A stretch of DNA of 64,000 nucleotides from Candidatus Omnitrophota bacterium (GTDB lineage: Bacteria > Omnitrophota > Gorgyraeia > Duberdicusellales > 4484-171): positions 12,963 through 76,962 of the forward strand of contig JBAWWL010000010.1 in the NCBI GenBank assembly GCA_037146775.1. The letters run 5' to 3'. The position numbers and the translations under genes are program-made. Numbering within the stretch: the stretch's first letter is position 1; every line of letters begins with the position of its first letter. Below are positions 1 to 64,000 of this stretch, in pieces. The notes below the pieces were generated by a model. The model did not search any database, had not been told where the DNA came from, and saw nothing but the letters and a program-made list of their open reading frames with translations.

Positions 1-51
1 GACTAACGCGGCAATAATTATGAATAATAGTAAAAAATTTATTTCTAGCAT

Positions 52-1683
52 TTATTTAAAAAAATAGAAAAACAATCCTATCATTCCGATCAAACACCAA
101 GCCAAATAAGTCGATAATATACCGTTATGCAAGTAACGTAAGAAAGTTATGAATAACGATGAAATCCTTTTCCCCATTTCGTAAATATCGAATATTTTCT
201 TTTCTGCCATGGCATATATAACTTTAAAAATACCGATTTCTTTAAAGGAGTTATAGAAATCATCCGCTTTTACTTCTTCGTCGGGATCCGATTCTTCTCC
301 CCCGACAAAAGAATTACTCACACTTATTTTTTTCTTTATTACTGCAGATATGATAAGGCCGAAAATAAAACCTAAAACAATCAAGATCGTGGTGAATGTA
401 AGTTGATATGAATATGTTCCAGATAATATCCCCACACTTTTAAAGATAAATTTTAGGATAGTTGCCTGAGCGAAGATGCCGAAAATTACGCACAGTAAAG
501 AAAGAATGATCGGCGCGAACAAAAGAAGCGGGCCAACTTCTTTTGTTTCTTTTTTAGAATTTCCTAAAAATACTCCTGAATTCAATTTTAAGAATGAGGC
601 AAGGGTTAACCCCGAACCTATCAAGGCCAGAACTAAGGAAATCGCAATGATGAATTTTAAATAAAAAGAGGCGGTTGAATTCATGAAGTTTATTAAACTT
701 TGATAGATCATCCATTTTGAGACAAAACCATTCAATGGCGGAATCCCGGAAATAGAAAAGGAAGCGATAAGGGTGGTGATAAAGGTAAGCGGCATATATT
801 TCGCTAAACCACCTAACTGCGACAAGTCGGTCGTGCCTGCTCTCTTTTCAATATTACCGACGCTAAGGAATAAACAAGATTTATATATTGCGTGATTAAC
901 CATATGAAATAAACCCGCAGCTAAGCCCAGGGGGGTGCCAGAGGCAATACCTAAAACCATATAACCCACCTGAGATACTGCGTGGTAGCCCAAAAGCTTT
1001 TTTATATTATGTTGGATAAGTGCCATCATTACTGCGCAGATTATGGTAAGGGAACCGGCAACAAGCAAAATAATCTTTGCAATATCATCCAAGATGAAAG
1101 CATCTTTAACCACTCTTACTAAAAGATAAATGCCTAACAGCTTATCCAATGATGCGGGCAAATAGGCCACTACTGGTATGCTGGCGTGTTCTGCTGCTTC
1201 GGGAACCCAGGTGTGGAAGGGCATGCATCCGGCTTTCGCAAAACAACCAATGACAATACATATAAATGCGAGCAGTGAAAGCCCGTCATTTATAATAAGA
1301 AGGTTGCCTTGTATGGAAGTATTGGTGGTTAAGTAAGTATAAAGCAAGAAACCGAAAAGTAAAAAACCGTCGCTTCCCCCTACGATGATAAAAGTTTTTT
1401 TTGCCACACTGGCGATTATTGAGTTTGATTCGGAATAAAGGTTTATAAGTTGGAAAAGGGCTAAACCCAGAAATCCCCAGAAAATTACTATAAGGATAAG
1501 ATTACTGGAAAAAGCTACCCCCAAAGATGAAAGTGCAGTCAGGAAAAACCAAATATAATATTGAATCTTTTTAGTTTTTATAAATCCTAAAGAGTAAATG
1601 AAAATAATAACGGTAAAAAATACTATAAGGATTCCTATCAGTTGCGAGAGCGGATCAAAAAATAAATTCTTTCTAAAGTCCAT
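52..1683 (-). CDS. [NiFe] hydrogenase group-4 membrane subunit, NuoL/MrpA antiporter-like (EchA/MbhH/HyfB-like)
   Basis: 543-aa polytopic membrane protein. Conserved WVPEAAEHASIP-type motif of the NuoL/M/N-HyfB family. Last gene of the hydrogenase operon and overlaps the large-subunit gene by 11 bp. Confidence 0.6.
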   Translation of the reverse strand: MDFRKNLFFDPLSQLIGILIVFFTVIIFIYSLGFIKTKKIQYYIWFFLTALSSLGVAFSSNLILIVIFWGFLGLALFQLINLYSESNSIIASVAKKTFIIVGGSDGFLLFGFLLYTYLTTNTSIQGNLLIINDGLSLLAFICIVIGCFAKAGCMPFHTWVPEAAEHASIPVVAYLPASLDKLLGIYLLVRVVKDAFILDDIAKIILLVAGSLTIICAVMMALIQHNIKKLLGYHAVSQVGYMVLGIASGTPLGLAAGLFHMVNHAIYKSCLFLSVGNIEKRAGTTDLSQLGGLAKYMPLTFITTLIASFSISGIPPLNGFVSKWMIYQSLINFMNSTASFYLKFIIAISLVLALIGSGLTLASFLKLNSGVFLGNSKKETKEVGPLLLFAPIILSLLCVIFGIFAQATILKFIFKSVGILSGTYSYQLTFTTILIVLGFIFGLIISAVIKKKISVSNSFVGGEESDPDEEVKADDFYNSFKEIGIFKVIYAMAEKKIFDIYEMGKRISSLFITFLRYLHNGILSTYLAWCLIGMIGLFFYFFK

Positions 1684-2857
1684 AATCTTTTTTTAAATTT
1701 TCTGTTTTTTGTATGGAAAGTTTTATTAAATCGTCACCGGTCAATATCTTTTCACCGGTTTTTAAGAAAACGGCGCTTCTTTCGGTGCAACAATAGCAAG
1801 GATCGACTGCCGCCAGAGTAATAGCAGCATCGGAAATAGTATAGCCGGGCACGGTTACGAGATTGCTCGCTACATTCACGAAGGAAGGCGCGCGTATTTT
1901 GTGCCTTATTGGCCGGTTGGTGCCATCGCTACGTATGTAGTGGATGCATTCACCGCGTGGTGCTTCCACTCTCCCTATCCCTTCTCCCGGAGGTATATCA
2001 CGCACTTCTGCCTCGATCGCTCCGTCAGGAATTTTGTCCAGACATTGTTCAATGAGCGAACAAGATTCAAACATTTCAAGAATACGCACTATAACTTTTG
2101 CGTATATATCTCCTTCGCGGCAGGTTATGACTGACCAGTGTAGTTTGTCGTAAAAAGCGTAAGGATCGTCTCTGCGCACATCTATATTGACGCCGGATGC
2201 CCGCGCGGTCGGGCCGACAACAGCTATGGATAACGCATCTTCCTTCTTTAATATCCCTACACCCTTAGTTCTGGTTTGGATAACCGGGTCATCCTCAATC
2301 GCCTTTTGGAATAATTGCAGGGTAGGATAGAGCTCTTTGATGGTTTTACGTAAAACTTGATAATCCTCTTTTTTCATGTCACGCCGGACCCCACCGATTT
2401 TCATCATCGCGTAATTTTGGCGGTTACCGGAAATTAATTCAAACATATCTAAGATCGGTTCCCGTGCTTTCCATGCCCACATCCAAATGGTGTTATAACC
2501 AATAAAATGCCCGGCAAGCCCGAGCCAAAGAAGATGTGAATGTAGGCGCTGTAATTCATCGATAATCATACGAATGTAATGAGCGCGTTCAGGTATGTCT
2601 ATTTTTAGAAGGTCCTCCACCGCCAAGCAATACGCAAAAGGATGGGAAGTTGAACAAATACCGCAGATACGTTCGACCAAGAACGTTATTTGGTCCCAGT
2701 GTTTCGCTTCCGCGAGCTTCTCTATTCCGCGATGGTTATAGCCGATATCTACTTCCAGGTCGACTACTCGTTCACCCTCGACGATGAGCTTAAAAAATTC
2801 CGGCTCTTCTTGCAGTGGATGATACGGGCCAATAGGAACAATTTTGCGTTTACTCAT
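1673..2857 (-). CDS. [NiFe] hydrogenase group-4 large subunit (EchE/MbhL-like, NuoD homologue)
   Basis: N-terminal RICGICSTSH and C-terminal DPCYCCTERS CxxC pairs, which are the Ni-Fe ligating motifs. 394 aa, the size of energy-converting hydrogenase large subunits. Confidence 0.8.
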   Translation of the reverse strand: MSKRKIVPIGPYHPLQEEPEFFKLIVEGERVVDLEVDIGYNHRGIEKLAEAKHWDQITFLVERICGICSTSHPFAYCLAVEDLLKIDIPERAHYIRMIIDELQRLHSHLLWLGLAGHFIGYNTIWMWAWKAREPILDMFELISGNRQNYAMMKIGGVRRDMKKEDYQVLRKTIKELYPTLQLFQKAIEDDPVIQTRTKGVGILKKEDALSIAVVGPTARASGVNIDVRRDDPYAFYDKLHWSVITCREGDIYAKVIVRILEMFESCSLIEQCLDKIPDGAIEAEVRDIPPGEGIGRVEAPRGECIHYIRSDGTNRPIRHKIRAPSFVNVASNLVTVPGYTISDAAITLAAVDPCYCCTERSAVFLKTGEKILTGDDLIKLSIQKTENLKKDYGL

Positions 2858-3281
2858 TGGTATAATCCTTTCGTAAGGGATAGCTGTCTTTGGGCCAATC
2901 GTTATCCAGTAATAAATGCGTTAAATTGGGGTGGCCGATAAAACGTACGCCCAACATTTCATTGATTTCCCGTTCTACCCAGTCGCTTGCTCTAAATAGT
3001 TTGGTTAATGAATCAATTTCAGGGTTATTTTTTTCTAGAAATACCCGGATGTTAAAAATTTCCCCGCTCTTGTCGCAGCTAAAATGATAAATCAGCTCAA
3101 AATTTTGTTCATTGTCTATGCCGGTTATGGTAGAAAGGCGCATGGATAGGTCAGAAAAGAAAAGTTTTGCCGTCTGTAAAAGATGTTTTTTATCAATAGT
3201 CAGGTAAATCCTTTTGGGGCTCTTTGTTTCCCACTCTTTTATGGTTTCCTTTAACGCATTTTTTACTTCATCTTTAATCAT
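2850..3281 (-). CDS. Hydrogenase NuoC-like (30 kDa) subunit (EchD/MbhK-like)
   Basis: 143 aa. Sits between the small- and large-subunit genes. NuoC-family-like sequence (…NLTHLLLDNDWP…). Confidence 0.55.
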   Translation of the reverse strand: MIKDEVKNALKETIKEWETKSPKRIYLTIDKKHLLQTAKLFFSDLSMRLSTITGIDNEQNFELIYHFSCDKSGEIFNIRVFLEKNNPEIDSLTKLFRASDWVEREINEMLGVRFIGHPNLTHLLLDNDWPKDSYPLRKDYTNE

Positions 3282-3282
3282 T

Positions 3283-3705
3283 TTACCGCCTGTTTATTTT
3301 ATCAATTAGTTTTACAATTCCAGTGATCATTGCTTCTGGCTTGGGGGGGCAGCCCGGTATATATACATCAACCGGAATAACTTCATCAAGTGCAGCCACA
3401 GTGTTATAGCTATCTTTAAACATATGACGAGAGCAGGGGCAGGTGCCTACTGCTATCACAAAACACGGTTTTGGTGCTTGTGCGTATACCTTTTTAAAGC
3501 GTTTCAGCGCTTTTCTATTTAAAGATCCGGTTACAAGAATTGCGTCCGCATGCCGGATGCTGCCGATTAACTGTATACCAAAACGTTCTATATCAAAGCG
3601 TGGGGTAATACAATCTAAAATTTCAATGTCACAGTTGTTGCAGGAACCGATGCTTGCGTGAAAAACCCATAATGATTTTGTGAGAATTTTTTCTTTTAGG
3701 CCCAT
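3283..3705 (-). CDS. [NiFe] hydrogenase group-4 small subunit (EchC/MbhJ-like, NuoB homologue)
   Basis: GSCNNCDIE … GTCPCS … GCPP cysteine pattern for the proximal 4Fe-4S cluster. Start moved to the internal Met (MGLKEK…), whose ATG overlaps the stop of the upstream gene. The ORF track gives 3283..3765. Confidence 0.7.
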   Translation of the reverse strand: MGLKEKILTKSLWVFHASIGSCNNCDIEILDCITPRFDIERFGIQLIGSIRHADAILVTGSLNRKALKRFKKVYAQAPKPCFVIAVGTCPCSRHMFKDSYNTVAALDEVIPVDVYIPGCPPKPEAMITGIVKLIDKINRR

Positions 3706-4625
3706 CACATTCCTCGCAACGCTAAAATAATACCAACAATACCTACGGGAAACAAGAAAAACCAAAAAAAGTTTAAAATTTCTTTAATGCGTAACCGCGG
3801 ATTTATATTTTTTATTACCGCAACCAGCAATATGATTATTATGTATTCTGCTGGTATGGTGAGAAATTTTTGCCAGGCTCTAGAGTGAGGAAATTGGCCA
3901 AAAAGTAAAATCAATAAAAGCGGCAGTGAACCGTATAAAAGAAGTTTTGTGGCGCGGAAAAAACCCAACAATGAACCGGAATATTCTATCATAGTGCCGC
4001 CCATAATTTCCTGCTCTGCTTCCGCAGCGTCAAAAGGAACAATTCCTAGTTTCGCTTGAAGATAAAATAATCCCAGAATGCTTGCGATAATGCCGGATAA
4101 ACTTGCGATGTGGGCGTGGGTGGCTTGTTGTGCTGCGATAATGCCGTTTAACTTGATGCTTCCGCCCGACTTGATAATAATAATGACTAAACTTACGATA
4201 AATACAAATTCATACGCAAGCATAAGTTTTATTTCTCTTGTTGCGCCAACGAGCGCCAGGGGGTTGTTTGACGCAAAAGAACCGATAATGATGCAAAGTG
4301 ACGGAACAATGAGTAGATACAATAGAACTATTACATCTATGGTAAAGCTGTTATGCATGAAATAACTTTGTAAAATAGCAAGACTGAAGATTGTTGTCGA
4401 AGAAAAAGCTATGATCGGAGATAATATAAAAAGCCATTTTGAGGCATTGCGTGGCATTAATGTTTCTTTTGTGAATAGTTTTGCGATATCAATAAAGCTT
4501 TGATACCAGGGAGGGCCAACCCGGTATTGGAAACGTGCGGTTAGTTTACGTTCTAACCACCAACCCATGGCGCCTACGATAAACGCAAAAACAAATTCTG
4601 GAAATATTATTAAGTAAGTAAGCAT
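3705..4625 (-). CDS. Hydrogenase membrane subunit NuoH-like (EchB/HycD/MbhM-like)
   Basis: 306-aa polytopic membrane protein with a NuoH/HycD-like composition, inside the hydrogenase operon. Confidence 0.6.
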   Translation of the reverse strand: MLTYLIIFPEFVFAFIVGAMGWWLERKLTARFQYRVGPPWYQSFIDIAKLFTKETLMPRNASKWLFILSPIIAFSSTTIFSLAILQSYFMHNSFTIDVIVLLYLLIVPSLCIIIGSFASNNPLALVGATREIKLMLAYEFVFIVSLVIIIIKSGGSIKLNGIIAAQQATHAHIASLSGIIASILGLFYLQAKLGIVPFDAAEAEQEIMGGTMIEYSGSLLGFFRATKLLLYGSLPLLLILLFGQFPHSRAWQKFLTIPAEYIIIILLVAVIKNINPRLRIKEILNFFWFFLFPVGIVGIILALRGM

Positions 4626-4630
4626 AGGGC

Positions 4631-5128
4631 TTATTTCTTCTTTTTATATAAAACAGTATCGTCAAGAAACCACTTTTTATTGGATTTAATAGCCAATATA
4701 TCAGAAACCAGATAGATACCTTGTGCGATATCGTCTGTGTCGATATCCTTGATTTCGAGCGCTGTGTAGAGGCAGGTTGGAATGCAAGATTGATTGTTTC
4801 TACTTATGCAATAATCGCATTTAGAGTCAAAAAATTTTAAAAAATCTGCAAAAATGACGCCAAAAGGGCAAGCAATAGAACAGGTTTTGCATCCGGTACA
4901 AAGAAAACGCGCACGCTTAATAATACCTTTGTCGTCTCTTGAGAGTGCCTTATGATAACAAGAATTTACGCATGGTGCTTCTTCGCAGTGATGGCAAATT
5001 AATGAAAACGTTGCGAGTTCTCGTAAGGAAGTGATGCCGTTGTTTTGTGGATGGTAAATATAGCTGCATTTTACCACGCATTCCGGGCAGGCATCGCACT
5101 TGTCTAAGTCAATAAATAGTCGTTTCAT
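4631..5128 (-). CDS. 2x[4Fe-4S] ferredoxin subunit (EchF/HycB-like)
   Basis: Four Cys clusters (CDACPECVVKC, CHHCEEAPCVNSC, CTGCKTCSIACP, CDYCISRNNQSCIPTC). Confidence 0.7.
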   Translation of the reverse strand: MKRLFIDLDKCDACPECVVKCSYIYHPQNNGITSLRELATFSLICHHCEEAPCVNSCYHKALSRDDKGIIKRARFLCTGCKTCSIACPFGVIFADFLKFFDSKCDYCISRNNQSCIPTCLYTALEIKDIDTDDIAQGIYLVSDILAIKSNKKWFLDDTVLYKKKK

Positions 5129-5226
5129 ATTGTTTCAGATGTTAGTGTTGAGATGCCAGGCATCAGAGGCCAGATGTCTGATTCGAGAAAAAAATTTATC
5201 TGTTCCCCGGCTCTTGTTTTATATCT

Positions 5227-5359
5227 TCTATCCTCTGTCTTCTGCCTTTTACCCTCTGACTTCTGTCTTCTGATCTCTGTCTCTTGTCCCCTGACTTTTA
5301 TTTTCTATCTTCTGATTTCTGTCCTCTGTCTTCTGACCTCTGATGTCTGACTTCTGTTC
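5227..5359. repeat. Degenerate heptanucleotide tandem array, about 19 units of TCTGNCT
   Basis: Direct reading: tctgtct tctgcct … tctgacc tctgatg tctgact tctgttc. The array abuts the TGA stop of the HydG-like gene. A second copy of the same array lies at 53908..54019. Confidence 0.85.
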
Positions 5360-6181
5360 TCAGTCCCAAATATCCTCTATCTCTTTGATGTCTTCAAACC
5401 GGAATACCGGACCATCTTTGCAAATATAAAATTTGCCTAAACGACAATGGCCGCATTTGCCCAAACCGCAGCTCATATTTTTTTCCATCGAGAGATAAAT
5501 ATTAGTAGGTTGCAATCCTAAATCAAGCAGTTTGAGTGTTGCAAATTTCATCATAATTGGCGGGCCGCAAACTATACCAATCGCTTCGGGTAAGCATAGC
5601 GGCAGCTTATCCAAGAGCGTGGTAACGATGCCCACGTTCCCTTTCCAGGAGTTATCGGCTCGGTCAACAGTGAGCCGGAATTCGACATTATTTTGTTTTT
5701 TGAATTCATCGAGTTGATATTTATATACGATATCTACAGGGCTGCGCGCGCCGTAGCAGATAATAATTTTCTTAAAATCGGTTATACGCGCATAAAGCGC
5801 GTAAATTAAAGAACGCAGTGGCGCCAGTCCAACCCCGCCGCCAACGATGACCAATTCTTTTCCCTTGAAGCTATCAAGCGGGTACCCGTTGCCGTAGGGG
5901 CCGCGTACGCCAAAAATATCGCCTGGTTTAGCTTTGTGGAATAGCTCGGTTACCTTACCCACCCGCATAATGGTTACCTCGAATCCGTCTTTACGGTTAG
6001 GATTGGATGAGGGAGTAAACGGAGCTTCCCCCACCCCGGGGTACGTTAATTCGATAAATTGTCCGGTTTCAAAAGAAAAATTCTCCTCCGGCTTAAAAAT
6101 AAAAGTTTTAATGGTCGGTGTTTCTTCTATAATTTTGGTAACCGTAACTTTCTCGGGCAGATAAATTTGTTTAGTTTTCAT
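5360..6181 (-). CDS. FAD/NAD(P)-binding oxidoreductase with C-terminal 2Fe-2S (sulfhydrogenase gamma HydG / AsrB / PyrK-like)
   Basis: Ferredoxin-NADP-reductase-like fold signatures (GGGVGLAPL). C-terminal CGLGKCGHCRLG…C motif as in PyrK/HydG. Confidence 0.7.
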   Translation of the reverse strand: MKTKQIYLPEKVTVTKIIEETPTIKTFIFKPEENFSFETGQFIELTYPGVGEAPFTPSSNPNRKDGFEVTIMRVGKVTELFHKAKPGDIFGVRGPYGNGYPLDSFKGKELVIVGGGVGLAPLRSLIYALYARITDFKKIIICYGARSPVDIVYKYQLDEFKKQNNVEFRLTVDRADNSWKGNVGIVTTLLDKLPLCLPEAIGIVCGPPIMMKFATLKLLDLGLQPTNIYLSMEKNMSCGLGKCGHCRLGKFYICKDGPVFRFEDIKEIEDIWD

Positions 6182-7197
6182 GCGGGTGTTTTTATTGCGA
6201 GTTGCTTAAATACTTCGCGTATGTCAATTTTTGCCGGACAGCTTTCGATACAGCGGCCACAACCGGTACAGGCATACGTTTTTATATTATCCGGAAAGAA
6301 CTCAAATTTTTTAACATAACGGTTACGAAGGCGTTGTTGGCGTAATTTAAGCGGATTGGCTCCTCCGGCTACGCGGGTAAAATTTTTGTATTGGCAACCA
6401 TCCCATATTTTTGCGCGTACATATGTTGTCGTGTGCCCTGAATCACACAAAAGAAAGCAATGACAGGTAGGGCAATTCATAATGCAGGCTCCACACTCGA
6501 CACAGCGTAATGCTTCCTGGGGCCAGACAGCGTTCTCGTATCCATCTTTTACAAGGTTATAGAGCGCATCTTTGTCGGCAAGTTGTTGAGATTTCAGATA
6601 GGCTGTTAGATTCTTTACGATATCTTCTCTTTTTTTGGTTTGCTCAAGTATATGGTTATCGTCGACAGCTTTAAATAAGTCTTTATTATTTGTGATTGCG
6701 AGCTCTCCTTTCGGTGAGCCGACCATAACAATATATCCGCCTGATACCGGTGATAGGTTAAAATCAAAAGATTTTTCCGGATACGGATTGATTCCCAGTG
6801 CCAAGCAAAAACAGACATTTTTATAACCGGTGCAGTCACTGGAAATAATGAAGTTATTATTGCGCATTGTTTGGTAGTGAGTATCTGTGGTTCCTTCCAG
6901 AAAGACAAAGTCGTGAATAGCCAGTGAAGCGAGATCGCAGTTCTTTGCTCCGACAATACAGAAAGGTTTCTTTATTTTAGAATTATGTGAAAAATATGTG
7001 TGTATTGATTCGCGTGAGGGGGTAAAAAATTGGCGCAGAGAACTTATCGGCCGGTATTTGTTAAATTCGAAAACACCGCTATAGCTTTGCCAGCAGTATT
7101 CTGTTTCTCCGGTTGGAGTGTATACGTGGTATTGCCGGGAAAAGTTTTCTAAAAGCTTGGTAAAATTATTTTTTTGAATAAAGTAATTTTGTTTCAC
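6178..7197 (-). CDS. 4Fe-4S cluster protein, sulfhydrogenase beta HydB / AsrA-like
   Basis: CVECGACIMNCPTCHC and CTGCGRCIESCP motifs. 339 aa. Translationally coupled to the HydG-like gene. Confidence 0.65.
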   Translation of the reverse strand: MKQNYFIQKNNFTKLLENFSRQYHVYTPTGETEYCWQSYSGVFEFNKYRPISSLRQFFTPSRESIHTYFSHNSKIKKPFCIVGAKNCDLASLAIHDFVFLEGTTDTHYQTMRNNNFIISSDCTGYKNVCFCLALGINPYPEKSFDFNLSPVSGGYIVMVGSPKGELAITNNKDLFKAVDDNHILEQTKKREDIVKNLTAYLKSQQLADKDALYNLVKDGYENAVWPQEALRCVECGACIMNCPTCHCFLLCDSGHTTTYVRAKIWDGCQYKNFTRVAGGANPLKLRQQRLRNRYVKKFEFFPDNIKTYACTGCGRCIESCPAKIDIREVFKQLAIKTPA

Positions 7198-7275
7198 GAC
7201 ATCTTGTGAATTTTTTCACAAATAATATGAAAATAAAAAAACTATTTTTAAAGTATAGCAGTAAAACTTTTCTTG

Positions 7276-8184
7276 TCAAGGATTATCGCGACCTATTTTG
7301 TCAAAACCGGATAAAAAATCTCGCATGGCTGACAGGCATTCGTTAGTTTTTTCTAGAAAATGGGTATGTGAAGCATCCTCTATAATGCGCAGTATTGAAC
7401 CCGGAAGCATAGTTTGATAATAGGCGGTTGTTACGGGGCGTGCTTCATCGTAGCGTCCAGCCAGGAATAATGTAGGAATATTTATCTTGTGCAGGTCGTG
7501 TGCGCGTTCGTAATCTTTGAGTGTTCCGGTGCAGGTAAATTCGCTCGGTCCCCACATTTTGGTGTAGATAGTTGAATTTATTCTTGCAAAGGTTTTTTGC
7601 AAACAGTCAGGCCAAGGTTCTAATCGGCACACATGAAGTTTGTAGTACAACATTACTGCGTCTTGGTATTCTTTAGAATCGTAAATGCCCCGCTCCTCTG
7701 CTACAGCGACGGCCGATTGAGCATGCGCGGGTAGCTGTCTAAGGTATGCGCGTTGGTCGGCTATCCAGCGGGAAACGCTTAAGCACGGCCCGGAAAGTAT
7801 CATACTGGCGATACCAGAAGGTTGTTTCGTTAAGATGTATTCGATCGCGAGCATTGTTCCCCATGATGTGCCAAGGAGGTGTATAGTTTGTAATTTAAGG
7901 GCGGTACGTATTTGGGAAAGTTCTTCGACGGATCTTTCTAGTGTCCAGAGGCTAGGATCCTGTGGTTGTTCGGAATTGCCGCAACCTAGTTGGTCGTAAA
8001 AGATAACTGGCCGATCGTTACTTAATGTGTGGAGAGGCTCAAGGTAATCATGGGTAGCACCCGGTCCTCCGTGCAGCATCAAGAGAGGGGTTTTCTTTTT
8101 GTTGCGTCCTATAATTTTATACCATGCTTTGCCGCCCGTGACTGGTATAAAATCTTCGACCGTGTCGTTGCGGAAATCGTCCAC
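7276..8184 (-). CDS. Proline iminopeptidase / alpha-beta hydrolase (S33 family)
   Basis: HGGPGATHDY and GTSWGTMLA (GxSxG nucleophile elbow) motifs. 302 aa. Confidence 0.7.
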   Translation of the reverse strand: MDDFRNDTVEDFIPVTGGKAWYKIIGRNKKKTPLLMLHGGPGATHDYLEPLHTLSNDRPVIFYDQLGCGNSEQPQDPSLWTLERSVEELSQIRTALKLQTIHLLGTSWGTMLAIEYILTKQPSGIASMILSGPCLSVSRWIADQRAYLRQLPAHAQSAVAVAEERGIYDSKEYQDAVMLYYKLHVCRLEPWPDCLQKTFARINSTIYTKMWGPSEFTCTGTLKDYERAHDLHKINIPTLFLAGRYDEARPVTTAYYQTMLPGSILRIIEDASHTHFLEKTNECLSAMRDFLSGFDKIGRDNP

Positions 8185-8197
8185 GTTTCCCAGCGCG

Positions 8198-8575
8198 CTA
8201 GTCTTTTGTTACTTTTAGATCGCCGTTTTCACCCCAGGAAGTGTAAAATTTGCAGGTCATTTCTTTATTGTTGTTCACTGTCCCGGAAAAGCTGTAAGAT
8301 TTTGAGCTTGAAATTGCCGTGAAAGAGATGGCGGTATCCTTTATTGTTCCGGAAATAACATAGTAGTTTCCTTCCCAGTCAGAGAGAGTGCCGCTGATAG
8401 CGTCGCCGGCTTGCGCTAATTCGAGTTTCCCCGATTTTGTCCCGTCACTATACACATATTTCCAGTTGCCGGTTACGTTATATTGGGTTTGGGAAAAAAC
8501 ATCAGTTGTAATTGTCGCAGTAATAATTGCGCACGCAAAGAAAATCTTTTGCAGTAATTGCTTGTGTTTCATCAA
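8198..8575 (-). CDS. Hypothetical secreted protein
   Basis: N-terminal signal peptide (MMKHKQLLQKIFFACAIITATITT). No recognisable catalytic motif. Confidence 0.4.
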   Translation of the reverse strand: MMKHKQLLQKIFFACAIITATITTDVFSQTQYNVTGNWKYVYSDGTKSGKLELAQAGDAISGTLSDWEGNYYVISGTIKDTAISFTAISSSKSYSFSGTVNNNKEMTCKFYTSWGENGDLKVTKD

Positions 8576-8599
8576 TACCTCCTTGTAAGCGTTTATACG

Positions 8600-8971
8600 C
8601 TATATTTGCTGTATGCCTAAATAAACACCATTTCCGCTGTAGTATTCGATAGTGCCGGCTTGTGGATTGTATACTGAAAGCATCCATTTTCCTTCGGCAA
8701 TAAGGGGATCGTTATCTTTTTTTATTTGTGCGTTTACCGTTACGGTGGCGGTGGCGGTGTTATCAGTAGTTAAATCGGTAGATGTTTTGGTGGCAATTGT
8801 TTCTGCTGTTTTTATTGTTTCGGTCGAAATGCCTTCGATGGATTTCTCGTTCGTTTGATTTTTTTGCGGTGTGCAATTGGCGCATGCCAGACAGAACGCT
8901 ATTAGAAAAAATATTTTGATCATAAATCTCCTCCTTCCTAATATAGTATATGTATTCTTGCGATTATGCAA
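8600..8971 (-). CDS. Hypothetical lipoprotein
   Basis: Signal peptide with a lipobox-like FCLAC followed by a Thr-rich region. The true start may be the internal Met (MIKIFF…). Confidence 0.4.
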   Translation of the reverse strand: MHNRKNTYTILGRRRFMIKIFFLIAFCLACANCTPQKNQTNEKSIEGISTETIKTAETIATKTSTDLTTDNTATATVTVNAQIKKDNDPLIAEGKWMLSVYNPQAGTIEYYSGNGVYLGIQQI

Positions 8972-9428
8972 GTTCCTGTAAAAATTTTTTTAAGCGCTCG
9001 CGATGCTCAACATAGGCTTGGGAAAGAGCTTCAAGTAACTGCCGTATTATTTTTGTGTCAGTTTTATAAATCGAGAAAAATCTACTTTCGATGACTGAAT
9101 CTTCCAAGGTTAAAGCTATTTCCAGTGCTTTACGTAAAGATATTTTTTTTCTTTTTGCACGCACTATGTATTTTTTGATTGACGTGAGAGATTTCTCTAT
9201 GCCAGACAGTGCGAATCGGTCGGTATCGAATTGTACGTTTTTATCTGCCACTTGCGGATATAATTTTCTAATCCAGCTGGCATGCACGAGTTCTTCCAGC
9301 GACAAAATGTGCCAAAATTGTTGATGGAAAATGAACTGTCTTGAGAACAATGCATAAAGTGCGCTTATCGTTTCTTCATGCTGGGCCAGCCGTTCAACGG
9401 TCATCATTTGCCTTTTTATGGTGTCCAT
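8964..9428 (-). CDS. Hypothetical protein
   Basis: 154-aa ORF in an operon-like arrangement upstream of eda. No motif recognised. Confidence 0.3.
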   Translation of the reverse strand: MDTIKRQMMTVERLAQHEETISALYALFSRQFIFHQQFWHILSLEELVHASWIRKLYPQVADKNVQFDTDRFALSGIEKSLTSIKKYIVRAKRKKISLRKALEIALTLEDSVIESRFFSIYKTDTKIIRQLLEALSQAYVEHRERLKKFLQELA

Positions 9429-9440
9429 ACCCCTCCTTGC

Positions 9441-10070
9441 TTATACTTCTTTTGGTAAGTTACCAATGTAGCGTTTAATAAGTTCCGCAATATGCGAAAA
9501 ACGGCATTGCGCTAACCATTCTTTTTGAAAAACACTTGCCCCAAAGGTTATCGCGCTAGCACCATTGGTGAAATAGGCGCGCATATTTTCGGGAGTAACT
9601 CCGCCGCACGCTAAAAGCTCTATCGAATCAAAAGGGCCTTTTATTTCCTTAAAGTATTCTGGGCCGAAAAATCTTGCCGGGAATACTTTTACCATGGTTG
9701 CGCCCATGCCCCAGGCAGTATATATCTCCTGAGGAGTAAGTGCGCCAGGAAATACCGGTATATTTTGCTTAAGGCAAGACTTTACGAGTTTTTGCGTGCA
9801 TGTGGGCATTACTATGAATGTTGCACCGGCCCTTAGGGCATTATTGAGTTGTTTTACGGTTAATACCGTTCCGGCGCCGATTGTTAATTTGCCGGAAGCG
9901 ATATTTTTGGCTGTTTTAATCAAATGAACGGCGTTGTCGGTATTCATGGTGATTTCGATAGTTTCGAGGCCGCTTGCAATAATAGTTTCGATGAGCGGTG
10001 TGAGAATCTTGAGGTCAACCCCTCTTAGAATCCCCATGATTGGTTTTTTCCTAAAACGCGCAATATCCAT
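9441..10070 (-). CDS. eda: KDPG / KHG aldolase (2-dehydro-3-deoxy-phosphogluconate aldolase)
   Basis: GILRGVDL … IEITMNT … GAGTVLT … FIVMP motifs typical of the Eda family. 209 aa. Confidence 0.7.
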   Translation of the reverse strand: MDIARFRKKPIMGILRGVDLKILTPLIETIIASGLETIEITMNTDNAVHLIKTAKNIASGKLTIGAGTVLTVKQLNNALRAGATFIVMPTCTQKLVKSCLKQNIPVFPGALTPQEIYTAWGMGATMVKVFPARFFGPEYFKEIKGPFDSIELLACGGVTPENMRAYFTNGASAITFGASVFQKEWLAQCRFSHIAELIKRYIGNLPKEV

Positions 10071-10072
10071 GA

Positions 10073-11023
10073 TTAATCTTCGTCGACTCCCGCGAGACTA
10101 TCGTAAAATTCTCGGTAATTTTCCTTTTTGTCGCTGTCGCGCAAGGCTATTGCGGCCCTAGGGTGCTCGTCTAGAATGCCTGTAATTGCGTAGGGAATGA
10201 TGTAGCCCCACTCCATTTTTTCCCGTAACGGAATAAACTCGGTGGATATGACATCGAGAATCGGTCGAATATCGAATTTTGGATTTTTCAGGAAGCCGAG
10301 AATCAGTTCTAAAGGGCAATTGCCGGCAGCTCGGCCCAGGCCATAAATAGTTCCGTCAACGTAATTGGCATTATGTATAATTGCTTCAATGGTATTACCA
10401 AAGGCGAGTTGCTGGTTGTTATGCGCATGGATGCCGATTTCTTTAGTTTTAATAATTTCTTTTGCTTTTTTTATCAAATATTCGGTTGTTTCCTGATAGA
10501 GTGCACCGAAACTATCAACGATATAAATAACGTTTGCTCTACATTCTTTTTCAAGTTGGCATAGACATTCAGTGAGTTCGTTATCCAGTGCGTGCGAAAT
10601 TGCCATAATATTTACAGTAGTTTCGTATCCTAAATCCGCAAAATGATTAACCAGATGTATTCCCTTATCGATATCTTTCACATAAGAGGCCACGCGTACC
10701 ATGGTGACTGGGCTATCTTTGCGGGGTTTAATATCCTCCATGTCAACTCGGTCGACATCAACCATGACAGACAGTTTTGTTTTTGATTCAATTCCTTCCG
10801 TTATTCTTTTGATATCTTCATCGTCGCAAAATTTCCATTTGCCGAATTCCTGAGCCGAAAACAGACGTTTGGAATTCTTGTACCCTATTTCCATGTAGTC
10901 TACGCCCGCATCCGAAAGCGCTTTGTATACGGCGCGCACAAAAGTATCTTCAAAGTCATGATTGTTGATGAGTCCGCCGTCGCGTATGGTGCAGTCCAGC
11001 ACCTTTATCTTTTCTCTAAACAT
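10073..11023 (-). CDS. HMGL-like (DRE-TIM metallolyase) aldolase, 4-hydroxy-2-oxovalerate aldolase-like
   Basis: N-terminal VLDCTIRDGGL pyruvate-carboxyltransferase signature. 316 aa. Confidence 0.5.
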   Translation of the reverse strand: MFREKIKVLDCTIRDGGLINNHDFEDTFVRAVYKALSDAGVDYMEIGYKNSKRLFSAQEFGKWKFCDDEDIKRITEGIESKTKLSVMVDVDRVDMEDIKPRKDSPVTMVRVASYVKDIDKGIHLVNHFADLGYETTVNIMAISHALDNELTECLCQLEKECRANVIYIVDSFGALYQETTEYLIKKAKEIIKTKEIGIHAHNNQQLAFGNTIEAIIHNANYVDGTIYGLGRAAGNCPLELILGFLKNPKFDIRPILDVISTEFIPLREKMEWGYIIPYAITGILDEHPRAAIALRDSDKKENYREFYDSLAGVDED

Positions 11024-11125
11024 TACTCCTCCTTATTATATAGGTCTGATTAGTATAAATAATCTTCTATTATCATGTGCGCATTGAAACTGTTTGGTTG
11101 CTGCATGTAAACGGATAGGGAAGTT

Positions 11126-11878
11126 TTATTTGTATTTATTTAAGACGTCTAACAATTTTTTAGCACATGCTGGCATGGCTACTTTTTTTTCGATTAGTAT
11201 TTCTTTTGCGGACAAGTTTTTTGCATAGAGCGTTTTATTGGCATCCCAGTGTTGTGTGATAACATCCCCTCCTAATTTTATTCCTGCAAACAGTCCGCGG
11301 CTTCTCGAATAGGAAAGGATTCCCCCTTTAAGCTCAACATCAGTGGCGGCTTCCGCATTTCTCCCTACCGGACCGGCAGATACCGCTGCGTCTGCGCCCA
11401 GCTTAAATTTACCTTGCAGAATGCCGTCGACACTTCTTTGATTCATTACCAACAGAACAAAATCGGTCGCCTGTCCTCCTATCTGCCAGCCGATACTGCC
11501 GCCTGCGAGAGTAAAAAATGCCGGGCTTGACCATTGTTTGGTTTTTTCGCTGCGTACCATAAGAATTCCCTGGCCATATTTACCGCCGATACCAAAACCG
11601 GCAGAAACAGTTGAGGGAAATATGGCGATAGCCGAGCATTTTTTGAGTAAATCAGCCGGGATGCTTTGATCGGGCATTTGTTGTATTTCTGCTAATATTT
11701 TACCCGCTTCCTCTACGAGCGCTGTCCATTTATCTTCAGCATAGGTTGCTGTTGGTGTGACCGCAAAAACACATAATAAAGAAAGCAAAAATATGCCCGT
11801 TATTCGTTTTCGTGCGGAGTTTACTTTCGTATTTTGCGGATAACGAATGGCTGCTTTTTGTAAAATATTAGTACGCAT
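11126..11878 (-). CDS. SYLF (Ysc84-like, DUF500) lipid-binding domain protein, secreted
   Basis: Signal peptide, then Gly-rich GGSIGWQIGGQATDFVLLVMN … GILSYSRSRGLFAGIKLGG segments characteristic of the SYLF domain. Confidence 0.55.
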   Translation of the reverse strand: MRTNILQKAAIRYPQNTKVNSARKRITGIFLLSLLCVFAVTPTATYAEDKWTALVEEAGKILAEIQQMPDQSIPADLLKKCSAIAIFPSTVSAGFGIGGKYGQGILMVRSEKTKQWSSPAFFTLAGGSIGWQIGGQATDFVLLVMNQRSVDGILQGKFKLGADAAVSAGPVGRNAEAATDVELKGGILSYSRSRGLFAGIKLGGDVITQHWDANKTLYAKNLSAKEILIEKKVAMPACAKKLLDVLNKYK

Positions 11879-11879
11879 C

Positions 11880-13394
11880 TTATTTTATTTTTCGTGCAGA
11901 CGGTAATACTGCCTGGGTAATTTTAGGCAACGTTCCGAATAAGTTTTTGTATGCTTCGTTATATGCGTCTTTACCTGCGGCGAGCGCAAAAGTATAAGGC
12001 ATTACTGTTTTTGCTTGCAGGCTCATTGCTTTACTGACGGCGCGAATATCCCATTGTGCATGGCTGTCTTCGCGTAAGCGAGAAATATGATATAACTCTC
12101 TTGCGTTTATTCTCATTAACACACGGCGCCGGTGTGCATTGGTAAGTATATAGGCGGCCGTCTGGGGTATTTTTTTTCTAATGGCGTCATACGTGCGGTT
12201 AGTTTTTTTGATAATTTCTTTAAAATATTTTTCCATGCCCACTTCCTTGATTGATAAAGGAATTGTTACACCGAGTTGTGGTTCGTAGCTTTGGGCGGTA
12301 ATGGTAGACATGCGATGCCGTTTGAGTTGTCCGAAACAGGCGGCGGAAAGTATTATTTCAAACGTAAGATGTGCGTATTCAAATTCACGCAGCATGGAAT
12401 CGTAGAATTGCATATGTTTGCATGCGGCCTTAAATAGAGTTTGTAGTTTTTTTGGGCTCATTTTTTTTATGATACGTTTGCACTCAAGATATGATAAGTT
12501 GGTTACACTGTGTAATAAGCTCGCTGCAACACGTATATCGCCGTCTTTGCTGTATTCGACCAACGAAACCTCTTTTGCCTCGTGGTATAGCGGTTTATGT
12601 ACGCAGGTAGTTTGGGTGGATTTTATCGTGGCACGCAGCTCCGGATAGGTATAGCGGTCCCGGTCATTCGCTTCATAAAAAAGAACAATCGATGGCGCAA
12701 TTTCCGCTATTTGTGCGTGTATTGTTTTACCGAGGTCCCTTACTTCGGCTAGTTCGCTGGAAGCAAACCGGCGTAACATCAATTCAAGATTGCGGGCGTT
12801 GATGGTGAGCCCGACCTGCGATTGTGTTGCAAGGGATGTTATATAGCGTGCGTCTTCTTTTGCCCATCCTTCCAGGAGACTGTGATTTTTAGGGTCAGCA
12901 GCCAACGCACTATTTTTCTTAAAAACATATTCTTTGAGGCTGTCGAATAGCCGCGTGTATGCCTCATTTTGTTCATGAATGAGCGCGGTAAATTGCTTTT
13001 CTGTCGGTGTATTTTTAATTTCCTGGGGAATGACAAAATCCCGGTCTAGTGTTACATAACGTTGAGATTTCTCGGTATATGAGCAAAGCCTAAATTTTTC
13101 TACCTCTTCCATTGCCAGCCGCGAAATTTCCAGGATATCAAGGTTGAAGATTGCGTGTTCGGCAACGGAGTGGTGCCCCATTTTAAAAATAATGCTAGAA
13201 TTAGATTTTCGAGCGCGGTTAACTTCCGATCGTGCGTCTTTTCTTATCTCGTTGATTGGCCGAGGATCCCTGGAAATACGGGCGTAAGCCGCCGAAAGGA
13301 CTTCCGGAGTGACATCATCGCGATGGCCTCCTTTTTCTTGTAATTCCTGCAAAACAGAACTGTCAACATTGTAACCAGCTAAATAAACTTTCAT
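11880..13394 (-). CDS. thyX: FAD-dependent thymidylate synthase ThyX, tandem-duplicated (double-length)
   Basis: 504 aa. First half has HHSVAEH + KSQRY + NARNLELMLRR. Second half has the canonical RHRMSTITAQS + NARELYHISRLR. Confidence 0.75.
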   Translation of the reverse strand: MKVYLAGYNVDSSVLQELQEKGGHRDDVTPEVLSAAYARISRDPRPINEIRKDARSEVNRARKSNSSIIFKMGHHSVAEHAIFNLDILEISRLAMEEVEKFRLCSYTEKSQRYVTLDRDFVIPQEIKNTPTEKQFTALIHEQNEAYTRLFDSLKEYVFKKNSALAADPKNHSLLEGWAKEDARYITSLATQSQVGLTINARNLELMLRRFASSELAEVRDLGKTIHAQIAEIAPSIVLFYEANDRDRYTYPELRATIKSTQTTCVHKPLYHEAKEVSLVEYSKDGDIRVAASLLHSVTNLSYLECKRIIKKMSPKKLQTLFKAACKHMQFYDSMLREFEYAHLTFEIILSAACFGQLKRHRMSTITAQSYEPQLGVTIPLSIKEVGMEKYFKEIIKKTNRTYDAIRKKIPQTAAYILTNAHRRRVLMRINARELYHISRLREDSHAQWDIRAVSKAMSLQAKTVMPYTFALAAGKDAYNEAYKNLFGTLPKITQAVLPSARKIK

Positions 13395-13406
13395 AATTGT
13401 ATTGAA

Positions 13407-13667
13407 TTAGTGTTTATGTGTAATACGATAAAGGCTAAATGCGACGAGCGCATAGGCAAAAAGGCGGATAGTAATTATTGTTTCTTGCAATAATGTTTCG
13501 AGCCCTTGGATCGCGAGAATATGTGCTATTGCAAATATGCCAAATGCTGTCGCGATAAGTGCGGCTAATTCATTTTTATCTTTTTTATAGCCGCTATAGC
13601 CAAGTATAAGGATGGTAAGACATAATATTAAATTAATGATATTGATCGGATCAACTGCAAGTGACAT
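13407..13667 (-). CDS. Small hypothetical membrane protein
   Basis: 86 aa with two or three hydrophobic helices. Confidence 0.35.
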   Translation of the reverse strand: MSLAVDPINIINLILCLTILILGYSGYKKDKNELAALIATAFGIFAIAHILAIQGLETLLQETIITIRLFAYALVAFSLYRITHKH

Positions 13668-13844
13668 TTTTCCTCCTTTGATTGTGTATGTGTGTCATAT
13701 TATATGCATAACAAAACGAAAATATTATAACTCCTTTTCGGTTGATAAGCAAAATAAAATATTCGGTTCACAAAAAATAAGGTATATTTTTTGTGCGCGT
13801 TTATAGTTATTGAGAGTGTACATATTTGGCATGTTGCAAATAGT

Positions 13845-14267
13845 TTAGTGTTGTATAAAGTCTTGGTAGATCCCTACCAGGAGCGCGGTGATAGAAGTGA
13901 AAAAAATCAAAAAATAGTTAATGGTATCTTTACGGGAACGCAACGAGCATAATATTTCAGCTAAGAGATTATTTTCATCCCGGGAAAGTGTCTGGTGGGT
14001 AGCTATTTTTTCCGCGAGACCGGTATGAGTTAAGATATGTTTTAGGCGTATATCTTGACGGAACCGATAAAGGAAATAAATGAAGAATCCAGCTATGCCG
14101 ATATACCATAAAATTTTTGCGAAAAAAGGATGTGTTTTTAGGGTTATATTGACTAAACGTATCGATATAATAGCGATGATTCCAACGAAGAAGAATATCC
14201 ATGAGGTGGTTGTTTCGCGACATTGAATGTGTCTCGAGCAGTTCAAACATTTTGTATTTTTATCCAA
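13845..14267 (-). CDS. Hypothetical membrane protein
   Basis: 140 aa with several predicted TM helices. The alternative-frame ORF 13975..14250 is rejected. Confidence 0.35.
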   Translation of the reverse strand: MDKNTKCLNCSRHIQCRETTTSWIFFFVGIIAIISIRLVNITLKTHPFFAKILWYIGIAGFFIYFLYRFRQDIRLKHILTHTGLAEKIATHQTLSRDENNLLAEILCSLRSRKDTINYFLIFFTSITALLVGIYQDFIQH

Positions 14268-14581
14268 TTTTACCCCCTTCTTGGTGTGGCGTATTACATA
14301 ATTCGAAATAGTACGTATTTTACAGCGTAATAGCTTTTTTTCAATAATTTAGGTATAAGGTCATAAACAATAGCTCAATGTTTTTAAGGATAAATAGCAT
14401 AAAATATACGATCTTCTAATATTATCAATGGTTTTAGTTGTTTTTTGCAGAAAAATATGTTACTCTTAAATTGATGACAATCTGGTTTCTGATAAAGGTA
14501 AACCAAGGGTAACCTTGGGGCGCAAAGCTACCTATCCCGATATAACCGGGAAAGAGGGGTTACCAGAAAAACCATGTTTTT

Positions 14582-14609
14582 CCTAAGTTTTTCTGACTTA
14601 GGTTTTTTT
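14582..14609 (+). terminator. Intrinsic terminator-like hairpin (cctaagt-ttttctg-acttagg) followed by a T7 tract
   Basis: Perfect 7-bp stem followed by ttttttt, read directly from sequence. Confidence 0.5.
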
Positions 14610-14616
14610 ATTTAAG

Positions 14617-14656
14617 CCCTCAAGGCGCGCGATGTGTGTCTTTGAGGGTTTTTTTT
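14617..14656 (+). terminator. Second terminator-like hairpin (ccctcaa…ttgaggg) followed by a T8 tract, immediately 5' of the RBS of ORF 14670
   Basis: GC-containing stem followed by tttttttt, then GGAGGG and the ATG at 14670. Confidence 0.5.
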
Positions 14657-14669
14657 GGAGGGCTAAATA

Positions 14670-14927
14670 ATGAAAAAAGAAATAGCGTTTGCAGTAATCT
14701 TGGTAAGTATTCCTTTCCTTGCGTTTGCCGGTAGCACAGCTAACGTAAGAATATCGTGTGTTATCCCGGAACGAATTGAACTAAAAAGAACAGCCGTATC
14801 TGGGCCAACGGAATCGAATAATCAAACTGAAACAAAAAATAACAACGACAGCGAATATACCCACGCCAACAGCGAAATCCTGCGCGAGGGTAACCGGATT
14901 ATCATTGAAACTGTAGTGGTAAAATAA
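14670..14927 (+). CDS. Small secreted hypothetical protein
   Basis: Strong SD (GGAGGG) upstream and a signal peptide (MKKEIAFAVILVSIPFLAFAGS). 85 aa. It is the only plus-strand gene in this 30-kb stretch. Confidence 0.4.
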   Translation: MKKEIAFAVILVSIPFLAFAGSTANVRISCVIPERIELKRTAVSGPTESNNQTETKNNNDSEYTHANSEILREGNRIIIETVVVK

Positions 14928-14959
14928 TTATTAAAACTACAGTGCAAGGTTAGGGGTGG

Positions 14960-17830
14960 TTACTTTTTTTTAAGTGGTACAGAAAAATTGTGCGTAAATC
15001 CTTCCGAAACTTCTATCTCACTTTTTACCGCCACCGTAGGCAAATATTCTAAGGGCAATGAGTTTACGTCTAGGATTACACTATGTTTCCCCGGCTTAAT
15101 ATTCGCAAAAAAATAGGCCCCCTTATCGTTGGTGAGAGTTGTCTTTTTGCCGTCGAGAATCAATTTTGCTTTTGCAATAGGAGTGTCTTGGGTGTCTAAT
15201 TTCCCGTTGCCGTTTTCATCGTAAAAAATAACACCAGCGATCCCTGATGTTGAAGAGATTCCAAAAGCTATTTTTTGAGATGCTGATGACCGCGAGCTTA
15301 CTTGGAATGATGAAGGTGTGGTAATTATATAGCCGCGAGGAATACTAGTCATGTCTATCATGGCGTATACGCTTTCGGCACGTAAGGAAATAGAAAATTT
15401 CCCTTCTTTATCTGTGACGGTCTCGGTAGGTCCGGCAATTATTTTTATTCCCCCCACCCCCTCTTCAGCACCACTCCTGATACCGTCAGCATTACTATCC
15501 TTAAAGACTATACCTCGGATACGTAATGACGGTGTCCAGCGAAAAAAACTATCCCAGGCTAACCTAACTCCCAGGCGTGCTTCTGCTTCAATGAATTTAG
15601 CTACATCAGGATTTTCTGCCCAAACATTGCGTACCCTACCATCAAAAAAATATTGAATATCAGGTTTAGGTGAATAAGTAACATTAACAGTCCCCTCTAG
15701 ACTGTCTTCCCCGGAAAGAAATGAATGAATGGTGGTGGCGTTTTGTTCATCGCGATAGTAAGCGCGTATGGTAGTAGCCCAAGAAGGGCGGAATGCATGG
15801 TAGAAATCAACACCGCTTTCCATTACCGATGGCGTTGAACGCGTGTTGGAAGCAATTTCGTCTACCCAAGAATAAGTAATATTTGAATAAAGATAAATAT
15901 CGCGTAATAACTCTAGCCTCGCTCCACTTAAAATACTGTTACGTAGATAGTCTGAGCTTGCCGAGAGCGGATTAACGCTACTTTGATAGTTATATCCAAT
16001 ATTCGTATAGAGCGCATGGGTACGAAAAAGCGGTATATCAAAGCGTTTATTATAATTGGTTTGTGCATTTAAATTACGCTGCGGAAAAGACAACCCTGGA
16101 GAATTGGTATAGTAAAGACTTGCGGACAGATTCGATGTCGGATCAAAAGTGATATGTGCAAAATTATCCCACTCGACGTTAAGCGCGTCCGGGTTATCTT
16201 CTTTAAGGAGCAATTTATTACGATAGACGTCTATGGCAGTATTGAAGGAAATCTTATCTGTAGGCTGCCAATCAATACCAGCCAATGTTCCTATTTCTCC
16301 GCTGGCAGAAGGCCTTGAACTTATGGTCATAAAATCTTTTTCAATATTGCGAAAAGCGCAGTGTAGAATTGCGCGAGGTAATTTCCATTTATACATAACA
16401 TTAGCGGCAGTTTTTTTCTCGTCAGATGCGATTTCTGAAGCAAGCGTGGCGTTGGGGAAAATATGATTGCTCTGAAAAGAGAAAACCTTACTTCTTAAAA
16501 AATTCTTCCTATCTTGGCCATAACCGTGCGCATAATTAAGGTAAAAATTATTTTTTTTATAGGGGAAAAATCCTAATCTTAATCCTTCTATGTACGAATC
16601 TTGTTTTAGTCCGAGTACTGGGGAGAGAACACTTTGATAATAGGTACTTTCCCGGCCATAGATAACGTTGTATTGCAAATTTTTATTAAACATCGGCGCT
16701 TCTACCGAGAAACCGCGTAAGGTAACTCCTGGGACCGACAGTGAAGAGAACGGTTTAGTAAAATCAAAGCCACGTAATTTCAAGTTTTCAAATCCTAAAA
16801 AATGCCCGTCGGTTAATCCGGTGGTATAACTTGTTACTTTTTGATCTTGGTTTTGTTTTGACCATGAAAGGGAGGCATCGAATTCGCCATAGGGGGTAGG
16901 GCCAATCATGCCTGCCCATTGGTCAAAGGTTAAGCTCTGGCGTTTCATCGTGCCTAAGCGTCTTCCCCGGTAATATTGCCCCCAGTCTGAACGGTACATG
17001 AATTTAAATCCTTTCCCTTTTTCCCAGGTATTTTGTTTTTCATCAAAAAATCCAGACGGGACTACTTTTATTTGCAGTGTCCACCTAGCGTTACTATCCC
17101 AGATATGTAGAAAGGTTGACCCAACTTTTACGGCAACGATCTTTACGGAATTAGCGTTGATACGTTCGATTAGAATAATTTCCGGATTAATAGCTAAAAA
17201 ACGGGCTATACCAGAGCCTTTTACAATAAAAAATTCATCTAGAGAAAGTTGTGCGGTAAGAGGAAATTTATCTTTTGCATCAATGCTAAGTTCAATTGCC
17301 CCCTTTTCCTTTAATTCATTTTCTGTTTTTTTCCCCTGATATACCGGTGCCTGATTTATTTTTGTTTTAGATTGTTGTGTTTGCTGAATATCTTTGTTAT
17401 TTTCAATGATTATTGGTTGATTGTCTGCGGTAAGAGTCAACTTTTCTGGTTCTTTTTCGTACTGTTTGCCAGGTTCTGTCGGTATTTTCTTTCTGGGAGG
17501 GGCGAGCTTTTTTAGTGGTTGTGCTTGCGTTTTTTTCTGTAACTTTTCTACTACGGTTTTTTGCTGCTTTTTTGTAGCCGGGGTTTCTTCTATGACGCGA
17601 CCATCGATGGTTCGCTTTATAAGGTTAATATAAGAACGCGGTTCTTGAGCGCTTGGTTCGACTATTTCTGCAAGATGAAAATAATGAAGCGCGTTTCGGT
17701 AGTCCCCTTCATTTAATTCTTCTTTGCCGATTTCAAGCAGATATTCATATGAAGAAGATTCAGCATAAGCGGGTAGGGTAAGTAAACAAGAGCACAGCAG
17801 CAGTATATATAAAACAGCGATGATTTTCAT
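14960..17830 (-). CDS. Large outer-membrane beta-barrel protein with CpaC-like pilus N-domain and C-terminal CnaB/SdrD-B-type repeats (usher-like)
   Basis: Signal peptide, TPR-like segment, Lys/Gln-rich linker, and a LSLDEFFIVKGSGIARFLAIN…STFLHIWD block resembling the pilus-formation N-terminal domain of secretins. About 500 aa follow with an aromatic/Asn-rich alternating pattern (beta-barrel-like), then two roughly 90-aa blocks (…KDSNADGIRSGAE…, …YDENGNGKLD…) like SdrD-B/CnaB folds. Confidence 0.5.
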   Translation of the reverse strand: MKIIAVLYILLLCSCLLTLPAYAESSSYEYLLEIGKEELNEGDYRNALHYFHLAEIVEPSAQEPRSYINLIKRTIDGRVIEETPATKKQQKTVVEKLQKKTQAQPLKKLAPPRKKIPTEPGKQYEKEPEKLTLTADNQPIIIENNKDIQQTQQSKTKINQAPVYQGKKTENELKEKGAIELSIDAKDKFPLTAQLSLDEFFIVKGSGIARFLAINPEIILIERINANSVKIVAVKVGSTFLHIWDSNARWTLQIKVVPSGFFDEKQNTWEKGKGFKFMYRSDWGQYYRGRRLGTMKRQSLTFDQWAGMIGPTPYGEFDASLSWSKQNQDQKVTSYTTGLTDGHFLGFENLKLRGFDFTKPFSSLSVPGVTLRGFSVEAPMFNKNLQYNVIYGRESTYYQSVLSPVLGLKQDSYIEGLRLGFFPYKKNNFYLNYAHGYGQDRKNFLRSKVFSFQSNHIFPNATLASEIASDEKKTAANVMYKWKLPRAILHCAFRNIEKDFMTISSRPSASGEIGTLAGIDWQPTDKISFNTAIDVYRNKLLLKEDNPDALNVEWDNFAHITFDPTSNLSASLYYTNSPGLSFPQRNLNAQTNYNKRFDIPLFRTHALYTNIGYNYQSSVNPLSASSDYLRNSILSGARLELLRDIYLYSNITYSWVDEIASNTRSTPSVMESGVDFYHAFRPSWATTIRAYYRDEQNATTIHSFLSGEDSLEGTVNVTYSPKPDIQYFFDGRVRNVWAENPDVAKFIEAEARLGVRLAWDSFFRWTPSLRIRGIVFKDSNADGIRSGAEEGVGGIKIIAGPTETVTDKEGKFSISLRAESVYAMIDMTSIPRGYIITTPSSFQVSSRSSASQKIAFGISSTSGIAGVIFYDENGNGKLDTQDTPIAKAKLILDGKKTTLTNDKGAYFFANIKPGKHSVILDVNSLPLEYLPTVAVKSEIEVSEGFTHNFSVPLKKK

Positions 17831-18636
17831 TAATCACGTACGTTGGAAATTAGTACTTCTCCTTGTGGCGAAAAGGAAACATCAATTTCTTTAACTAATA
17901 CGTCACCTCCTTCTAGGTCAAAATTAAAAAAGAGCGTGTAATCGCCAGGCGAGATATCTTTTGGTAAGGAGATTTTAATTTCTGTCTTATTCCCTGGCAG
18001 AGTGTAAAGCTCAGGCGTTGTCCCTCTATCAGCTACTATACCCTTTGCATCCATAATATAGTAAGAACCTTTAGCGTAAAGGAAAGTTTCGCCGCCGTTA
18101 GTGAAGCTTCCAGTGAATGAGCGGCCTTTAGCCGCTAAAGCGTCAAAAACAGCTTTCTTTTTACCCGGTTTTGGTTCAATAATTATTAATGAACCTACTC
18201 GGCCTAAAATCATAACAGTTTTACCCTCCTGGTCAAACCCCTTCCCGATAGTAGTTTCGAAGAAAAGAACGCCGCAATGTACTTTCGTAAAGCTTGCGTT
18301 TGGTTTTAGATTGAGTTTAATTTCTTTACGTTCACGGGCAGCTAGATTTATTTCTTGCGGTGCGAAGCTAATCCATGAAGCAAGAGAAGTGTCGGTTGTA
18401 CCAGGAGAGTAAAACTCTTTTGTTCCGTCGAAAGGAGAAACATATACGAAATCTTCCAGATATATGCGCACGGCAACCGGAGTATCAAGCGTATTTTCTA
18501 CATTGATGGTATCGCTATAGGTATCAGTTACGGCAAGATAAGTGTGTATTTTGGGGTTATCAATTCTCAGTGCAAAAGCTGATACCGGTAGCATTGTAAT
18601 AATAGCGCATAACGTAATAAACCTGAAAAATAGCAT
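17830..18636 (-). CDS. Secreted periplasmic protein, possible pilus chaperone-like
   Basis: Signal peptide. Alternating beta-strand pattern (DTINVENTLDTPVAVRIYLE) reminiscent of the PapD-family N-domain. Tightly coupled to flanking genes. Confidence 0.35.
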   Translation of the reverse strand: MLFFRFITLCAIITMLPVSAFALRIDNPKIHTYLAVTDTYSDTINVENTLDTPVAVRIYLEDFVYVSPFDGTKEFYSPGTTDTSLASWISFAPQEINLAARERKEIKLNLKPNASFTKVHCGVLFFETTIGKGFDQEGKTVMILGRVGSLIIIEPKPGKKKAVFDALAAKGRSFTGSFTNGGETFLYAKGSYYIMDAKGIVADRGTTPELYTLPGNKTEIKISLPKDISPGDYTLFFNFDLEGGDVLVKEIDVSFSPQGEVLISNVRD

Positions 18637-18667
18637 TATTTCTCCGTTTTTCCTCTTGGCATAAAAA

Positions 18668-19291
18668 CTATTGTAATACTACTGAAAATGTAACTGTGCC
18701 GTTATATGTTCCGGCTGGTTTATCGGTTATCGGCGCAGAGCCAGCTGGTTCCCCTGGTGCTCCGGTAGCTAATCCGTAATATGCGCGCACAATTCTGGGT
18801 ACACCCGCATTTCCATTATAAATTACTTTGTTGGTCGCAAAAGCAAGTGATGTGGCAGTGAAACTATCTCCGGCCGGCATAGCCCCTTGAGCAATGCCAT
18901 TAACCGCGTCTTGCGATTTATAGTCGGGTGTCATCATAAGGTTATTGTTAAGATCGCTTCCGCCGGTGGTTGTAAAGCCGTTGCAAGTTTGTTGCAGCCT
19001 ATATGCGCTGCCGGCAGTTCTTCCGATCAGAAATACCGTAAAGTATTTTCCAGCAAGATAGATACCATTTGTTTGATCGTAAGTAAGTGTGCCAAAATCC
19101 ATGCTTGTTACTGCCGCTGATCCTGCTCCGTATGGGTCAACTCCTGGTGGTGCTGATTGTATCCAATAGGTTAATTCAAGTCCTGAAGGTACGATTGCGC
19201 GTACGGGGACACTTGCAGTACTGACAGCAAATGCCGGGTTGCTTAAGGCAACCATTAATGTTGCGACGATTAGGGTTATTATACGTCTCAT
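18668..19291 (-). CDS. Secreted Gly/Thr/Ala-rich fimbrial subunit-like protein (SCPU / Csu-pilin-like)
   Basis: Signal peptide. Small-residue-rich composition. C-terminal …YNGTVTFSVVLQ beta-strand resembling spore-coat-protein-U / archaic chaperone-usher pilins. Confidence 0.4.
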   Translation of the reverse strand: MRRIITLIVATLMVALSNPAFAVSTASVPVRAIVPSGLELTYWIQSAPPGVDPYGAGSAAVTSMDFGTLTYDQTNGIYLAGKYFTVFLIGRTAGSAYRLQQTCNGFTTTGGSDLNNNLMMTPDYKSQDAVNGIAQGAMPAGDSFTATSLAFATNKVIYNGNAGVPRIVRAYYGLATGAPGEPAGSAPITDKPAGTYNGTVTFSVVLQ

Positions 19292-19309
19292 TTAATCTCC
19301 TTTCATCCT

Positions 19310-20710
19310 TTAATGTTCCACTAAAGCGTAACTAATTTGTGCACGATAGTCTCCTGCCTTGGTATCTATGGGTACCTTGAGTGAATATTTCATCCGTATA
19401 ACTGAGGCATCACCGTTGGCATTTGAATTGAACACAACTGTGTCACCTAATTTTACCGGCACCCATTGGCTACAAAGCACTTCTCCTTTTTGGCCCTCTC
19501 CTATTTCGCCCAAATAGGTAAATAATTCTGCAGGAATCACATCTCCTTGGTTATTCGTAAGCGGAGCAGCCATTTTTTGCACTATCGAATATGGTTTTGT
19601 CATATTCGTTTTGATCTTAAGTATCACCTCCTTTTCTATGGGCGAATTCTCCTCAGTAACATTACTAAAATATAATCCTCCTGCGGTATCTGCTTCAACT
19701 GCAATTTCAAAAACTCTTTCGATATTTATTTGTATTTTTAACGGCAGACGCTTAAGCATTACGCCGTTTGATTCGAGTGTATAAACAATCATTCCCTGGA
19801 AAATTCCGCTTCCTACAGTATTGAGGCGATTTAGGTCAATATTAAAATTAATCGTTACGATATCGTTTTCACCTTGCGCGTCAGATGTATATATGGGTAT
19901 GGTTTTGAGCGTTATATTAGTTGGTGACGCATAAAGCGTTTGGCCGGTTTGTGCAGAAACTAAGAACGATAAAGCCTCATTGGGAAAAGATTCGTTTTTC
20001 TCGTTACGCAATGGCTCTTCGATTTGTTGTATAATTTGAATGCGTTCCCTTGTTTTTCCGGTTAGGGAAATTGTAATATTACCTTGAGCGTTGTTGTCGG
20101 AGGCTGATATTCGTAATAAATCAGCGCCTTGAGAGGATGTGGTTATTTTTACTTCAAGCTGTTGCTCAATAGTAAGATAAACATTTAAGATAAAAGTTTC
20201 TTCGCTCATTCCCCCTTCTATTGGTTTAAGCGTATACAGGATTCTACCTAAAAAATTTCCCGAAGCGTTAATCTTGCTATTATCAAATTCATAGGCAACA
20301 ATAAATGAATCGCTATTACCATTGGCTGAGGAAGTATAAATTACTTGTTCCATTGTATCCAGCGGTACCGGTGAAAGTTGATAAAGGCTACCCGAAGCGT
20401 TGCTCCCTTGCAGAGTATAAAAGTTTATCGCCTCACGGTCAATAAATACCCCCTGGTCGTTACGCAGTGGGTCAAGCAGGCGTTGGCGTATTTCATATTT
20501 TTTGCTCAAGTCAGAATTGATACGTATTTTGACTTGACGGCTTTGTCGCGCAAAAGAAGCGGTCCTGCTGAAACGCAAGCTTGTATCGCCGTCGATTGGA
20601 AGCACGGTAAGGCTGTTCGCGGCCCATGATGACGGAGAAGCCAGGAGACCAAGAAAGCAAAAAAATACAATAGCGGCTATTTTCTGTATATACCGTACTG
20701 CGTGTTGCAT
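19310..20710 (-). CDS. Large secreted protein with three internal repeat domains (putative adhesin / tip subunit)
   Basis: Start moved to the internal Met (MQHAVRYIQKIAAIVFFCFLGLLASPSSWA), which gives a good signal peptide. Three roughly 150-aa repeats each end in …YTLK, …YTLE and …YALVE. The ORF track gives 19310..20815. Confidence 0.4.
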   Translation of the reverse strand: MQHAVRYIQKIAAIVFFCFLGLLASPSSWAANSLTVLPIDGDTSLRFSRTASFARQSRQVKIRINSDLSKKYEIRQRLLDPLRNDQGVFIDREAINFYTLQGSNASGSLYQLSPVPLDTMEQVIYTSSANGNSDSFIVAYEFDNSKINASGNFLGRILYTLKPIEGGMSEETFILNVYLTIEQQLEVKITTSSQGADLLRISASDNNAQGNITISLTGKTRERIQIIQQIEEPLRNEKNESFPNEALSFLVSAQTGQTLYASPTNITLKTIPIYTSDAQGENDIVTINFNIDLNRLNTVGSGIFQGMIVYTLESNGVMLKRLPLKIQINIERVFEIAVEADTAGGLYFSNVTEENSPIEKEVILKIKTNMTKPYSIVQKMAAPLTNNQGDVIPAELFTYLGEIGEGQKGEVLCSQWVPVKLGDTVVFNSNANGDASVIRMKYSLKVPIDTKAGDYRAQISYALVEH

Positions 20711-21212
20711 TACGCCAGATAGTGTTTGTAATTTATGATAAAAACCGGTACTCACTCTGATCTCCCTTTCTGTAACTTGATAAATAGAAACATTTACATT
20801 TGCAAAATATAGCATATTTTACTATATTTTTCAAGGCAAAACAGTTTTGCGAATTGACTCACATTAAGTGTCGCTCAAATATTTTATACGGGTATTGTTT
20901 CAGTCCGAGACTGATCCGTTCCCTGGCGGAGACACATAATTAATTTAACCAAAAATATATAATAATTTTATTATAGGGGGTTCGTGGATTAAATCTATTG
21001 TACCTAGGTATAACAAGACATGGTTAACTTTAGAATGAATATATGATTAATGGTGTTGTCTATCGGACCAAGTTGATTTTTCCTTTATGCTCATTAAGGA
21101 ACGGCTCCACGGTAGGTGCGACAAAATATTGATAGGCTTTTATTAAGCCAAAAATGATTATGCCGACTATAATGAGTTTTTTTATCATTGCGTATTGTAA
21201 TGTTAGCGCGAG

Positions 21213-21557
21213 TTATTTATATGTCTGGAAGCCGGGCATGCGATCACTTTTTACTTTTTGGAAGCGGCTATCCTCGACGCTCATTAACGCTTTTATGTGA
21301 TGCCATGGGATAAGGATGTTGGTGCGTAATTTTTCTTTTACCTGTTTGGTTACAGGTATTAAACTGCCGTTTTCATCCCACCATATGCCTAGTTCATATG
21401 CCGGATTTTCTATCCAGACGCCGATATCTTCTATGCCGGTTATGACCGCCCATAGTTCATCTTTAAAGATTTGAAAAAGCCCAAGATCTCCGCGTATTTC
21501 ATCCGCAAATTTAAAAAGTACCAATTTGCCTTTTAGCTCTTCTATTTGCATGTACAC
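21213..21557 (-). CDS. Hypothetical protein
   Basis: 114-aa ORF with a good SD (AAGGAGGTG). Carries the shared 16-bp upstream motif. Confidence 0.35.
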   Translation of the reverse strand: MYMQIEELKGKLVLFKFADEIRGDLGLFQIFKDELWAVITGIEDIGVWIENPAYELGIWWDENGSLIPVTKQVKEKLRTNILIPWHHIKALMSVEDSRFQKVKSDRMPGFQTYK

Positions 21558-21581
21558 CTCCTTTAGAATAAATTATAGATA

Positions 21582-21597
21582 ATTCTATTGTACTGTA
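21582..21597 (-). promoter_or_regulatory. Shared 16-bp upstream motif TTACAGTACAATAGAA (minus-strand reading), copy 1
   Basis: Identical 16-mer at 22503..22518, also about 25-60 nt upstream of a minus-strand start codon. Contains a TACAAT -10-like hexamer. Confidence 0.4.
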
Positions 21598-21628
21598 ACG
21601 AGATTCTTTTTGCAATCATTATGCATAT

Positions 21629-22444
21629 TCATACAAAGAAGTGGTTATCCCGGTATTGCAATAAGTGTTCGGCGTGCATGCTGTTGAGTTGTTTGCGCAG
21701 GCGTGGCGCGGTTGCCTTGGTTTCCTTTTGTAAGGAAGAAAATGTGCGTTTATTCTTTACAAGTAGCGCTCGTATGATTTGCCCTCTGAGTTGCCGGTCT
21801 GAGCCGGGAAAGGTGCTTTGTCTGCGATAATGAGCGCTTTTGCGATTTGGGTTGATATTATTTTCTTTTATGAACGTGCCGTAATCCATCAATGCCCAAT
21901 ACCAGCGTCGCGGGTTACGGCGATCGAGAGTTTGTTTAATCAACGTAATAATTTGTCCGTCACTAATGGCCGCTTTGTTTCTGAGAAAACAGTGGATAAA
22001 TACGCTGCGAATATTGGTTTCGATGAATACTGTCGGCTGGTTAAATGCAAAGGTGCAAATACTGGAAGCAGTAGTCCGGCCAATTCCTGGTAGCGAATCC
22101 AATGTTTCTATGTTCTCTGGAATGACGCCACGATGTGCTTGTGTAACTTGTTGAGCGATTTTTTTCAGCCATAACGCCCGGCGATTATATCCAAGCCCCT
22201 GCCATACGCGCAAGATATTGCCCAGAGGCGCAGCCGCTAAGATTTTTATGGTGGGAAAGGTTTTAATGAATTGCCCGTATTTTTCAATAACACGCAAAAC
22301 CTGTGTTTGCTGCAACATAATTTCGGAAACCAGTATGTGGTAGGGATTGGTTGCCTTGCGCCAAGGTAAATTACGTTTGTGAATGCGATAGTGGGATAGT
22401 ACCATTCTCTGGAACTTTTCTATTCGTTTTTCAGATAAAACCAT
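21629..22444 (-). CDS. HhH-GPD base-excision DNA glycosylase (MutY/Nth family), lacking the 4-Cys FeS-cluster loop
   Basis: N-terminus like MutY (NLPWR…YHILVSEIMLQQTQV) and an HhH motif LPGIGRTTASSI. No Cys-X6-C-X2-C-X5-C cluster. 271 aa. Confidence 0.6.
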   Translation of the reverse strand: MVLSEKRIEKFQRMVLSHYRIHKRNLPWRKATNPYHILVSEIMLQQTQVLRVIEKYGQFIKTFPTIKILAAAPLGNILRVWQGLGYNRRALWLKKIAQQVTQAHRGVIPENIETLDSLPGIGRTTASSICTFAFNQPTVFIETNIRSVFIHCFLRNKAAISDGQIITLIKQTLDRRNPRRWYWALMDYGTFIKENNINPNRKSAHYRRQSTFPGSDRQLRGQIIRALLVKNKRTFSSLQKETKATAPRLRKQLNSMHAEHLLQYRDNHFFV

Positions 22445-22502
22445 TTGATTGGTCTAGGATAACTTTTGCGGTATATATTACATGAGGCTGTTACTAACGA
22501 TG

Positions 22503-22518
22503 TTCTATTGTACTGTAA
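22503..22518 (-). promoter_or_regulatory. Shared 16-bp upstream motif TTACAGTACAATAGAA, copy 2
   Basis: Exact repeat of 21582..21597, located upstream of the glycosylase gene start. Confidence 0.4.
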
Positions 22519-22670
22519 GTCGACAGTATTGAAAAGATGTAATAATTCGTCTGTAAATGAAGCCTTCCGTAGCCCCTCGGGCTAAAAGCCCGAGGTTTCA
22601 GCATAGCTAATACTAAACGGCGCACCATATAATCCGCGTTATGAATACCGCGGTTTTGGCGCCGTGAATG

Positions 22671-22700
22671 TATAAAAAGGCACTGGCGTGTGCCAGTGCC
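22671..22700 (-). terminator. Intrinsic terminator (ggcactggc-acac-gccagtgcc plus T-tract) downstream of the 22731..23135 gene
   Basis: 9-bp GC-rich stem followed on the minus strand by ttttta. Lies 30 nt after the stop codon. Confidence 0.6.
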
Positions 22701-22730
22701 TGCGTTTATTCTATCTAAAAACTTGGACGA

Positions 22731-23135
22731 TTAATAGAAGTATCTTGTTTCCCAATGACCGCCATCCTCTACCTTATATTTTATATAGTGTCCTTCAACT
22801 ATTACTTCGCCATAACCCGCATGGTATTCTTTGTGTTCTGGAACGTATATTCTGCGCCAAGCATAGTCAGGAACCCATGTACGATCGCTACGTTCATCAT
22901 GTCGGTAATGATCATCGCGGCGGTTGTCTCTGCTCCTCGCGTATTGATTTTTATCTTTAGTGCGGTTTATGCCGGTCATAGTGCCAATAACGTCAACTTT
23001 GCCTCCGGTAATAATCCGTACACCCTCAATTCCCGTCAATATTTTTCCTGCTACATCCCAATCACTGGCAAAACTTTTTTCGCAACACCCCAGGAGTATC
23101 GCAGTTACGAATACAAGAACGATAGTTTTTTTCAT
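22731..23135 (-). CDS. Small secreted / lipoprotein, Arg/Asp/His-rich
   Basis: Signal peptide with LLGCC lipobox-like motif. Charged low-complexity region (RDNRRDDHYRHDERSDR). Confidence 0.4.
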   Translation of the reverse strand: MKKTIVLVFVTAILLGCCEKSFASDWDVAGKILTGIEGVRIITGGKVDVIGTMTGINRTKDKNQYARSRDNRRDDHYRHDERSDRTWVPDYAWRRIYVPEHKEYHAGYGEVIVEGHYIKYKVEDGGHWETRYFY

Positions 23136-23332
23136 GGTCTACCTCCTTTTTCTCAACCATCCTTAGTGCTCGCACCAGGATTTATTTTATATAAATGACA
23201 CTTAGTGCCCTTCAGATATTTAGACACACATATTACGCAAAAAGTTCCCAGAGGCTTGGATTATTTTACGGAGAAAAATAATGCGTTAGGCGTGTGTAGA
23301 AGGTTAGGGCAATTGCGGTTATCTTCGGTGGG

Positions 23333-23593
23333 TTACTTCTTTACGGTTATTTTTTTCAAGGAATAAACAAAGTTTATCGCAAAGCCGAATAAAACTGCCC
23401 AAAACCACCAGTTATCCGGCGTTTTGCCTTGAAGCAATTGTGCATATGAACGGGTTAATCCGCAACCAGGACAGTTGCTGAAAATGATTTGTATGGGGCA
23501 GGTATATGCGACATGCACCGAGAAGATCGCATACCAGGTGGAAATGAGTGTCCAGACAATAAACGGAAAATTATAACCTAGAAATAGAGCCAT
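23333..23593 (-). CDS. DUF2752-like membrane protein (CPGCGxTR motif)
   Basis: CPGCGLTRS motif and two TM helices. 86 aa. Confidence 0.5.
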   Translation of the reverse strand: MALFLGYNFPFIVWTLISTWYAIFSVHVAYTCPIQIIFSNCPGCGLTRSYAQLLQGKTPDNWWFWAVLFGFAINFVYSLKKITVKK

Positions 23594-23637
23594 ACGTCTA
23601 TCGGGTAAATGTTTTCTTGTGCAGCCAGAGGTACGCT

Positions 23638-23856
23638 TTAGTTTCCTTCTAGCGGTGTACCGCTTGCGTCAGGTAGTTTGTGGGTAGCAATCAAAATAAT
23701 GTCAACGATCCACCAAATACCGCAGCCTCCCCCGGTGATAAGTTTCAAAATACCTAATCCGACATAACCAAGATAAAATCTGTCCACGCCTAAGCTACCG
23801 ACTAAAATGGAAAGTATGAGCGCTACCAGAAAACTTTTTCCTTCTTTTTTTTCTAC
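23638..23856 (-). CDS. TM2 domain-containing small membrane protein
   Basis: DRFYLGYVGLGILKLITGGGCGIWWIVDI matches the TM2 domain. Start set at MVEKKEG…, preceded by a GGAGGTG SD. The ORF track extends to 23982. Confidence 0.5.
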   Translation of the reverse strand, partial: VEKKEGKSFLVALILSILVGSLGVDRFYLGYVGLGILKLITGGGCGIWWIVDIILIATHKLPDASGTPLEGN

Positions 23857-24111
23857 CATACTGTCACCTCCTACTATCATATATTTTTTATCCAACCGAC
23901 CACAATTATTATACCGTATGGTATGCCTTCCGGCAATAGAAAACAGCTTAAAAAATTCTTTCTTGTAATGGGATATCCTCAAGTATCAGGGTATGTCTAT
24001 TTTGTGTGTTCACTTTATATGTTATTTTTTTGTGGTCGAGAATTGAAGCTTCACCGGGTAATTAAGCATTTAAAGAATCTCGAGATTTAAGATAAAGCAG
24101 ATCAGGAGGTT

Positions 24112-25479
24112 TTATTTCTTTTCTTCTTTTGTGCCGAAAATTGCATTGATCGCATCAATTGCTTTTTGTGCGGTAGTATCATTGGTTGGCGCAGAGCCGT
24201 CTTCCGAGGAAGGAGATTTGATGTTTTTTTCGATGACTTTGCGCAGTATGTCCATTCCTTGTTTCTCTATCCGTTTTTGTATTGTTTTGAGGGCTGGTTT
24301 TGTTAACTGGGCCAGGGCTTCTTGAAAGCCTTTAAATTCCGGCTTTTCTAGAGTTCCGGTTATTGCGAATTGTAAGGTAAGCGGAGTAATATCGTTTAGT
24401 GTCTCGCAAAGTATGGGTAATGGCATGAACATATCGGCTACAGTTCCGGTTTCTTGCACGGAAAATTTATGGTTGGCGAGGGTGAGGTTATTTTTTGAAT
24501 CAAGCGCATCGTCAGTTAATATTGTTTTTGATTCTAACTGTAAGGTACCTTTTTCTATGTTTACCGGAAGCGAATCCCGATAGACAAAGCGTATCGCGTC
24601 AAGATCGACGTCTTCGGCATTCAACAAGTACTGGGTTTGTACCGTATCTTGGTTTAGTTTCGTGAGATAATCCAATTCAATCGTTCCGGCAAGGCGTTGA
24701 TTGGCGCTAATTTTTCCGGAAAGCCTGCAACGCTCCAGGCGCAGGTTATTTTGTGAGTCGAAAAATAATTTGTTAAGCAGTATGTGTGCCTCGGTTATCG
24801 CCACCGTGTTACCGTCGTCAAGGGAAACAATAATATTTGCATCGGAAATACGCAATTTTTTTATGCCAAATAAATATTCTCCCGTAAGCGGCCGGAATAT
24901 TACTCTGCGGCCATGAGGAATTTTTATTACTTCCGTCACAGTTTTAGCAGCATCTTTTCGTTCAACTTTTGCTTTTGCGAGTTGCTTTTTGGAAAAGCGT
25001 TGTTTTATAATTTCATATAATTTACTGAACCAGTCTTTTTTCTCTCGAAGTATATTGCCGAGATCGCTCGTTTGTTTTTTTTCGGGGGTCGATTCTTTTC
25101 TCCCTATTTTTTCGATATTAAATGTCCCGTCCGGACTACCTTGCGTATTTATTTCTAAGCTATCAATGCTGACCCCGTTAAACATAATCCGCCTTGAAAG
25201 CAGGCCAAAAAAGCTCAAGCTAGCTTTCATATTATTAATTGCAACTATACGGATTTGCGGCTGGTCCGGATCGAAAACTTTTAGATTTTTAAGCTCAATA
25301 GTTAAAGTAAGCGGCCAGAGATGCATTTTTTCAAGCGAAATTTTTGCCGCTGTTTTTTCATTGATAGTTTTAACGGCCAAAGAGGTAAGCGCGGGGCTTG
25401 CGATAAAGCCGACAACAAGATGCAGGAGAATAAGTATAACAAGCAGAATAATGAGATTTTTTATTTTGAGTCTTTTCAT
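24112..25479 (-). CDS. AsmA-like / DUF748-type membrane-anchored protein
   Basis: N-terminal TM anchor followed by a long beta-rich region with AsmA-family-like organisation. 455 aa. Confidence 0.35.
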   Translation of the reverse strand: MKRLKIKNLIILLVILILLHLVVGFIASPALTSLAVKTINEKTAAKISLEKMHLWPLTLTIELKNLKVFDPDQPQIRIVAINNMKASLSFFGLLSRRIMFNGVSIDSLEINTQGSPDGTFNIEKIGRKESTPEKKQTSDLGNILREKKDWFSKLYEIIKQRFSKKQLAKAKVERKDAAKTVTEVIKIPHGRRVIFRPLTGEYLFGIKKLRISDANIIVSLDDGNTVAITEAHILLNKLFFDSQNNLRLERCRLSGKISANQRLAGTIELDYLTKLNQDTVQTQYLLNAEDVDLDAIRFVYRDSLPVNIEKGTLQLESKTILTDDALDSKNNLTLANHKFSVQETGTVADMFMPLPILCETLNDITPLTLQFAITGTLEKPEFKGFQEALAQLTKPALKTIQKRIEKQGMDILRKVIEKNIKSPSSEDGSAPTNDTTAQKAIDAINAIFGTKEEKK

Positions 25480-26021
25480 TTTTGTATGCGGTTTGCGACC
25501 CGGTCCACTCGGGAGGTAACCTTATCTATCTTCTGAATCCGACGTGCCCAGCGGCCGAAACCGGAATCAAATATTTTTTGGGCAACCCGTGGGCGTATTT
25601 GTACGCTCAAGAATTTTGCGATCAGATATACCGGTATAAGCAGCAGACAGGAAAATGCCAGGCCACCGGCAACCAGAGTGTTATTGATATCTAAAAGCGC
25701 AACTAGCGGCAGATGTGTGAGCCAGCGCCAGAAATTCGCGAGGAATTTTGCGTCAATAAGAAGATAACCGCCGATTTTATCGGTAATGGCGCTTACTCCG
25801 GCTATATAGAGCAGTTTAAACATGGGTAAACTGATTGCGGTGGCAATGCGGTTTACATTGATGATGAAGAAAAAAAGGAAAAGCATTAAAGCCATTACTC
25901 CGTTCCAGGGTACAAAGCTAAGAAGCATCGCAAAGCAGACGCCGGCGGCTATTTCGCGATGAGAAACGCTTGGTTCAAAGAAATTAATGATCGTTGCCGG
26001 GATGTTGACGAAAGAAAACAT
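25476..26021 (-). CDS. Hypothetical polytopic membrane protein (DUF2062-like)
   Basis: 181 aa with 3-4 TM helices, translationally coupled to flanking genes. Confidence 0.3.
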   Translation of the reverse strand: MFSFVNIPATIINFFEPSVSHREIAAGVCFAMLLSFVPWNGVMALMLFLFFFIINVNRIATAISLPMFKLLYIAGVSAITDKIGGYLLIDAKFLANFWRWLTHLPLVALLDINNTLVAGGLAFSCLLLIPVYLIAKFLSVQIRPRVAQKIFDSGFGRWARRIQKIDKVTSRVDRVANRIQK

Positions 26022-26644
26022 TATTTCCCCTTATTTTTTAGTTTCTGTAACTCGATAGCAATTATGGAGGTGTCAGGGAGCTCGTTGATGTCATGGACTT
26101 TTATATAACGAATGATCCCTTTTTTGTCAATCACAAATATGGCGCGTTCGGCCACCCCGTCTTCACGTAAAACCCCGTATCTATCGGCAACTGCACCATG
26201 CGGCCAGAAATCGGAAAGTAATTCAAACCAAAGTCCTCCCAGGGCTTTTTGCCATGCGGATAGCGTAGGGATATTGTCAACGGTAATGCTCAATAAAACT
26301 GCATCACATTCTTCAAAGAGAGGTTGGAGGCTATCGTATGAGGGTAGCTGGTTTGAGCATACCGGAGTCCATGCTGCCGGGATAAAAGCAATTACTATAT
26401 TTTTTTTACCGCGGTATTCGTTTAAAAGTATTCTTTTTCCAGAGGTAGATAGTAAGCTAAAATCAGGAGCGGCTTCCCCAATTTTAACCTTAAGCGTGCT
26501 TTCGGTGGGTTTAAGTTTTCCGGGGTTATAAATAAGCCTTTCTGCTTCGCGCGATTGAGCGAAACCAAAAAAAATCGTTAATAATAACGTCAACAATGCG
26601 GTGAGGAATATTGATAAAATTTTCATAAAATCAGCATTGCGCAA
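26021..26644 (-). CDS. Peroxiredoxin (AhpC/TSA / redoxin family), membrane-anchored or secreted
   Basis: AAWTPVCSNQ peroxidatic-Cys motif (T-P-x-C). N-terminal hydrophobic segment. Confidence 0.7.
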   Translation of the reverse strand: MRNADFMKILSIFLTALLTLLLTIFFGFAQSREAERLIYNPGKLKPTESTLKVKIGEAAPDFSLLSTSGKRILLNEYRGKKNIVIAFIPAAWTPVCSNQLPSYDSLQPLFEECDAVLLSITVDNIPTLSAWQKALGGLWFELLSDFWPHGAVADRYGVLREDGVAERAIFVIDKKGIIRYIKVHDINELPDTSIIAIELQKLKNKGK

Positions 26645-26791
26645 AGAATCTTATTACTGACGGCTAATTATAAAGCTTTATAGTTAATCTGACAATAATA
26701 ATTTAATCCAAGAAATTATTCGTTATCCGAGGAACTGATAGTTTTGGTGGATTCAATATATTTTTCGGTTAACAATTTTAGCTTTGAATCC

Positions 26792-27136
26792 TCATCTTTT
26801 CATAACCATGATACTCAATGCTTTTAGCCCAGATAGTGAGTTATCGACATATTCTACCGCGACTTCATCCGACACTTTAACCTCAAGGAAACCCACCTTG
26901 TCGGTACCTTTAATTATTTCTGTGTCAGAAGAAACTATTAATGTTATCTCGTCAATTTTACCGAAATGCATTGTTCTTACGGAAATTTTATTACCGACCC
27001 AATCAACTTCTTCCAGCGTTCCGGTAATACGTTTTATCTCGTTGTTTTGGTTATGATTTTGACCATAGCAAAAGATGCCGAAAAAAACGGATAATACGAT
27101 AAATAAAAATATTCTTTTTTTGAGCATAATTTTCAT
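26792..27136 (-). CDS. Small secreted hypothetical protein
   Basis: Signal peptide. 114 aa. Confidence 0.35.
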   Translation of the reverse strand: MKIMLKKRIFLFIVLSVFFGIFCYGQNHNQNNEIKRITGTLEEVDWVGNKISVRTMHFGKIDEITLIVSSDTEIIKGTDKVGFLEVKVSDEVAVEYVDNSLSGLKALSIMVMKR

Positions 27137-27148
27137 CGGAGGACAGTA

Positions 27149-28345
27149 TTATCTTGGTTCGGTAGCGCGTATAAGATTTGATTGTTGCGAGCTTAATGCA
27201 TCAAGAAGTTGATCTTCTTTGACTAAGCCAAGTTCTTTTAATATTTCTCCCAAAGCCACTCCCCTTTTCCAGTTAATCATCAAGGCTTCGTCGAGCTGTT
27301 CCTGGGAAAGCATGTGTTTATCCAGGAGAATCTGGCCGAGCGGTTTGTATTGCTGGATAAAGATATCGTCTTTTTTGTATACCTGTAAGTCCAATGCGTC
27401 CGGGGGGTTTATGTTACGGCGGTCGGCCATGAATTTACTGCCGGGGACAGTTTTTAAGTATTTTTTTACTTCGGCTGCCCGCTCGTTTATTTCAATGATA
27501 TTCTTGAATTCGTGGGGCTGGGTTTTATTCACTAGAGCGACGGTTACGCTCATGAGCGGCATTTTTTTAATTTGCCGCAGGCGATCGCGCGCAACCACAA
27601 AGCCCTGTTCGCGGTCTTTTAAAGAGTAATGAAAAGGGATGATGTTGTCGAATAAAAATATAAAATTTTGGCATATTTCTTTATAGCGTTCAGGAGCGGT
27701 AACAAAAACAAAATCGTCGCCGCCGATGTGGCCGATAAAATCATCTTCGCTGGAAAATTTTTTTATCACCGAATACAAAAGATAGGCGGTTTGCATCAAC
27801 ACACGGTCGCCTTTTACATAACCGTATACGTCGTTAAAATACTTAAAATTGTCAATATCGATATGGCCGAAAGTAAATGAGGTGTCTGCTTCGATCTTTT
27901 CGCGTACCACATCTTCGATGAGTCGGCTGCCAGGCAGTCCCGTAAGCGGACTCGAATAAAAACTGTGCTGATAGCGGCGAATGGCTATTTCAATGCGTGT
28001 GCGTAAATCAAGAGGGTCAGGGGGTTTGATCAGATAGTCGTCGATGCCGTGCTTTAGGGTTAAGAGTTGTTCTCTTAGCTGGCGTTTGTTGATAAGGGTA
28101 ATAACCGGAATAAGTGAGGTGATGAAATCATTTTTGATGAGCCGGCAAATTTCCAGATGGGATTTACTTGCGGAATGTACATCTACGACAATAGCGTCAG
28201 GCGCGATGCGTTTGATGACGGCGATATCGTTTATTTTTGATTCTTCGGAAAAAACTTCATATCCCCAACCGTCGAAACAAAAGCGCAAGACGTCAGTGAG
28301 GTGCTTGTCGGACGAAACAATAAGTAGGCGTTTAATTTTTTTCAT
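27149..28345 (-). CDS. Response-regulator receiver + degenerate GGDEF (GGDDF) + C-terminal MshEN-like c-di-GMP-binding domain
   Basis: REC domain at the N-terminus. GDRVL … HIGGDDFVFV block. Last about 55 aa show two tandem (R)LGxxLLxxGLIxxxQLxxAL-like motifs (KPLGQILLDKHMLSQEQLDEAL and ALGEILKELGLVKEDQLLDAL). Confidence 0.65.
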   Translation of the reverse strand: MKKIKRLLIVSSDKHLTDVLRFCFDGWGYEVFSEESKINDIAVIKRIAPDAIVVDVHSASKSHLEICRLIKNDFITSLIPVITLINKRQLREQLLTLKHGIDDYLIKPPDPLDLRTRIEIAIRRYQHSFYSSPLTGLPGSRLIEDVVREKIEADTSFTFGHIDIDNFKYFNDVYGYVKGDRVLMQTAYLLYSVIKKFSSEDDFIGHIGGDDFVFVTAPERYKEICQNFIFLFDNIIPFHYSLKDREQGFVVARDRLRQIKKMPLMSVTVALVNKTQPHEFKNIIEINERAAEVKKYLKTVPGSKFMADRRNINPPDALDLQVYKKDDIFIQQYKPLGQILLDKHMLSQEQLDEALMINWKRGVALGEILKELGLVKEDQLLDALSSQQSNLIRATEPR

Positions 28346-28405
28346 TAACTCAATTTATTATAGCAACAAAAGTGTTAAAAAAGCAAGGAAGTTTTGAAAA
28401 TTTGT

Positions 28406-29458
28406 TCAGGATTTATCGGAATTAAGTAGGTAGAGCGCTTTTTCCAAGACGTTATCCGGAGTGATTGATGTAAGGCATAAAAAGTTTTTTGTGCAATTGT
28501 GCGCCAGACATTCAAAGCAACCTACATTTTTATGCAGATAGATCGATTTGTTACCCAAGGGTTTCCAGCGTTCAGGCGAGAGCCCGGGGTCGCTTCTACC
28601 AAAGATTGATATCACCGGAATACGTAACGCGGCCGCGATATGAACAGGGCCGGAGTCGTTGGAGATGAATAACCGTGAGCGTTTTAAGAGCGAGCCTACC
28701 TCGCTAATAGTTAAGTTACCCCGCAGGTCGATTACGCTGTTCTCTCCTACTATTTTTTGAGCATATGCTTTTTCCCGCTCCGCGGTTATAACGACGATTT
28801 TCATCTTGGTTTTTTCTTTCAGTAGCTTGACGAGTTGGGAAAAATGTTCTTGCGGCCAGCGTTTTGAAGGACACGATGCCGAGGGGTGGATAACGATAAA
28901 CGGATCATTTTCGCTTATGCCATGGCGTGCTAATATGGTTTCTATTGAGTGTTCGGCATCTTTGTGTATGGGGAAATAGAGGTCTCTGTCCACTATGGGT
29001 ATGCCGATTTCACGTAAGATATCAAGCGTATATTCTGACTCATGCTTTGTTCCTTCCTGCTTGAGGTGTTCAATCGGAACGTTTAGGAGCCAGCCTAATT
29101 TTCTATTCCAGCCTACACGCCGCGGGATACCGCTAAAAAAAGTCAGCAGGTTCACGCGATTTGTCGGGTGGAGTATGATTGCCAAGTCAAATTTATATTT
29201 ACGCAAGGTAAATGAGAACCATAAGGTTGCTAAGAAATTTTTATGCCGTTTATCTTTGTCGTAGACGATGATTTCGTCAAGATACGGGTTACCATTGAGA
29301 GCATCTTTAGTGTATGGCCGGCACATAAACGCAAGATAAGCGTTAGGGTAGTAATTGCGTATGTTTTTGATAGCCGGCGTTGAAAGGATGACATCTCCGA
29401 GGCGATCGGTACGAATAATAAGGATTCGTTTAGGATTATTGGTAAAGATGTCCATCAA
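28406..29458 (-). CDS. Glycosyltransferase family 9 (LPS heptosyltransferase)
   Basis: N-terminal ILIIRTDRLGDVILSTPAI GT9 signature. 350 aa. Confidence 0.7.
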   Translation of the reverse strand: MMDIFTNNPKRILIIRTDRLGDVILSTPAIKNIRNYYPNAYLAFMCRPYTKDALNGNPYLDEIIVYDKDKRHKNFLATLWFSFTLRKYKFDLAIILHPTNRVNLLTFFSGIPRRVGWNRKLGWLLNVPIEHLKQEGTKHESEYTLDILREIGIPIVDRDLYFPIHKDAEHSIETILARHGISENDPFIVIHPSASCPSKRWPQEHFSQLVKLLKEKTKMKIVVITAEREKAYAQKIVGENSVIDLRGNLTISEVGSLLKRSRLFISNDSGPVHIAAALRIPVISIFGRSDPGLSPERWKPLGNKSIYLHKNVGCFECLAHNCTKNFLCLTSITPDNVLEKALYLLNSDKS

Positions 29459-30429
29459 TCCTCCACTCTATTGCCGGCGTTTTTATGATACATATCGTTA
29501 TAGAGCTGCTGCACTGCCTTAACTACTTGCCCGGGGTTTATTTCCATACATTGATGATTCATGTGGCAATGCGGCTTCTCGCAAGGAACACAGGGTAGTT
29601 GTTCATTATACAGTACCGTGTACTTTGTGGACCAGGGGCCGTAACGCTGGGGGCTGTTTTGCCCGAAAAGCGCCACTGTCGGAATATTAAGATAACTTGT
29701 GATATGTAAGATGCTTGAATCAACGCACACCAGAAGCTGACAATGTTTTTTTATAAGATAAAATACTTCATGTATGGCGGTTTTGCCGACGAGGTCAACT
29801 ATGCCTTCCATACCAAGAATGTCTTTGTAAAATTGACGGTCACGTTCCTGGCCCAAGATAATCATAGGAGCAACTTGCTTTAATTGCCTTATGGTTTCGG
29901 CTAAATGTTTATAAGGGTATTGTTTTTGCAGGGCATTTGAAGCGCAGGCGATAAATATTGCGTTGGGCAATTTATAATTTTCCCATTTTTTACTTTCGGT
30001 ATCATTTAGAATAAAATCGCTGATGGCCCTAGGCGCTTTCGGGGCAAATGGGGCTATGAGCGCAAGATAGGCGTCTTTTGCGTGCTGGTGGGAAGTTTTT
30101 GCCCGGCAAAAAGGCGTGTGTTTTCCTCCGCTTACAAGTGGAAGCAGCGAATTCTTCAAATCAACCATCAAGTCGCAGCTGCCGGCTAAAGAAAACGCGA
30201 AACGCATTTTTTTCCAAATATTCCAACGTTTATCAAAAACGAGTACGCGGTTAATATTATTATGGCGACTGAAAAATTCTTCTGTCTGGCGTGAGGCTAT
30301 AACGCTGATCTGGCTTGCAGGGTAACACGATCTCAACGCGTCTATGACCGGTAATCCCAGGACAGTGTCGCCTATGTTAGTGGGAAAATTTATGGTAATA
30401 CGATGATAATAAGGTTCATTCTTAGGCAT
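29455..30429 (-). CDS. Glycosyltransferase family 9 (LPS heptosyltransferase)
   Basis: GT9 fold motifs (ITINFPTNIGDTVLGLPVI). Overlaps both neighbours (operon). Confidence 0.65.
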   Translation of the reverse strand: MPKNEPYYHRITINFPTNIGDTVLGLPVIDALRSCYPASQISVIASRQTEEFFSRHNNINRVLVFDKRWNIWKKMRFAFSLAGSCDLMVDLKNSLLPLVSGGKHTPFCRAKTSHQHAKDAYLALIAPFAPKAPRAISDFILNDTESKKWENYKLPNAIFIACASNALQKQYPYKHLAETIRQLKQVAPMIILGQERDRQFYKDILGMEGIVDLVGKTAIHEVFYLIKKHCQLLVCVDSSILHITSYLNIPTVALFGQNSPQRYGPWSTKYTVLYNEQLPCVPCEKPHCHMNHQCMEINPGQVVKAVQQLYNDMYHKNAGNRVED

Positions 30430-31432
30430 GTTTTAAAATGGATTGTATTTCCAGCAAAACGTCTTCCACGCTGATTGCTTTCATGCACACATTATTTTTA
30501 CAGTCTAGGCGGTAACAAGGGGTGGGACAGTCAAGATGCTTCCTGATAACTGTTACATGTTTTCCTATTGGTCTGGCAATCTTTTCTGAGGTAGGTCCAA
30601 AGAGAGCGAGGGTGTGTACTCCTGTGGCAGCGGCCAAATGTGCAGGCCCTGAATCTGCCGAGATAAAGATATCCATCTCCTCTATCAATGCGGCTAGTTC
30701 CGGCAAGTCAGTTTTACCGCAGAGATTATACGGTTTTTCTTGCATCAAATTTGCGATTTCTTCAGCGCAGGAACAGTCTCTTGATGCACCGACAAGAATT
30801 ATTGCGCATTTTGTTTCTTTGGTCAGCCGATCAGCGAGCTTAGCGATATATGCCGCTGGCCAGCGCTTCAGGTGCCAGTTTCCCGAAGGATTAATACCTA
30901 TAAGATACGAATATTTTTTACGTGCTTCTTCGATCAGCCATCTATATTTTTCCTTCTGCTTTTCTGTAGTATATAATTTAGGCAGCTTATCGTTGATAAT
31001 AATTCCCATTTCTTCAAAAAGACACAAGTAATAATCTTGACGATGAAGATTACCCGCCGGCGGCGTAATCGCGGCATTTATTACTCCAATGGTTTTTAGG
31101 CGACGGTAGCCTATTCGTCTTTTTATGCCGGCCAGCCAACAAATCAGCGCGCGGGTAAATGAGCGATGTATTAAAAAAGCTGTATCGAATTTTTTTGCTT
31201 TGAGTAATTTTACGAAACGCAGTTTTGCGAGGAGGCTTCTTTGGGATGTTTTTTCGTCAAAAATTATGATTTCATCGATATATGGATTATTCGCAAACAC
31301 GCCCCTGACCCGTTCGGGAGCCATTACCGCCACATATGCGGAAGGAAATTTTTCTTTAAGCGCCCGAAATGCGGGTGTAGTAATGATGGCGTCGCCTATC
31401 CAGTTAATATTAACTACAAGAATACGATTCAT
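30422..31432 (-). CDS. Glycosyltransferase family 9 (heptosyltransferase, WaaC/WaaF-like)
   Basis: ILVVNINWIGDAIITTPAFRALK GT9 signature. 336 aa. Confidence 0.7.
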   Translation of the reverse strand: MNRILVVNINWIGDAIITTPAFRALKEKFPSAYVAVMAPERVRGVFANNPYIDEIIIFDEKTSQRSLLAKLRFVKLLKAKKFDTAFLIHRSFTRALICWLAGIKRRIGYRRLKTIGVINAAITPPAGNLHRQDYYLCLFEEMGIIINDKLPKLYTTEKQKEKYRWLIEEARKKYSYLIGINPSGNWHLKRWPAAYIAKLADRLTKETKCAIILVGASRDCSCAEEIANLMQEKPYNLCGKTDLPELAALIEEMDIFISADSGPAHLAAATGVHTLALFGPTSEKIARPIGKHVTVIRKHLDCPTPCYRLDCKNNVCMKAISVEDVLLEIQSILKHA

Positions 31433-31474
31433 TATTCCGGATATAAAGTTTACGTATGTGTGGTGAAGTAATCC

Positions 31475-32242
31475 TTAGTACGGTTTTTTAACATTTTTAA
31501 AAAGAGTATAAAAACCGCTTAATTTTGCCCATAAGCTTATATGTGAATCGCGGTTGGTGGCTTTGATTCTGCGTAACGCAAAGCGATCCAGCTGCTTTGA
31601 GAAGCCCCGGTTCGTGGCGCAGGCGCATAGATATCTGACCGAGGCTACTTCATTGAGCGTGCGTTCGTCAAAGGCTCCTCCCGGATAAGCGATTGCGGTT
31701 ATTTCGCAGGAAAATAGGCGCGAGAGTGTTTCTTTTGAGCCTTGGATTTCGCGGGTAAGCTTTTCGCGGCTTATTTTTGATAAATCCGGATGGGTAAGTG
31801 TGTGCGAGCCGATTTGTACCTTTGTATTTTTTAGGAACGTGCGTATATCGTCTTGTGAGAGATATCCCGGTTGATTAATTTTATTAACTACTATAAATAT
31901 AGTCGCGGGAAAATTGAATACGCGTAAGATGCGTATTGCCTCTAGATTATTCTTGTAGCCGTCATCCAGAGTTATCACTACCAGGTTTCGAGCGGGCCGT
32001 TTATTGGCTTTGAGAAGCTGGGCGTATTCCTGAAGAGAGATGACTTTATAGTCGTTGTTTTTGATATATTGCATCTGTTGATAGAAATGAGCAGGAGTCA
32101 CTGTATTGTTACTCTTTGTTTTTGCGTTGTCTATCGAATGGTACATGAGAATGGGGACGGTATAGTTTTGGTCAGCATAAAACCAGAAAAATATTCCAAA
32201 AAACAGAATAACCGCAAATATGATTTTTAACAATGTTTTCAT
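31475..32242 (-). CDS. Polysaccharide deacetylase (NodB homology domain)
   Basis: ITLDDGYKNN and FPATIFIV motifs. N-terminal TM anchor. Confidence 0.65.
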   Translation of the reverse strand: MKTLLKIIFAVILFFGIFFWFYADQNYTVPILMYHSIDNAKTKSNNTVTPAHFYQQMQYIKNNDYKVISLQEYAQLLKANKRPARNLVVITLDDGYKNNLEAIRILRVFNFPATIFIVVNKINQPGYLSQDDIRTFLKNTKVQIGSHTLTHPDLSKISREKLTREIQGSKETLSRLFSCEITAIAYPGGAFDERTLNEVASVRYLCACATNRGFSKQLDRFALRRIKATNRDSHISLWAKLSGFYTLFKNVKKPY

Positions 32243-33312
32243 CTTATCAACTCCTTGTAAACATTTTCTGTCGCAGTAGCCATTCTCGCCAGCGAAAACA
32301 GAGAAACGTCTTCACGGGCATTCTCGACAAGTTGCGTGCAGAGATTACGATGAGACAGGATCCCTTCGATTGCTTCTTGCAGGCTGGAGCCGTCGTGATG
32401 ATAAAAGAGAACGCCATTTTCGCCGTTACGAATTATTTCGGCAATGCCACCGGTATTGAAGCCGACAACTGGTACCCCCTTAGCAAAGGCTTCGACTATC
32501 GCGTAGCCGAACCCCTCTCTCTTTGAAGGTACGACCAGTATGTCCGGAATATCCAAAAAATCCTTTGAATCCATATCGAAAAATTTCACCCGCTGCTCCA
32601 GGTCGGCAAGTTTGAAAAAAAGCTTCAGTTGCCGCAGCAACCTCCCCTTGCCGCTTACCGCAAGATAGACGTTGGGGTGATTAAACGAAAGTAACTTTAA
32701 CGCTTCGGCAGCGATAAAATGGCCTTTTTCTTCGGAAATCCTGCCCAGGATCCCTATAACAAAATCAGTTTCCTTAAAACCGTAATCAATCTTTGATTTT
32801 CGGCGTACGGTGAATTCTTTTTCGTCGATACCATTGTGGATCATTCTGATCTTACTTTCGTCTATGTGCATGTCTTGGTGTAAATGTTTTTTGACAGCTT
32901 CGCTCACTGCGATAGTACGTAATCCTGCCAGTTTGAAATGCCTGCGCCATACCGTAGGCTGGTGAAAGCCATGAAAGGTGCTTATGTAGGGAATTTTGCG
33001 CAGTTTATATGTCAAATAAGCGAGATATTGCGTTACGCGTGTATTGGCATGAATAATCTGGATTTGTTCGCGAGCGACAAAAGACAGCAATGCGTTTAAT
33101 GACAGAGGTATTTTCAGGCTGCAGATTGATTTTGTTTTAATCGGCAGATATATGTGCGTAATATTAGATTGGGTGAGTTTCGGCAGCCATTCGCCGCCCG
33201 AAGACCCTACCCAAACCCGGTGGCCACGTTCCTTGAGCCCTTTAGCGAGATTTAATGTATAACGAGAAATGCCTGCCGGGTTAAAATGAGTGCAGAGAAT
33301 AAGAATATTCAT
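32239..33312 (-). CDS. Glycosyltransferase family 4 (GT-B)
   Basis: Start set at the internal Met (MNILILCT…), whose ATG overlaps the stop of the upstream gene. EGFGYAIVEA GT4 motif. The ORF track gives 32239..33429. Confidence 0.7.
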   Translation of the reverse strand: MNILILCTHFNPAGISRYTLNLAKGLKERGHRVWVGSSGGEWLPKLTQSNITHIYLPIKTKSICSLKIPLSLNALLSFVAREQIQIIHANTRVTQYLAYLTYKLRKIPYISTFHGFHQPTVWRRHFKLAGLRTIAVSEAVKKHLHQDMHIDESKIRMIHNGIDEKEFTVRRKSKIDYGFKETDFVIGILGRISEEKGHFIAAEALKLLSFNHPNVYLAVSGKGRLLRQLKLFFKLADLEQRVKFFDMDSKDFLDIPDILVVPSKREGFGYAIVEAFAKGVPVVGFNTGGIAEIIRNGENGVLFYHHDGSSLQEAIEGILSHRNLCTQLVENAREDVSLFSLARMATATENVYKELIR

Positions 33313-35378
33313 CAGTCTGTGAGTATCTCTTTTATTTTTGCGAATACTTCCTGGGGGGTAATTTTTTTCATGCACAAATCTTTTTCTTCCGTCTTTTTCT
33401 TGCATTGCGGCGAGTAACAAAATGAGCATAAAAGGTCTTTACAGAATATATGCAGGTTGTTTGCTTTTATCGTATGTCTATTTGGGTCGGTTGGGCCAAA
33501 AAATGCAATCGTAGGAATGCCTATTGCCTGTGCCAGATGCAGGGTGGCCGTGTCCGGCGTGATAAACAGTTTTAGCTTGCTGAACAATACCGGTAAATCT
33601 TGCAGTGATGTTTTTGCACATAGATTGACGGGGCGAGGGGTAATATAAGATTCAATTTTATCTGCCTTTTCTTTTGCGCTTTCGTCTCCGATTAAAACGA
33701 CTTTATAATACGGTAGGTGCTTATAGATGAGTTCGATTAAATTAACTACGTGTGCGAACGGCCAGTTTTTCGATTGCCAGCGCTTCGACGCAGATATATT
33801 GATGCCGATAAGATTATCTCCGTCTATGTTTAGCTTCGCAGCCGGTTCTTTTGGTTCCCAGAATAAAAGCTTTTTATCGGCGATCGAGATACCCAACAGC
33901 TGCAGAATACGTTCCTGCGAAGTAAGCGGATCGTCGGCATGGTTAGTGCGTATATGTTTTGTAAGCAGAAAACCCCAGCGTAAGGAATATCCTAATGAAT
34001 AATGAGGGTAGCTTAAATATGAAATTAAATGTGAAGCATGGTTATTCTGAAGATCAATTATATAATCAAATCCCTTGCGGCGCAGGATCCGGGCTACGGT
34101 TTTTATGTTGGCAAATTTTTTATAATCAACGTCGAGCGTGATGACTTCGTCAAGATACGGGCATCCGTATAAGATTGGCGCGTATTGTTTCAGAGTGAGC
34201 AGGCAGATTTTTCCTTCCGGAAAGCGTTCCTTCAAGGCTTTCAGGGATGGAATTGCCAGGATTAAGTCGCCCAGGGAAGAGATTTTAATGATGAGAATGC
34301 GAAAATAGCTGATAGTTTTTTGATATACAGCTTGTGTTTCTTTGAGGCACTTTTCCATTGAGTAGAGTCTTTCGACTTTCTCTCGCGCATTTTTTGCTAA
34401 CGTATCGGCGAGCGTGTTATCGCCGAGCAGTTTGACCATTGCATTGGCTATCGCTTCGCTGTTCTTTGGCTCAACGCTGATGCCGTCGATATTATCTTCG
34501 ATAATCTCGCTTACTCCGCCAACGTTGGTGGCGATAACCGGGATGCCGCAGGCATATGCTTCCAGTACCGATCGCGGAAAAGCCTCGTCAATTACCGAAG
34601 GTACTATGACCATCCGCGCGTGGCTCAACACATTCTCGACGTCGGGCCTAAAACCAATAAATTTTACATTGCGATCGAGAGCATAGCGGTTTACCAATGT
34701 CTTTAGGTGCTGTAAATAATCGAGTTTTGATTTATCGGCAGAACCGACAATTTCCAAGGTTAAAAATGGGTTGTTCCTCATTACTTTTTTGAATGCTTCG
34801 ATGAGATATTCGTACCCTTTGGAAGGAGAAACGCGCCCCACGCTGACAATGATGTTGCTATTTTTTCTTATCTCAGGATCGGTGTAGGTGAATTTATGCA
34901 GATTTACCCAACGGTTTATTACTACGATTTTGTCTTCGCTCACCCCGAATGTTTCTTTCATGTGCCGGGCAACGGCTTTTGACGGACAAATGACAAATTT
35001 ACCCCAGCCCATTACTTCGCTGGAAGATTTACTTTTATAGATGCCATGGATTGTGGTAATAAAATATGCCTTGCGGCCTCTGGAAGCAAAAAAACTGATC
35101 CAGCCGGGTACCCGTGAGCGGGCATGAATAATATCTACATGCTCTTTCTCGAGTATTTTGCGTAGGTCGGAAATAAGAAAAAACGAAAAAAGAGACTTTT
35201 TATAGACCGGTAGGGTATAATGCGGGATACCCTCGGCCGCCAATTGCTCTACCAGGCGCCCGCCACCGCTGACGACAATATTTTGGATGTCTTTATCTTT
35301 GAAATAGGTGGCTAAGTCAATCACTCCTCGTTCAACGCCGCCAATCTCCATGTATGGCAAAATCTGCATTATTTTCAT
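33312..35378 (-). CDS. Bifunctional GT4 glycosyltransferase - GT9 heptosyltransferase fusion
   Basis: N-terminal half has GT4 motifs (EAFPRSVLEAYACGIPVIAT). C-terminal half has the GT9 signature (ILIIKISSLGDLILAIPSLKAL). Start set at MKIMQIL…, preceded by GGGGG. 689 aa. Confidence 0.65.
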   Translation of the reverse strand: MKIMQILPYMEIGGVERGVIDLATYFKDKDIQNIVVSGGGRLVEQLAAEGIPHYTLPVYKKSLFSFFLISDLRKILEKEHVDIIHARSRVPGWISFFASRGRKAYFITTIHGIYKSKSSSEVMGWGKFVICPSKAVARHMKETFGVSEDKIVVINRWVNLHKFTYTDPEIRKNSNIIVSVGRVSPSKGYEYLIEAFKKVMRNNPFLTLEIVGSADKSKLDYLQHLKTLVNRYALDRNVKFIGFRPDVENVLSHARMVIVPSVIDEAFPRSVLEAYACGIPVIATNVGGVSEIIEDNIDGISVEPKNSEAIANAMVKLLGDNTLADTLAKNAREKVERLYSMEKCLKETQAVYQKTISYFRILIIKISSLGDLILAIPSLKALKERFPEGKICLLTLKQYAPILYGCPYLDEVITLDVDYKKFANIKTVARILRRKGFDYIIDLQNNHASHLISYLSYPHYSLGYSLRWGFLLTKHIRTNHADDPLTSQERILQLLGISIADKKLLFWEPKEPAAKLNIDGDNLIGINISASKRWQSKNWPFAHVVNLIELIYKHLPYYKVVLIGDESAKEKADKIESYITPRPVNLCAKTSLQDLPVLFSKLKLFITPDTATLHLAQAIGIPTIAFFGPTDPNRHTIKANNLHIFCKDLLCSFCYSPQCKKKTEEKDLCMKKITPQEVFAKIKEILTD

Positions 35379-35406
35379 TGATTTCCCCCGGAAAATGATC
35401 GTTATA

Positions 35407-37212
35407 TCACAATAATCTTCGGATGCCTTCTCTGACTGCCTTCTTGTTGTAATTAAAAATAGAAGGAGTAACAGATTTAATATCACCTATATTATACGGT
35501 TTATCTAGAAAATTGACATCATTTTCTAAAGACTCTAAAAACACTTTATGTTTATCTATGTGTTTTTCCAGCAGGACGCAGACACATAATTTTCCTAATG
35601 CGGCGATTTCAGAGATCATCGAAATGCTTTCGCTTGTAACAAAAACAATATCTGCAAGCGAAGAAAAACCGTCAAAGACACAATCATAGTTTTGCCGGCT
35701 GGGGTAAACGATAGCTTCGGTATTTTTAAACGGGGCTAATTCTTTTTCGACATACATCTCGAGTATTTTTGGGGTGCGTCTTGAAGTGCTGGCGATAATA
35801 CCGTAGTTGTGCGTAAGGCAGAATTCTTTTAAGCGCATGACAAAGGTGGCCAGATTTGTGGTATATCCTTGCGTATCGGATATCGGGCCGCCTAAAAAAA
35901 ATGCTACTTTCTTTTTTTCGCTTAAGCTAAAAATCCCTCTGCATTCATTGATTTTGTCGGTAACCTTGGCGGGATAGGTGAGTGCGCCTTTTATCTTGAC
36001 TGTACGGGGCCCTTCGATGCGGTCGTGCAAAGGAATGATGCTCAGATCGAATTTGCGTAAAGGAATATTGGGGCGCAGAATAACCACTGACTTTGCTCCC
36101 AGCGAAGCAGCCATGATTTTATTGACCGGTGCAACCGTACTGCCGGTGCTTACGACGATATCGGCGTAGGTATGCTCTATTTCTTCTTTGGTCCGTTTAC
36201 TTAACAGCCATTTTAAGCAGCTACCGCAGCCGGTGCATGCCTTGCAGGAAAATAATGCACAGGTTTCTGCCACTATGCGCGCGAGAGCGTTTTTGTATTG
36301 GATGTTGATGATTTTGCTGCGAATAATAAACTCTTCTTCCGAAAATATCGACACAAACGCTTTTGATTGTTTTAGGTGTCCCGGTTTTGCGTCGCTTATG
36401 ATCGCGATATCCAAATCCTTTTTGCGTTTGAAACGCTTATGGCACCATAGATATTCCCAAGGGTATTTTTCCAAATAACGTTCATAAATACAGTTTAATT
36501 CGCGCAATATATCCGCATCTTCCCTGGATTGAGGGTCGATCGGCTTGCCAATCTCGACTGTGCTGGAAAAATCTTTTTCACGGTAACCGAAACAGGGATA
36601 TATTTTTTTATTCAGTTTTTTCGCCAAATAAACAGCTCCGCTTGGTGTGGGAACCATATGTGTAAAGAATTGAACTGTAAGCGCGTTATCCTCCGCTCCG
36701 TGATCAATGACCATACCAATGACATAGCCGTTGTGCAGGCTGCGTACCGCGTCTTTAAGAGAATAGGTAAGCTCAAGAGACGACTCGGCGCGTAATTCGC
36801 CAAGGAAAGCATCAAGGTGTTTCTTTTTTTGTTCTTTTGCGAACATTTTATATTTAAGCCGGCTTGCGATGAGATAATTATAAATTTCCCAACTGCCTTC
36901 GTGGATAGCAACAAGAATGCCACCGTCTTTATCGATATGCTCCAGGCCTTTTACGGTAACGTATTTGAGTATGCGTGGAGCGATCATACTTTCGATTCCT
37001 GCCAGAGCCAGATAGTTAAAGTGTTTGCGGATAATATGTCTTATCTCAGCATTACTTTTCTGAGGAAATACTGATTTTAGGTTTTTAAAGGCAATGCGTC
37101 GTTTTTTGAGGTTGTAATAAAGAACACAACCTACGAGGTTGCCTAGCCACAGCGAACACCAAAGAGGCGCACGCAAAAAAATAGTTCTAAAAAATTTCGC
37201 GAGATAATACAT
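35407..37212 (-). CDS. Lipid A late acyltransferase (LpxL/HtrB-like) fused to ELM1-like (DUF1022) domain
   Basis: N-terminal 250 aa are LPLAT/LpxL-like (…HEGSWEIYN…). The C-terminal about 330 aa begin DIAIISDAKPGHLKQSKA, the conserved start of ELM1-like proteins. Confidence 0.55.
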   Translation of the reverse strand: MYYLAKFFRTIFLRAPLWCSLWLGNLVGCVLYYNLKKRRIAFKNLKSVFPQKSNAEIRHIIRKHFNYLALAGIESMIAPRILKYVTVKGLEHIDKDGGILVAIHEGSWEIYNYLIASRLKYKMFAKEQKKKHLDAFLGELRAESSLELTYSLKDAVRSLHNGYVIGMVIDHGAEDNALTVQFFTHMVPTPSGAVYLAKKLNKKIYPCFGYREKDFSSTVEIGKPIDPQSREDADILRELNCIYERYLEKYPWEYLWCHKRFKRKKDLDIAIISDAKPGHLKQSKAFVSIFSEEEFIIRSKIINIQYKNALARIVAETCALFSCKACTGCGSCLKWLLSKRTKEEIEHTYADIVVSTGSTVAPVNKIMAASLGAKSVVILRPNIPLRKFDLSIIPLHDRIEGPRTVKIKGALTYPAKVTDKINECRGIFSLSEKKKVAFFLGGPISDTQGYTTNLATFVMRLKEFCLTHNYGIIASTSRRTPKILEMYVEKELAPFKNTEAIVYPSRQNYDCVFDGFSSLADIVFVTSESISMISEIAALGKLCVCVLLEKHIDKHKVFLESLENDVNFLDKPYNIGDIKSVTPSIFNYNKKAVREGIRRLL

Positions 37213-37230
37213 GTTTGTATTTATTCCTTT

Positions 37231-38247
37231 TTATACGGTCGGCGCAATTCTTTTAAATACATCCTCCATAAATTTTTCTTCGTCATCGATTTCTATTTCT
37301 ACCTCGAGAACGTAACAGGGTAGTTGTGTAATATTGTCGGGGATGTGATAAGTATCTTTTTGGGTCATAATGATCGCATCAATACCGTTTGTTTTAAGTT
37401 GCTCTTGTAATCGCCTAAATTCTTCACTGGTAAATTCGTGGTGGTCGGGATAGGCTATGGTTTTGACTATATCGAGCTTACATTCTCGCAATTTGTTAAA
37501 GAATCCTTGCGGGTACCCTATTGCGGCAATAGCGGCGATTCTTTTTCCCTGTAAAGTAGCCATACAGATCTCGTTTTTACTAAAATCAAGCAATCGTTTA
37601 GGTTTGTAAGTGAATGAATAAATTGCAAGGTGGGGAAAAATTCTCCATAGGCGCGCTTTTATTTCCTGCCAGTCGGATAATTCCTCTCGGTAACTTATAA
37701 AAAGTATATTCGCCCGGTTAAGCGATGAAAGTGGCTCGCGAAAAAAATACGCAGGAATAAGATGTGTGTTTCCTTTGAATTCCCGAGCGGCCATAATAAC
37801 GATATCTAGGTCTCGTTTTAACTTGCGATGCTGAAAGCCGTCATCAAGAATAAAAATATTATAATCGGGAGATAACTTTTTAGCTAGGGCAGCCCTGTTA
37901 ATGTTGGAAAAAACGATCGCGCCTTTTTCTTTCAGCAGCTTCTCTTCGTCATTTCCGTAACCCCGGCGTAAAATAGCTATGCGATAACAACCGGTTAATT
38001 TACGGTATAGGTAGAGCGCCAAAGTGGTTTTTCCAGATCCGGCCCAGGAAAGATTGCCGATGCTGATAACTTTTTTGTCAATTTGTGTCGAAGAGAAGAC
38101 CCCTTTGTCGTATGAAAAGTTACGTATACGTACTATAAATCCGTACAGCAGCGAAAGAGCTACGAGAAAAGAATAAATAATATTCTCATACACATTTTTA
38201 TTGTTTTTTTCAAGAAGAGAAAGGTACCGGCGTTTTAATGATGTCAT
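37231..38247 (-). CDS. lpxK: Tetraacyldisaccharide 4'-kinase
   Basis: P-loop GNLSWAGSGKT. 338 aa. LPS gene context. Confidence 0.7.
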   Translation of the reverse strand: MTSLKRRYLSLLEKNNKNVYENIIYSFLVALSLLYGFIVRIRNFSYDKGVFSSTQIDKKVISIGNLSWAGSGKTTLALYLYRKLTGCYRIAILRRGYGNDEEKLLKEKGAIVFSNINRAALAKKLSPDYNIFILDDGFQHRKLKRDLDIVIMAAREFKGNTHLIPAYFFREPLSSLNRANILFISYREELSDWQEIKARLWRIFPHLAIYSFTYKPKRLLDFSKNEICMATLQGKRIAAIAAIGYPQGFFNKLRECKLDIVKTIAYPDHHEFTSEEFRRLQEQLKTNGIDAIIMTQKDTYHIPDNITQLPCYVLEVEIEIDDEEKFMEDVFKRIAPTV

Positions 38248-38248
38248 A

Positions 38249-39520
38249 TTAGTTAAGACTTTTGATTACTAGTTTTAAATTTTCGTCAAGACTTTTACGC
38301 TCGTCTTCAAAAACTTTCATGCATCGTATTCTTAAATTTTGGCGTAAAACAGGATTCTTGATAAGTGCGAGAATTGCTTCTTCTAGGGCTTTTTCGTCTT
38401 TTGCTTGGATACCGGCACCCTTGGCTAAAATAATTTCTTCAATATCTTTAAAGTTATTCATCGAAGGGCCGAATATGGTAGGTTTAAGGAAGTAGACCGG
38501 TTCAAGGATATTCTGGCCGCCGTGAGGTACAAAACTTCCTCCCACTACGCAAATGTCGCTTAAGCTGTAAAAATAAAGCAATTCACCAATAGTATCCAGA
38601 AGAAACACGTTGGCCATCGTTTGACTTTTCGTGTGGGTGCTTAACCTCAATGTTTTTATTCCGAATGACGCCGCTATTTTTTCTATAACCGGGACTCGTT
38701 CGATATGCCGCGGGGCAATAATTAATGATATTTTTTCTTCCAATTGCGCAAAGTTTTTATACAACCTTAACAGCATTTCTTCCTCGGGCTCGTGAGTACT
38801 GCCGGCAATCAAGACGAGCGAAGCATTTTGTCTTAGGATAGGCATATATTTCTCTTTGATGGCTGCCAGATATTGATCATCTATCGAAATGCTTTCAAAT
38901 TTCATATTTCCGCTGACCATAACGTGTTCTTCTTTGCAGCCTAAAGCCAGAAAGCGCTTTTTATAATGCTGATTTTGGGCGCCTACAAAATTACATTGGC
39001 GCATTACCAGTTTTGTAATGGGCCGGGCAAGCCGGTAGCGCCGAAATGCTTTATCGGAAATCCGGCCGTTCACAATAACGATAGGAATATGTTTTTGCCT
39101 CAGGCGATGAAAAAGATTCGGCCACACTTCTGTCTCGGCAGCGATAAAAATCTTTGGCCGGATAATGCGTAATACCCGTTCCAGGACAAGCGAGAGGTCG
39201 AACGGAAAAAAGAAAATGGTAGCATACGAAGAGTACTTCTTTTTCGCTACCGCATTGCCGGTAAGCGTGGTGGTAGTGATTACGATAGGATAGTTGTATA
39301 CCTGCCGCAGCCGTTTAATAAATTCTCCGACAAGGATCACTTCGCCCACGCTCACTACTTGTATCCAGATGGATGCTTCGTTTTTGGTGCGTGTGATGTG
39401 GCCGAATTTCTCTTTTAGTGCCGCGAGATTTATTTTTTTACGCCGTGCATAAAAAGGTAAATAAAGTACCAACCCAATGAAAAAAATTATATCGTACACT
39501 AAAAAAATGATTGTTGACAA
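38249..39520 (-). CDS. waaA: 3-deoxy-D-manno-octulosonic acid (Kdo) transferase
   Basis: N-terminal TM anchor. IWIQVVSVGEV motif typical of KdtA/WaaA. 423 aa. Confidence 0.7.
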   Translation of the reverse strand: MSTIIFLVYDIIFFIGLVLYLPFYARRKKINLAALKEKFGHITRTKNEASIWIQVVSVGEVILVGEFIKRLRQVYNYPIVITTTTLTGNAVAKKKYSSYATIFFFPFDLSLVLERVLRIIRPKIFIAAETEVWPNLFHRLRQKHIPIVIVNGRISDKAFRRYRLARPITKLVMRQCNFVGAQNQHYKKRFLALGCKEEHVMVSGNMKFESISIDDQYLAAIKEKYMPILRQNASLVLIAGSTHEPEEEMLLRLYKNFAQLEEKISLIIAPRHIERVPVIEKIAASFGIKTLRLSTHTKSQTMANVFLLDTIGELLYFYSLSDICVVGGSFVPHGGQNILEPVYFLKPTIFGPSMNNFKDIEEIILAKGAGIQAKDEKALEEAILALIKNPVLRQNLRIRCMKVFEDERKSLDENLKLVIKSLN

Positions 39521-39679
39521 AAAACCCCCTTCCGTTATGTGGAGCCGCAGCTTTCTGGGTAATATCGAAACTGCTCGTGCTGGCTCATCCGATAGACCCG
39601 TCTTCAGACGGAAAACCCAGATGGTGTGAAAAATCTTATTTTATCACAGAAACCGTGATTAGCAAAGGTGGAGCAATTA

Positions 39680-40558
39680 TTATGCTCGTGGATGGGTTTT
39701 GTCGTAAACTTTTTTTAAGGTATCTATGGTGAGATGGGTGTATATTTGGGTGGTCGAAATATTAGAGTGGCCGAGAAGTTCCTGGACGCTTCGTAGATCT
39801 GCCCCCCGGTTTAGGAGGTGTGTTGCGAAAGAATGCCGGAATGTATGGGGAGAAACTTTTAGAGAAGTAGCTGCTTTTTTGAGATAGCGCGTAATAATAC
39901 TCCTTACCCCCCGATCAGTTAACGAACCGGCCCTGTGATTAATGAACAGTGAATCATTTTTATCAATGCGTTTATCCAGATAGTGCTTAAGGCTCATGAT
40001 GGCAGGTTCTCCCATTGGTAATAATCGTTCTTTACGTCCTTTGCCCATGACCTTGGCTATGCCGCTAATAATGTCGACATCGTTAATTTTAAGCGACACT
40101 AATTCTGAAACGCGCGCTCCGGTGGAATACAAAAATTCCAACATGGCTTTATCGCGTAGCGTCATCACATCATCACCTTGGGGCAGCGCCAGGATGGTGT
40201 TGGTTTGCTCCTCTGTCAAAAAGTTTGGTAAATTTTTTTCCAGCCGCGGATAGATAAGCGATGCTGCGGGGCTGGTTTTTATTTCTTCTTCGCGGACCAT
40301 GAATTTAAAAAAACTCTTGAGGGTTGATATCTTACGTGAAACGCTGCGTTTATTAAGGTTCTTTTCCGAAAGGTTAGCCAGGTATTTTCGCAAAATGAAA
40401 TAGTCGATATTCTTTATATCCCGTCCCCCCTGGCTGTCGAGAAACTGTTCAAATTCTTTTAGGTCAATTTTGTAATTTGTTAGGGTGTGAGGTGAGTAGT
40501 TTCGTTCAATAGACAGATGGTTGAAAAATTTATCTGTGTAATATGAAAAAGGAATCAT
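39680..40558 (-). CDS. Tyrosine site-specific recombinase XerC/XerD
   Basis: C-terminal HTFRHSFATHLL … LGHSNISTTQIYTHL catalytic motifs (R-H-R-Y). 292 aa. Next to topA/dprA, so a chromosomal Xer is more likely than a phage integrase. Confidence 0.8.
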   Translation of the reverse strand: MIPFSYYTDKFFNHLSIERNYSPHTLTNYKIDLKEFEQFLDSQGGRDIKNIDYFILRKYLANLSEKNLNKRSVSRKISTLKSFFKFMVREEEIKTSPAASLIYPRLEKNLPNFLTEEQTNTILALPQGDDVMTLRDKAMLEFLYSTGARVSELVSLKINDVDIISGIAKVMGKGRKERLLPMGEPAIMSLKHYLDKRIDKNDSLFINHRAGSLTDRGVRSIITRYLKKAATSLKVSPHTFRHSFATHLLNRGADLRSVQELLGHSNISTTQIYTHLTIDTLKKVYDKTHPRA

Positions 40559-40596
40559 ATAATTAGTAGCACATGTTTACCGGCCAATATATTGTC

Positions 40597-42618
40597 CTAT
40601 GTATTTGTTTCTTCAGAAGAGTCGTTGCTTTCTTCTCCCGGTGTCGGCTCGATGTTTTCGTTTTGCTGACCGTCAGGTGCATTAACGTCGGGAAGTTTGC
40701 GGCTCGTATAGCGACACTGGGGAAATTTTGAACAACCATAAAAATTTTGTCCCCGCTTGTTCCGTCTTTCGATAAGCTTACCTTCTTTGCACCCCGGACA
40801 GGCAACTTCGGTGGTAATGCTTTCGGCGTAACGGCACACGGGAAAAGTTGAGCAGCTCAAGAATTTTCCCCGGCGCGACCATTTCACTACCAGCGGTTGA
40901 TTACACTTTGGGCAGTTTTTCCCCGCGAATTCAATTTCTTTTTTAATGATGTTTGTTGCTTGGTCGATTTTTTCTTTAAACGGAGGATAAAATTCTTTTA
41001 AAATTTGATGCCACTCGATTTTTCCTTCTTCGATTTCATCGAGTTCCTCTTCCATGTGTGCGGTAAAATCCTCGTTCATGATTTCAGCGAAATGTTCAAC
41101 TAGCAATTCGCTCACCTTTATCCCCAAGTCCGTGGGGATAAAGCAGTTACGTTCGCGCTTCAGATAGTTCCTCATTAAAAGCGTATGTATGGTCGGCGCA
41201 TACGTTGAAGGCCTGCCGATACCTTTTTCTTCTAACAACTTTACCAGGGAAGCGTCGTTAAATCGTGCCGGCGGTTTCGTGGTATGGTCTTGGATTTCAT
41301 AACTGTTTAAGGTAAGGGTTTGGCCGTTTTCCATTTCTGGCAGGGTAATTTGTTCTTCTTCTCGTTCGTACACCTTTAAAAAGCCCTCAAAAAGAAGTTT
41401 TTTCCCTTCGGCGACACATTCAGCATTGTTGGAAGAAATGGTGACTTTAGTATTTTCTAAAATCGCTTCAGACATGCGCGTTGCCAGAAACCTTCTCCAA
41501 ATTAGTTCATAAAGTTTTGCTTCGTCGGTGGTTATACAATCGGCGATCTGTAAGGGTTGACGATTAACACCGGTAGGCCGTATTGCCTCATGGGCAAGTT
41601 GAGCGCCTTTTTTAATCTTATATTTATATTCTTTTCCGGCGAGATAGTCATTCCCGTACACTTTGACAATAAAATCTTTTGCTTCTTGCTTCGCGCGTGG
41701 CGCGACTTGGAATGAATCCGTACGCATATAGGTAATTAAACCAACCATATTTTCTTTTATTTGTGCGCCTTCATATAATCGCTGCGCAATGAGCATTGTT
41801 TTTTGCGACGAAAACCGTAATCGGTTAAACGCATCTTGCTGCAGGAGTGATGTCGTATACGGCGGCGGCGGCCGGCGGACGATTTGTTTTTTCTTAGTAT
41901 GTTTGACTGTATAGTGCTCGTTTTTTATAGCTTCAATACAGCTGACAGCATCCTCTTTCGTATCAAAGACCGCCTCTTTTCCTTTATATTTTTCTAGTTT
42001 CGCCTTAAAAGTAGTGCCGTTAAACGAAAAAGTTATTTCAATGCCATAGGTAGTTTTTGGCACAAAACTTTTAATTTCTTTTTCTCGTTCAACAATAAAT
42101 TTAAGTGTAACTGACTGGACTCTCCCCGCAGAAAGACCGCGCACTACTTTTTTCCACAGAAGCGGCGAGAGATGATAACCGACGATGCGATCGAGCAGGC
42201 GTCGGGCGATTTGAGAATTAACTTTGTTGGTATCCAGTTCTCCCGGTTGAGCGATGGCTTCTTTGATTGCTTCCTCAGTTATTTCATGGAAAACAATCCG
42301 CTGGAATTTTTTTGCTACTTTCGTTAATTTTTCTCTGATATGCCAACCGATCGCCTCTCCTTCCCGGTCAGGATCGGTTGCGATGTATACGATTTCTTTA
42401 TTTTTTGCCATTTTTTTTAGCTGAGTGATAATTTTTTCTTTACCGGGTATAACGCGATAATGAGGAAGAAAATTATTGTCTACTTCAATAGAAAGTTTCT
42501 TAGCTGGGAGGTCAACCAGATGCCCCATCGAAGAGGTAACCTCGTAATCTTTTCCTAAAATTCCCATGATGGTCCGAGCTTTCGTCGGTGACTCAACAAT
42601 AACAAGATATTTACTCAT
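40597..42618 (-). CDS. topA: DNA topoisomerase I
   Basis: TOPRIM N-terminus (LVIVESPTKA), catalytic Tyr region, and three C-terminal Zn-ribbon CxxC…CxxC repeats. 673 aa. Confidence 0.85.
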   Translation of the reverse strand: MSKYLVIVESPTKARTIMGILGKDYEVTSSMGHLVDLPAKKLSIEVDNNFLPHYRVIPGKEKIITQLKKMAKNKEIVYIATDPDREGEAIGWHIREKLTKVAKKFQRIVFHEITEEAIKEAIAQPGELDTNKVNSQIARRLLDRIVGYHLSPLLWKKVVRGLSAGRVQSVTLKFIVEREKEIKSFVPKTTYGIEITFSFNGTTFKAKLEKYKGKEAVFDTKEDAVSCIEAIKNEHYTVKHTKKKQIVRRPPPPYTTSLLQQDAFNRLRFSSQKTMLIAQRLYEGAQIKENMVGLITYMRTDSFQVAPRAKQEAKDFIVKVYGNDYLAGKEYKYKIKKGAQLAHEAIRPTGVNRQPLQIADCITTDEAKLYELIWRRFLATRMSEAILENTKVTISSNNAECVAEGKKLLFEGFLKVYEREEEQITLPEMENGQTLTLNSYEIQDHTTKPPARFNDASLVKLLEEKGIGRPSTYAPTIHTLLMRNYLKRERNCFIPTDLGIKVSELLVEHFAEIMNEDFTAHMEEELDEIEEGKIEWHQILKEFYPPFKEKIDQATNIIKKEIEFAGKNCPKCNQPLVVKWSRRGKFLSCSTFPVCRYAESITTEVACPGCKEGKLIERRNKRGQNFYGCSKFPQCRYTSRKLPDVNAPDGQQNENIEPTPGEESNDSSEETNT

Positions 42619-42623
42619 AGTAT

Positions 42624-43697
42624 TTATGTACGTACGAAATAGGAGGGTTTAACTTCCTTTACCACTCCTTTTAGTTGCAGATTGAGAATAATTTTATTGA
42701 CCAGAGATTGTTCGAGATGGCATTTTTGTATAATTTCTTCAAGATGTGCTCCCTCTTTATCGAGCAGGGAAAAAACCGCCTGCTCCTCTTTAGGTAACGA
42801 TAGCGTGTGGTCGTTAGTCTTCTTGGTATCGAAACTGACATGAAGTTCTTCCAGAATATCTTTTGCGGCGTCTACGAGTTTAGCTCCTTCTTTGATCAGC
42901 GAGTGCGTGCCCTGGCTTAGTGGTGAGTCGGCTTTACCTGGTATAGCGAATACTTCCCGGTTTTGTTCGAGGGCATAATGTGCGGTAATCAACGCGCCGC
43001 TACGCTGGGCAGCTTCGACTACCAATACTCCTTTTGAGAGGCCGCTGACAATGCGGTTCCGGCGCGGGAAATTCTCTTGGCGCGGCGGTTCGTTCATAGG
43101 AAATTCGGAGATCAGCGCACCGGTGTCAGCGATACGTTCAGAAAGCTGTGTATTCTCTTTCGGGTAAATATTACATAATCCACTTCCCAAAACGGCGATT
43201 GTTTTGCCGCACTTTAGCGCTCCCTTGTGCGCGGCGGTATCTATTCCTCTCGCCAATCCGGAGACGATAATCATACCTAGAGAAGCCAGGGTATAAGAAA
43301 ATTCTTCCGCCATGGTAATGCCGTAGATAGTTGGAATACGCGTCCCTACGATTGCAAATAAAAATTCGTTCAAAATATCAACATTTCCTTTAATGTAAAG
43401 TATCAGAGGCGGATGGCTTATTTCCTTTAAGAGCTTGGGGTAGTGGGCGTCAAAAATATCAATGACATGTATTTTTTTATGGGCAATCAGCGCGAATTCT
43501 TTTTCCAGGAGTCCGGAACTCCTGATATGTAATATTTCGTCTATATCTTTTTGAGTAAGCGAAGGAATTCCTCTTAAAGTCTTTGCGTCTGCTTCAAGAA
43601 TAGCTTGTGGGTCCGTGAGGACTGAAAGAATGTCTTCGCGCTTCTTGGGGCTAAGCGCAGGAATTAAGTTTAGTAAAATAGAACCGGTTTTGGCCAT
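42624..43697 (-). CDS. dprA: DNA-processing protein DprA (Smf)
   Basis: Rossmann-like DprA core (GLARGIDTAAHKGAL…) plus a C-terminal winged-helix. 357 aa. Confidence 0.8.
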   Translation of the reverse strand: MAKTGSILLNLIPALSPKKREDILSVLTDPQAILEADAKTLRGIPSLTQKDIDEILHIRSSGLLEKEFALIAHKKIHVIDIFDAHYPKLLKEISHPPLILYIKGNVDILNEFLFAIVGTRIPTIYGITMAEEFSYTLASLGMIIVSGLARGIDTAAHKGALKCGKTIAVLGSGLCNIYPKENTQLSERIADTGALISEFPMNEPPRQENFPRRNRIVSGLSKGVLVVEAAQRSGALITAHYALEQNREVFAIPGKADSPLSQGTHSLIKEGAKLVDAAKDILEELHVSFDTKKTNDHTLSLPKEEQAVFSLLDKEGAHLEEIIQKCHLEQSLVNKIILNLQLKGVVKEVKPSYFVRT

Positions 43698-43727
43698 ATT
43701 CGTTAGTTACTGATTGTATCTATAAAT

Positions 43728-44279
43728 CTAGCTATTTTCACACCGATCGAATTTGCTTAGAATAGCTACAATGGCGTTTGCGACCTCCTCTGGAGTCTTT
43801 TGTTCTGTATCAATTGTATAGTGTGCACGAGCATAATACGGTTTTCGTTTTCGTAATAATGTTTTGATGTGTGCCAAGGGATCCTTAACGTTAAGAAGCG
43901 GCCTGTGGGTGAAATTTTTCGTGCGGTTATAAATCGTTTCGCTGGATGCCGACAGATTAAATACGATACCGGTATTCTTTAATATGCGCGCGTTATCATC
44001 GTTACAGATAAGACCTCCTCCGCAGCTTACCACAAGAGCAGTCTTTAAGGATAAGTTTTTTAGCAATTCGCTTTCTATCTGCCGAAAGCGTTTTTCGCCG
44101 GATTCAGAAAAAATGTCGGCGATCTTTTTATGTTCTTTTTTTTCAATAAGTTCATCGAGCTCAACAAACTTTTTATGCAGCTTATTAGCAAGTAATTTTC
44201 CGACAGTGGTTTTTCCGGTACCCATAAAACCAACGAGATAAATATTTTTCATAACCATAGCATTATTAACATAATGCAC
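43728..44279 (-). CDS. aroK: Shikimate kinase
   Basis: P-loop GFMGTGKTTVGKLLA. About 170 aa after the probable start at MKNIYLVG. Confidence 0.75.
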   Translation of the reverse strand: MHYVNNAMVMKNIYLVGFMGTGKTTVGKLLANKLHKKFVELDELIEKKEHKKIADIFSESGEKRFRQIESELLKNLSLKTALVVSCGGGLICNDDNARILKNTGIVFNLSASSETIYNRTKNFTHRPLLNVKDPLAHIKTLLRKRKPYYARAHYTIDTEQKTPEEVANAIVAILSKFDRCENS

Positions 44280-44349
44280 GTCTTTGTCAACAGGGTAACA
44301 GAAACCATCCAGCCATTGCGAATTAATGTTTTTGTCGGCCGTAGATTTC

Positions 44350-44892
44350 TTATTTGCCTTTTCTTTTTTTAGAAACCGGTTTTTTCTTTAAAGCTATTTT
44401 TTTCTTTGTGGCAAATTTATTCTTTTCGCTCATTTGACGTGTGGCGACGGTGGTTGCTTGAGTGGGCGTGGTTTGGGTAGGCGTTATTTCTTTTGGTTTA
44501 TTGTCGAAGTTTCCCCTGAATGAATTTCCTGCTTTGCGGCGAGAAAAACATACTTGGCAATATACCAAACGTCCTTCAACCGGCCTAAAGGGAACTTGGC
44601 ATTCTTTTCTGCAATCAGCACAAATTGTTTTATACATGATTCTTTCTCTATAGCGGTTATCCTGCCGATTACTGCCCGGAAAACGGTTATCTTGTCTTGT
44701 GGCCTGGAGATTATGGTTTGCAGGCTGTTGAAAGGGTTTAGGGAATGATTGAGGAACAGGTTTTACTTCGGCCGGCTTAGGCATTGCTCGATTTATTAAA
44801 GTATCTACTTTTCTTTCAAGCGAACTAAGCTGTTCCTGAAGTTTAGTAATTAAGCCTATAATGTCCGATTCACCCTGCGAATGCTTTTTCAT
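44350..44892 (-). CDS. Hypothetical Zn-ribbon protein with basic C-terminal tail
   Basis: Coiled-coil N-terminus, CADCRKEC … CQVCF Zn-ribbon, Lys-rich C-terminus. Confidence 0.35.
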   Translation of the reverse strand: MKKHSQGESDIIGLITKLQEQLSSLERKVDTLINRAMPKPAEVKPVPQSFPKPFQQPANHNLQATRQDNRFPGSNRQDNRYRERIMYKTICADCRKECQVPFRPVEGRLVYCQVCFSRRKAGNSFRGNFDNKPKEITPTQTTPTQATTVATRQMSEKNKFATKKKIALKKKPVSKKRKGK

Positions 44893-45034
44893 ATTGCACC
44901 CCTATAATTATGATTTATAAATATTAAATATTACGTTCCCAGAACTTAACTATTGTAATACGGGAATTGCTTAGGAGCAAATAAAAAATTGAATACGGGC
45001 CAAAAAACAGATCGCTTGCCCGGTAAAAAACTTT

Positions 45035-45397
45035 TTATTGCATGCGCCAGGCGATCCAGTCGAGTAAAAGTGCGGTAATTTTATGGCATTCGTCGCTGGT
45101 TAACGTACGGCCCTTAGGAATTGAGTGCCATCTAAAAAGGCAGCTGCGACAGCAGGTTGCGGTTGCGCGCAGCGCCTTAAAGACCGGATGACCATTGAAT
45201 GGAGTTTGTTTTCCGTCATCTGTTGGGTTTGCCGGAGCAAGCCGTCTTGCTATGAAATCCTGCGCATGCTGTTTTATCTTTTCGAGTCCTATTTTTTCAA
45301 TATAATCAAAATCTTTTTGATCCAGCTTAAACCGCATACGGAACTTTGATTTTTGGAGATGAGGTAGAAGTTGAGGGAAACTTAGATCACAGGACAT
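45035..45397 (-). CDS. Hypothetical protein (DUF4186-like, conserved CCRSC motif)
   Basis: 120 aa. The CCRSCLFRWH motif is recalled for DUF4186. Low certainty. Confidence 0.3.
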   Translation of the reverse strand: MSCDLSFPQLLPHLQKSKFRMRFKLDQKDFDYIEKIGLEKIKQHAQDFIARRLAPANPTDDGKQTPFNGHPVFKALRATATCCRSCLFRWHSIPKGRTLTSDECHKITALLLDWIAWRMQ

Positions 45398-45436
45398 GAT
45401 TATTACAAAAGTTTGTAGAAGCTGCGTGTTTATGGG

Positions 45437-45901
45437 TTAGCTTTTGTTTTTACGGTTGGTATCTTTCTTGAAAGCTGTATCTATATTTTCTTTCAAGTGT
45501 TTTGCTTTCTTCATTAATTCAATCAATTCGTCTTCTTTCTCGTGCGGTAAATCTTGCGGTTTAACTTCATAAGCCTTTATCAAATTATCAATTACATTTT
45601 GAGCATGTCGAAGAGCAATACGCTGCATATCCTCTTTGGTAATTTTTCGGCTTTTGAGCTTCACTCTCGGACCGGTATAAAAACCTGCTTCTTCCATGTC
45701 GGGGCCATTGTCTTCGTCGTAAGACGCGCTTGTTTCTATTACCTCAAACCTGTGATCTTTTTTGAAAAAATACAAAAAGTCATCGTAGCTTGAAAACTTG
45801 CCGTTAACCGAAGACTCCTTCCATAGCTTTTTTATCGGAACATAGAAATCTTCAGCCTGTTTAAGAATGGTTATAATTTTAGTTAATACCTCTTTCTCCA
45901 T
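45437..45901 (-). CDS. Hypothetical protein
   Basis: 154-aa charged ORF with no motif. Confidence 0.3.
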   Translation of the reverse strand: MEKEVLTKIITILKQAEDFYVPIKKLWKESSVNGKFSSYDDFLYFFKKDHRFEVIETSASYDEDNGPDMEEAGFYTGPRVKLKSRKITKEDMQRIALRHAQNVIDNLIKAYEVKPQDLPHEKEDELIELMKKAKHLKENIDTAFKKDTNRKNKS

Positions 45902-46020
45902 TTTAAAAATAAACGATCGAGCGTCGATTCCGCTCCGAGAGTAAGAGACGGTTGATAAATTGATGTAACGGGCGATGCTTAATTCGTGCTACGTATTTAT
46001 TAATGTTTATTGATTTATCT

Positions 46021-46088
46021 GACATCTGAAGGTCTGACCCCTAGTAGATTTTGTGACATCTGAAGGTCTGACCCCTAGTAGATTTTGG
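46021..46088. repeat. Perfect tandem duplication, 2 x 34 bp (gacatctgaaggtctgacccctagtagattttg)
   Basis: Copy 2 contains the last three codons and the stop codon (cta on plus) of gene 46075..46755. Copy 1 lies immediately 3' of it. Confidence 0.85.
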
Positions 46089-46755
46089 AAAGATTTTCTA
46101 TGCCTATTCCAGTATTGCCCGGCGTTGCCCAGCGGCCTATTAATATTTTATCCTCAATTTTATAGTCAACCACGCCTGTATTTTGTCCCACGCCCCAGCT
46201 TACGATCAATAAATCACCCTCAAGAATGCCTATCCCGGAATAACTTTCGGACAATAATGACCAGTTTACTGAATATATTTCGCCATTCTTATTGATTGAA
46301 ACGGTTCCGGCATAATTGCTGCCAGTGTCGGGGTTGTACGCATTGGTTATTTTATATACGCCGCCAAGGCCAGCCGGACCCTCTAAATCTTCCGTGCCGA
46401 TTGAGCCAGATTTTGAACTTGCCCACTTACCTTTTAATTTTGATCCTTCTATTTTATAGGCCACCACCCCGCAATGTGCGCCGGCGTTCCAGCCTACGCA
46501 AAGAACGTTATCGACCAGTATCCCGATACCTTCGTATATGGTAAATTGCGGAACCTTCCAGACGAGCTTATATGTTTCTCCTAGATTAATAATTTGAAGA
46601 ATGCCGGTATACTTTGTTTTGTCCGGATTTACCCCGTAAATTATCTCATACTTTCCCGATAAATCCTTGCGGGGAGAAGCGCTGGTGTCGGCAGGAAAAA
46701 CATTACCGCCAAAGAACACAAACGTCAACAATAGCAGTAGTATAAACTTTCTCAA
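46075..46755 (-). CDS. Secreted hypothetical protein with two internal repeats
   Basis: Signal peptide. Repeats …GVVAYKIEGSKLKGKWASSKSGSIGTEDLE… and …GVVDYKIEDKILIGRWATPGNTGIGIENL…. Confidence 0.4.
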   Translation of the reverse strand: MRKFILLLLLTFVFFGGNVFPADTSASPRKDLSGKYEIIYGVNPDKTKYTGILQIINLGETYKLVWKVPQFTIYEGIGILVDNVLCVGWNAGAHCGVVAYKIEGSKLKGKWASSKSGSIGTEDLEGPAGLGGVYKITNAYNPDTGSNYAGTVSINKNGEIYSVNWSLLSESYSGIGILEGDLLIVSWGVGQNTGVVDYKIEDKILIGRWATPGNTGIGIENLSKIY

Positions 46756-46759
46756 GGGG

Positions 46760-47923
46760 CTATTTGCTATATTTTTTTATCAGCTCAAGTGCGATAATGT
46801 TCCGCTGTATCTGGTTCGTTCCCTCGTAGATCTGGGTTATTTTTGCATCGCGCATGAATTTCTCTATAGGGTAATCACGCATATATCCGTAGCCGCCGAA
46901 TATTTGTACTGCGTTTGTCGCGACTTCCATGGCTGTGTCAGAAGCAAATAATTTAGCTGCGGCACTGGCAGTTCCTACATCTTTGACTCCTCTGTCGACC
47001 ATGGATGCGACACTGTACACCAGACTTCTTGCAGCTTCGGTTTTAGTTACCATATCGGCAAGCATCCATTGAATACCCTGAAATGAGCTGATAGGTTTGC
47101 CAAATTGAATGCGTTTGTGAGAGTAGTCGGTAGCAAGTTCGAGTGCGCCTTGCGCAATCCCTACCGCTTGTGCGGCAACGCCAGGCCGTGACTGGTCAAA
47201 TGTTTTCATCGTCGCAATAAAACCAATACCTTCCCGTAATCCCAGTAAATTTTCTTTTGGAATTCTTGCGTCGCTAAAAACCAATTCCCTGGTGGACGAG
47301 GTGCGTATTCCCAGCTTTTCTTCTTTTTTACCGAAGGTAAAACCCGGAGTTCCTTTTTCCACAATAAATGCGGAAACGCCTCTGGCTCCCCGTGCTTTAT
47401 CGGTTACGGCAATTACGGTATAAATTTCGGCATCGCCGCCGTTAGTGATGAAATGCTTTGTGCCATTCAACACGTAGCTGTTGCCGTCTTTTTTTGCTGT
47501 TGTCTTGACTGCGGAAGCGTCGGAGCCTGCCTCGGGCTCGGTGAGTGCGAATGCGGCCAGTTTTTTCCCGGATGCGATATCGGGTAAGTATTTCTTTTTC
47601 TGTTCTTCCGTACCGAATAAAAGTATCGGAAACATCCCTAAAAACGATGCAGCGTAGGTTGTGGCGACGCCGCCGTCGACTCGGGAAATTTCTTCTGTGG
47701 CAATGCAGAGATTTAAAAGCCCAGCGCCCATTCCTCCATAGCTTTCAGGAATGCAGAGCGCGAAAAGATCGGATTTCGCAAGAGTCTTGACGATTTCCCA
47801 AGGGAATTCTTCTTTTTCGTCGAGTTCGTGTGAAAAGGGGCGTATTTTTTCTTCAGCAATCTGGCGGCACAAATCGCGCAACATTTTTTGTTCTTCGCTC
47901 AAAGGGTAGTCAACTAAAAACAT
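46760..47923 (-). CDS. Acyl-CoA dehydrogenase (short/butyryl-CoA type)
   Basis: ACAD signatures (ALTEPEAGSDA…; catalytic C-terminal YEGTNQIQ). 387 aa. Confidence 0.75.
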   Translation of the reverse strand: MFLVDYPLSEEQKMLRDLCRQIAEEKIRPFSHELDEKEEFPWEIVKTLAKSDLFALCIPESYGGMGAGLLNLCIATEEISRVDGGVATTYAASFLGMFPILLFGTEEQKKKYLPDIASGKKLAAFALTEPEAGSDASAVKTTAKKDGNSYVLNGTKHFITNGGDAEIYTVIAVTDKARGARGVSAFIVEKGTPGFTFGKKEEKLGIRTSSTRELVFSDARIPKENLLGLREGIGFIATMKTFDQSRPGVAAQAVGIAQGALELATDYSHKRIQFGKPISSFQGIQWMLADMVTKTEAARSLVYSVASMVDRGVKDVGTASAAAKLFASDTAMEVATNAVQIFGGYGYMRDYPIEKFMRDAKITQIYEGTNQIQRNIIALELIKKYSK

Positions 47924-47966
47924 ATTTTTGCTCCTTCCTTTTCCGTGCGTTTCCTGTAATAAATGA

Positions 47967-48419
47967 TTATATCGTGAGAATAACGGCTGTTTCCCTGCAG
48001 TTTGGAAAATAAATACAATTAACGCAGTCGCTCCATATTTTATGGGGAAGTTCTTTCATCTCAGTTTCCTGAAAGCCTACTTTTTTAAAGAATTGAGGTA
48101 CAAAGGTAAGTGCAAAAACTTTCTTTAGCCCCATGCTTTTTGCTTCTTCGACGCACCGGCATACCAGCTTTGCACCGACGCCCTGGTGCTGGAATTTCCT
48201 GTCAACGATCAGCGACTTTACCTCTCCTAAATCCTGCCAGCCTATTATATGCAACGCGCAACAGGCAATGATCTTTTTCTGCCGTTCTTCAAGCCAAAAA
48301 TCTCTAATATTCTCGTAAATGTAATTGAGGGGACGTTCGAGAACATGCCCTTTTTTGGCCCAGGTATTTATAAGCGAGTAAATAGCCTTAGCGTCAGTTA
48401 TCTTTGCTTTTCTTAGCAT
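47967..48419 (-). CDS. GNAT family N-acetyltransferase
   Basis: Acetyl-CoA-binding motif RKFQHQGVGAKL. 150 aa. Confidence 0.6.
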   Translation of the reverse strand: MLRKAKITDAKAIYSLINTWAKKGHVLERPLNYIYENIRDFWLEERQKKIIACCALHIIGWQDLGEVKSLIVDRKFQHQGVGAKLVCRCVEEAKSMGLKKVFALTFVPQFFKKVGFQETEMKELPHKIWSDCVNCIYFPNCRETAVILTI

Positions 48420-48978
48420 TATCGAAGAAAAAAGTTACTCCTCCCAAGTACATATTCGAGTCTATACCGCTGTTAGGGTGTTTAATGCTGGCATTGGAAA
48501 GATGGCGGTAGCGGTATTCGAGATTGAGTGCGACATTATCCTTGATAAAATAGTGTAATCCCGCTCCTCCCTGAGGAAGAAAGTTGTATTGCGTAGACTG
48601 CTCAAGCGTGTGTTGGCTCATGTAGAGCATACCTAGCCCGCCTTTTACGTATGGCTGTATTTTGGCATTAAGCGGTAGAACATATTTGACTAGAAAATTA
48701 GAACCAGCTTCGACGTTGCTGTTTGGCGAGTTAATGGTATTGATGAATGGTTCGAGAACAAAATCGAAACGTCCGGGGAACTTAAGCCCGATCTTACCCA
48801 AGAGCGGTTTGCCGTCAAAATCGAAGGCAACGAGTAAAGGTACTCCCTGGTATTTTTTCTGGGTATGGTCGAGATTACCGTTTAAAAAACCGGTGGTTAC
48901 TTCGATAGCATCAAGTGCGTGTGCAAACGGCAGAAAACAAAACAAGAAAACCATAACTAACAATACATTTTTTTTCAT
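48394..48978 (-). CDS. Outer-membrane beta-barrel protein (PagL-like acyloxyacyl hydrolase / OmpW-like)
   Basis: Signal peptide, alternating aromatic pattern, and a C-terminal …GGVTFFF terminus typical of OM beta-barrels. Confidence 0.4.
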   Translation of the reverse strand: MKKNVLLVMVFLFCFLPFAHALDAIEVTTGFLNGNLDHTQKKYQGVPLLVAFDFDGKPLLGKIGLKFPGRFDFVLEPFINTINSPNSNVEAGSNFLVKYVLPLNAKIQPYVKGGLGMLYMSQHTLEQSTQYNFLPQGGAGLHYFIKDNVALNLEYRYRHLSNASIKHPNSGIDSNMYLGGVTFFFDNAKKSKDN

Positions 48979-49059
48979 AGGTAATCCTCCTTAAGAATAA
49001 ATTTTAAACGGGAAAGTGTGATCTGTCAAATCTTTTTAGAAAAAAATGTTCGCGTGTTA

Positions 49060-50340
49060 TTAGCGGGAAGACGTGGTTTTTGGTTTTTTCGGTTTGATGC
49101 TGGGGTGGGTAAAAAAATCTTTCAGCACAGAAAAGGCTTTTTTCGGTATCCTTTCATCGAGGGTGTCTTCCAGTTTCATTTTTAAACTTACAATGCCGAA
49201 CCATTCTTCGTTCATGTTCAGGCCGGTAGAAACTCTGATATCATGGTAATAAGCTCCGTTAGACCAGCCGGCTTCCGAGTTATGAAGAACCCATTCTGAG
49301 GTGTATCCTTCATTGTGTTTCCACCACTCGTCGTTCCACTCAAAAAGAGCACCGCCAATGCAATTCCCTTCTTTATTACCGCTTGAGACGGTATTGGCAT
49401 AAATGTCCTGCCATTGCGAGAGCACATACTCGGCTTGAGTTTCTTGATCTTCTTTATTCTTGTAGGAGTCGTAGCTGTCCGCGCCAAACTCAGAAAGAAA
49501 AATCGGCTTATCAAAAACATTTTTAACATGGCGAAAAAGATTTCCGAATGTTTTACCGCGATAAGCTATGATTGCCAAAACATCGATATTTTTACAGATA
49601 CGTGCGGCGATATCGAGGAAGTTCGCTTCGCCGTTACCAAGGGCAATCGGATGTACGGGGTCAATCTTTTTTATTTCCGCAGCTAACTCATCGGCAAACG
49701 TATAATAGATTTCTGCCCGGCGGGCAATTTGATTACACGGTTCTTTAATCTGCTCTATTTCGGGAGAGGTCCAGAAGCAGATTTTACCCGCAAAGGTATA
49801 ATTGTTTTCATTACCCAATACCCACATTAAGAGACCTTTTTCGTTTTTGAGGGCTTCGACAATTTTTAATATCCGCTCTTTGGTTTTTTGTTGAAAAGTT
49901 GAGTCGGCATAGTTTGGGCCGGGGTATGTCCAGAGCCCCATCCAATCGCTCACGATCGTATAAATACCGAATTTCTCGTACATGTCGCGAATGAATTCTT
50001 TTGTTTTTTCTATGTCGTTGCCAACGCTATAAATACGTACGCAATTAACACCAAGCTTTTTCATGAGTTTGCCGTCAGCGAGCCACGGCTTTTTACTATC
50101 CGCAAGAAAATCGTAATCGTAGCCTTTACCGATTGGTGTGGGGTTGTAAATAAGGCCTTTCAGGAATACCGGTTTACCTTTTATGTAAAGACAGTATCCC
50201 CCTTCTTTGGTAGCTTCAATAACCACGCTTGCCACCTGGCTAAAGGCGTTGAAAAATAGCAGGCAGCCTAATAAAAGGCTGCCTGCTATCACAATAAGTT
50301 TACTCTTTTTCGTATCTAATGTCATCGAGGTAGAACACAA
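49060..50340 (-). CDS. Clan GH-A TIM-barrel glycoside hydrolase (GH5/GH2-like)
   Basis: Signal peptide. GVNCVRIY, WVLGNENNY (acid/base NE) and FLSEFG (nucleophile E) motifs. Paralogous to the C-terminal domain of 51624..54023. Confidence 0.55.
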   Translation of the reverse strand: MCSTSMTLDTKKSKLIVIAGSLLLGCLLFFNAFSQVASVVIEATKEGGYCLYIKGKPVFLKGLIYNPTPIGKGYDYDFLADSKKPWLADGKLMKKLGVNCVRIYSVGNDIEKTKEFIRDMYEKFGIYTIVSDWMGLWTYPGPNYADSTFQQKTKERILKIVEALKNEKGLLMWVLGNENNYTFAGKICFWTSPEIEQIKEPCNQIARRAEIYYTFADELAAEIKKIDPVHPIALGNGEANFLDIAARICKNIDVLAIIAYRGKTFGNLFRHVKNVFDKPIFLSEFGADSYDSYKNKEDQETQAEYVLSQWQDIYANTVSSGNKEGNCIGGALFEWNDEWWKHNEGYTSEWVLHNSEAGWSNGAYYHDIRVSTGLNMNEEWFGIVSLKMKLEDTLDERIPKKAFSVLKDFFTHPSIKPKKPKTTSSR

Positions 50341-51475
50341 CCCCTTCAGGATCGTTTACGTCAATATTTGTTGCCCAACAGAATCCGCCAATTACATAAG
50401 AAAGGTCTTTTCCTTTGAGGTCGATCTCATATTTTTTCCAGTCCTTTGTAAGCTGTACCGGACCGATGCTGGCACTGTCGGAGTCCGCGTGTTCGCCGCT
50501 ATTGATGCCGCCCATTTTGAATTCGTTGATAGTTTCTCCGCCTTTTTCGCCTCGTGCCCAGAAAGTAACTTTCGTTGCGCCCTGGAGGTTAAAGCCGGCG
50601 TTAGGAACGGTTCCCCAGTTGTTGGCCGGTTGCTGCCAATACATACCTGCCCAGCGAGTTCCGGAATTGTTGCGATATTCAATGCGAACGCAGGAAGTGC
50701 CGCTAAAGGGCAAATTCTTCCAATTTACGTCTAATTTTAAGTCTTTCGCCGCGGTAGCAGGCATCCATCCGGAAGGAATAAAATGGTTATCTAAGCTTGA
50801 AGCATCCGCATATACATAGAAAGGAAAATTGGTTTTTGCTTCTTCTTTCTTTAAGCCAGCGTCAACGGTGAAATAAATATCATCTAAATAAATCGATTGC
50901 TCTCCGCCGGCCTGGTCCGCGTTAAACACGATACAAAACCCGCCGTTAATGTAATGCATATCCTTTCCGGTGAGGTTAATCGAATATTGCTGCCAATCTT
51001 TCGTTAATTTAACCGGGCCGTATTCGACAGTAGTGGAATCGGGAAACTGTACTGTTTCACCTGCGGTAGTTTTAATTATGCCGCCAATTTTTATCGAGGT
51101 AATAACTTCTCCGCCTTTTTCGCCTTTTGCCCAAAACACAAGTTTGTTGAAACCGGTTAAATCGACGCCGGTATCCTTTGCGCCCCAGTTATTCTGTGAG
51201 GATTGCCAGTAAATACCTGTCCAACCCTGGCCTTGAGTCTTTTTTGCGGCATAGGTTATCTTCATACATGATGTGCCGCGAGCACCTACGGTTTCTTGGT
51301 CATTAAATTTTAAATCGCCGAAATCGCCCATCCAGCCGGAAGGAATAAAATGGTTGCCGGTTGCGCCCTTGTCGCTATAGACGTCAAACCGTTTTTCTTC
51401 TTTTTTTTCCTCGGCTGCCAGGACGCCGCTTATTACCAACATACACCCGAGTATCACAAGTAAAATCTTACGCAT
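50300..51475 (-). CDS. Secreted protein with two tandem carbohydrate-binding-module-like domains
   Basis: Internal duplication: …NHFIPSGWMGDFGD…GTSCMKITY…WTGIYWQSSQNNWG…FWAKGEKGGE… versus …NHFIPSGWMPATAA…GTSCVRIEY…WAGMYWQQPANNWG…FWARGEKGGE…. Confidence 0.45.
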   Translation of the reverse strand: MRKILLVILGCMLVISGVLAAEEKKEEKRFDVYSDKGATGNHFIPSGWMGDFGDLKFNDQETVGARGTSCMKITYAAKKTQGQGWTGIYWQSSQNNWGAKDTGVDLTGFNKLVFWAKGEKGGEVITSIKIGGIIKTTAGETVQFPDSTTVEYGPVKLTKDWQQYSINLTGKDMHYINGGFCIVFNADQAGGEQSIYLDDIYFTVDAGLKKEEAKTNFPFYVYADASSLDNHFIPSGWMPATAAKDLKLDVNWKNLPFSGTSCVRIEYRNNSGTRWAGMYWQQPANNWGTVPNAGFNLQGATKVTFWARGEKGGETINEFKMGGINSGEHADSDSASIGPVQLTKDWKKYEIDLKGKDLSYVIGGFCWATNIDVNDPEGVVFYLDDIRYEKE

Positions 51476-51623
51476 TCCGTTCCTCCTTCTGTTTAGATCA
51501 TTACTGTACCAAATACACAGTAAACAATAAACTGCATTTTTTTGTTGTTTCGCCCCTTTTCACCTCCTTCTGATCGTTTCAACGTAGTAAATTAAGCAAT
51601 AGAGAACGTTTAAAATGTACGCG

Positions 51624-54023
51624 TCAATTGTCTTTCCACAATCCTTTATAGGTAAGGTATGCCTTTTTTAATGTACGTAAAAAAGGAGATTGTTTACCTT
51701 CGCCTTGGCCTACAACGCCAAGCCATTCTTCATGCATATAACCATCCAGAAAAGGCCCCGTAAAAAGGCCTTTGCGGTCATGATGCCATGGTTTATAGGA
51801 TTTCCACCACTCATCCGTCCATTCGAACACGAATCCGCCGATTGCATTTCCTGTGCCATATCCGCTTGAGTTGCAGGCAATATCCAGCCAGGCGTTGCGA
51901 TGGTATTCAGCCTGAAAAGATTCGGATTCTTCCATGGAATATCCTTGTGCATAAGAAGGTGCGCCATATTCGGTAATCATTGCGGCCCTACTCGATGTAT
52001 TTTTGACTTCATCCCAAAAATCAAAGAATCCGTATTTTCCTCGGTAACAGTTTGTTCCAAACACATCAATATCGGGACAGTTTTTAGCAAAAACATCCAG
52101 GAACAGCGCATCCCCTGACGCAATACCAACCGGCCGCTTAAGGGGGTCGAGTTGTTTTATTAACTTTGCTGCTTCGTTTGCGAATTTAAAAAAACTTTCC
52201 GGCTTTTTGTCGGCATTACACGCAACGCCGTACACATTCTCGTTTCCTAAAAGCCACATGATGATACCGGGTTCGTCCTTGAATTCGGTAACCATTTCCC
52301 GTACACTTGAGAGCATATTTTCTTGATGAGCAGGATCGTCGTAGTCAGTTCCCGGTTCCCATGGCGCTTTACTTCCGAGGGCGTATTTTCCCAAAAAATC
52401 GCCCAATACTGTATATATACCATATTTTTGGTACATTTGTCGAATAAGTTCTTTATTTATTTTAAATGGCTGGTGATATAGCCGTACGCAGTTAACTCCC
52501 ATATTTTTCATGAGATAAAAGTCACCGACTGTCTTTTCCCCTGCGTCTTGTATGCCGTTTGCGTTTTCGTCCACCCAGGTTTCGTAGGGAGCGTCGATGG
52601 TATTGTTATTGTTTACATCCTGGATACTCCAGTTTTGTTGAGTGCCTTTATCGGGAGATTCGCCAACACGGGTAGGGGCGTAAGTGACTCCTTTTATGAT
52701 AAATGGTTTTCCGTCAACCAGAAATTGCCAATCCCCGTTTTCGTAACGCACTATCTTTACTTTTTCTCCGCCTCTGGTTTCAACGATTTTACCCGGTTTC
52801 CGGTATTTTTCCTGCGCAGGGCATAGATTGGTCTTTAAGCATAACTTTTGCAGTATGTTTGCTTTAACTAATTTCCCCGGATTGACTATAAAAATATCGT
52901 TTCGTATGTCATTATCAAAGCCATTTATTACCTTTATCGAAGCGCCCTCCAACCTCAAGCCTAATTCCGGATTTTCCCGCAAGAGATGTTTGATCCGGTA
53001 CAGGCTTGCTTTGCCGATATACCAAGGCGTGTGCCAGTATGTCCATCCGTACGCAGTCGGAAAATGGACCAATACCGCATAGTAAGCTTTAATGGCTTGC
53101 TTTGTGAGTCCGCTGCGTTCCAGAATGTCGGCAATAAAAAATTGTTTTACCCCCCACGGTTCGGGGGCAATATTCCATTTATAAAATGCGGTCTTAAAAT
53201 CGCGACTATTTAAAATATTCCAGTGTTCGACAGTGCCTATTTCTTTTTTTATTTTAATGAATTCAGGGTCAAATTTAAGTGAGCTGGAATTTGGGTAAAT
53301 TCCTTCGCCTACGGCGTTCGATAAACCGATTTGGTCTTTAATTATGTACTGGTATTCTTTGGTCCCGGCACCTTTAAATTCGCCATACTTGGTATAATCA
53401 ACCGGAAAGATACCCGGGTCATATAGCTCAATAAGTATTGATTTTTCTAAAACGTTTGGTGCCTCAGTGTCGGTTCCTTTGATCTCGTCCAGGACTTTTT
53501 CTGCAGTCTCTTTTATGGACCAGAAAGTTCCGCGTGAAGGGTCGAATGCTTGCGCGTAGGGGTATTTTTTTGTCACTTCTTCAAGTATTTTTGCCGCCTC
53601 ATCAATTTTATTTTCGTCACGCAGGCTTTCGCCTTTGATAAAGTAACTTATCGCTACATCATCCATTATTTTGAAGGCGGTTTCCTCATTTTGAGGAGGG
53701 AATTTTTGGAGTGTTGCGGCAAGTTTATCGGCTTCGGCTGAGAACTTGAAAATGCATTCGTCGGTAACCTTATACACTTCTTCGTATTTCTTTTCTCCTT
53801 GCAGTGCCCATGCCTTTTTTACATATTCGGAAGAGTCTTCTTGTTGCGCAAAACAGACCAAAGACCAAAAACTAAAGATTAAAGACAAAAAACAGACAAC
53901 AGAAAAATCTGCCTTTTGGCCTCTGCCCTCTGACTTCTGACTTCTGCCTTCTGCCTTCTGTCCTCTGGCTTCTGTCTTCTGCCTTCTGTCCTCTGACCTC
54001 TGACCTCTGTCCTCTGTCTTCAT
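51624..54023 (-). CDS. Membrane-anchored clan GH-A glycoside hydrolase with N-terminal heptad-repeat (RGQKSEG)n extension
   Basis: The ATG overlaps the stop of the upstream permease (ATGA). N-terminus is MKTEDRGQRSEDRRQKTEARGQKAEGRSQKSEGRGQKAD, followed by a hydrophobic anchor FSVVCFLSLIFSFWSLVCFA. C-terminal domain has VNCVRLY, WLLGNENVY and ITEYG. Confidence 0.55.
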   Translation of the reverse strand: MKTEDRGQRSEDRRQKTEARGQKAEGRSQKSEGRGQKADFSVVCFLSLIFSFWSLVCFAQQEDSSEYVKKAWALQGEKKYEEVYKVTDECIFKFSAEADKLAATLQKFPPQNEETAFKIMDDVAISYFIKGESLRDENKIDEAAKILEEVTKKYPYAQAFDPSRGTFWSIKETAEKVLDEIKGTDTEAPNVLEKSILIELYDPGIFPVDYTKYGEFKGAGTKEYQYIIKDQIGLSNAVGEGIYPNSSSLKFDPEFIKIKKEIGTVEHWNILNSRDFKTAFYKWNIAPEPWGVKQFFIADILERSGLTKQAIKAYYAVLVHFPTAYGWTYWHTPWYIGKASLYRIKHLLRENPELGLRLEGASIKVINGFDNDIRNDIFIVNPGKLVKANILQKLCLKTNLCPAQEKYRKPGKIVETRGGEKVKIVRYENGDWQFLVDGKPFIIKGVTYAPTRVGESPDKGTQQNWSIQDVNNNNTIDAPYETWVDENANGIQDAGEKTVGDFYLMKNMGVNCVRLYHQPFKINKELIRQMYQKYGIYTVLGDFLGKYALGSKAPWEPGTDYDDPAHQENMLSSVREMVTEFKDEPGIIMWLLGNENVYGVACNADKKPESFFKFANEAAKLIKQLDPLKRPVGIASGDALFLDVFAKNCPDIDVFGTNCYRGKYGFFDFWDEVKNTSSRAAMITEYGAPSYAQGYSMEESESFQAEYHRNAWLDIACNSSGYGTGNAIGGFVFEWTDEWWKSYKPWHHDRKGLFTGPFLDGYMHEEWLGVVGQGEGKQSPFLRTLKKAYLTYKGLWKDN
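53908..54019. repeat. Degenerate heptanucleotide tandem array, about 16 units of TCTGNCT (second copy, inside CDS)
   Basis: tctgcct … tctgacc tctgacc tctgtcc tctgtct. Same unit and phase as the 5227..5359 array. Encodes the 7-aa repeats of the GH N-terminus. Confidence 0.85.
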
Positions 54024-54856
54024 CCCACCACCGCTCCGGCAGTTAAACCTTTAATGATTTGTTTCTGCATCCGCAGGTATAGCAATATAATAGGAAGAGC
54101 TGCTACCGCTAAAGCTGCCATAATCAAGGTGTGTTGGATGATATTACGGTTATAGATTTCCATTAACCCTACCTGTAGCGGCATTAGTTTATCTTCGGTA
54201 AACATCAATGACGCAAGCACGAATTCATTCCAGACGTTAAGTGTATTAAAAATAATTACCACAGCTAATGCCGGAGCTACAAGCGGCAGTCCGACATTCC
54301 ACCAGATTTGCAAACGGTTGCAACCGTCAATTCTGGCGGCATCCTCGAGATCGCGCGGTAATTGATCAAAAAAGGTGCGCAGCATATAGATACTTAAAGA
54401 AAGCCCCATATTGGTCATTGCCAGAATATAGCCGGTTCGGTTAATGAGATGCAGTTTATTGAGTAAGATGTAGACAGGCACGAAACCCGCAGGTAAGGGG
54501 ATCATCATTGCCGCTAAAAACATGAAAAATATAACGTTTTTACCGGGAAAATTCAAACGCGAAAACGAATAGGCGGCAAGCGAAGAAATAATCACGATCA
54601 AAAAGACCGTTACGATCGTATAAAAGACGCTGTTGACAAAATATGAGCCAAGATTGCCGTCGACGAGCGCGGTTTTGTAATTGTCGACGTTGAATCGCGT
54701 AACTGGTTTAAGGCCGAAATCACTACGGAATTCCTGCTCGGTCTTGAGTGATACATTAAGCATCCAGATGAGCGGGAAAATACAGCTTAGCGCTACGCTT
54801 AAAAGGAATAAGTGCAGAAACAGGAGAATGAATATTTTTTTAGTTCGGTAATACAC
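54020..54856 (-). CDS. Carbohydrate ABC transporter permease (MalG/UgpE-like)
   Basis: EAA-loop region DAARIDGCNRLQIWWNVGLPLVAP. 278 aa, six TM helices. Confidence 0.75.
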   Translation of the reverse strand: MYYRTKKIFILLFLHLFLLSVALSCIFPLIWMLNVSLKTEQEFRSDFGLKPVTRFNVDNYKTALVDGNLGSYFVNSVFYTIVTVFLIVIISSLAAYSFSRLNFPGKNVIFFMFLAAMMIPLPAGFVPVYILLNKLHLINRTGYILAMTNMGLSLSIYMLRTFFDQLPRDLEDAARIDGCNRLQIWWNVGLPLVAPALAVVIIFNTLNVWNEFVLASLMFTEDKLMPLQVGLMEIYNRNIIQHTLIMAALAVAALPIILLYLRMQKQIIKGLTAGAVVG

Positions 54857-55730
54857 CCCAGCGTTTCCTTATTTGTTTGGAGATGTGTAGCATGGTGAAC
54901 GACACGATAATCAATAAAATCCCCAGTACTACTCCTTCGGCGCAAGCTAAACCAACTTGATTACCGCGTAGATGATTATAGATACGCATGACCGGAACCT
55001 GGGTAAGCCCTCCGGCTCCTCTGGTAAGAGCCAGGATCATAGCGAATGCCTGCATAGTGCCTAATATGGTCAAGACGAATACGACGGCAATCACCGGCAT
55101 CAGAAGCGGGAAAGTGACCCGGCAAAATGTTTGCCAGGCGTTGGCGCCGTCAATACGCGCGGCTTCATATAATTGTTCCGGAATAGTTTGTAACCCGGCA
55201 AGTAAGATAACGAACGCCCAACCAAAACCTTTCCAACAGTGGACCAGGGCAGTGGTGAGAAGTACTCTGTCTTTTCCTAGCCAATCGATTGCAAAAAATC
55301 CCAGACCGGCCTTTTTGAGCCACTGGTTGAAAATTCCGGGGTCTGAAACGAGAATTTCTCGCATAAGTAATCCTATAATGATCTCCGACAATACCGGTAA
55401 TATAAAAAATATGACGCGATAAATCTTGCCGGTCCGGGTAGCCCGATCGACTCCGAGTGCCAGGCAAAACGCAAGGATATTCTGAAAAGTAAGCGCCCAG
55501 AAGGTGATGAAGGCGCTGTTATACATCGATTGCCACCAATCTTTATCGTAGAAAAGGATTTCTTTGAAATTAGACCAGCCGACGAATTCCAAAGAAGAAA
55601 TTGCGTCTCCGCGCTGGAAGCTTAGCACGAACGTATAAATGAAGGGGTACACGTAAAAAATACAGAAAATCAAAAAGGCAGGCAGTACAAAGGAAAAATT
55701 TTTAAATTTGTCAGACAGAGAGTCGTGCAT
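54840..55730 (-). CDS. Carbohydrate ABC transporter permease (MalF/UgpA-like)
   Basis: EAARIDGANAWQTFCRVTFPLLMP motif. 296 aa. Confidence 0.75.
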   Translation of the reverse strand: MHDSLSDKFKNFSFVLPAFLIFCIFYVYPFIYTFVLSFQRGDAISSLEFVGWSNFKEILFYDKDWWQSMYNSAFITFWALTFQNILAFCLALGVDRATRTGKIYRVIFFILPVLSEIIIGLLMREILVSDPGIFNQWLKKAGLGFFAIDWLGKDRVLLTTALVHCWKGFGWAFVILLAGLQTIPEQLYEAARIDGANAWQTFCRVTFPLLMPVIAVVFVLTILGTMQAFAMILALTRGAGGLTQVPVMRIYNHLRGNQVGLACAEGVVLGILLIIVSFTMLHISKQIRKRWGVLPN

Positions 55731-55741
55731 AATGGAAATAT

Positions 55742-57034
55742 TTATTTTGCCAGTACGCGCTTTTTTACCGCTTGTATTTCGTGTGCTACTTCCTCCGGAG
55801 TTTTAATCCCCATTACAATTTGCTGTAATCCTTTATCGATGACTTCTATTACCCGTGAATCTTCGTTGTATGGCCATATATTGGGATGGGTAAGTATGGT
55901 TAGGTCTTTCAGGAGAGGCTTAAGGACAGTCGGAATATTTTCATCGCAATTACGGATAGCGGGTAGATTATTCGTTTCTTTTATGAGAAATTCTTGCTGT
56001 GGTTTTTCCGTCAACCATTGCAATAACTTTACCGCTTCTTCCTTGTTTGGTGAATGAGAATTTACTATAAACGCGGCGCCCGCTCCGCCCCAGATTTTTG
56101 CGGGAAATTTTTCTGATATTTTTGGCAGCGGAAAAAATCCATAATTTAGGTCCGGACCAAGCTGTTTATATACGTTTACCGTCCAGCTGCCGTTGAATGA
56201 GAAGGCAGCTTGGCCTTTTGAGAATTGGTCTTCTGCTTCTTTGTTGATCATGGTAGTGATATTCGGTGAGAGAATGCCGGCATCTCGTAACTCTGCAAAG
56301 AGCGAAAACACCGTAATCCAATCTTTGTCGGTATAAGGAACCGTTCCTTGGATCGTTTTAAAAAACTTTTCTTCGCCCATAAGGTTTATGGCCCATTCGG
56401 TAGCGAGACAATCTAAAAGCCATCCTTCGCCCCAGCCACACACAAAACCGTTTACTTTCTGGGACGCTTTTATCTTTTTAGCGTATGCTATGAATTCAGC
56501 GAGTGTTTTTGGGGGTTGATTCGGATCAATTCCTGCATCACTAAAAAGCTTTTTATTATAAATAAACTCTATGAGCGTCGTGTCGATGGGAACGCCGTAA
56601 ATACCGGGAGTTACTCCGTATGTATTACCTGGTTTAAAAATTGTGACTTCCAGGGCTTGGTTATAAAACGAATCTTTCCAGGCGTTATTGCCTGCTTCCA
56701 TATAAGGAGTTAAATCTAAAATGTATCCGGCTTTTACAAAAGAACCGACAGTTCTTTTTTCTCCCAGGATACCGAATATTTCCGGCAAATTTCCGGCTCT
56801 GGCTGCGGCGATAACTTTTTGCGAATAAATGTCAGGAGGAAAGAAAAGTTTAAATTCAACATCGATACCGGTTTTTTCTTTGTATTGTTTGGAGAGTGTC
56901 TCGAAGGCTGGTTTTCGGTCGTTCATCCAGTGCCAAATAACGATCTTTTTGGACGTCGATTTTTGCTGGGCACAACCGCTGGCTAACAATAAAATTACCG
57001 TGAGTATTTTTACCAGTCGTAATGCAGGACGCAT
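55742..57034 (-). CDS. Extracellular solute-binding protein (sugar ABC transporter, family 1)
   Basis: Lipoprotein-type signal (LLLASGCAQ). 430 aa with SBP_bac_1-like organisation. Confidence 0.7.
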   Translation of the reverse strand: MRPALRLVKILTVILLLASGCAQQKSTSKKIVIWHWMNDRKPAFETLSKQYKEKTGIDVEFKLFFPPDIYSQKVIAAARAGNLPEIFGILGEKRTVGSFVKAGYILDLTPYMEAGNNAWKDSFYNQALEVTIFKPGNTYGVTPGIYGVPIDTTLIEFIYNKKLFSDAGIDPNQPPKTLAEFIAYAKKIKASQKVNGFVCGWGEGWLLDCLATEWAINLMGEEKFFKTIQGTVPYTDKDWITVFSLFAELRDAGILSPNITTMINKEAEDQFSKGQAAFSFNGSWTVNVYKQLGPDLNYGFFPLPKISEKFPAKIWGGAGAAFIVNSHSPNKEEAVKLLQWLTEKPQQEFLIKETNNLPAIRNCDENIPTVLKPLLKDLTILTHPNIWPYNEDSRVIEVIDKGLQQIVMGIKTPEEVAHEIQAVKKRVLAK

Positions 57035-57157
57035 AATGCCTCCTTTAGTTTATTGATGGCGTAAAAAGAAAAATACTGTAACATATTTTACTTGGGAATG
57101 CAACTTATTTAAAAGTCGTTTACTATATCTGGCAAAAATGAATATTTTGTGCCGGTA

Positions 57158-58009
57158 TTAATCGAACACGACCGTTTTGTTGTTGTAAGCAAGGACCTTT
57201 CGTTCCAGGTGCCAGCGAACTGCCCGGTTTAACACCACTTTTTCTAGGTCTTCCCCTTTCCGTTTCAAATCTTCGAACGTGTCGCGATGACTGACTCGTA
57301 CCGTATCCTGTTCAATGATTGGCCCTCTATCGAGTTGTTCGGTAACATAATGACTGGTTGCGCCGATAATTTTTACTCCCCTGCGATATGCTTTTTCGTA
57401 GGGCTTACGGCCTACAAACGCCGGCAAAAAAGAATGATGGATATTGATAACGCGATTCGGGAACTTTTCAACAAATTGTTTAGTTAAAATTTGTGTATAG
57501 CGCGCCAGCACGATTATTTCAACGTGTTTTTTCTCCAGGAGAGTTATTGTGCGGTTTTCTGTCGGCCGTTTATTTTTTTTTGTAACTTTGAATTCAAAGA
57601 ATTCGATACCGAAATGTTTTGCGATCGGCCGCGCAACCGGATGATTACTGATAATACACGGGATGTGACAGTTGAGTTGATCGCTCTTGTAGCGCAGGAG
57701 CAGGTCATAAAGGCAATGAGTATAACGCGAGACAAAAACAGCCATTTGAGGTTTCTCGAAGCTTGCGTGAAGCGACCAGTTCATTTTAAACCCAGCCGCC
57801 AGAGGCGAAAATGCTTTTACGATATTTTCTTTAGCGATCTTAAAACTATCGAGTGACCATTCGATACGCATAAAGAAGGTGTTTGTCTGGCTGTCGATAT
57901 GCTGATCAGCGTGCTCTATGTTGCCGCCATGCTGATAGATAAAATTAGATATTTTGGCGGTAATTCCTTTTTGATCCGGGCAGGAAACAAGTAAAATCGC
58001 GGTATTCAT
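57158..58009 (-). CDS. purU: Formyltetrahydrofolate deformylase
   Basis: N-terminal ACT domain followed by a formyltransferase core (…NIHHSFLPAFVG…). 283 aa. Confidence 0.75.
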   Translation of the reverse strand: MNTAILLVSCPDQKGITAKISNFIYQHGGNIEHADQHIDSQTNTFFMRIEWSLDSFKIAKENIVKAFSPLAAGFKMNWSLHASFEKPQMAVFVSRYTHCLYDLLLRYKSDQLNCHIPCIISNHPVARPIAKHFGIEFFEFKVTKKNKRPTENRTITLLEKKHVEIIVLARYTQILTKQFVEKFPNRVINIHHSFLPAFVGRKPYEKAYRRGVKIIGATSHYVTEQLDRGPIIEQDTVRVSHRDTFEDLKRKGEDLEKVVLNRAVRWHLERKVLAYNNKTVVFD

Positions 58010-58115
58010 AAGAAATTAAATTATATAGTATTTCCCTAAGAAAATCAAATACTTTTTCGAAACAAGCCCTGCTATTTGGAAGGTGCGCAATATGTGCAGA
58101 GACGTGTAAGCCGAC

Positions 58116-60080
58116 TTACGTGCGGGCTTTGCCGTGCTTTTTGAATATCGCTTCTATTTCGTCGTAATCAAGCTCATCTTTTTCGATCAAACTAGCTGCC
58201 ATTTCGTCGACGATGTCCCAGTTTTTACGCAGAATTTCTTCGGTTTCGCGCATGCATTCTTGCAGGATCTCATTACCGTCTTTATCGAGTTGGTCATAGA
58301 AGTAGGGTAGTGCGCGGTTTTGGAAAAACGAGCCCTTGAAATCTCCGACATAACCGGATTTACCCATGCCTAAGCGCCAGGTCATCAAATAAGCCAATCG
58401 GGTTGCTTCTTCGAAATCAGAGCCTGTGCCGACAGACGTGACGCCGTATTTAATTTTTTCCGAGGCATAACCGGCCAGAAAACTTTTGATGTTGGCGAGC
58501 AAATGATTTTTGTCGCGAATAGTAATTTCTTCTTTTTCCGGGGTCCAGGTCACTCCTCCGGCTCCGCCGCGCGGGATAATGGTAACTTTGAATACATCCT
58601 GGAAGGGTACCGCGATATAGGTAACCACCGCATGACCGCTTTCGTGATAAGCGACTCGCTCTCTTTCTTGAGGGCTGTAGCGGCATTTGCGTTTTAATCC
58701 TAATTCGATACGTTCGCGTGCCTCATTAATTTCTTTCATAGTAACTAATTCTTTGTTGGCGCGCACGGCAATAAGCGCCGCTTCGCGTACCATATTAGAG
58801 ATTTCCGCAGGAGTGCTTTGTACGGCCAAACGTGCGAGTTTGTCAATTTTTACATTTTCTTTATCGTATTTTATTTTATTGAGATAGTACTGGAATATTG
58901 CTTCTCTTTCGTCTAGATTCGGCAGCGTTATAGAGATGTGCCTATCAAATCTTCCCGGCCTAAGCAATGCGGGGTCAAGGAAATCGGGATCCATATTGGT
59001 TGCACCAATGACGACAATATTGTATTCGGCGTCTTTGTCTTTCAAGCCGTCCATTTCAACCAAGAGTTGATTCAAAGTTTGATTATGTTCGCTTTGCCCG
59101 CCGCCGCCGGTTTCTGCTCTGCGTTTTGCGCCGACCGCATCAATTTCATCGATAAAAACGACACAACCGCCCTTTTCTTGGGCTGATTCTTTTGCTTCCA
59201 TGAAAAGTCGTCTGATTCTGCTGGCGCCGACACCGACATACATTTCCACAAATTCTGAACCAGCTCGCGCTAAAAACGGCACTCCGGCTTCATTTGCCAT
59301 GGCGGTTGCGAGATATGTTTTTCCACATCCGGGTGGCCCAAGCATCAGTAACCCGCGCAAAATCTTACCGCCTATTTTTTGTACCTGCGCCCGGTCTTTA
59401 ATCAGTTTAACGATTTCCATCCCTTCCTGCTTAACCTCTTCCATGCCCACCACGTCATCCCATCCGATAAGATGTGCGTCCTTATTTTTTTGTAACGAAG
59501 CTTCTCGTAGCTCTTCTATGGTAGGTCGGCGTACGCCTTCTTGAACGAATATCGCTTCTATCTCGGTATAGATAAGTTCGTTTTTTTGGATCAGCTTCTC
59601 GGCAAATATTTCAACCAGTTTCCAGTTTTGACGCAGGATGCTTTTTACTTCCAAGATAGTGCTTTCTATAATGTCTTGTGCGTCCTTATCTAGCTCTTCG
59701 CGTATCAGGTGAGAAATCCATCGACCTTCTTTATCCTCAAAATTTCCTATATAACCGGAATGTCCCATCCCCCAACGCCAGGTCATGTCGTGTGCCGCAC
59801 GCGTAGCACTTTCAAATTCCCGGTCAACATTATTAGAGGTGGTACCAAACTTAGTTTTCTCGGCGACAAAACCGGCGATATACACTTTGATTTCCGTAAG
59901 CAATAAAAATTTATCGCGAGAATAGGTTTTTTCTTTATCGGTTATCCAGGTAAGGCCAGTATTCGATTCTGGCGAGGTAAGAGTAGTTTTCGAAATATCT
60001 TTATTCGGCGCACATAGGTAAGTGATAACAATATGTCCGGATTCGTGATAGGCGGATCTCTGTTTTTCAAGCAAATTCAT
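58116..60080 (-). CDS. Atypical soluble FtsH-like AAA+ metalloprotease with duplicated M41 domains (M41-AAA-M41)
   Basis: No TM helix. First M41 domain: residues 10-180 with HESGH plus …SNNVDREFESAT. AAA+ domain: Walker A GPPGCGKT, Walker B VVFIDEID, pore loop MYVG, SRH ATN…RPGRFDR. Second M41 domain: HESGH plus …GSDFEEAT. 654 aa. Confidence 0.7.
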   Translation of the reverse strand: MNLLEKQRSAYHESGHIVITYLCAPNKDISKTTLTSPESNTGLTWITDKEKTYSRDKFLLLTEIKVYIAGFVAEKTKFGTTSNNVDREFESATRAAHDMTWRWGMGHSGYIGNFEDKEGRWISHLIREELDKDAQDIIESTILEVKSILRQNWKLVEIFAEKLIQKNELIYTEIEAIFVQEGVRRPTIEELREASLQKNKDAHLIGWDDVVGMEEVKQEGMEIVKLIKDRAQVQKIGGKILRGLLMLGPPGCGKTYLATAMANEAGVPFLARAGSEFVEMYVGVGASRIRRLFMEAKESAQEKGGCVVFIDEIDAVGAKRRAETGGGGQSEHNQTLNQLLVEMDGLKDKDAEYNIVVIGATNMDPDFLDPALLRPGRFDRHISITLPNLDEREAIFQYYLNKIKYDKENVKIDKLARLAVQSTPAEISNMVREAALIAVRANKELVTMKEINEARERIELGLKRKCRYSPQERERVAYHESGHAVVTYIAVPFQDVFKVTIIPRGGAGGVTWTPEKEEITIRDKNHLLANIKSFLAGYASEKIKYGVTSVGTGSDFEEATRLAYLMTWRLGMGKSGYVGDFKGSFFQNRALPYFYDQLDKDGNEILQECMRETEEILRKNWDIVDEMAASLIEKDELDYDEIEAIFKKHGKART

Positions 60081-60411
60081 AACCTACTCCTGATTTTTAG
60101 TAAAGTTATTGCTATAACAAACATAAATAATATAACATAACAACCACTAAAAACAATGAATTTTTTGTCAGAGCTTGTTTGGTTTTTATTCTGTTACTTA
60201 AACAACACGCTTTACCGGCCGATTTTTTCCAAAAAAATTAGTTATTTTAATCTTATTATAAAAAATACTGTTAACCGGAAAAATGCCTTTGTCTACTACC
60301 CCACAGGCCTTCGGTCTGGGGAGTTAAAATGTTTTATAAGTGCCTTATACTCATCGCGTTGAGTAATTAGTGAACTGCACCATTTGGTTCTCGGCATTTT
60401 TCCCGGTAGCC

Positions 60412-60432
60412 CAGCAGGCCGAAGGCCTGTTG
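60412..60432 (+). other. Hairpin cagcaggcc-GAA-ggcctgttg (9-bp stem, one G·U)
   Basis: Read directly from sequence. Intergenic between the divergent ftsH-like genes. Confidence 0.4.
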
Positions 60433-60449
60433 GATAACCTCGCTGTGAT

Positions 60450-60496
60450 CTGAATTTTACCTTTAAATATCAAAGAAATATAAGGGTAAAATTCAG
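60450..60496 (+). other. Perfect 12-bp inverted repeat ctgaattttacc / ggtaaaattcag with a 23-nt AT-rich loop
   Basis: Read directly from sequence. Confidence 0.45.
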
Positions 60497-60512
60497 CGGC
60501 GCCCCACAGGGC

Positions 60513-60543
60513 AAAAAAATGCATTTTCTAAATGCATTTTTTG
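60513..60543 (+). terminator. AT-rich terminator-like hairpin (A7-tgcattt-tct-aaatgca-T6), potentially bidirectional
   Basis: A-tract, then a 7-14-bp stem, then a T-tract. Low GC, so likely a weak terminator. Confidence 0.35.
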
Positions 60544-60556
60544 GGTTAATCTTATT

Positions 60557-60585
60557 TTGACAAAGCCTTAAAGATATGGTATCCT
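60557..60585 (+). promoter_or_regulatory. Candidate sigma70-type promoter for the ftsH-like gene (TTGACA - 17 bp - TATCCT)
   Basis: Consensus -35 hexamer at 60557-60562, a 17-bp spacer, and a -10-like TATCCT. AGGTG SD 7 nt before the ATG at 60601. Confidence 0.35.
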
Positions 60586-60600
60586 TTTGCAGGTGTTATT

Positions 60601-62274
60601 ATGAATACAAAATTAAAAATATTTTGGCGGTTATATTGGCTGCGTATTCTTGTCATTACTATTGTCACCATCCTCCTTATCTCCTTAATATTCGTTATCG
60701 TTGCCGGCATAAACTCCTACACTAAAATGGAATCCTTCTATAAAGAGCAGATGAAAGCTAGCATGGCAATGCAATTCTATTTATATGTGGTGGGCGGCTT
60801 AATTACCGCCGTTGTCTATGTTTATCTCTTTACTACGATGATGCATCGCGGAGGCGGAATGCGAGAATTTTCTAAAATACAGACAAAGTCGGTAAAAGGC
60901 GAAGAAATCGGGGTAAAGTGGAAAGACGTTATCGGAATGGAGGAAGTTAAACGAGAGGCCTGGGAAGCGGTAGAGCTAATAAAAGAGCGGGCACGCCTGC
61001 AAAGAATGGGCGGACAAATCATTCGCGGTGTTTTATTAGTTGGGCCTCCGGGTGTAGGAAAAACTTACCTGGCAAAAGCCATAGCTACAGAATGTAATCT
61101 GCCGTTTTTATCTGTTATCGGTAGCGAGCTTGAAGGTATTTTTGTAGGTTTAGGGGCAATGAAAATCCGCAAACTCTTTAAGGCTGCCCGTGAGCTTGCG
61201 GAGCTACAAGACGGATGTATAATCTTTATCGATGAAGTTGATTCGGTAGCTCGGCCGCGGCGAGCAGGCGTTGGGCTTGGCGGAGCAGAAAGTTATAATA
61301 TGGCAGTAAACCAACTGCTTGCGGAAATGGATGGTTTAAGGTCAAAAGAATATAACGTTGTAGTAATCGCTGCTACCAATGTCCCCGAAAACGAACTGGA
61401 GCCTGCGTTGATGCGCGCAGGAAGGTTTGATCGTAAAATATATATCGGTTTGCCGACCCTTGAGGACCGCGAAGCAATATTTAGATTTTATCTCAGTACG
61501 CTCCAGTACGATAGGCAAGGTATCAGATTTGACCATTTGGCGCGTCTAAGCGTAGGTAATACTCCCGCAGATATCGCGAATATTGTCCGTGAGGCATCTT
61601 TAATTGCGGTAAGAAACAGGCGCGAAATTATTACCATGAAAGAAATTGCCGACGCGCGCGAACGTATTACTTTGGGCCTGAAAAGAAAAATTAAATATAG
61701 CCCCCAAGAACGCGAGCGTGTATCCTATCATGAAGCCGGCCACGTGGTAGTAACATACATAGCCGTTCCTTTTAAGGATGTTTTTAAGGCAACCATTATA
61801 CCGCGCGGTTATTCCGGAGGGGTTACCTGGGTTCCGGAAAAAGAAGGAATTGAAATACAAGACAAAAACCACCTTTTAGGAAATATCAAAAGTGATCTGG
61901 GTGGTTATGTCGCCGAAAAAATTAAATACGGCATCACCTCCGTAGGTGTAGAGCAAGACTTTAAGAGCGCAACGGAAATTGCCTATAGAATGGTATGGAG
62001 CTTGGGCATGGGCAATACGGAATATATCGGTGATTTTCGCAGCCAGATATTTAAAGAAAGATACCCTCCAGGATTTTTTAGCGAGCTAGATAAAAACGCC
62101 AACGATATCTTAAAAGAATCAATGGTCGAAACTGAAGATATATTGCGAAAAAACTGGGTTATCGTTGAAGAAATCGCAAAGCAGCTTATTGAGAAAGACG
62201 AACTGAATTATGACGAAATCGATGAAATCTTTAAAGCTCATAATAAAGGGCCATCTCAAACACCTTCTGTTTAG
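60601..62274 (+). CDS. FtsH-like membrane AAA+ zinc metalloprotease (short periplasmic loop)
   Basis: Two N-terminal TM helices separated by only about 20 aa. Walker A GPPGVGKT, Walker B IIFIDEVD, pore loop IFVG, SRH. M41 domain with HEAGH plus …EQDFKSAT. 557 aa. Confidence 0.75.
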   Translation: MNTKLKIFWRLYWLRILVITIVTILLISLIFVIVAGINSYTKMESFYKEQMKASMAMQFYLYVVGGLITAVVYVYLFTTMMHRGGGMREFSKIQTKSVKGEEIGVKWKDVIGMEEVKREAWEAVELIKERARLQRMGGQIIRGVLLVGPPGVGKTYLAKAIATECNLPFLSVIGSELEGIFVGLGAMKIRKLFKAARELAELQDGCIIFIDEVDSVARPRRAGVGLGGAESYNMAVNQLLAEMDGLRSKEYNVVVIAATNVPENELEPALMRAGRFDRKIYIGLPTLEDREAIFRFYLSTLQYDRQGIRFDHLARLSVGNTPADIANIVREASLIAVRNRREIITMKEIADARERITLGLKRKIKYSPQERERVSYHEAGHVVVTYIAVPFKDVFKATIIPRGYSGGVTWVPEKEGIEIQDKNHLLGNIKSDLGGYVAEKIKYGITSVGVEQDFKSATEIAYRMVWSLGMGNTEYIGDFRSQIFKERYPPGFFSELDKNANDILKESMVETEDILRKNWVIVEEIAKQLIEKDELNYDEIDEIFKAHNKGPSQTPSV

Positions 62275-63061
62275 TTTACTTATTGCTTCACTCCTTTCCT
62301 GCGCCGCTGATACTCATACCACCTATTCGCGCAAAGACATCAAAACTATCATACTAAATCTTTGTAAAAACGAATTTAATATTGAGGTTAAGGTTTGGGA
62401 GTCCGGAGAGACTATATGGATTTATGCGCCGTTTGCCAACGTTCTTGATGAAAAACGGCAAATCAACAAAGATATCCAAGCCAATATCCGCAGAATATTT
62501 CTCTCCATTAGCCGTGTTATTTTGAGTATGGATAAAGCGCCGAAATTCTATGCGTTTGTATTTTCCGATACACAAGATATTGGTTTTGACGTGTACTATA
62601 TCGGTTTTGCCTACGATCTGGTTAAATTTGAACTTAACCATATTTCTTTAGGCCAAATGCAGGAGCGCCAGGCGGTATTGCAGTTATTAAACCCACAGGC
62701 GCTGGGAGATGTCGACGGAAACCATATTAATAAGTACGACATCAGCCTGGGAGAATTTGTTTCTTATCTTATCAAGCAAAACATTGAAAAAACTTTTTCT
62801 GCACCCGAGGTAAAAGATAATTTTAAAATTAACGAATTACAGACAAACTTTACAAATGGCAAACTCGAGATTACCTTTGATATTATGGTACAAAAATATC
62901 GCGAAGGGCTTGCATATCCTTTTGACGAAATTACCGCGATCACGAAAAGATTTTTGAAGATTTATGATTTCCCGGCCGACTTGACAGAAGTGGAAATTAA
63001 GGATAACTTCAATAAAAAAACCCGCTTTTATTCCAGAGAAGTCCTCAAAGAAGGAAAATAA
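62210..63061 (+). CDS. Hypothetical lipoprotein
   Basis: Signal peptide with LLSC lipobox. Overlaps the 3' end of the ftsH-like gene by 65 bp. 283 aa. Confidence 0.4.
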   Translation: MTKSMKSLKLIIKGHLKHLLFSLLIASLLSCAADTHTTYSRKDIKTIILNLCKNEFNIEVKVWESGETIWIYAPFANVLDEKRQINKDIQANIRRIFLSISRVILSMDKAPKFYAFVFSDTQDIGFDVYYIGFAYDLVKFELNHISLGQMQERQAVLQLLNPQALGDVDGNHINKYDISLGEFVSYLIKQNIEKTFSAPEVKDNFKINELQTNFTNGKLEITFDIMVQKYREGLAYPFDEITAITKRFLKIYDFPADLTEVEIKDNFNKKTRFYSREVLKEGK

Positions 63062-63085
63062 TTTCCTGTTGTAACCAGAAGAATT

Positions 63086-63523
63086 TTAAATTTCTGTAGC
63101 GTTTTCGAGGAAAGGAAGTATTTTTTGTTTATCCTGAAGCGATCTGCCGCTTACTTCTATCTGAAGAGAACCGCTTTGTATCCGAGCGCTTCGGTCTTTT
63201 ACTTCTGCAGGGCCGATAACGAACGTCCCGGGCTTAGCTGCAGTCAATTTATATTCTAATTTCAGCGTCATTATTGTTTTGCCTGCTTTGGTAACGTAAT
63301 TACGTGATTGAGCCTCGGCGACAACAATGAAATCTTTTAATACCGGGAGAGTTAATTGTGGATCGCTAAATTTACCCTCGATAGTTATGGTGTAGGTAAA
63401 AATCTCGCCTGTTTCAATATGATCTTTGTCGGCGGTTGCGTTAACGGTATTTGCGTCTTGGCAGAACGCAAGCGCAAAGAATATATAGAACGAAAATAAA
63501 AAAATACTAACGAATCGTAACAT
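63086..63523 (-). CDS. Hypothetical secreted protein
   Basis: Signal peptide (MLRFVSIFLFSFYIFFALAFC). 145 aa. Confidence 0.35.
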   Translation of the reverse strand: MLRFVSIFLFSFYIFFALAFCQDANTVNATADKDHIETGEIFTYTITIEGKFSDPQLTLPVLKDFIVVAEAQSRNYVTKAGKTIMTLKLEYKLTAAKPGTFVIGPAEVKDRSARIQSGSLQIEVSGRSLQDKQKILPFLENATEI

Positions 63524-64000
63524 GTCTGTTTTTAATGGTAATCCGGTTTTCCGCCAATAATTTAACCGCCCGGGGATACAAAATGTGCTCTATTTTATGT
63601 ATCGCGGCTGTTAACCGTGCGAGGCTGGTGCCGGCTTTTATGGTTACTTTTTTCTGTAAAATAATCGGCCCATGATCGACTTTCTCATCCACAAAATGAA
63701 CCGTAACGCCGGTTACTTTACGGCCGCAGGCAAAGGCTCGCTCGATTGCCCGTTCGCCGCGAAAAGCCGGTAAAAGAGCAGGATGTATATTGATGATCCT
63801 GTGGTTATATCTCTTTACAAAATAAGGCGTGACAATTCGCATGAAACCTGCCAGGATTATTGCGTCGATATCCTCTTGCTCTAATATGCGGATAATCGCT
63901 TTATCAAACGCTAAGCGGGACGGGTAACATTTTGGATTCACGTACACATCCCGCACGCCGAATTTTTTTGCCCGGACACGGACAAAAGCATTCTCTTTAT
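63507..64000 (-). CDS. purN: Phosphoribosylglycinamide formyltransferase (partial, N-terminus beyond window)
   Basis: IINIHPALLPAFRG and VTGVTVHFVDEKVDHGPIILQ formyltransferase motifs. The canonical N-terminus is missing and the frame stays open to the window edge. Confidence 0.65.
   Translation of the reverse strand, partial: KENAFVRVRAKKFGVRDVYVNPKCYPSRLAFDKAIIRILEQEDIDAIILAGFMRIVTPYFVKRYNHRIINIHPALLPAFRGERAIERAFACGRKVTGVTVHFVDEKVDHGPIILQKKVTIKAGTSLARLTAAIHKIEHILYPRAVKLLAENRITIKNRHVTIR

Follow-up and report, generated by a model that had tools for sequence, protein, structure and literature searches.

A soluble M41–AAA+–M41 protein from Candidatus Omnitrophota as the probable second module of a two-module FtsH-like metalloprotease

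To our knowledge, FtsH, a membrane-bound AAA+ protease, is universal, and all members characterised so far follow the order anchor–AAA–M41. Hexamerisation of FtsH is driven by its M41 domains, and heterohexameric rings are well established in the family, for example in the m-AAA proteases (AFG3L2/SPG7, Yta10/Yta12) and in the type A/type B FtsH proteins of cyanobacteria and chloroplasts. In every FtsH-family heterohexamer that we know of, both partners are membrane-anchored and carry one M41 domain each, and we know of none in which a protease domain precedes the AAA module. The type II AAA+ unfoldases (ClpA, ClpB, p97/Cdc48) have two AAA modules per chain. In chloroplast FtsHi proteins, which belong to the Ycf2–FtsHi import motor, the M41 domain is without zinc-binding residues and is retained in the AAA+ assembly (PMC11266112).

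The DNA analysed here (the window) is a stretch of 64,000 nucleotides from a metagenome-assembled genome of Candidatus Omnitrophota (GenBank assembly GCA_037146775.1, contig JBAWWL010000010.1, positions 12,963 to 76,962 of the forward strand). It encodes two adjacent FtsH-like proteins, p1 and p2. The features of the p1 gene are as follows.

58116..60080, minus strand: p1 open reading frame with M41–AAA+–M41 layout, 654 aa, ATG start, soluble FtsH-like protein
60087–60091, minus strand: Shine-Dalgarno-like AGGAG, 7–11 nt 5' of the p1 ATG (sequence reading)
59535..60080, minus strand: N-terminal Peptidase_M41, residues 1–182 (PF01434, PDB matches, AF2 model, tree)
60033..60047, minus strand: N-terminal HESGH, first zinc motif, residues 12–16 (motif reading)
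59817..59819, minus strand: Glu88, aligned with the third zinc ligand, the Asp of 2DHR and 7ZBH
59466..59534, minus strand: linker, residues 183–205 (RPTIEEL…; low-confidence helix 188–201 in the AF2 model)
58701..59465, minus strand: AAA+ module and lid, residues 206–460 (Pfam, motifs, tree)
59316–59339, minus strand: Walker A GPPGCGKT, residue 248 (motif reading)
58131..58682, minus strand: C-terminal Peptidase_M41, residues 467–650 (Pfam, motifs)
58632–58646, minus strand: C-terminal M41 HESGH, residues 479–483 (motif reading)
58416–58418, minus strand: C-terminal M41 Asp555, zinc ligand (alignment; x71 spacing)

The protein is deposited as NCBI MEI8350271.1, where it is annotated as 'AAA family ATPase'. 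Pfam assigns to it two stretches of Peptidase_M41, an AAA domain (residues 244–385) and AAA_lid_3 (409–452), which bears out the M41–AAA+–M41 layout that a sequence-only reading of this DNA had proposed. That reading was also right that the AAA+ module is full: together with Walker A, the pore loop EMYVGVG, Walker B FIDEIDA, sensor-1 GATNM, the SRH LLRPGRFDR and the Arg fingers are intact, and the PF00004 score of 134.7 bits marks it as a classic-clade AAA+ module. ATPase motifs are complete in every AAA module.

An M41 domain with HExxH and Asp lies directly C-terminal to the AAA lid of p1, as in FtsH, and these two parts of p1 are 36–39% identical to solved chains of bacterial FtsH (E. coli, T. 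maritima, T. thermophilus; MEROPS M41, TIGR01241), with a TM-score of ~0.8 on the target over ~450 columns in a fold search. The Walker, pore-loop and SRH motifs and the HExxH-x71-Asp pattern are common to both. However, p1 has neither the TM helices nor the periplasmic domain of bacterial FtsH and adds an M41 domain before the AAA module: where FtsH has its membrane anchor, p1 begins with M41. The absence of a hydrophobic helix, also claimed from the sequence, holds, since the maximal 19-residue Kyte–Doolittle mean is 1.5 in p1 and 3.37 in p2. The TIGR01241 score of p1 is 523.7, under the 600-bit equivalog cutoff, and its NF008004 score is 349 against a cutoff of 1008.

Because the source is a metagenome-assembled genome, in which repeated M41 sequence might in principle lead assembly astray, the frame might have been a chimera that misassembly or a frameshift made from two FtsH genes, or else a pseudogene in decay. 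We regard this as very improbable: p1 is one unbroken frame with a Shine-Dalgarno sequence, the identical protein occurs on two contigs from separate assemblies (NCBI MEI8350271.1; Logan), and the M41-coding copies share at most 68–79% DNA identity. Furthermore, a homologue search recovered some 20 clusters from unrelated samples with the same architecture and domain boundaries at 54–74% identity, which disposes of a chimera, and the AlphaFold2 monomer model (mean pLDDT 84.9) is confident across all three domains. A hidden upstream exon or pseudogene remnant was also sought by tblastn of the fused relatives described below against the DNA between p1 and p2; there was no match.

The sequence-only reading had made its case depend on an alignment of the N-terminal region to peptidase M41, and the first 200 residues of p1 alone match PF01434 with 86.6 bits (E 2.5e-24; gathering cutoff 29.9 bits) over profile positions 7–191 of 191. 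A PDB sequence search with the same 200 residues returned only protease domains of the FtsH family (7zbh at 1.8e-11, 2dhr, 2ce7, YME1). In the AlphaFold2 model, this domain has pLDDT values mostly of 80–93, and its secondary-structure elements follow the same order as in the C-terminal M41.

Whether both M41 sites are complete, as first proposed, is a different matter: both HExxH motifs are present, but the third ligand of the N-terminal domain stands in the context VDR-E-FESAT, so that this domain has HESGH with Glu88 rather than the Asp of an Asp-zincin (HExxH plus Asp as third ligand). The E. coli site is HExxHx74D (PMC11266112), and all three M41 domains of the window share an HExxH-x71-acidic spacing. 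As Glu88 is acidic, metal binding by the N-terminal domain is plausible from its sequence. Among 21 orthologues of the p1 class, the N-terminal M41 has Glu at the third-ligand position in 19 and keeps HExxH in 17, the other four having YQAGH or YQSGR. The C-terminal M41, by comparison, has HExxH and Asp in 21/21 members of the class and in 114/114 C-terminal M41 domains overall. In the fused relatives (61 clusters), HExxH of the first M41 is intact in 23 and lost in 38. Given these losses, catalysis by the extra M41 appears dispensable in the family.

With motifs such as YEAGH and YQSGR, the extra M41 of relatives offers a parallel to the FtsHi proteins, and the FtsHi structures 8xku and 8xqw are among the fold-search matches of p1. 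The loss of HExxH that characterises such pseudo-proteases is found in the 4/21 orthologues and 38/61 fused equivalents mentioned above, whereas p1 itself retains HESGH and an acidic ligand. FtsHi proteins also differ in that they carry one M41 each, C-terminal to the AAA module, and are plastid proteins, whereas p1 is bacterial.

Within the class, the extra M41 (identity 0.59) is as well conserved as the C-terminal one (0.60), which indicates purifying selection on the extra M41, and residues M99, G104, M105 and G106, located past the third-ligand helix, are 100% conserved in it. The region after this helix makes ring contacts in AFG3L2 (10.1101/551085); the invariance of the four residues could, however, reflect a need for folding alone and not a ring interface. 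The N-terminal M41 domains of the p1 class are monophyletic (100% bootstrap). A plain NJ tree made the first M41 domains of a single fused subclade their sister group, an origin that we dropped, as its bootstrap is only 14%.

The second FtsH-like protein of the window is encoded next to p1 on the opposite strand, and a conserved gene follows it.

60081..60600, no strand assigned: divergent p1–p2 intergenic region, 520 bp (tblastn: no FtsH remnants)
60450–60496 and 60514–60542: palindromes in the intergenic region
60557–60585, plus strand: promoter-like site before p2 (promoter scan)
60601..62274, plus strand: p2, 557-aa membrane partner, TM–AAA–M41, with two TM helices and a short loop between them; HEAGH plus Asp
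62210..63061 (NCBI start 62222), plus strand: predicted lipoprotein, ~280 aa, conserved, overlapping the end of p2

In the M41 tree, p2 joins the C-terminal domains of the p1 class in one clade (100% bootstrap). The predicted lipoprotein has an invariant lipobox Cys and an AF2 pLDDT of 90, a fold search gave no confident structural relative for it, and its gene lies directly 3' of the last FtsH-like gene in 149 of 173 FtsH-like loci. Apart from the promoter-like site before p2, the promoter and terminator scan gave nothing informative, and the intergenic region has no Rfam match at gathering thresholds. At the same thresholds, a c-di-GMP-I riboswitch was detected elsewhere in the window.

Proteins with the M41–AAA–M41 order and without a TM helix form ~20–22 metagenomic clusters that match p1 over 99–100% of its length. 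The class is rare: a metagenome scan for further loci added only five, and of the 249 relatives from 185,579 species-representative genomes, the 80 best included no M41–AAA–M41 locus, only single and fused forms. The latter are single chains with the order TM–AAA–M41–AAA–M41, comprising ~61 clusters; examples are two uncharacterised database entries of ~1020 aa (P0072, P0002). One chain of 1217 aa (L096) has the order TM–AAA–M41–M41–AAA–M41. Between the two AAA modules there is thus one M41 unit in the fused proteins, two in L096 or the split pairs, and three in P0074. Sequence databases also contain an unrelated lineage with TM–AAA–M41–M41 and a full FtsH–FtsH fusion. The sequence-only reading knew of no described FtsH with duplicated protease domains, and the full-text literature searched, which includes few subscription journals, likewise gave no description of a tandem-M41 or double FtsH; the database entries nevertheless show that duplicated M41 is not confined to this family.

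Over 99–100% of its length, p1 is co-linear with the distal M41–AAA–M41 portion of the fused proteins (~50% identity), and one locus with a fused gene (L007) is a gene-for-gene match to positions 51.6–64 kb of the window. In the tree, the AAA modules of the p1 class and the second AAA modules of the fused proteins form a clade with 100% bootstrap; the AAA modules of p2-type partners and the first AAA modules of eight P0072-like fused proteins form another, also with 100%. Co-linearity and orthology to the second AAA mark p1 as half of a two-module system that is split, and not as an FtsH with its anchor exchanged, so the earlier suggestion that the N-terminal protease domain replaces the membrane anchor is not borne out by these comparisons. 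The fused and split systems occupy the same syntenic locus. However, in the fused proteins one chain includes the anchor and the first AAA, whereas in the window a separate p2 supplies both; because p2 carries its own M41, the split system has one M41 more than the fused one. The window thus contains an adjacent TM–AAA–M41 gene, AAA modules orthologous to module 2 (p1) and module 1 (p2), and the lipoprotein gene downstream. So far, the two-module system has been found almost exclusively in MAGs of Candidatus Omnitrophota.

We therefore favour, at a probability of about 0.6, the reading that p1 makes up the second, soluble module of an FtsH-like AAA+ metalloprotease built from two modules and that its N-terminal M41 serves chiefly in assembly or docking. 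The first module would be the neighbouring membrane protein p2. In many relatives both modules are parts of one polypeptide; in the lineage of the window they come from separate genes, the soluble one opening with an extra M41 domain. The p1 subunits would form a ring through their M41 domains and be held to p2, with the N-terminal M41 as an assembly or docking ring, a non-covalent stand-in for the peptide link of the fused proteins. This domain of p1 may still bind metal and cleave, and the AAA ring would unfold substrates into the C-terminal M41 chamber, the presumed site of obligatory proteolysis.

A working relationship between p1 and p2 is strongly backed by gene order and sequence. A TM–AAA–M41 partner gene adjoins the p1-type gene in all 11 distinct loci with visible flanks, eight in tandem and three divergent (the window included), and no p1-type gene was seen alone among these 11. 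The tandem loci have gaps of 11–25 bp or overlaps, and three of them (L090, L091, L093) have GGAGGAAG…ATGA junctions, with a 4-bp ATGA overlap and an internal Shine-Dalgarno sequence, of the translational-coupling type. To these come the natural fusions. Could p1 nevertheless act alone, as a cytosolic homohexamer that has its AAA ring between two M41 rings, degrades soluble substrates and does not bind p2, with adjacency due to common descent and co-regulation? On the one hand, p1 has all catalytic elements of an autonomous FtsH-type protease, M41 domains are what drives FtsH hexamerisation, and in the lineage of the window p1 and p2 lie on opposite strands, so their co-expression is not enforced by an operon. 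On the other hand, the adjacency in 11/11 loci persists among lineages that are only 54–56% identical, the junctions in three loci and the absence of a p1-only locus among the 11 argue against it, and fusion has occurred repeatedly, up to a complete TM–AAA–M41–M41–AAA–M41 chain. We consider independent action unlikely.

How the two modules would be put together is a separate question. Like the m-AAA and type A/type B proteins, p1 and p2 are two paralogous AAA–M41 subunits of one genome that probably belong to one machine. As the sequence-only reading suggested, the two might form mixed hexamers: three p2 and three p1 subunits would take turns around a single AAA ring and a single M41 ring, as the subunits of those heterohexamers do. 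The fused relatives would in that case form trimers of covalent dimers, and the N-terminal M41 of p1 would lie outside the ring as an accessory domain for binding substrates or adaptors, or as a leftover of the split. Adjacency and fusion fit this arrangement as well as they fit stacking, it has precedent in the family, and AFG3L2 and FtsHi structures are among the fold matches of p1. It would also be compatible with the 38/61 fused proteins whose first M41 has lost catalytic residues, because one of two protease types can lose them if the chamber is shared. However, each such ring would be left with M41 domains to spare (three for a split system, six for L096, nine for P0074), and these match the catalytic C-terminal M41 in conservation and retain the ring-contact motif. 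Besides, module 2 is without a membrane anchor, unlike the partners in known heterohexamers. Overall, we find a single mixed ring rather doubtful.

The linkers have about 17–27 residues (17–23 between HMM boundaries). [quoted passage not shown] Measured between HMM boundaries, the linkers are shorter than this path, which speaks against a mixed ring, but at 17–27 residues they might just reach a neighbouring ring position, and a linker of about 23–27 residues could do so; linker length therefore does not tell a stacked from a mixed arrangement.

Since the number of M41 units between the AAA modules varies from one to three, and since an unrelated lineage has TM–AAA–M41–M41, we lean weakly towards coaxially stacked rings in the order membrane, AAA, M41, M41, AAA, M41. 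Developed in full, and put forward only tentatively, the stacked arrangement would be a coaxial multi-tier protease in which the membrane AAA–M41 module rests on between one and three additional M41 rings, often catalytically dead, with the second AAA–M41 module below. Substrates extracted from the membrane would pass via the intermediate ring to the second unfoldase and the only obligatory active chamber, and the N-terminal M41 ring of p1 would provide non-covalent coupling in the split systems. If stacking is correct, two AAA rings would act serially on one axis, as in type II unfoldases. The fused relatives have two AAA modules per chain like these unfoldases, and p1 has one; unlike in type II unfoldases, the stacked model would give each AAA ring a protease ring of its own behind it and would put one to three M41 units between the AAA modules.

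A whole lineage thus carries a doubled FtsH unit, in both fused and split forms. The split form includes an FtsH-type protein that is soluble and has a protease domain before its ATPase, an arrangement for which we found no studied precedent in the literature searched. The system offers a test case for how AAA+ protease rings may dock onto each other and for how a machine is reshaped through gene fusion, fission and domain duplication. It is equally a test case for an M41 ring that would act as a structural coupling or gate instead of an enzyme; if it does, bacteria would have a counterpart to the FtsHi pseudo-proteases of plastids. With the sequences of both halves and of the fused versions in hand, this question is directly testable.

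The gene for p1, the protein under study, carries AGGAG 7-11 nt 5' of its start codon, and its features (domains as defined by Pfam) are as follows:

58116..60080, minus strand: p1 ORF, 654 aa, ATG start
two stretches of p1: Peptidase_M41
p1 residues 244-385: AAA
p1 residues 409-452: AAA lid
p1 residues 12-16 and 479-483: HESGH
p1 residue 248: Walker A

The M41-AAA-M41 layout proposed in the sequence-only reading held up. Residues 1-200 alone scored 86.6 bits against Peptidase_M41 (gathering cutoff, 29.9 bits), covering profile positions 7-191 of 191, and in a PDB sequence search they matched exclusively FtsH-family protease domains. AlphaFold2 gave a confident model (mean pLDDT 84.9) in which helices and strands follow the same order in the N-terminal domain as in the C-terminal M41; its AAA-M41 portion aligns structurally with chains of FtsH, AFG3L2 and YME1 (target TM-score, ~0.8). 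As had been suggested, p1 has no membrane helix as judged by hydropathy (top 19-residue value of 1.5 versus 3.37 in the neighboring gene product). The AAA module has a canonical pore loop and Walker B, as that reading had it, and canonical sensor-1 and arginine fingers; the motor and the C-terminal protease are intact. The N-terminal zinc site had also been called intact; its HESGH motif is present, but in the alignment Glu88 occupies the position of the Asp third zinc ligand. The spacing from HExxH to the third ligand is 71 residues in all three M41 domains of the window, and the N-terminal site, with its HESGH and Glu, might retain metal binding.

Could p1 be a chimera? The identical protein occurs on two contigs, one yielding NCBI MEI8350271.1 (annotated as "AAA family ATPase" in a Candidatus Omnitrophota MAG) and the other from a Logan assembly. 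The search for homologues with the same architecture returned 22 clusters among the best 120 homologues, all M41-AAA-M41 without a TM helix and 54-74% identical over the full length. The three M41-coding segments of the window share at most 68-79% DNA identity; thus, repeat-driven misassembly is unlikely. No FtsH remnants were found in the 520-bp region upstream of p1. Together, these four observations effectively rule out an artefact.

The same search returned ~61 clusters of fused TM-AAA-M41-AAA-M41 proteins of ~1020 aa, which span 99-100% of p1 at ~50% identity. A membrane partner (in the window p2, TM-AAA-M41) adjoins the M41-AAA-M41 gene in 11/11 distinct loci, and three of these 11 have a GGAGGAAG…ATGA junction, as expected of translationally coupled genes. 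The syntenic locus, bounded by batD-purN-rnf at one end and at the other by either purU and an ABC transporter or enolase-divIC, occurs in four states:

single gene, TM-AAA-M41: L009
tandem pair, TM-AAA-M41 then M41-AAA-M41: L003, L005, L090, L091, L093, L170, L172, L173
divergent pair, two genes on opposite strands: the window, L001, L171
fused gene, TM-AAA-M41-AAA-M41: L007, L008

Gene by gene, the fused locus L007 parallels the window over the stretch that starts with the glycosidase and ABC transporter, passes purU and reaches batD and purN. At another locus, L096, a single gene (548-4201, plus strand) encodes a 1,217-aa TM-AAA-M41-M41-AAA-M41 chain, a complete natural fusion of the membrane partner and the M41-AAA-M41 protein; both of its middle M41 domains have YEAGH, and HEAGH is found in the last M41 only. 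The layout of another homologue, P0074, is M41-M41-AAA-M41. The tandem pair of L170, whose N-terminal M41 motif is YQSGR, adjoins two divergent Band_7 (HflK/HflC-type) genes (1001-2954, minus strand), and downstream, where the lipoprotein is usually found, it has a 705-aa TPR protein.

Of the related loci, nearly all are labelled Omnitrophota. In the records of many loci with an Omnitrophota-type gene set (L011, L015, L017 and others), the title reads "uncultured Planctomycetia/Planctomycetales" or "Patescibacteria group"; these titles look like MAG taxonomy labels at odds with gene content. Among species-representative genomes, the best matches included no member of the split class (M41-AAA-M41), which reduces to one representative at 50% identity; thus, within a system common in Omnitrophota, the split form is rare.

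Bootstrapped neighbor-joining trees of the AAA and M41 domains show that each AAA of the two-gene system is orthologous to module 1 (TM-AAA-M41) or module 2 (the second AAA-M41) of the fused proteins. The p1-class AAA grouped with the second AAA of the fused proteins, and the p2-type AAA with the first AAA of eight fused proteins resembling P0072 (100% bootstrap each). The N-terminal M41 class was itself monophyletic (100%), and its grouping with the first M41 of the fused proteins received only 14%. In the window lineage, the partner's M41 grouped with the C-terminal M41 of the p1 class (100%), a sign that M41 copies may have undergone a duplication or conversion.

The C-terminal M41 retains both HExxH and the Asp third ligand in 114/114 sequences across all three classes. 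HExxH is intact in 23 of the 61 first M41 domains of fused proteins (YEAGH, YEAGR and similar motifs replace it in the others), and Asp occupies the third-ligand position in 52/61; in the p1-class N-terminal M41, HExxH is intact in 17/21 (YQAGH or YQSGR in the others) and the third ligand is Glu in 19/21. Even so, the N-terminal M41 is on the whole conserved as well as the C-terminal one (mean within-class identity, 0.59 versus 0.60). Residues M99, G104, M105 and G106, just past the third-ligand helix, are invariant in the extra M41; in AFG3L2, subunits of the protease ring contact one another through the region after this helix (10.1101/551085). On the simplest reading of these patterns, selection would maintain the fold and assembly surface of the extra M41, with catalysis optional.

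The remaining features of the window are:

62210-63061: predicted lipoprotein gene, overlapping the end of p2
60450-60496 and 60514-60542: inverted repeat with 22-nt arms and perfect 13-nt palindrome (AAAAAATGCATTT / AAATGCATTTTTT), between p1 and p2
60557-60585: promoter-like site for p2, just downstream of both repeats
14487-14567, plus strand: c-di-GMP-I riboswitch aptamer (Rfam RF01051, 61.4 bits; gathering score, 35)
51624-54023, minus strand: TPR/glycosidase-like protein ORF

The lipoprotein family, in which the lipobox cysteine is invariant, occurs in 149/173 FtsH-like loci, immediately 3' of the last FtsH-like gene. Its confident model has four alpha-beta-beta repeats, and a structure search gave no convincing relative. 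Since the loop between the two TM helices of p2 is short (~22 residues), we speculate that the lipoprotein may be the extracytoplasmic component of the FtsH-like system. The intergenic repeats may represent an operator; G+C-rich hairpins lie around 60290-60440. The TPR/glycosidase-like ORF begins with the low-complexity stretch MKTEDRGQRSEDRRQKTEARGQKAEGRSQK… before a signal-like hydrophobic segment, and its real start is probably further downstream than listed.

Family members are deposited as "AAA family ATPase" or "cell division protease FtsH", and neither a tandem-M41 nor a double FtsH was described in the full-text literature searched. Although p1 is predicted to work like FtsH, it departs from that family in having no anchor and in its TIGR01241 score (523.7, under the equivalog cutoff of 600). 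The closest studied parallels are the heterohexameric FtsH and m-AAA proteases, where, however, both partners are anchored and have one M41 each, and the plastid FtsHi pseudo-proteases, which retain inactive M41 domains within an AAA+ assembly (PMC11266112). Other layouts were also seen. A separate high-GC lineage (P0177, P0170, P0180) has TM-AAA-M41-M41 with tandem C-terminal protease domains, an independent M41 duplication; as second M41 motif, P0177 has YDEAGQ and the other two have HEAGH. P0281 (1,428 aa) consists of two complete FtsH units in tandem, each with anchor, AAA and M41; it looks eukaryotic or algal and may represent either a genuine fusion or a gene model that merges two genes. 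P0087, P0088, P0090 and P0085, one of them labelled Acidimicrobiales, are FtsH-like with two or three AAA domains before a single M41 (TM-AAA-AAA-AAA-M41).

The existence of both the two-gene system and its fused equivalents is shown, and two geometries have to be weighed for them. A mixed 3+3 single ring of p1 and p2 is a serious rival to coaxially stacked rings, and linker length does not discriminate between the two, because in AFG3L2 30 C-terminal residues start at the base of the protease and reach the ATPase top (10.1101/551085). We lean slightly toward stacking, because every architecture would then have six copies per tier, the M41 units between two AAA modules range from one to three, and an unrelated lineage has TM-AAA-M41-M41 too. 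Most likely, p1 would assemble via its M41 domains and be held to p2, and its AAA ring would feed the C-terminal protease chamber; the N-terminal M41 would serve as the coupling, the same role that the peptide bond plays in the fused proteins.

Follow-up and report, generated by a model that had tools for sequence, protein, structure and literature searches.

Genes A (MEI8350271.1) and B (MEI8350272.1), lying divergently in the window (the whole stretch of 64,000 nucleotides of Candidatus Omnitrophota DNA analysed here), encode two FtsH-type proteins of different architecture that we are somewhat inclined to regard as a membrane-tethered hetero-oligomeric FtsH-type protease, the split counterpart of a tandem 'double FtsH' typical for Omnitrophota. 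The sequence-only reading had described them as a pair of atypical FtsH paralogues; its coordinates and strands for both genes were exact, and both proteins depart from canonical FtsH topology, so that its observation was confirmed and its interpretation supported in part. The features of the locus are listed in the table, and a literature search turned up no account of these architectures.

Features of the A/B locus in the window
Feature	Position	Strand	Description	Evidence
purU	57158-58009	-	ACT + Formyl_trans_N; left locus boundary marker	Pfam
Gene A	58116-60080	-	654 aa	ORF, Pfam
C-terminal Peptidase_M41 of A	58119-58700	-	residues 461-654	Pfam, motifs
AAA+ module and lid of A	58701-59480	-	residues 201-460	Pfam, motifs, invariant columns
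N-terminal Peptidase_M41 of A	59523-60080	-	residues 1-186	Pfam, identity to B M41, motif table
Divergent intergenic region	60081-60600	.	520 bp	sequence, promoter scan, SD motifs
Structured element	60262-60560	.	~300 nt	folding z scores, repeats
Gene B	60601-62274	+	557 aa, TM-TM-AAA-M41	ORF, Pfam
Membrane anchor of B	60646-60831	+	TM1, ~24-residue external loop, TM2	hydropathy, charge distribution
AAA+ module and lid of B	60901-61674	+	residues 101-358	Pfam, motifs, NJ tree
Peptidase_M41 of B	61675-62256	+	residues 359-552	Pfam, motifs, NJ tree
Gene X	62210-63061	+	MEI8350273.1, WCI77_08980	synteny, lipobox
BatD-like gene	63086-63523	-	right locus boundary marker	Pfam
purN	from 63507, cut by window end	-	right locus boundary marker	Pfam

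Both proteins are named 'AAA family ATPase' at NCBI. Protein A has the Pfam architecture M41-AAA-M41, with Peptidase_M41 matches at approximately residues 1-186 and at 469-645 around a single AAA (244-385) with its lid, and a 19-aa Kyte-Doolittle scan found no hydrophobic segment in it (maximum 1.5). The key oddity of A is the extra complete N-terminal M41 rather than mere solubility. This domain carries HESGH at residues 12-16 (nt 60033-60047) with Glu, not Asp, as the third metal ligand, is 44% identical to the M41 of B, and its predicted secondary structure mirrors that of the C-terminal M41 of A, where HESGH (479-483; nt 58632-58646) is accompanied by Asp. The AAA+ module has Walker A (GPPGCGKT, 248-255), Walker B (DE, 311-312), the pore loop MYVG, the sensor-1 Asn and the SRH arginines, and its motifs are kept in all 23 A-type proteins. 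The AlphaFold2 monomer of A (pTM 0.48) gave no confident inter-domain geometry, a point that counts against the pair reading.

In protein B, the Pfam AAA (144-284), lid and M41 (367-543) follow two hydrophobic segments (residues 16-34, score 3.37; residues 59-77, score 1.98), and the +4 charges at the N-terminus and after TM2 indicate an N-in/C-in topology. All ATPase motifs of B are intact (pore loop IFVG), and its M41 has HEAGH (377-381; nt 61729-61743) with Asp as the third ligand; the window thus holds intact ATPase motifs in A and B and three intact zinc sites. The inter-helix loop of B spans approximately 24 residues compared to 76-102 (median 86, n = 9, same scoring) in canonical FtsH, and neither A nor B matched FtsH_ext (PF06480) in Pfam, in agreement with the earlier view that B lacks a real periplasmic domain. 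Similarly, the supposed close relationship between A and B was borne out by 61% identity over AAA-M41. The TIGR01241 scores of A (523.7 bits) and B (431.6 bits, with the alignment beginning at profile position 96) both fall under the cutoff of 600 bits, and the closest PDB relatives of B are FtsH (E = 1e-88).

The short loop does not mark B as a spare, aberrant paralogue: loops of 17-30 residues occur across 85 family members, showing that the short loop is the norm for the whole clade. Because this holds clade-wide, including the genomes with a single short-loop FtsH gene at the locus (L006, L019), it is more plausible that B serves as the principal membrane FtsH of the lineage than that it is an accessory copy. 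In a phylogeny of the AAA and M41 domains with bona fide FtsH, the analysis by which the sequence-only reading was to be checked, A and B fell into a clade of their own (100% bootstrap against canonical FtsH) that is nearly confined to Omnitrophota MAGs. They are atypical, as had been stated, but not stray paralogues; the clade has one conserved locus with the order purU ... FtsH-like -> lipoprotein X ... BatD-purN-rnf.

The slot at this locus is filled in one of three ways: by one TM-AAA-M41 gene, by a TM-AAA-M41-AAA-M41 fusion of approximately 1020 aa, or by the B+A pair. Single-chain TM-TM-AAA-M41-AAA-M41 proteins make up approximately 61 of the 120 best homologues, and in L008, L016 and L023 the fused gene lies between purU and (BatD-)purN, the slot of the A/B pair. 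An A-type gene adjoins a B-type gene in 9/9 distinct loci examined (window/L001, L002 (=L003, L091), L095, L004/L005, L089, L090, L092, L093 and L094), and no A-type gene without a B-type neighbour was seen among them. Six of these loci are co-linear in the order B->A with a spacing of -4 to 25 nt, including ATGA stop/start overlaps in L089 and L090, and three (the window, L002 and L095) are divergent. The functional or physical partnership that had been suggested for A and B is thus supported by the adjacency, the ATGA-overlap operons and the fused gene in the same slot.

The claim that the pair is flanked by purU and purN held on one side: purU, a neighbour common to L002, L008, L016, L023, L094 and L095, directly adjoins A, but gene X and a BatD-like gene lie between B and purN. 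The rnf operon follows beyond purN, with L001 carrying the sequence on past the window end. Gene X begins inside B, with an overlap of 65 nt at the 3' end of B, and in nearly all locus configurations it is the next gene after the FtsH-like one. Its product is conserved and lipoprotein-like, with an invariant lipobox Cys27; no family for it was found in Pfam, NCBIfam or PADLOC, and a PDB search with its AlphaFold2 model (pLDDT 90, pTM 0.82) gave no significant match. The neighbourhood of purU, purN, rnf, enolase and ftsB is stable across the phylum, marking a housekeeping locus.

The ribosome-binding sites of A and B, Shine-Dalgarno motifs 7 nt 5' of each start (AGGAG for A, AGGTG for B), lie at the edges of the intergenic region, and the promoter scan found one good sigma-70-like site in it (60557-60585, plus strand). 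As had been noticed, the region is structured: compared to shuffled controls, the element in the table folds much more stably (plus strand, z = -9.05; minus strand, z = -5.83), with several long hairpins. Its 29-nt terminal repeats are inverted and imperfect, and flanking it are direct repeats of TTAATCTTATT (60247 and 60546). It had no match in Rfam and no similarity in the intergenic regions of L002, L003 or L095. The proposal that this structure co-regulates A and B was not sustained: the two other divergent loci have intergenic regions without structure (z = -1.05 and +0.97), and their sequences are unrelated to that of the window. The element looks like a genome-specific insertion; rather than a conserved regulator of A and B, it probably represents a MITE-like insertion or a small RNA. 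The divergent orientation and the non-conserved intergenic region in the window mean that co-expression is not guaranteed, which speaks against the pair reading.

Neighbour-joining trees with simple distances, whose deep nodes are not resolved (bootstrap 11-49%), placed the AAA of B among the first AAA modules of tandem proteins (bootstrap 100%) and its M41 with the C-terminal M41 of A-type proteins (98% bootstrap; 57/60). These trees show B to be of mosaic origin. The M41 of B and the C-terminal M41 of A, falling into one clade, are the same type of catalytic domain, as expected if the ring is shared, though this clustering could also be a functionally meaningless trace of old recombination between neighbouring paralogues. 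In the AAA tree, the B partners are polyphyletic: some group close to single-gene forms, some close to tandem group I and some within tandem group II. Since the adjacency persists across such partners, it is the A-B pairing that is conserved and not any one lineage of B.

The N-terminal M41 domains are monophyletic (100%), with the internal M41 of 36 tandem proteins as sister (72%). In all classes, each AAA module retains Walker A/B, the sensor-1 Asn, arginine fingers and the pore aromatic, and HExxH with Asp is kept in every C-terminal M41. In the internal M41 of tandem proteins, Tyr replaces the first His in 36/59 and the second His is lost in 11/59 (Arg in 8), and the A-type N-terminal M41 reads 'YQxG(H/R)' in 4/22, with Glu as the third ligand in 20/22. 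Nevertheless, no complete A-type or tandem protein examined lacks the N-terminal or internal M41, whose constraint matches that of the catalytic M41 (dN 0.24-0.30 vs 0.22-0.25, with dS saturated). Zinc ligands are thus often lost in relatives while the domain is never lost, suggesting a scaffold role for the extra or internal M41.

Considering these results, A and B would work together as one membrane-tethered, ATP-dependent zinc protease. B may contribute a two-helix anchor with almost no periplasmic part, one ATPase and one protease module, and the anchorless A may add another ATPase and another catalytic protease module. The protease domains of FtsH are the main hexamerisation platform, and M41-M41 contacts may recruit A to B. 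The N-terminal M41 of A takes the place occupied in B and canonical FtsH by the membrane helices and is the counterpart of the internal M41 in the fused proteins. What is conserved in it is probably a structural function, in docking or spacing, to which proteolysis would be an optional extra. The fused relatives at the A/B slot are a Rosetta-stone fusion and count for the partnership, as does the anchor being present in the fused form and in B but not in A. With three M41 and two AAA domains in B plus A versus two and two in the fused form, the pair is not a simple fission product, and a protein with two N-terminal M41 domains (P0074) argues against a strict ring stoichiometry for this domain. 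The geometry may be an alternating B3A3 ring or stacked rings. The physical interaction is inferred from indirect evidence, a weakness of the pair reading; stoichiometry, substrates and the role of lipoprotein X are likewise inferred.

A less probable reading, which still deserves weight, is that A and B are two independent proteases, B as the ordinary membrane FtsH of the lineage, a homo-hexamer, and A as a homo-hexameric AAA+ zinc protease that is soluble, acts by itself on cytosolic substrates and has an extra N-terminal M41 ring as a second proteolytic chamber or gate. FtsH M41 domains hexamerise on their own, and A is equipped for autonomy, having intact Walker A/B, pore loop and arginine fingers together with two intact HExxH sites; separate promoters on opposite strands in the window, L002 and L095, and the lack of conservation of the intergenic region, point the same way. 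The adjacency would then reflect only origin by local duplication. However, it is retained in all nine loci despite rearrangements and the replacement of B by differently derived B genes, no A-type gene was seen apart from a B-type neighbour, and the ATGA-coupled operons at two loci and the single-chain relatives at the same locus favour partnership. It is improbable that A is mainly a non-proteolytic or regulatory FtsHi-like subunit, a modulator or adaptor capping or gating B, with its N-terminal M41 as a binding module. In favour of this, most tandem proteins have a catalytically dead copy of the homologous internal M41, the P0044/P0052/P0056/P0065 subclade has a dead N-terminal M41, and the domain is conserved all the same, but all three zinc sites are intact in the window, the conserved Glu can still bind zinc, and the C-terminal M41 and ATPase are intact in 23/23 A-type proteins.

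That A is an artefact or a product of decay (a truncated tandem remnant, pseudogene, misassembly or broken gene call) might be thought from its lack of the TM-AAA half of the tandem form and from an 'A-like' database entry, P0086, that is a partial tandem protein. This reading is contradicted by the recovery of the same sequence from independent NCBI and Logan assemblies (P0001 of a Candidatus Omnitrophota MAG matches A exactly), by approximately 20 distinct full-length A-type proteins of 54-74% identity from many samples, by purifying selection (dN/dS of approximately 0.15 or lower in each A domain), by the good Shine-Dalgarno motif and an upstream stop barring 5' extension of the reading frame, and by tblastn, which found no AAA remnant in the intergenic region; we give it hardly any credence. 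We consider it equally far-fetched that the genes form an anti-phage or conflict system with a classical AAA ATPase at its core (IetAS-like or an FtsH-type MoxR-vWA ternary system), a class in which two-AAA FtsH-type proteins are known (PMC7159879). PADLOC matched the AAA modules to IetA and TRIP13 (E = 2e-34 and weaker), but these matches are limited to the generic AAA core and score far under FtsH (TIGR01241), no IetS, MoxR, vWA or effector gene lies nearby, and the housekeeping neighbourhood is stable.

Among known systems, canonical FtsH (E. coli, T. maritima, A. aeolicus; MEROPS M41; TIGR01241) shares AAA followed by Peptidase_M41 and HExxH with Asp at approximately 40% identity, and shares the two-helix N-in/C-in anchor with B; the best PDB matches are FtsH chains (E = 1e-88 to 1e-82). 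It differs from B by its long loop and FtsH_ext and from A by its anchor and single M41, and the A/B family is a separate clade with TIGR01241 scores under the cutoff. In FtsH-type proteins of MoxR-vWA ternary systems, AAA modules are likewise duplicated within one chain (Kaur et al., 2020; PMC7159879), but the first of the two AAA modules, the N-terminal one, is inactive there, a duplicated M41 is not described and the genes are linked to MoxR, vWA and effectors; none of these points applies to A/B. In the chloroplast FtsHi and Ycf2-FtsHi motor, M41 domains without zinc ligands are kept as structural parts (PMC11266112), much as tandem relatives keep an internal M41 with YEAGH and some A-type proteins an N-terminal M41 with YQxGH. 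Unlike FtsHi, the three M41 sites of the window are all intact, degeneration in the bacterial relatives hits the extra or internal M41 only and never the C-terminal M41, and these proteins are not part of an import motor. Type II double-ring AAA+ proteins (ClpA, ClpB, p97/Cdc48, NSF) also have two AAA modules per chain, as do the fused relatives, and strong sequence matches to the AAA core include p97 D2; by contrast, tandem FtsH has a complete protease domain between the modules, and in the window the modules are split over two genes, with stacking one of two possible geometries. By analogy, the proposed ring resembles hetero-hexameric FtsH (mitochondrial m-AAA Yta10/Yta12 and AFG3L2/SPG7; cyanobacterial and chloroplast type A/type B; PMC9020784, PMC3339871), in which two diverged paralogues share a single ring, with identities in the same range as that of A and B. 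Whereas both subunits of those complexes are anchored, with one M41 each and no fusion in relatives, A/B would combine an anchored subunit with a soluble one bearing two M41 domains, and its relatives include a covalently fused version.

The sequence-only reading described a divergently transcribed pair of atypical FtsH paralogues, one soluble and the other with two closely spaced transmembrane helices and no real periplasmic domain, and these features were borne out. The ORF table and Pfam confirmed the pair, here called A and B, whose genes are 520 bp apart. Both genes have a Shine-Dalgarno motif 7 nt upstream of the start, and A has no hidden N-terminal extension, because an in-frame stop closes the frame directly upstream. 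Pfam detected one AAA domain with its lid in each protein (E = 3.5e-39 for A and 4.4e-38 for B), together with two Peptidase_M41 domains (PF01434) in A (residues ~1-186 and 469-645) and one in B, and found no match to FtsH_ext (PF06480) in either. Hydropathy of the whole protein revealed no hydrophobic segment in A. B has two hydrophobic segments; positive charge precedes the one at residues 16-34 and follows the one at 59-77, which gives the N-in/C-in topology of FtsH, and the external loop between them comprises ~24 residues, compared with 76-102 in nine canonical FtsH proteins of other phyla analysed by the same procedure. The AAA and M41 domains of A and B are closely related, as had been proposed (61% identity across AAA-M41), and the N-terminal M41 of A shares 44% identity with the M41 of B. 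The claim that purU and purN flank the pair held for purU, which adjoins A, but two genes lie between B and purN, which is cut at the window end. No further ftsH-like gene was detected in the 64-kb window by tblastn with A and B.

Features of the divergent FtsH-like locus and of compared loci
Sequence	Feature	Coordinates	Strand	Description
Window	Gene A	58116-60080	-	654 aa (ORF table); identical to MEI8350271.1
Window	Gene B	60601-62274	+	557 aa (ORF table); identical to MEI8350272.1
Window	Gene X, lipoprotein-like	62210-63061	+	Identical to MEI8350273.1 (WCI77_08980)
Window	Structured intergenic core	60262-60560	both	299 nt; z = -9.05 and -5.83
Window	Direct repeats TTAATCTTATT	60247 and 60546		Bracket the structured core
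L001 (Logan assembly of the window's locus)	Automatic call of B	6914-8461		515 aa, from Met43; TM1 deleted
L093	P0074	6001-8610		869 aa; M41-M41-AAA-M41
L008	Two Band_7 genes	5876-7829	divergent	HflK/HflC-like
L094	Two Band_7 genes	1001-2954	divergent	HflK/HflC-like

The proteins MEI8350271.1, MEI8350272.1 and MEI8350273.1 all belong to one Candidatus Omnitrophota MAG, and NCBI labels A and B merely as 'AAA family ATPase'. The full length of B is backed by NCBI and by homology, against the shorter Logan call.

Judged by their motifs, A and B are FtsH-family members at the domain level. As in the FtsH/MEROPS M41 family, both combine a classical-clade AAA+ module (Walker A and B, sensor-1, SRH arginines and an aromatic pore loop) with a C-terminally placed M41 domain bearing HExxH and an acidic third ligand. 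Among solved structures, the closest relatives of B are FtsH chains (E = 1e-88 to 1e-82; ~40% identity). Going by the intact motifs and this identity to solved structures, A and B may carry out hexameric, ATP- and zinc-dependent processive proteolysis at the membrane. The pair differs from canonical FtsH in that neither protein has the topology of two helices with a periplasmic domain of ~70-100 residues (PF06480) and both score below the equivalog cutoffs of TIGR01241 (600 bits; A, 523.7 and B, 431.6) and PRK10733 (1008 bits; A, 349 and B, 302); A additionally lacks a membrane anchor. The pair does show the monophyly, the short-loop anchor and the conserved locus, with X 3' of the FtsH-like gene and purN-rnf beside it, by which an Omnitrophota FtsH-like clade was defined in this analysis.

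The members of this clade were surveyed by sorting B and the 120 top-ranking database relatives of A with domain HMMs. Tandem proteins of ~1020 aa with the order TM-TM-AAA-M41-AAA-M41 were the most numerous (~61), followed by single or B-type proteins of ~555 aa (TM-TM-AAA-M41; ~32) and A-type proteins of ~655 aa (M41-AAA-M41; ~22), and rarer forms had the orders M41-M41-AAA-M41, TM-AAA-AAA-M41 and TM-AAA-AAA-AAA-M41. Anchored members have a common short-loop N-terminus of ~100 residues. The loop measured 17-30 residues throughout 85 anchored proteins. The framing of A and B as spare atypical paralogues was not strengthened. The sequence-only reading had also proposed a phylogeny against bona fide FtsH: in neighbour-joining trees of the AAA and M41 domains that included 11 canonical FtsH proteins as outgroups, the family's modules all fell in one separate clade with 100% bootstrap in both trees. 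The A-type relative P0074, encoded 3' of a B-type gene, has two N-terminal M41 domains, each with HEAGH, so the copy number of the extra M41 varies. Other multi-module FtsH-like chains were P0087, P0088, P0090 and P0085 (TM-AAA-AAA-AAA-M41 chains are 1113-1132 aa and TM-AAA-AAA-M41 830 aa long); one of the 1113-1132-aa chains is named Acidimicrobiales, so tandem multiplication of FtsH modules extends beyond Omnitrophota.

The A-type design is rare. When the N-terminal M41 of A was the query of an exhaustive HMMER search, only seven cluster representatives out of 1.84 billion reached E <= 1e-30, and just one of the top matches had the domain at the N-terminus of a ~660-aa protein. A metagenome scan with the same domain yielded only three loci. 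A scan of GTDB species representatives with A returned 17 loci of the clade (15 titled Omnitrophota), all of them tandem or single and none A-type, a result whose weight is limited by the peptide prefilter. The HMMER matches (e.g. P0139, P0146, P0183, P0184; P0171, P0172, P0178, P0181) also included many proteins of ~200-280 aa consisting essentially of a lone M41, together with a few that had two M41 matches; these may be fragments or stand-alone M41 proteins.

Contigs encoding family proteins were compared, in part by an HMM scan of 25 loci, and a conserved gene order was recognized in at least 20 loci. One flank carries genes for a solute-binding protein, ABC permeases and purU, at times with two Band_7 (HflK/C-like) genes; the other carries (BatD-)purN-(RseC-)rnf, and some lineages have enolase-ftsB upstream. 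Between these markers lies a single gene (L006, on a 1.26-Mb contig, L017, L019, L020 and L024), a tandem gene (L008, L014, L016 and L023) or a B gene with an A gene. In L016 and L023, purU, a tandem gene followed by X, and (BatD-)purN reproduce the window's frame, with the tandem gene replacing A and B. No assembly among the 17 clade loci of the GTDB scan held two family loci, which fits alternative states of one locus, though the peptide prefilter weakens this argument. The divergent Band_7 genes of L008 and L094 adjoin tandem or split genes, and no Band_7 homologue was found in the 64-kb window. Escherichia coli HflKC contacts the FtsH periplasmic domain; the Omnitrophota FtsH-like proteins beside Band_7 genes lack this domain.

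In nearly all loci the last FtsH-like gene is followed, frequently with overlap, by X or by X fused to TPR repeats (the latter in L008 and L094), and this position directly 3' of the FtsH-like gene or genes is kept in the single, tandem and split configurations. The lipobox cysteine of X is invariant and ~30 positions of the protein are invariant, and X had no family match in Pfam, NCBIfam or PADLOC. Its AlphaFold2 model was confident (pLDDT 90, pTM 0.82) and consisted of repeated helix-strand-strand modules; Foldseek returned nothing from PDB at E <= 1e-3, with weak local likeness only to BON/OsmY, to T3SS ring-building domains and to a protease prodomain-like fold. Considering its constant position after genes for FtsH-like proteins that lack a periplasmic domain, we speculate that X may be their periplasmic partner.

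A B-type neighbour stood beside the A-type gene in all nine distinct loci. The genes are divergent in the window (and L001), in L002 (= L003 and L091) and in L095, and co-linear in the order B, A in the six remaining loci (L004/L005, L089, L090, L092, L093 and L094), which are operonic with a spacing of -4 to 25 nt; in L089 and L090 the stop and start codons overlap as ATGA, and a GGAGG motif lies within the 3' end of B. Since the nearest relatives of the window's A (~73% identity) occur in both co-linear and divergent loci, the divergent layout is a derived state that arose by rearrangement of an operon.

The B partners fall in several lineages of the AAA tree. In L004, L092 and L093 the partner lies near the single proteins, the L090 partner is the sister of a large group of tandem first-AAA modules (56/60), and the partners in the window, L002, L095 and L094 lie inside another tandem group (60/60), where the L094 B has the first AAA of tandem protein P0069 as its sister (60/60). 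The A-B association thus outlives replacement of the partner, for which ancestry alone is hardly a sufficient explanation. The AAA of B grouped among tandem first-AAA modules with 100% bootstrap, and its M41 fell within the clade of A-type C-terminal M41 domains (98%; 57/60 in a second tree). The A-type N-terminal M41 formed a clade of its own (100%), whose sister group comprised the internal M41 domains from 36 tandem proteins (72%); the A AAA clade (99%) stood beside tandem second-AAA modules without support (30%), the deep nodes of the neighbour-joining trees being not resolved. Simple fission of a tandem gene into B and A was rejected, because B and A together hold three M41 domains for two AAA modules and the B partners occupy three separate places in the AAA tree. 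An origin of the B M41 through inverted duplication of A and a subsequent deletion was likewise discarded, because the same mosaic B is already present in the co-linear L094.

The structured region between the genes had been read as a sign of co-regulation, which the comparison did not uphold. The core is strongly structured on either strand and contains several long hairpins and imperfect 29-nt terminal inverted repeats. No Rfam family was found at the locus at E <= 1, and no second copy of the core in the window or the compared loci. The intergenic regions of the other divergent loci (177 and 405 bp) do not resemble it and lack comparable structure (z = +0.97 and -1.05), which argues against a conserved regulator of the pair. 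The element is best seen as a genome-specific insertion, MITE-like or a small RNA gene.

Every AAA module of every class kept Walker A (GxxGxGKT), Walker B (DE), the sensor-1 Asn, the SRH arginines and the pore-loop aromatic, and every C-terminal M41 kept HExxH and Asp. All M41 sites of the window are intact, with HESGH and Glu in the N-terminal and HESGH and Asp in the C-terminal domain of A, and HEAGH and Asp in B. In the internal M41 of tandem proteins, the first His is Tyr in 36/59 and the second is replaced in 11/59 (by Arg in eight). The A-type N-terminal domain has HExGH in 18/22 and YQxG(H/R) in the other four (P0044, P0052, P0056 and P0065), with Glu as third ligand in 20/22. In codon comparisons of three orthologous pairs, the N-terminal M41 had a dN of 0.24-0.30 and the C-terminal M41 one of 0.22-0.25, while values for the AAA modules were 0.12-0.17, except B versus L094 (0.36); because synonymous sites were saturated, dN/dS is put at ~0.15 or lower (~0.18 or lower for B versus L094). 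Going by these patterns, the N-terminal M41 of A-type proteins is maintained as a domain although some lineages can dispense with its catalysis, which points to a primarily structural role.

FtsH consists of six subunits forming an ATPase ring upon a protease ring, and its M41 domains give a stable hexamer. We slightly favour the prediction that A and B assemble as one membrane-tethered hetero-complex, because of this FtsH architecture, the fused relatives, the invariable adjacency, the unanchored state of A and the shared type of catalytic M41. The hetero-oligomer suggested in the sequence-only reading is thus strengthened as a prediction by the fused relatives and the adjacency in 9/9 loci. 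In one geometry, B and A would alternate in a B3A3 ring whose protease ring is made of the B M41 and the A C-terminal M41, and each of the three A subunits would have its N-terminal M41 on the membrane-facing side. In another, two rings would be stacked and joined via their M41 rings. The linkers (N-terminal M41 to AAA, ~14 residues in A; the corresponding linker in tandem proteins, ~12; TM2 to AAA in B, ~22) fit both geometries, and the AlphaFold2 monomer of A (pLDDT 72, pTM 0.48) gave unusable inter-domain geometry.

With a complete set of ATPase and protease motifs in each, A and B could instead be two independent proteases, which we consider rather unlikely beside the fused relatives and the constant pairing. 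A mainly regulatory A is improbable: although the N-terminal motif is altered in some relatives, both of its own M41 sites and its AAA module are intact. It would be very surprising if the pair were an artefact, and an anti-phage or defence system is just as hard to credit, because PADLOC returned generic AAA-core matches only, with none for X, and an IetS-type partner gene is absent from the gene context. Within the proposed A-B complex, a coaxial two-tier machine is an unlikely form, in which a membrane-proximal ring (B, or the first half of a tandem protein) would be stacked on another complete FtsH ring, formed by A or by the tandem protein's second half. The rings would be joined by an M41 ring in place of the lower tier's membrane helices, substrates drawn out of the membrane would be threaded successively through two ATPase rings and as many as three protease chambers, and the periplasmic lipoprotein X would stand in for the absent periplasmic domain. 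If true, this would be a new quaternary design of AAA+ proteases, a natural 'double FtsH' going beyond another hetero-hexamer.

To our knowledge, FtsH is the one membrane-bound AAA+ protease that is nearly universal among bacteria. The textbook subunit combines a pair of helices with a periplasmic domain, a single ATPase and a single protease, a design treated as nearly invariant. This candidate phylum has rebuilt it: the periplasmic domain is missing clade-wide, a conserved lipoprotein gene lies 3' of the FtsH-like gene, and the ATPase-protease unit is either tandemly duplicated within a single chain or divided between an anchored and a soluble subunit, the latter bearing a protease domain at the usual position of the membrane anchor. 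If A and B form one complex, they would offer a natural dimer system, either covalent or split, for studying the division of labour among neighbouring FtsH subunits, akin to engineered linked ClpX rings, a bacterial case of dead M41 scaffolds as in plant FtsHi, and possibly a new stacked architecture. Because the proteins fall under the equivalog threshold and are labelled 'AAA family ATPase', Omnitrophota genomes may wrongly seem to lack FtsH, and FtsH may be under-counted in surveys of them.

The closest known parallels are the hetero-hexameric FtsH complexes of organelles and cyanobacteria, which likewise use two paralogues (PMC9020784, PMC3339871), and FtsHi, in which dead M41 domains are kept (PMC11266112), as they are here in relatives. 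In hetero-oligomeric FtsH (m-AAA, type A/B) both subunits are anchored and assembled in one ring, whereas A has no anchor; the A and B genes co-occur (adjacent in 9/9 loci, operonic in six, with ATGA overlap in two), the window's own pair being divergent. The loss of zinc ligands typical of FtsHi is confined to relatives (36/59 tandem internal and 4/22 A-type N-terminal domains) and does not extend to the window. Neither the organelle and cyanobacterial hetero-hexamers nor FtsHi has a soluble subunit with two M41 domains or a fused tandem form. Full-text literature searches found neither tandem FtsH nor M41-AAA-M41 proteins described, nor any account of Omnitrophota FtsH biology. The A/B pair is thus a real, conserved and apparently undescribed variant on the FtsH theme.
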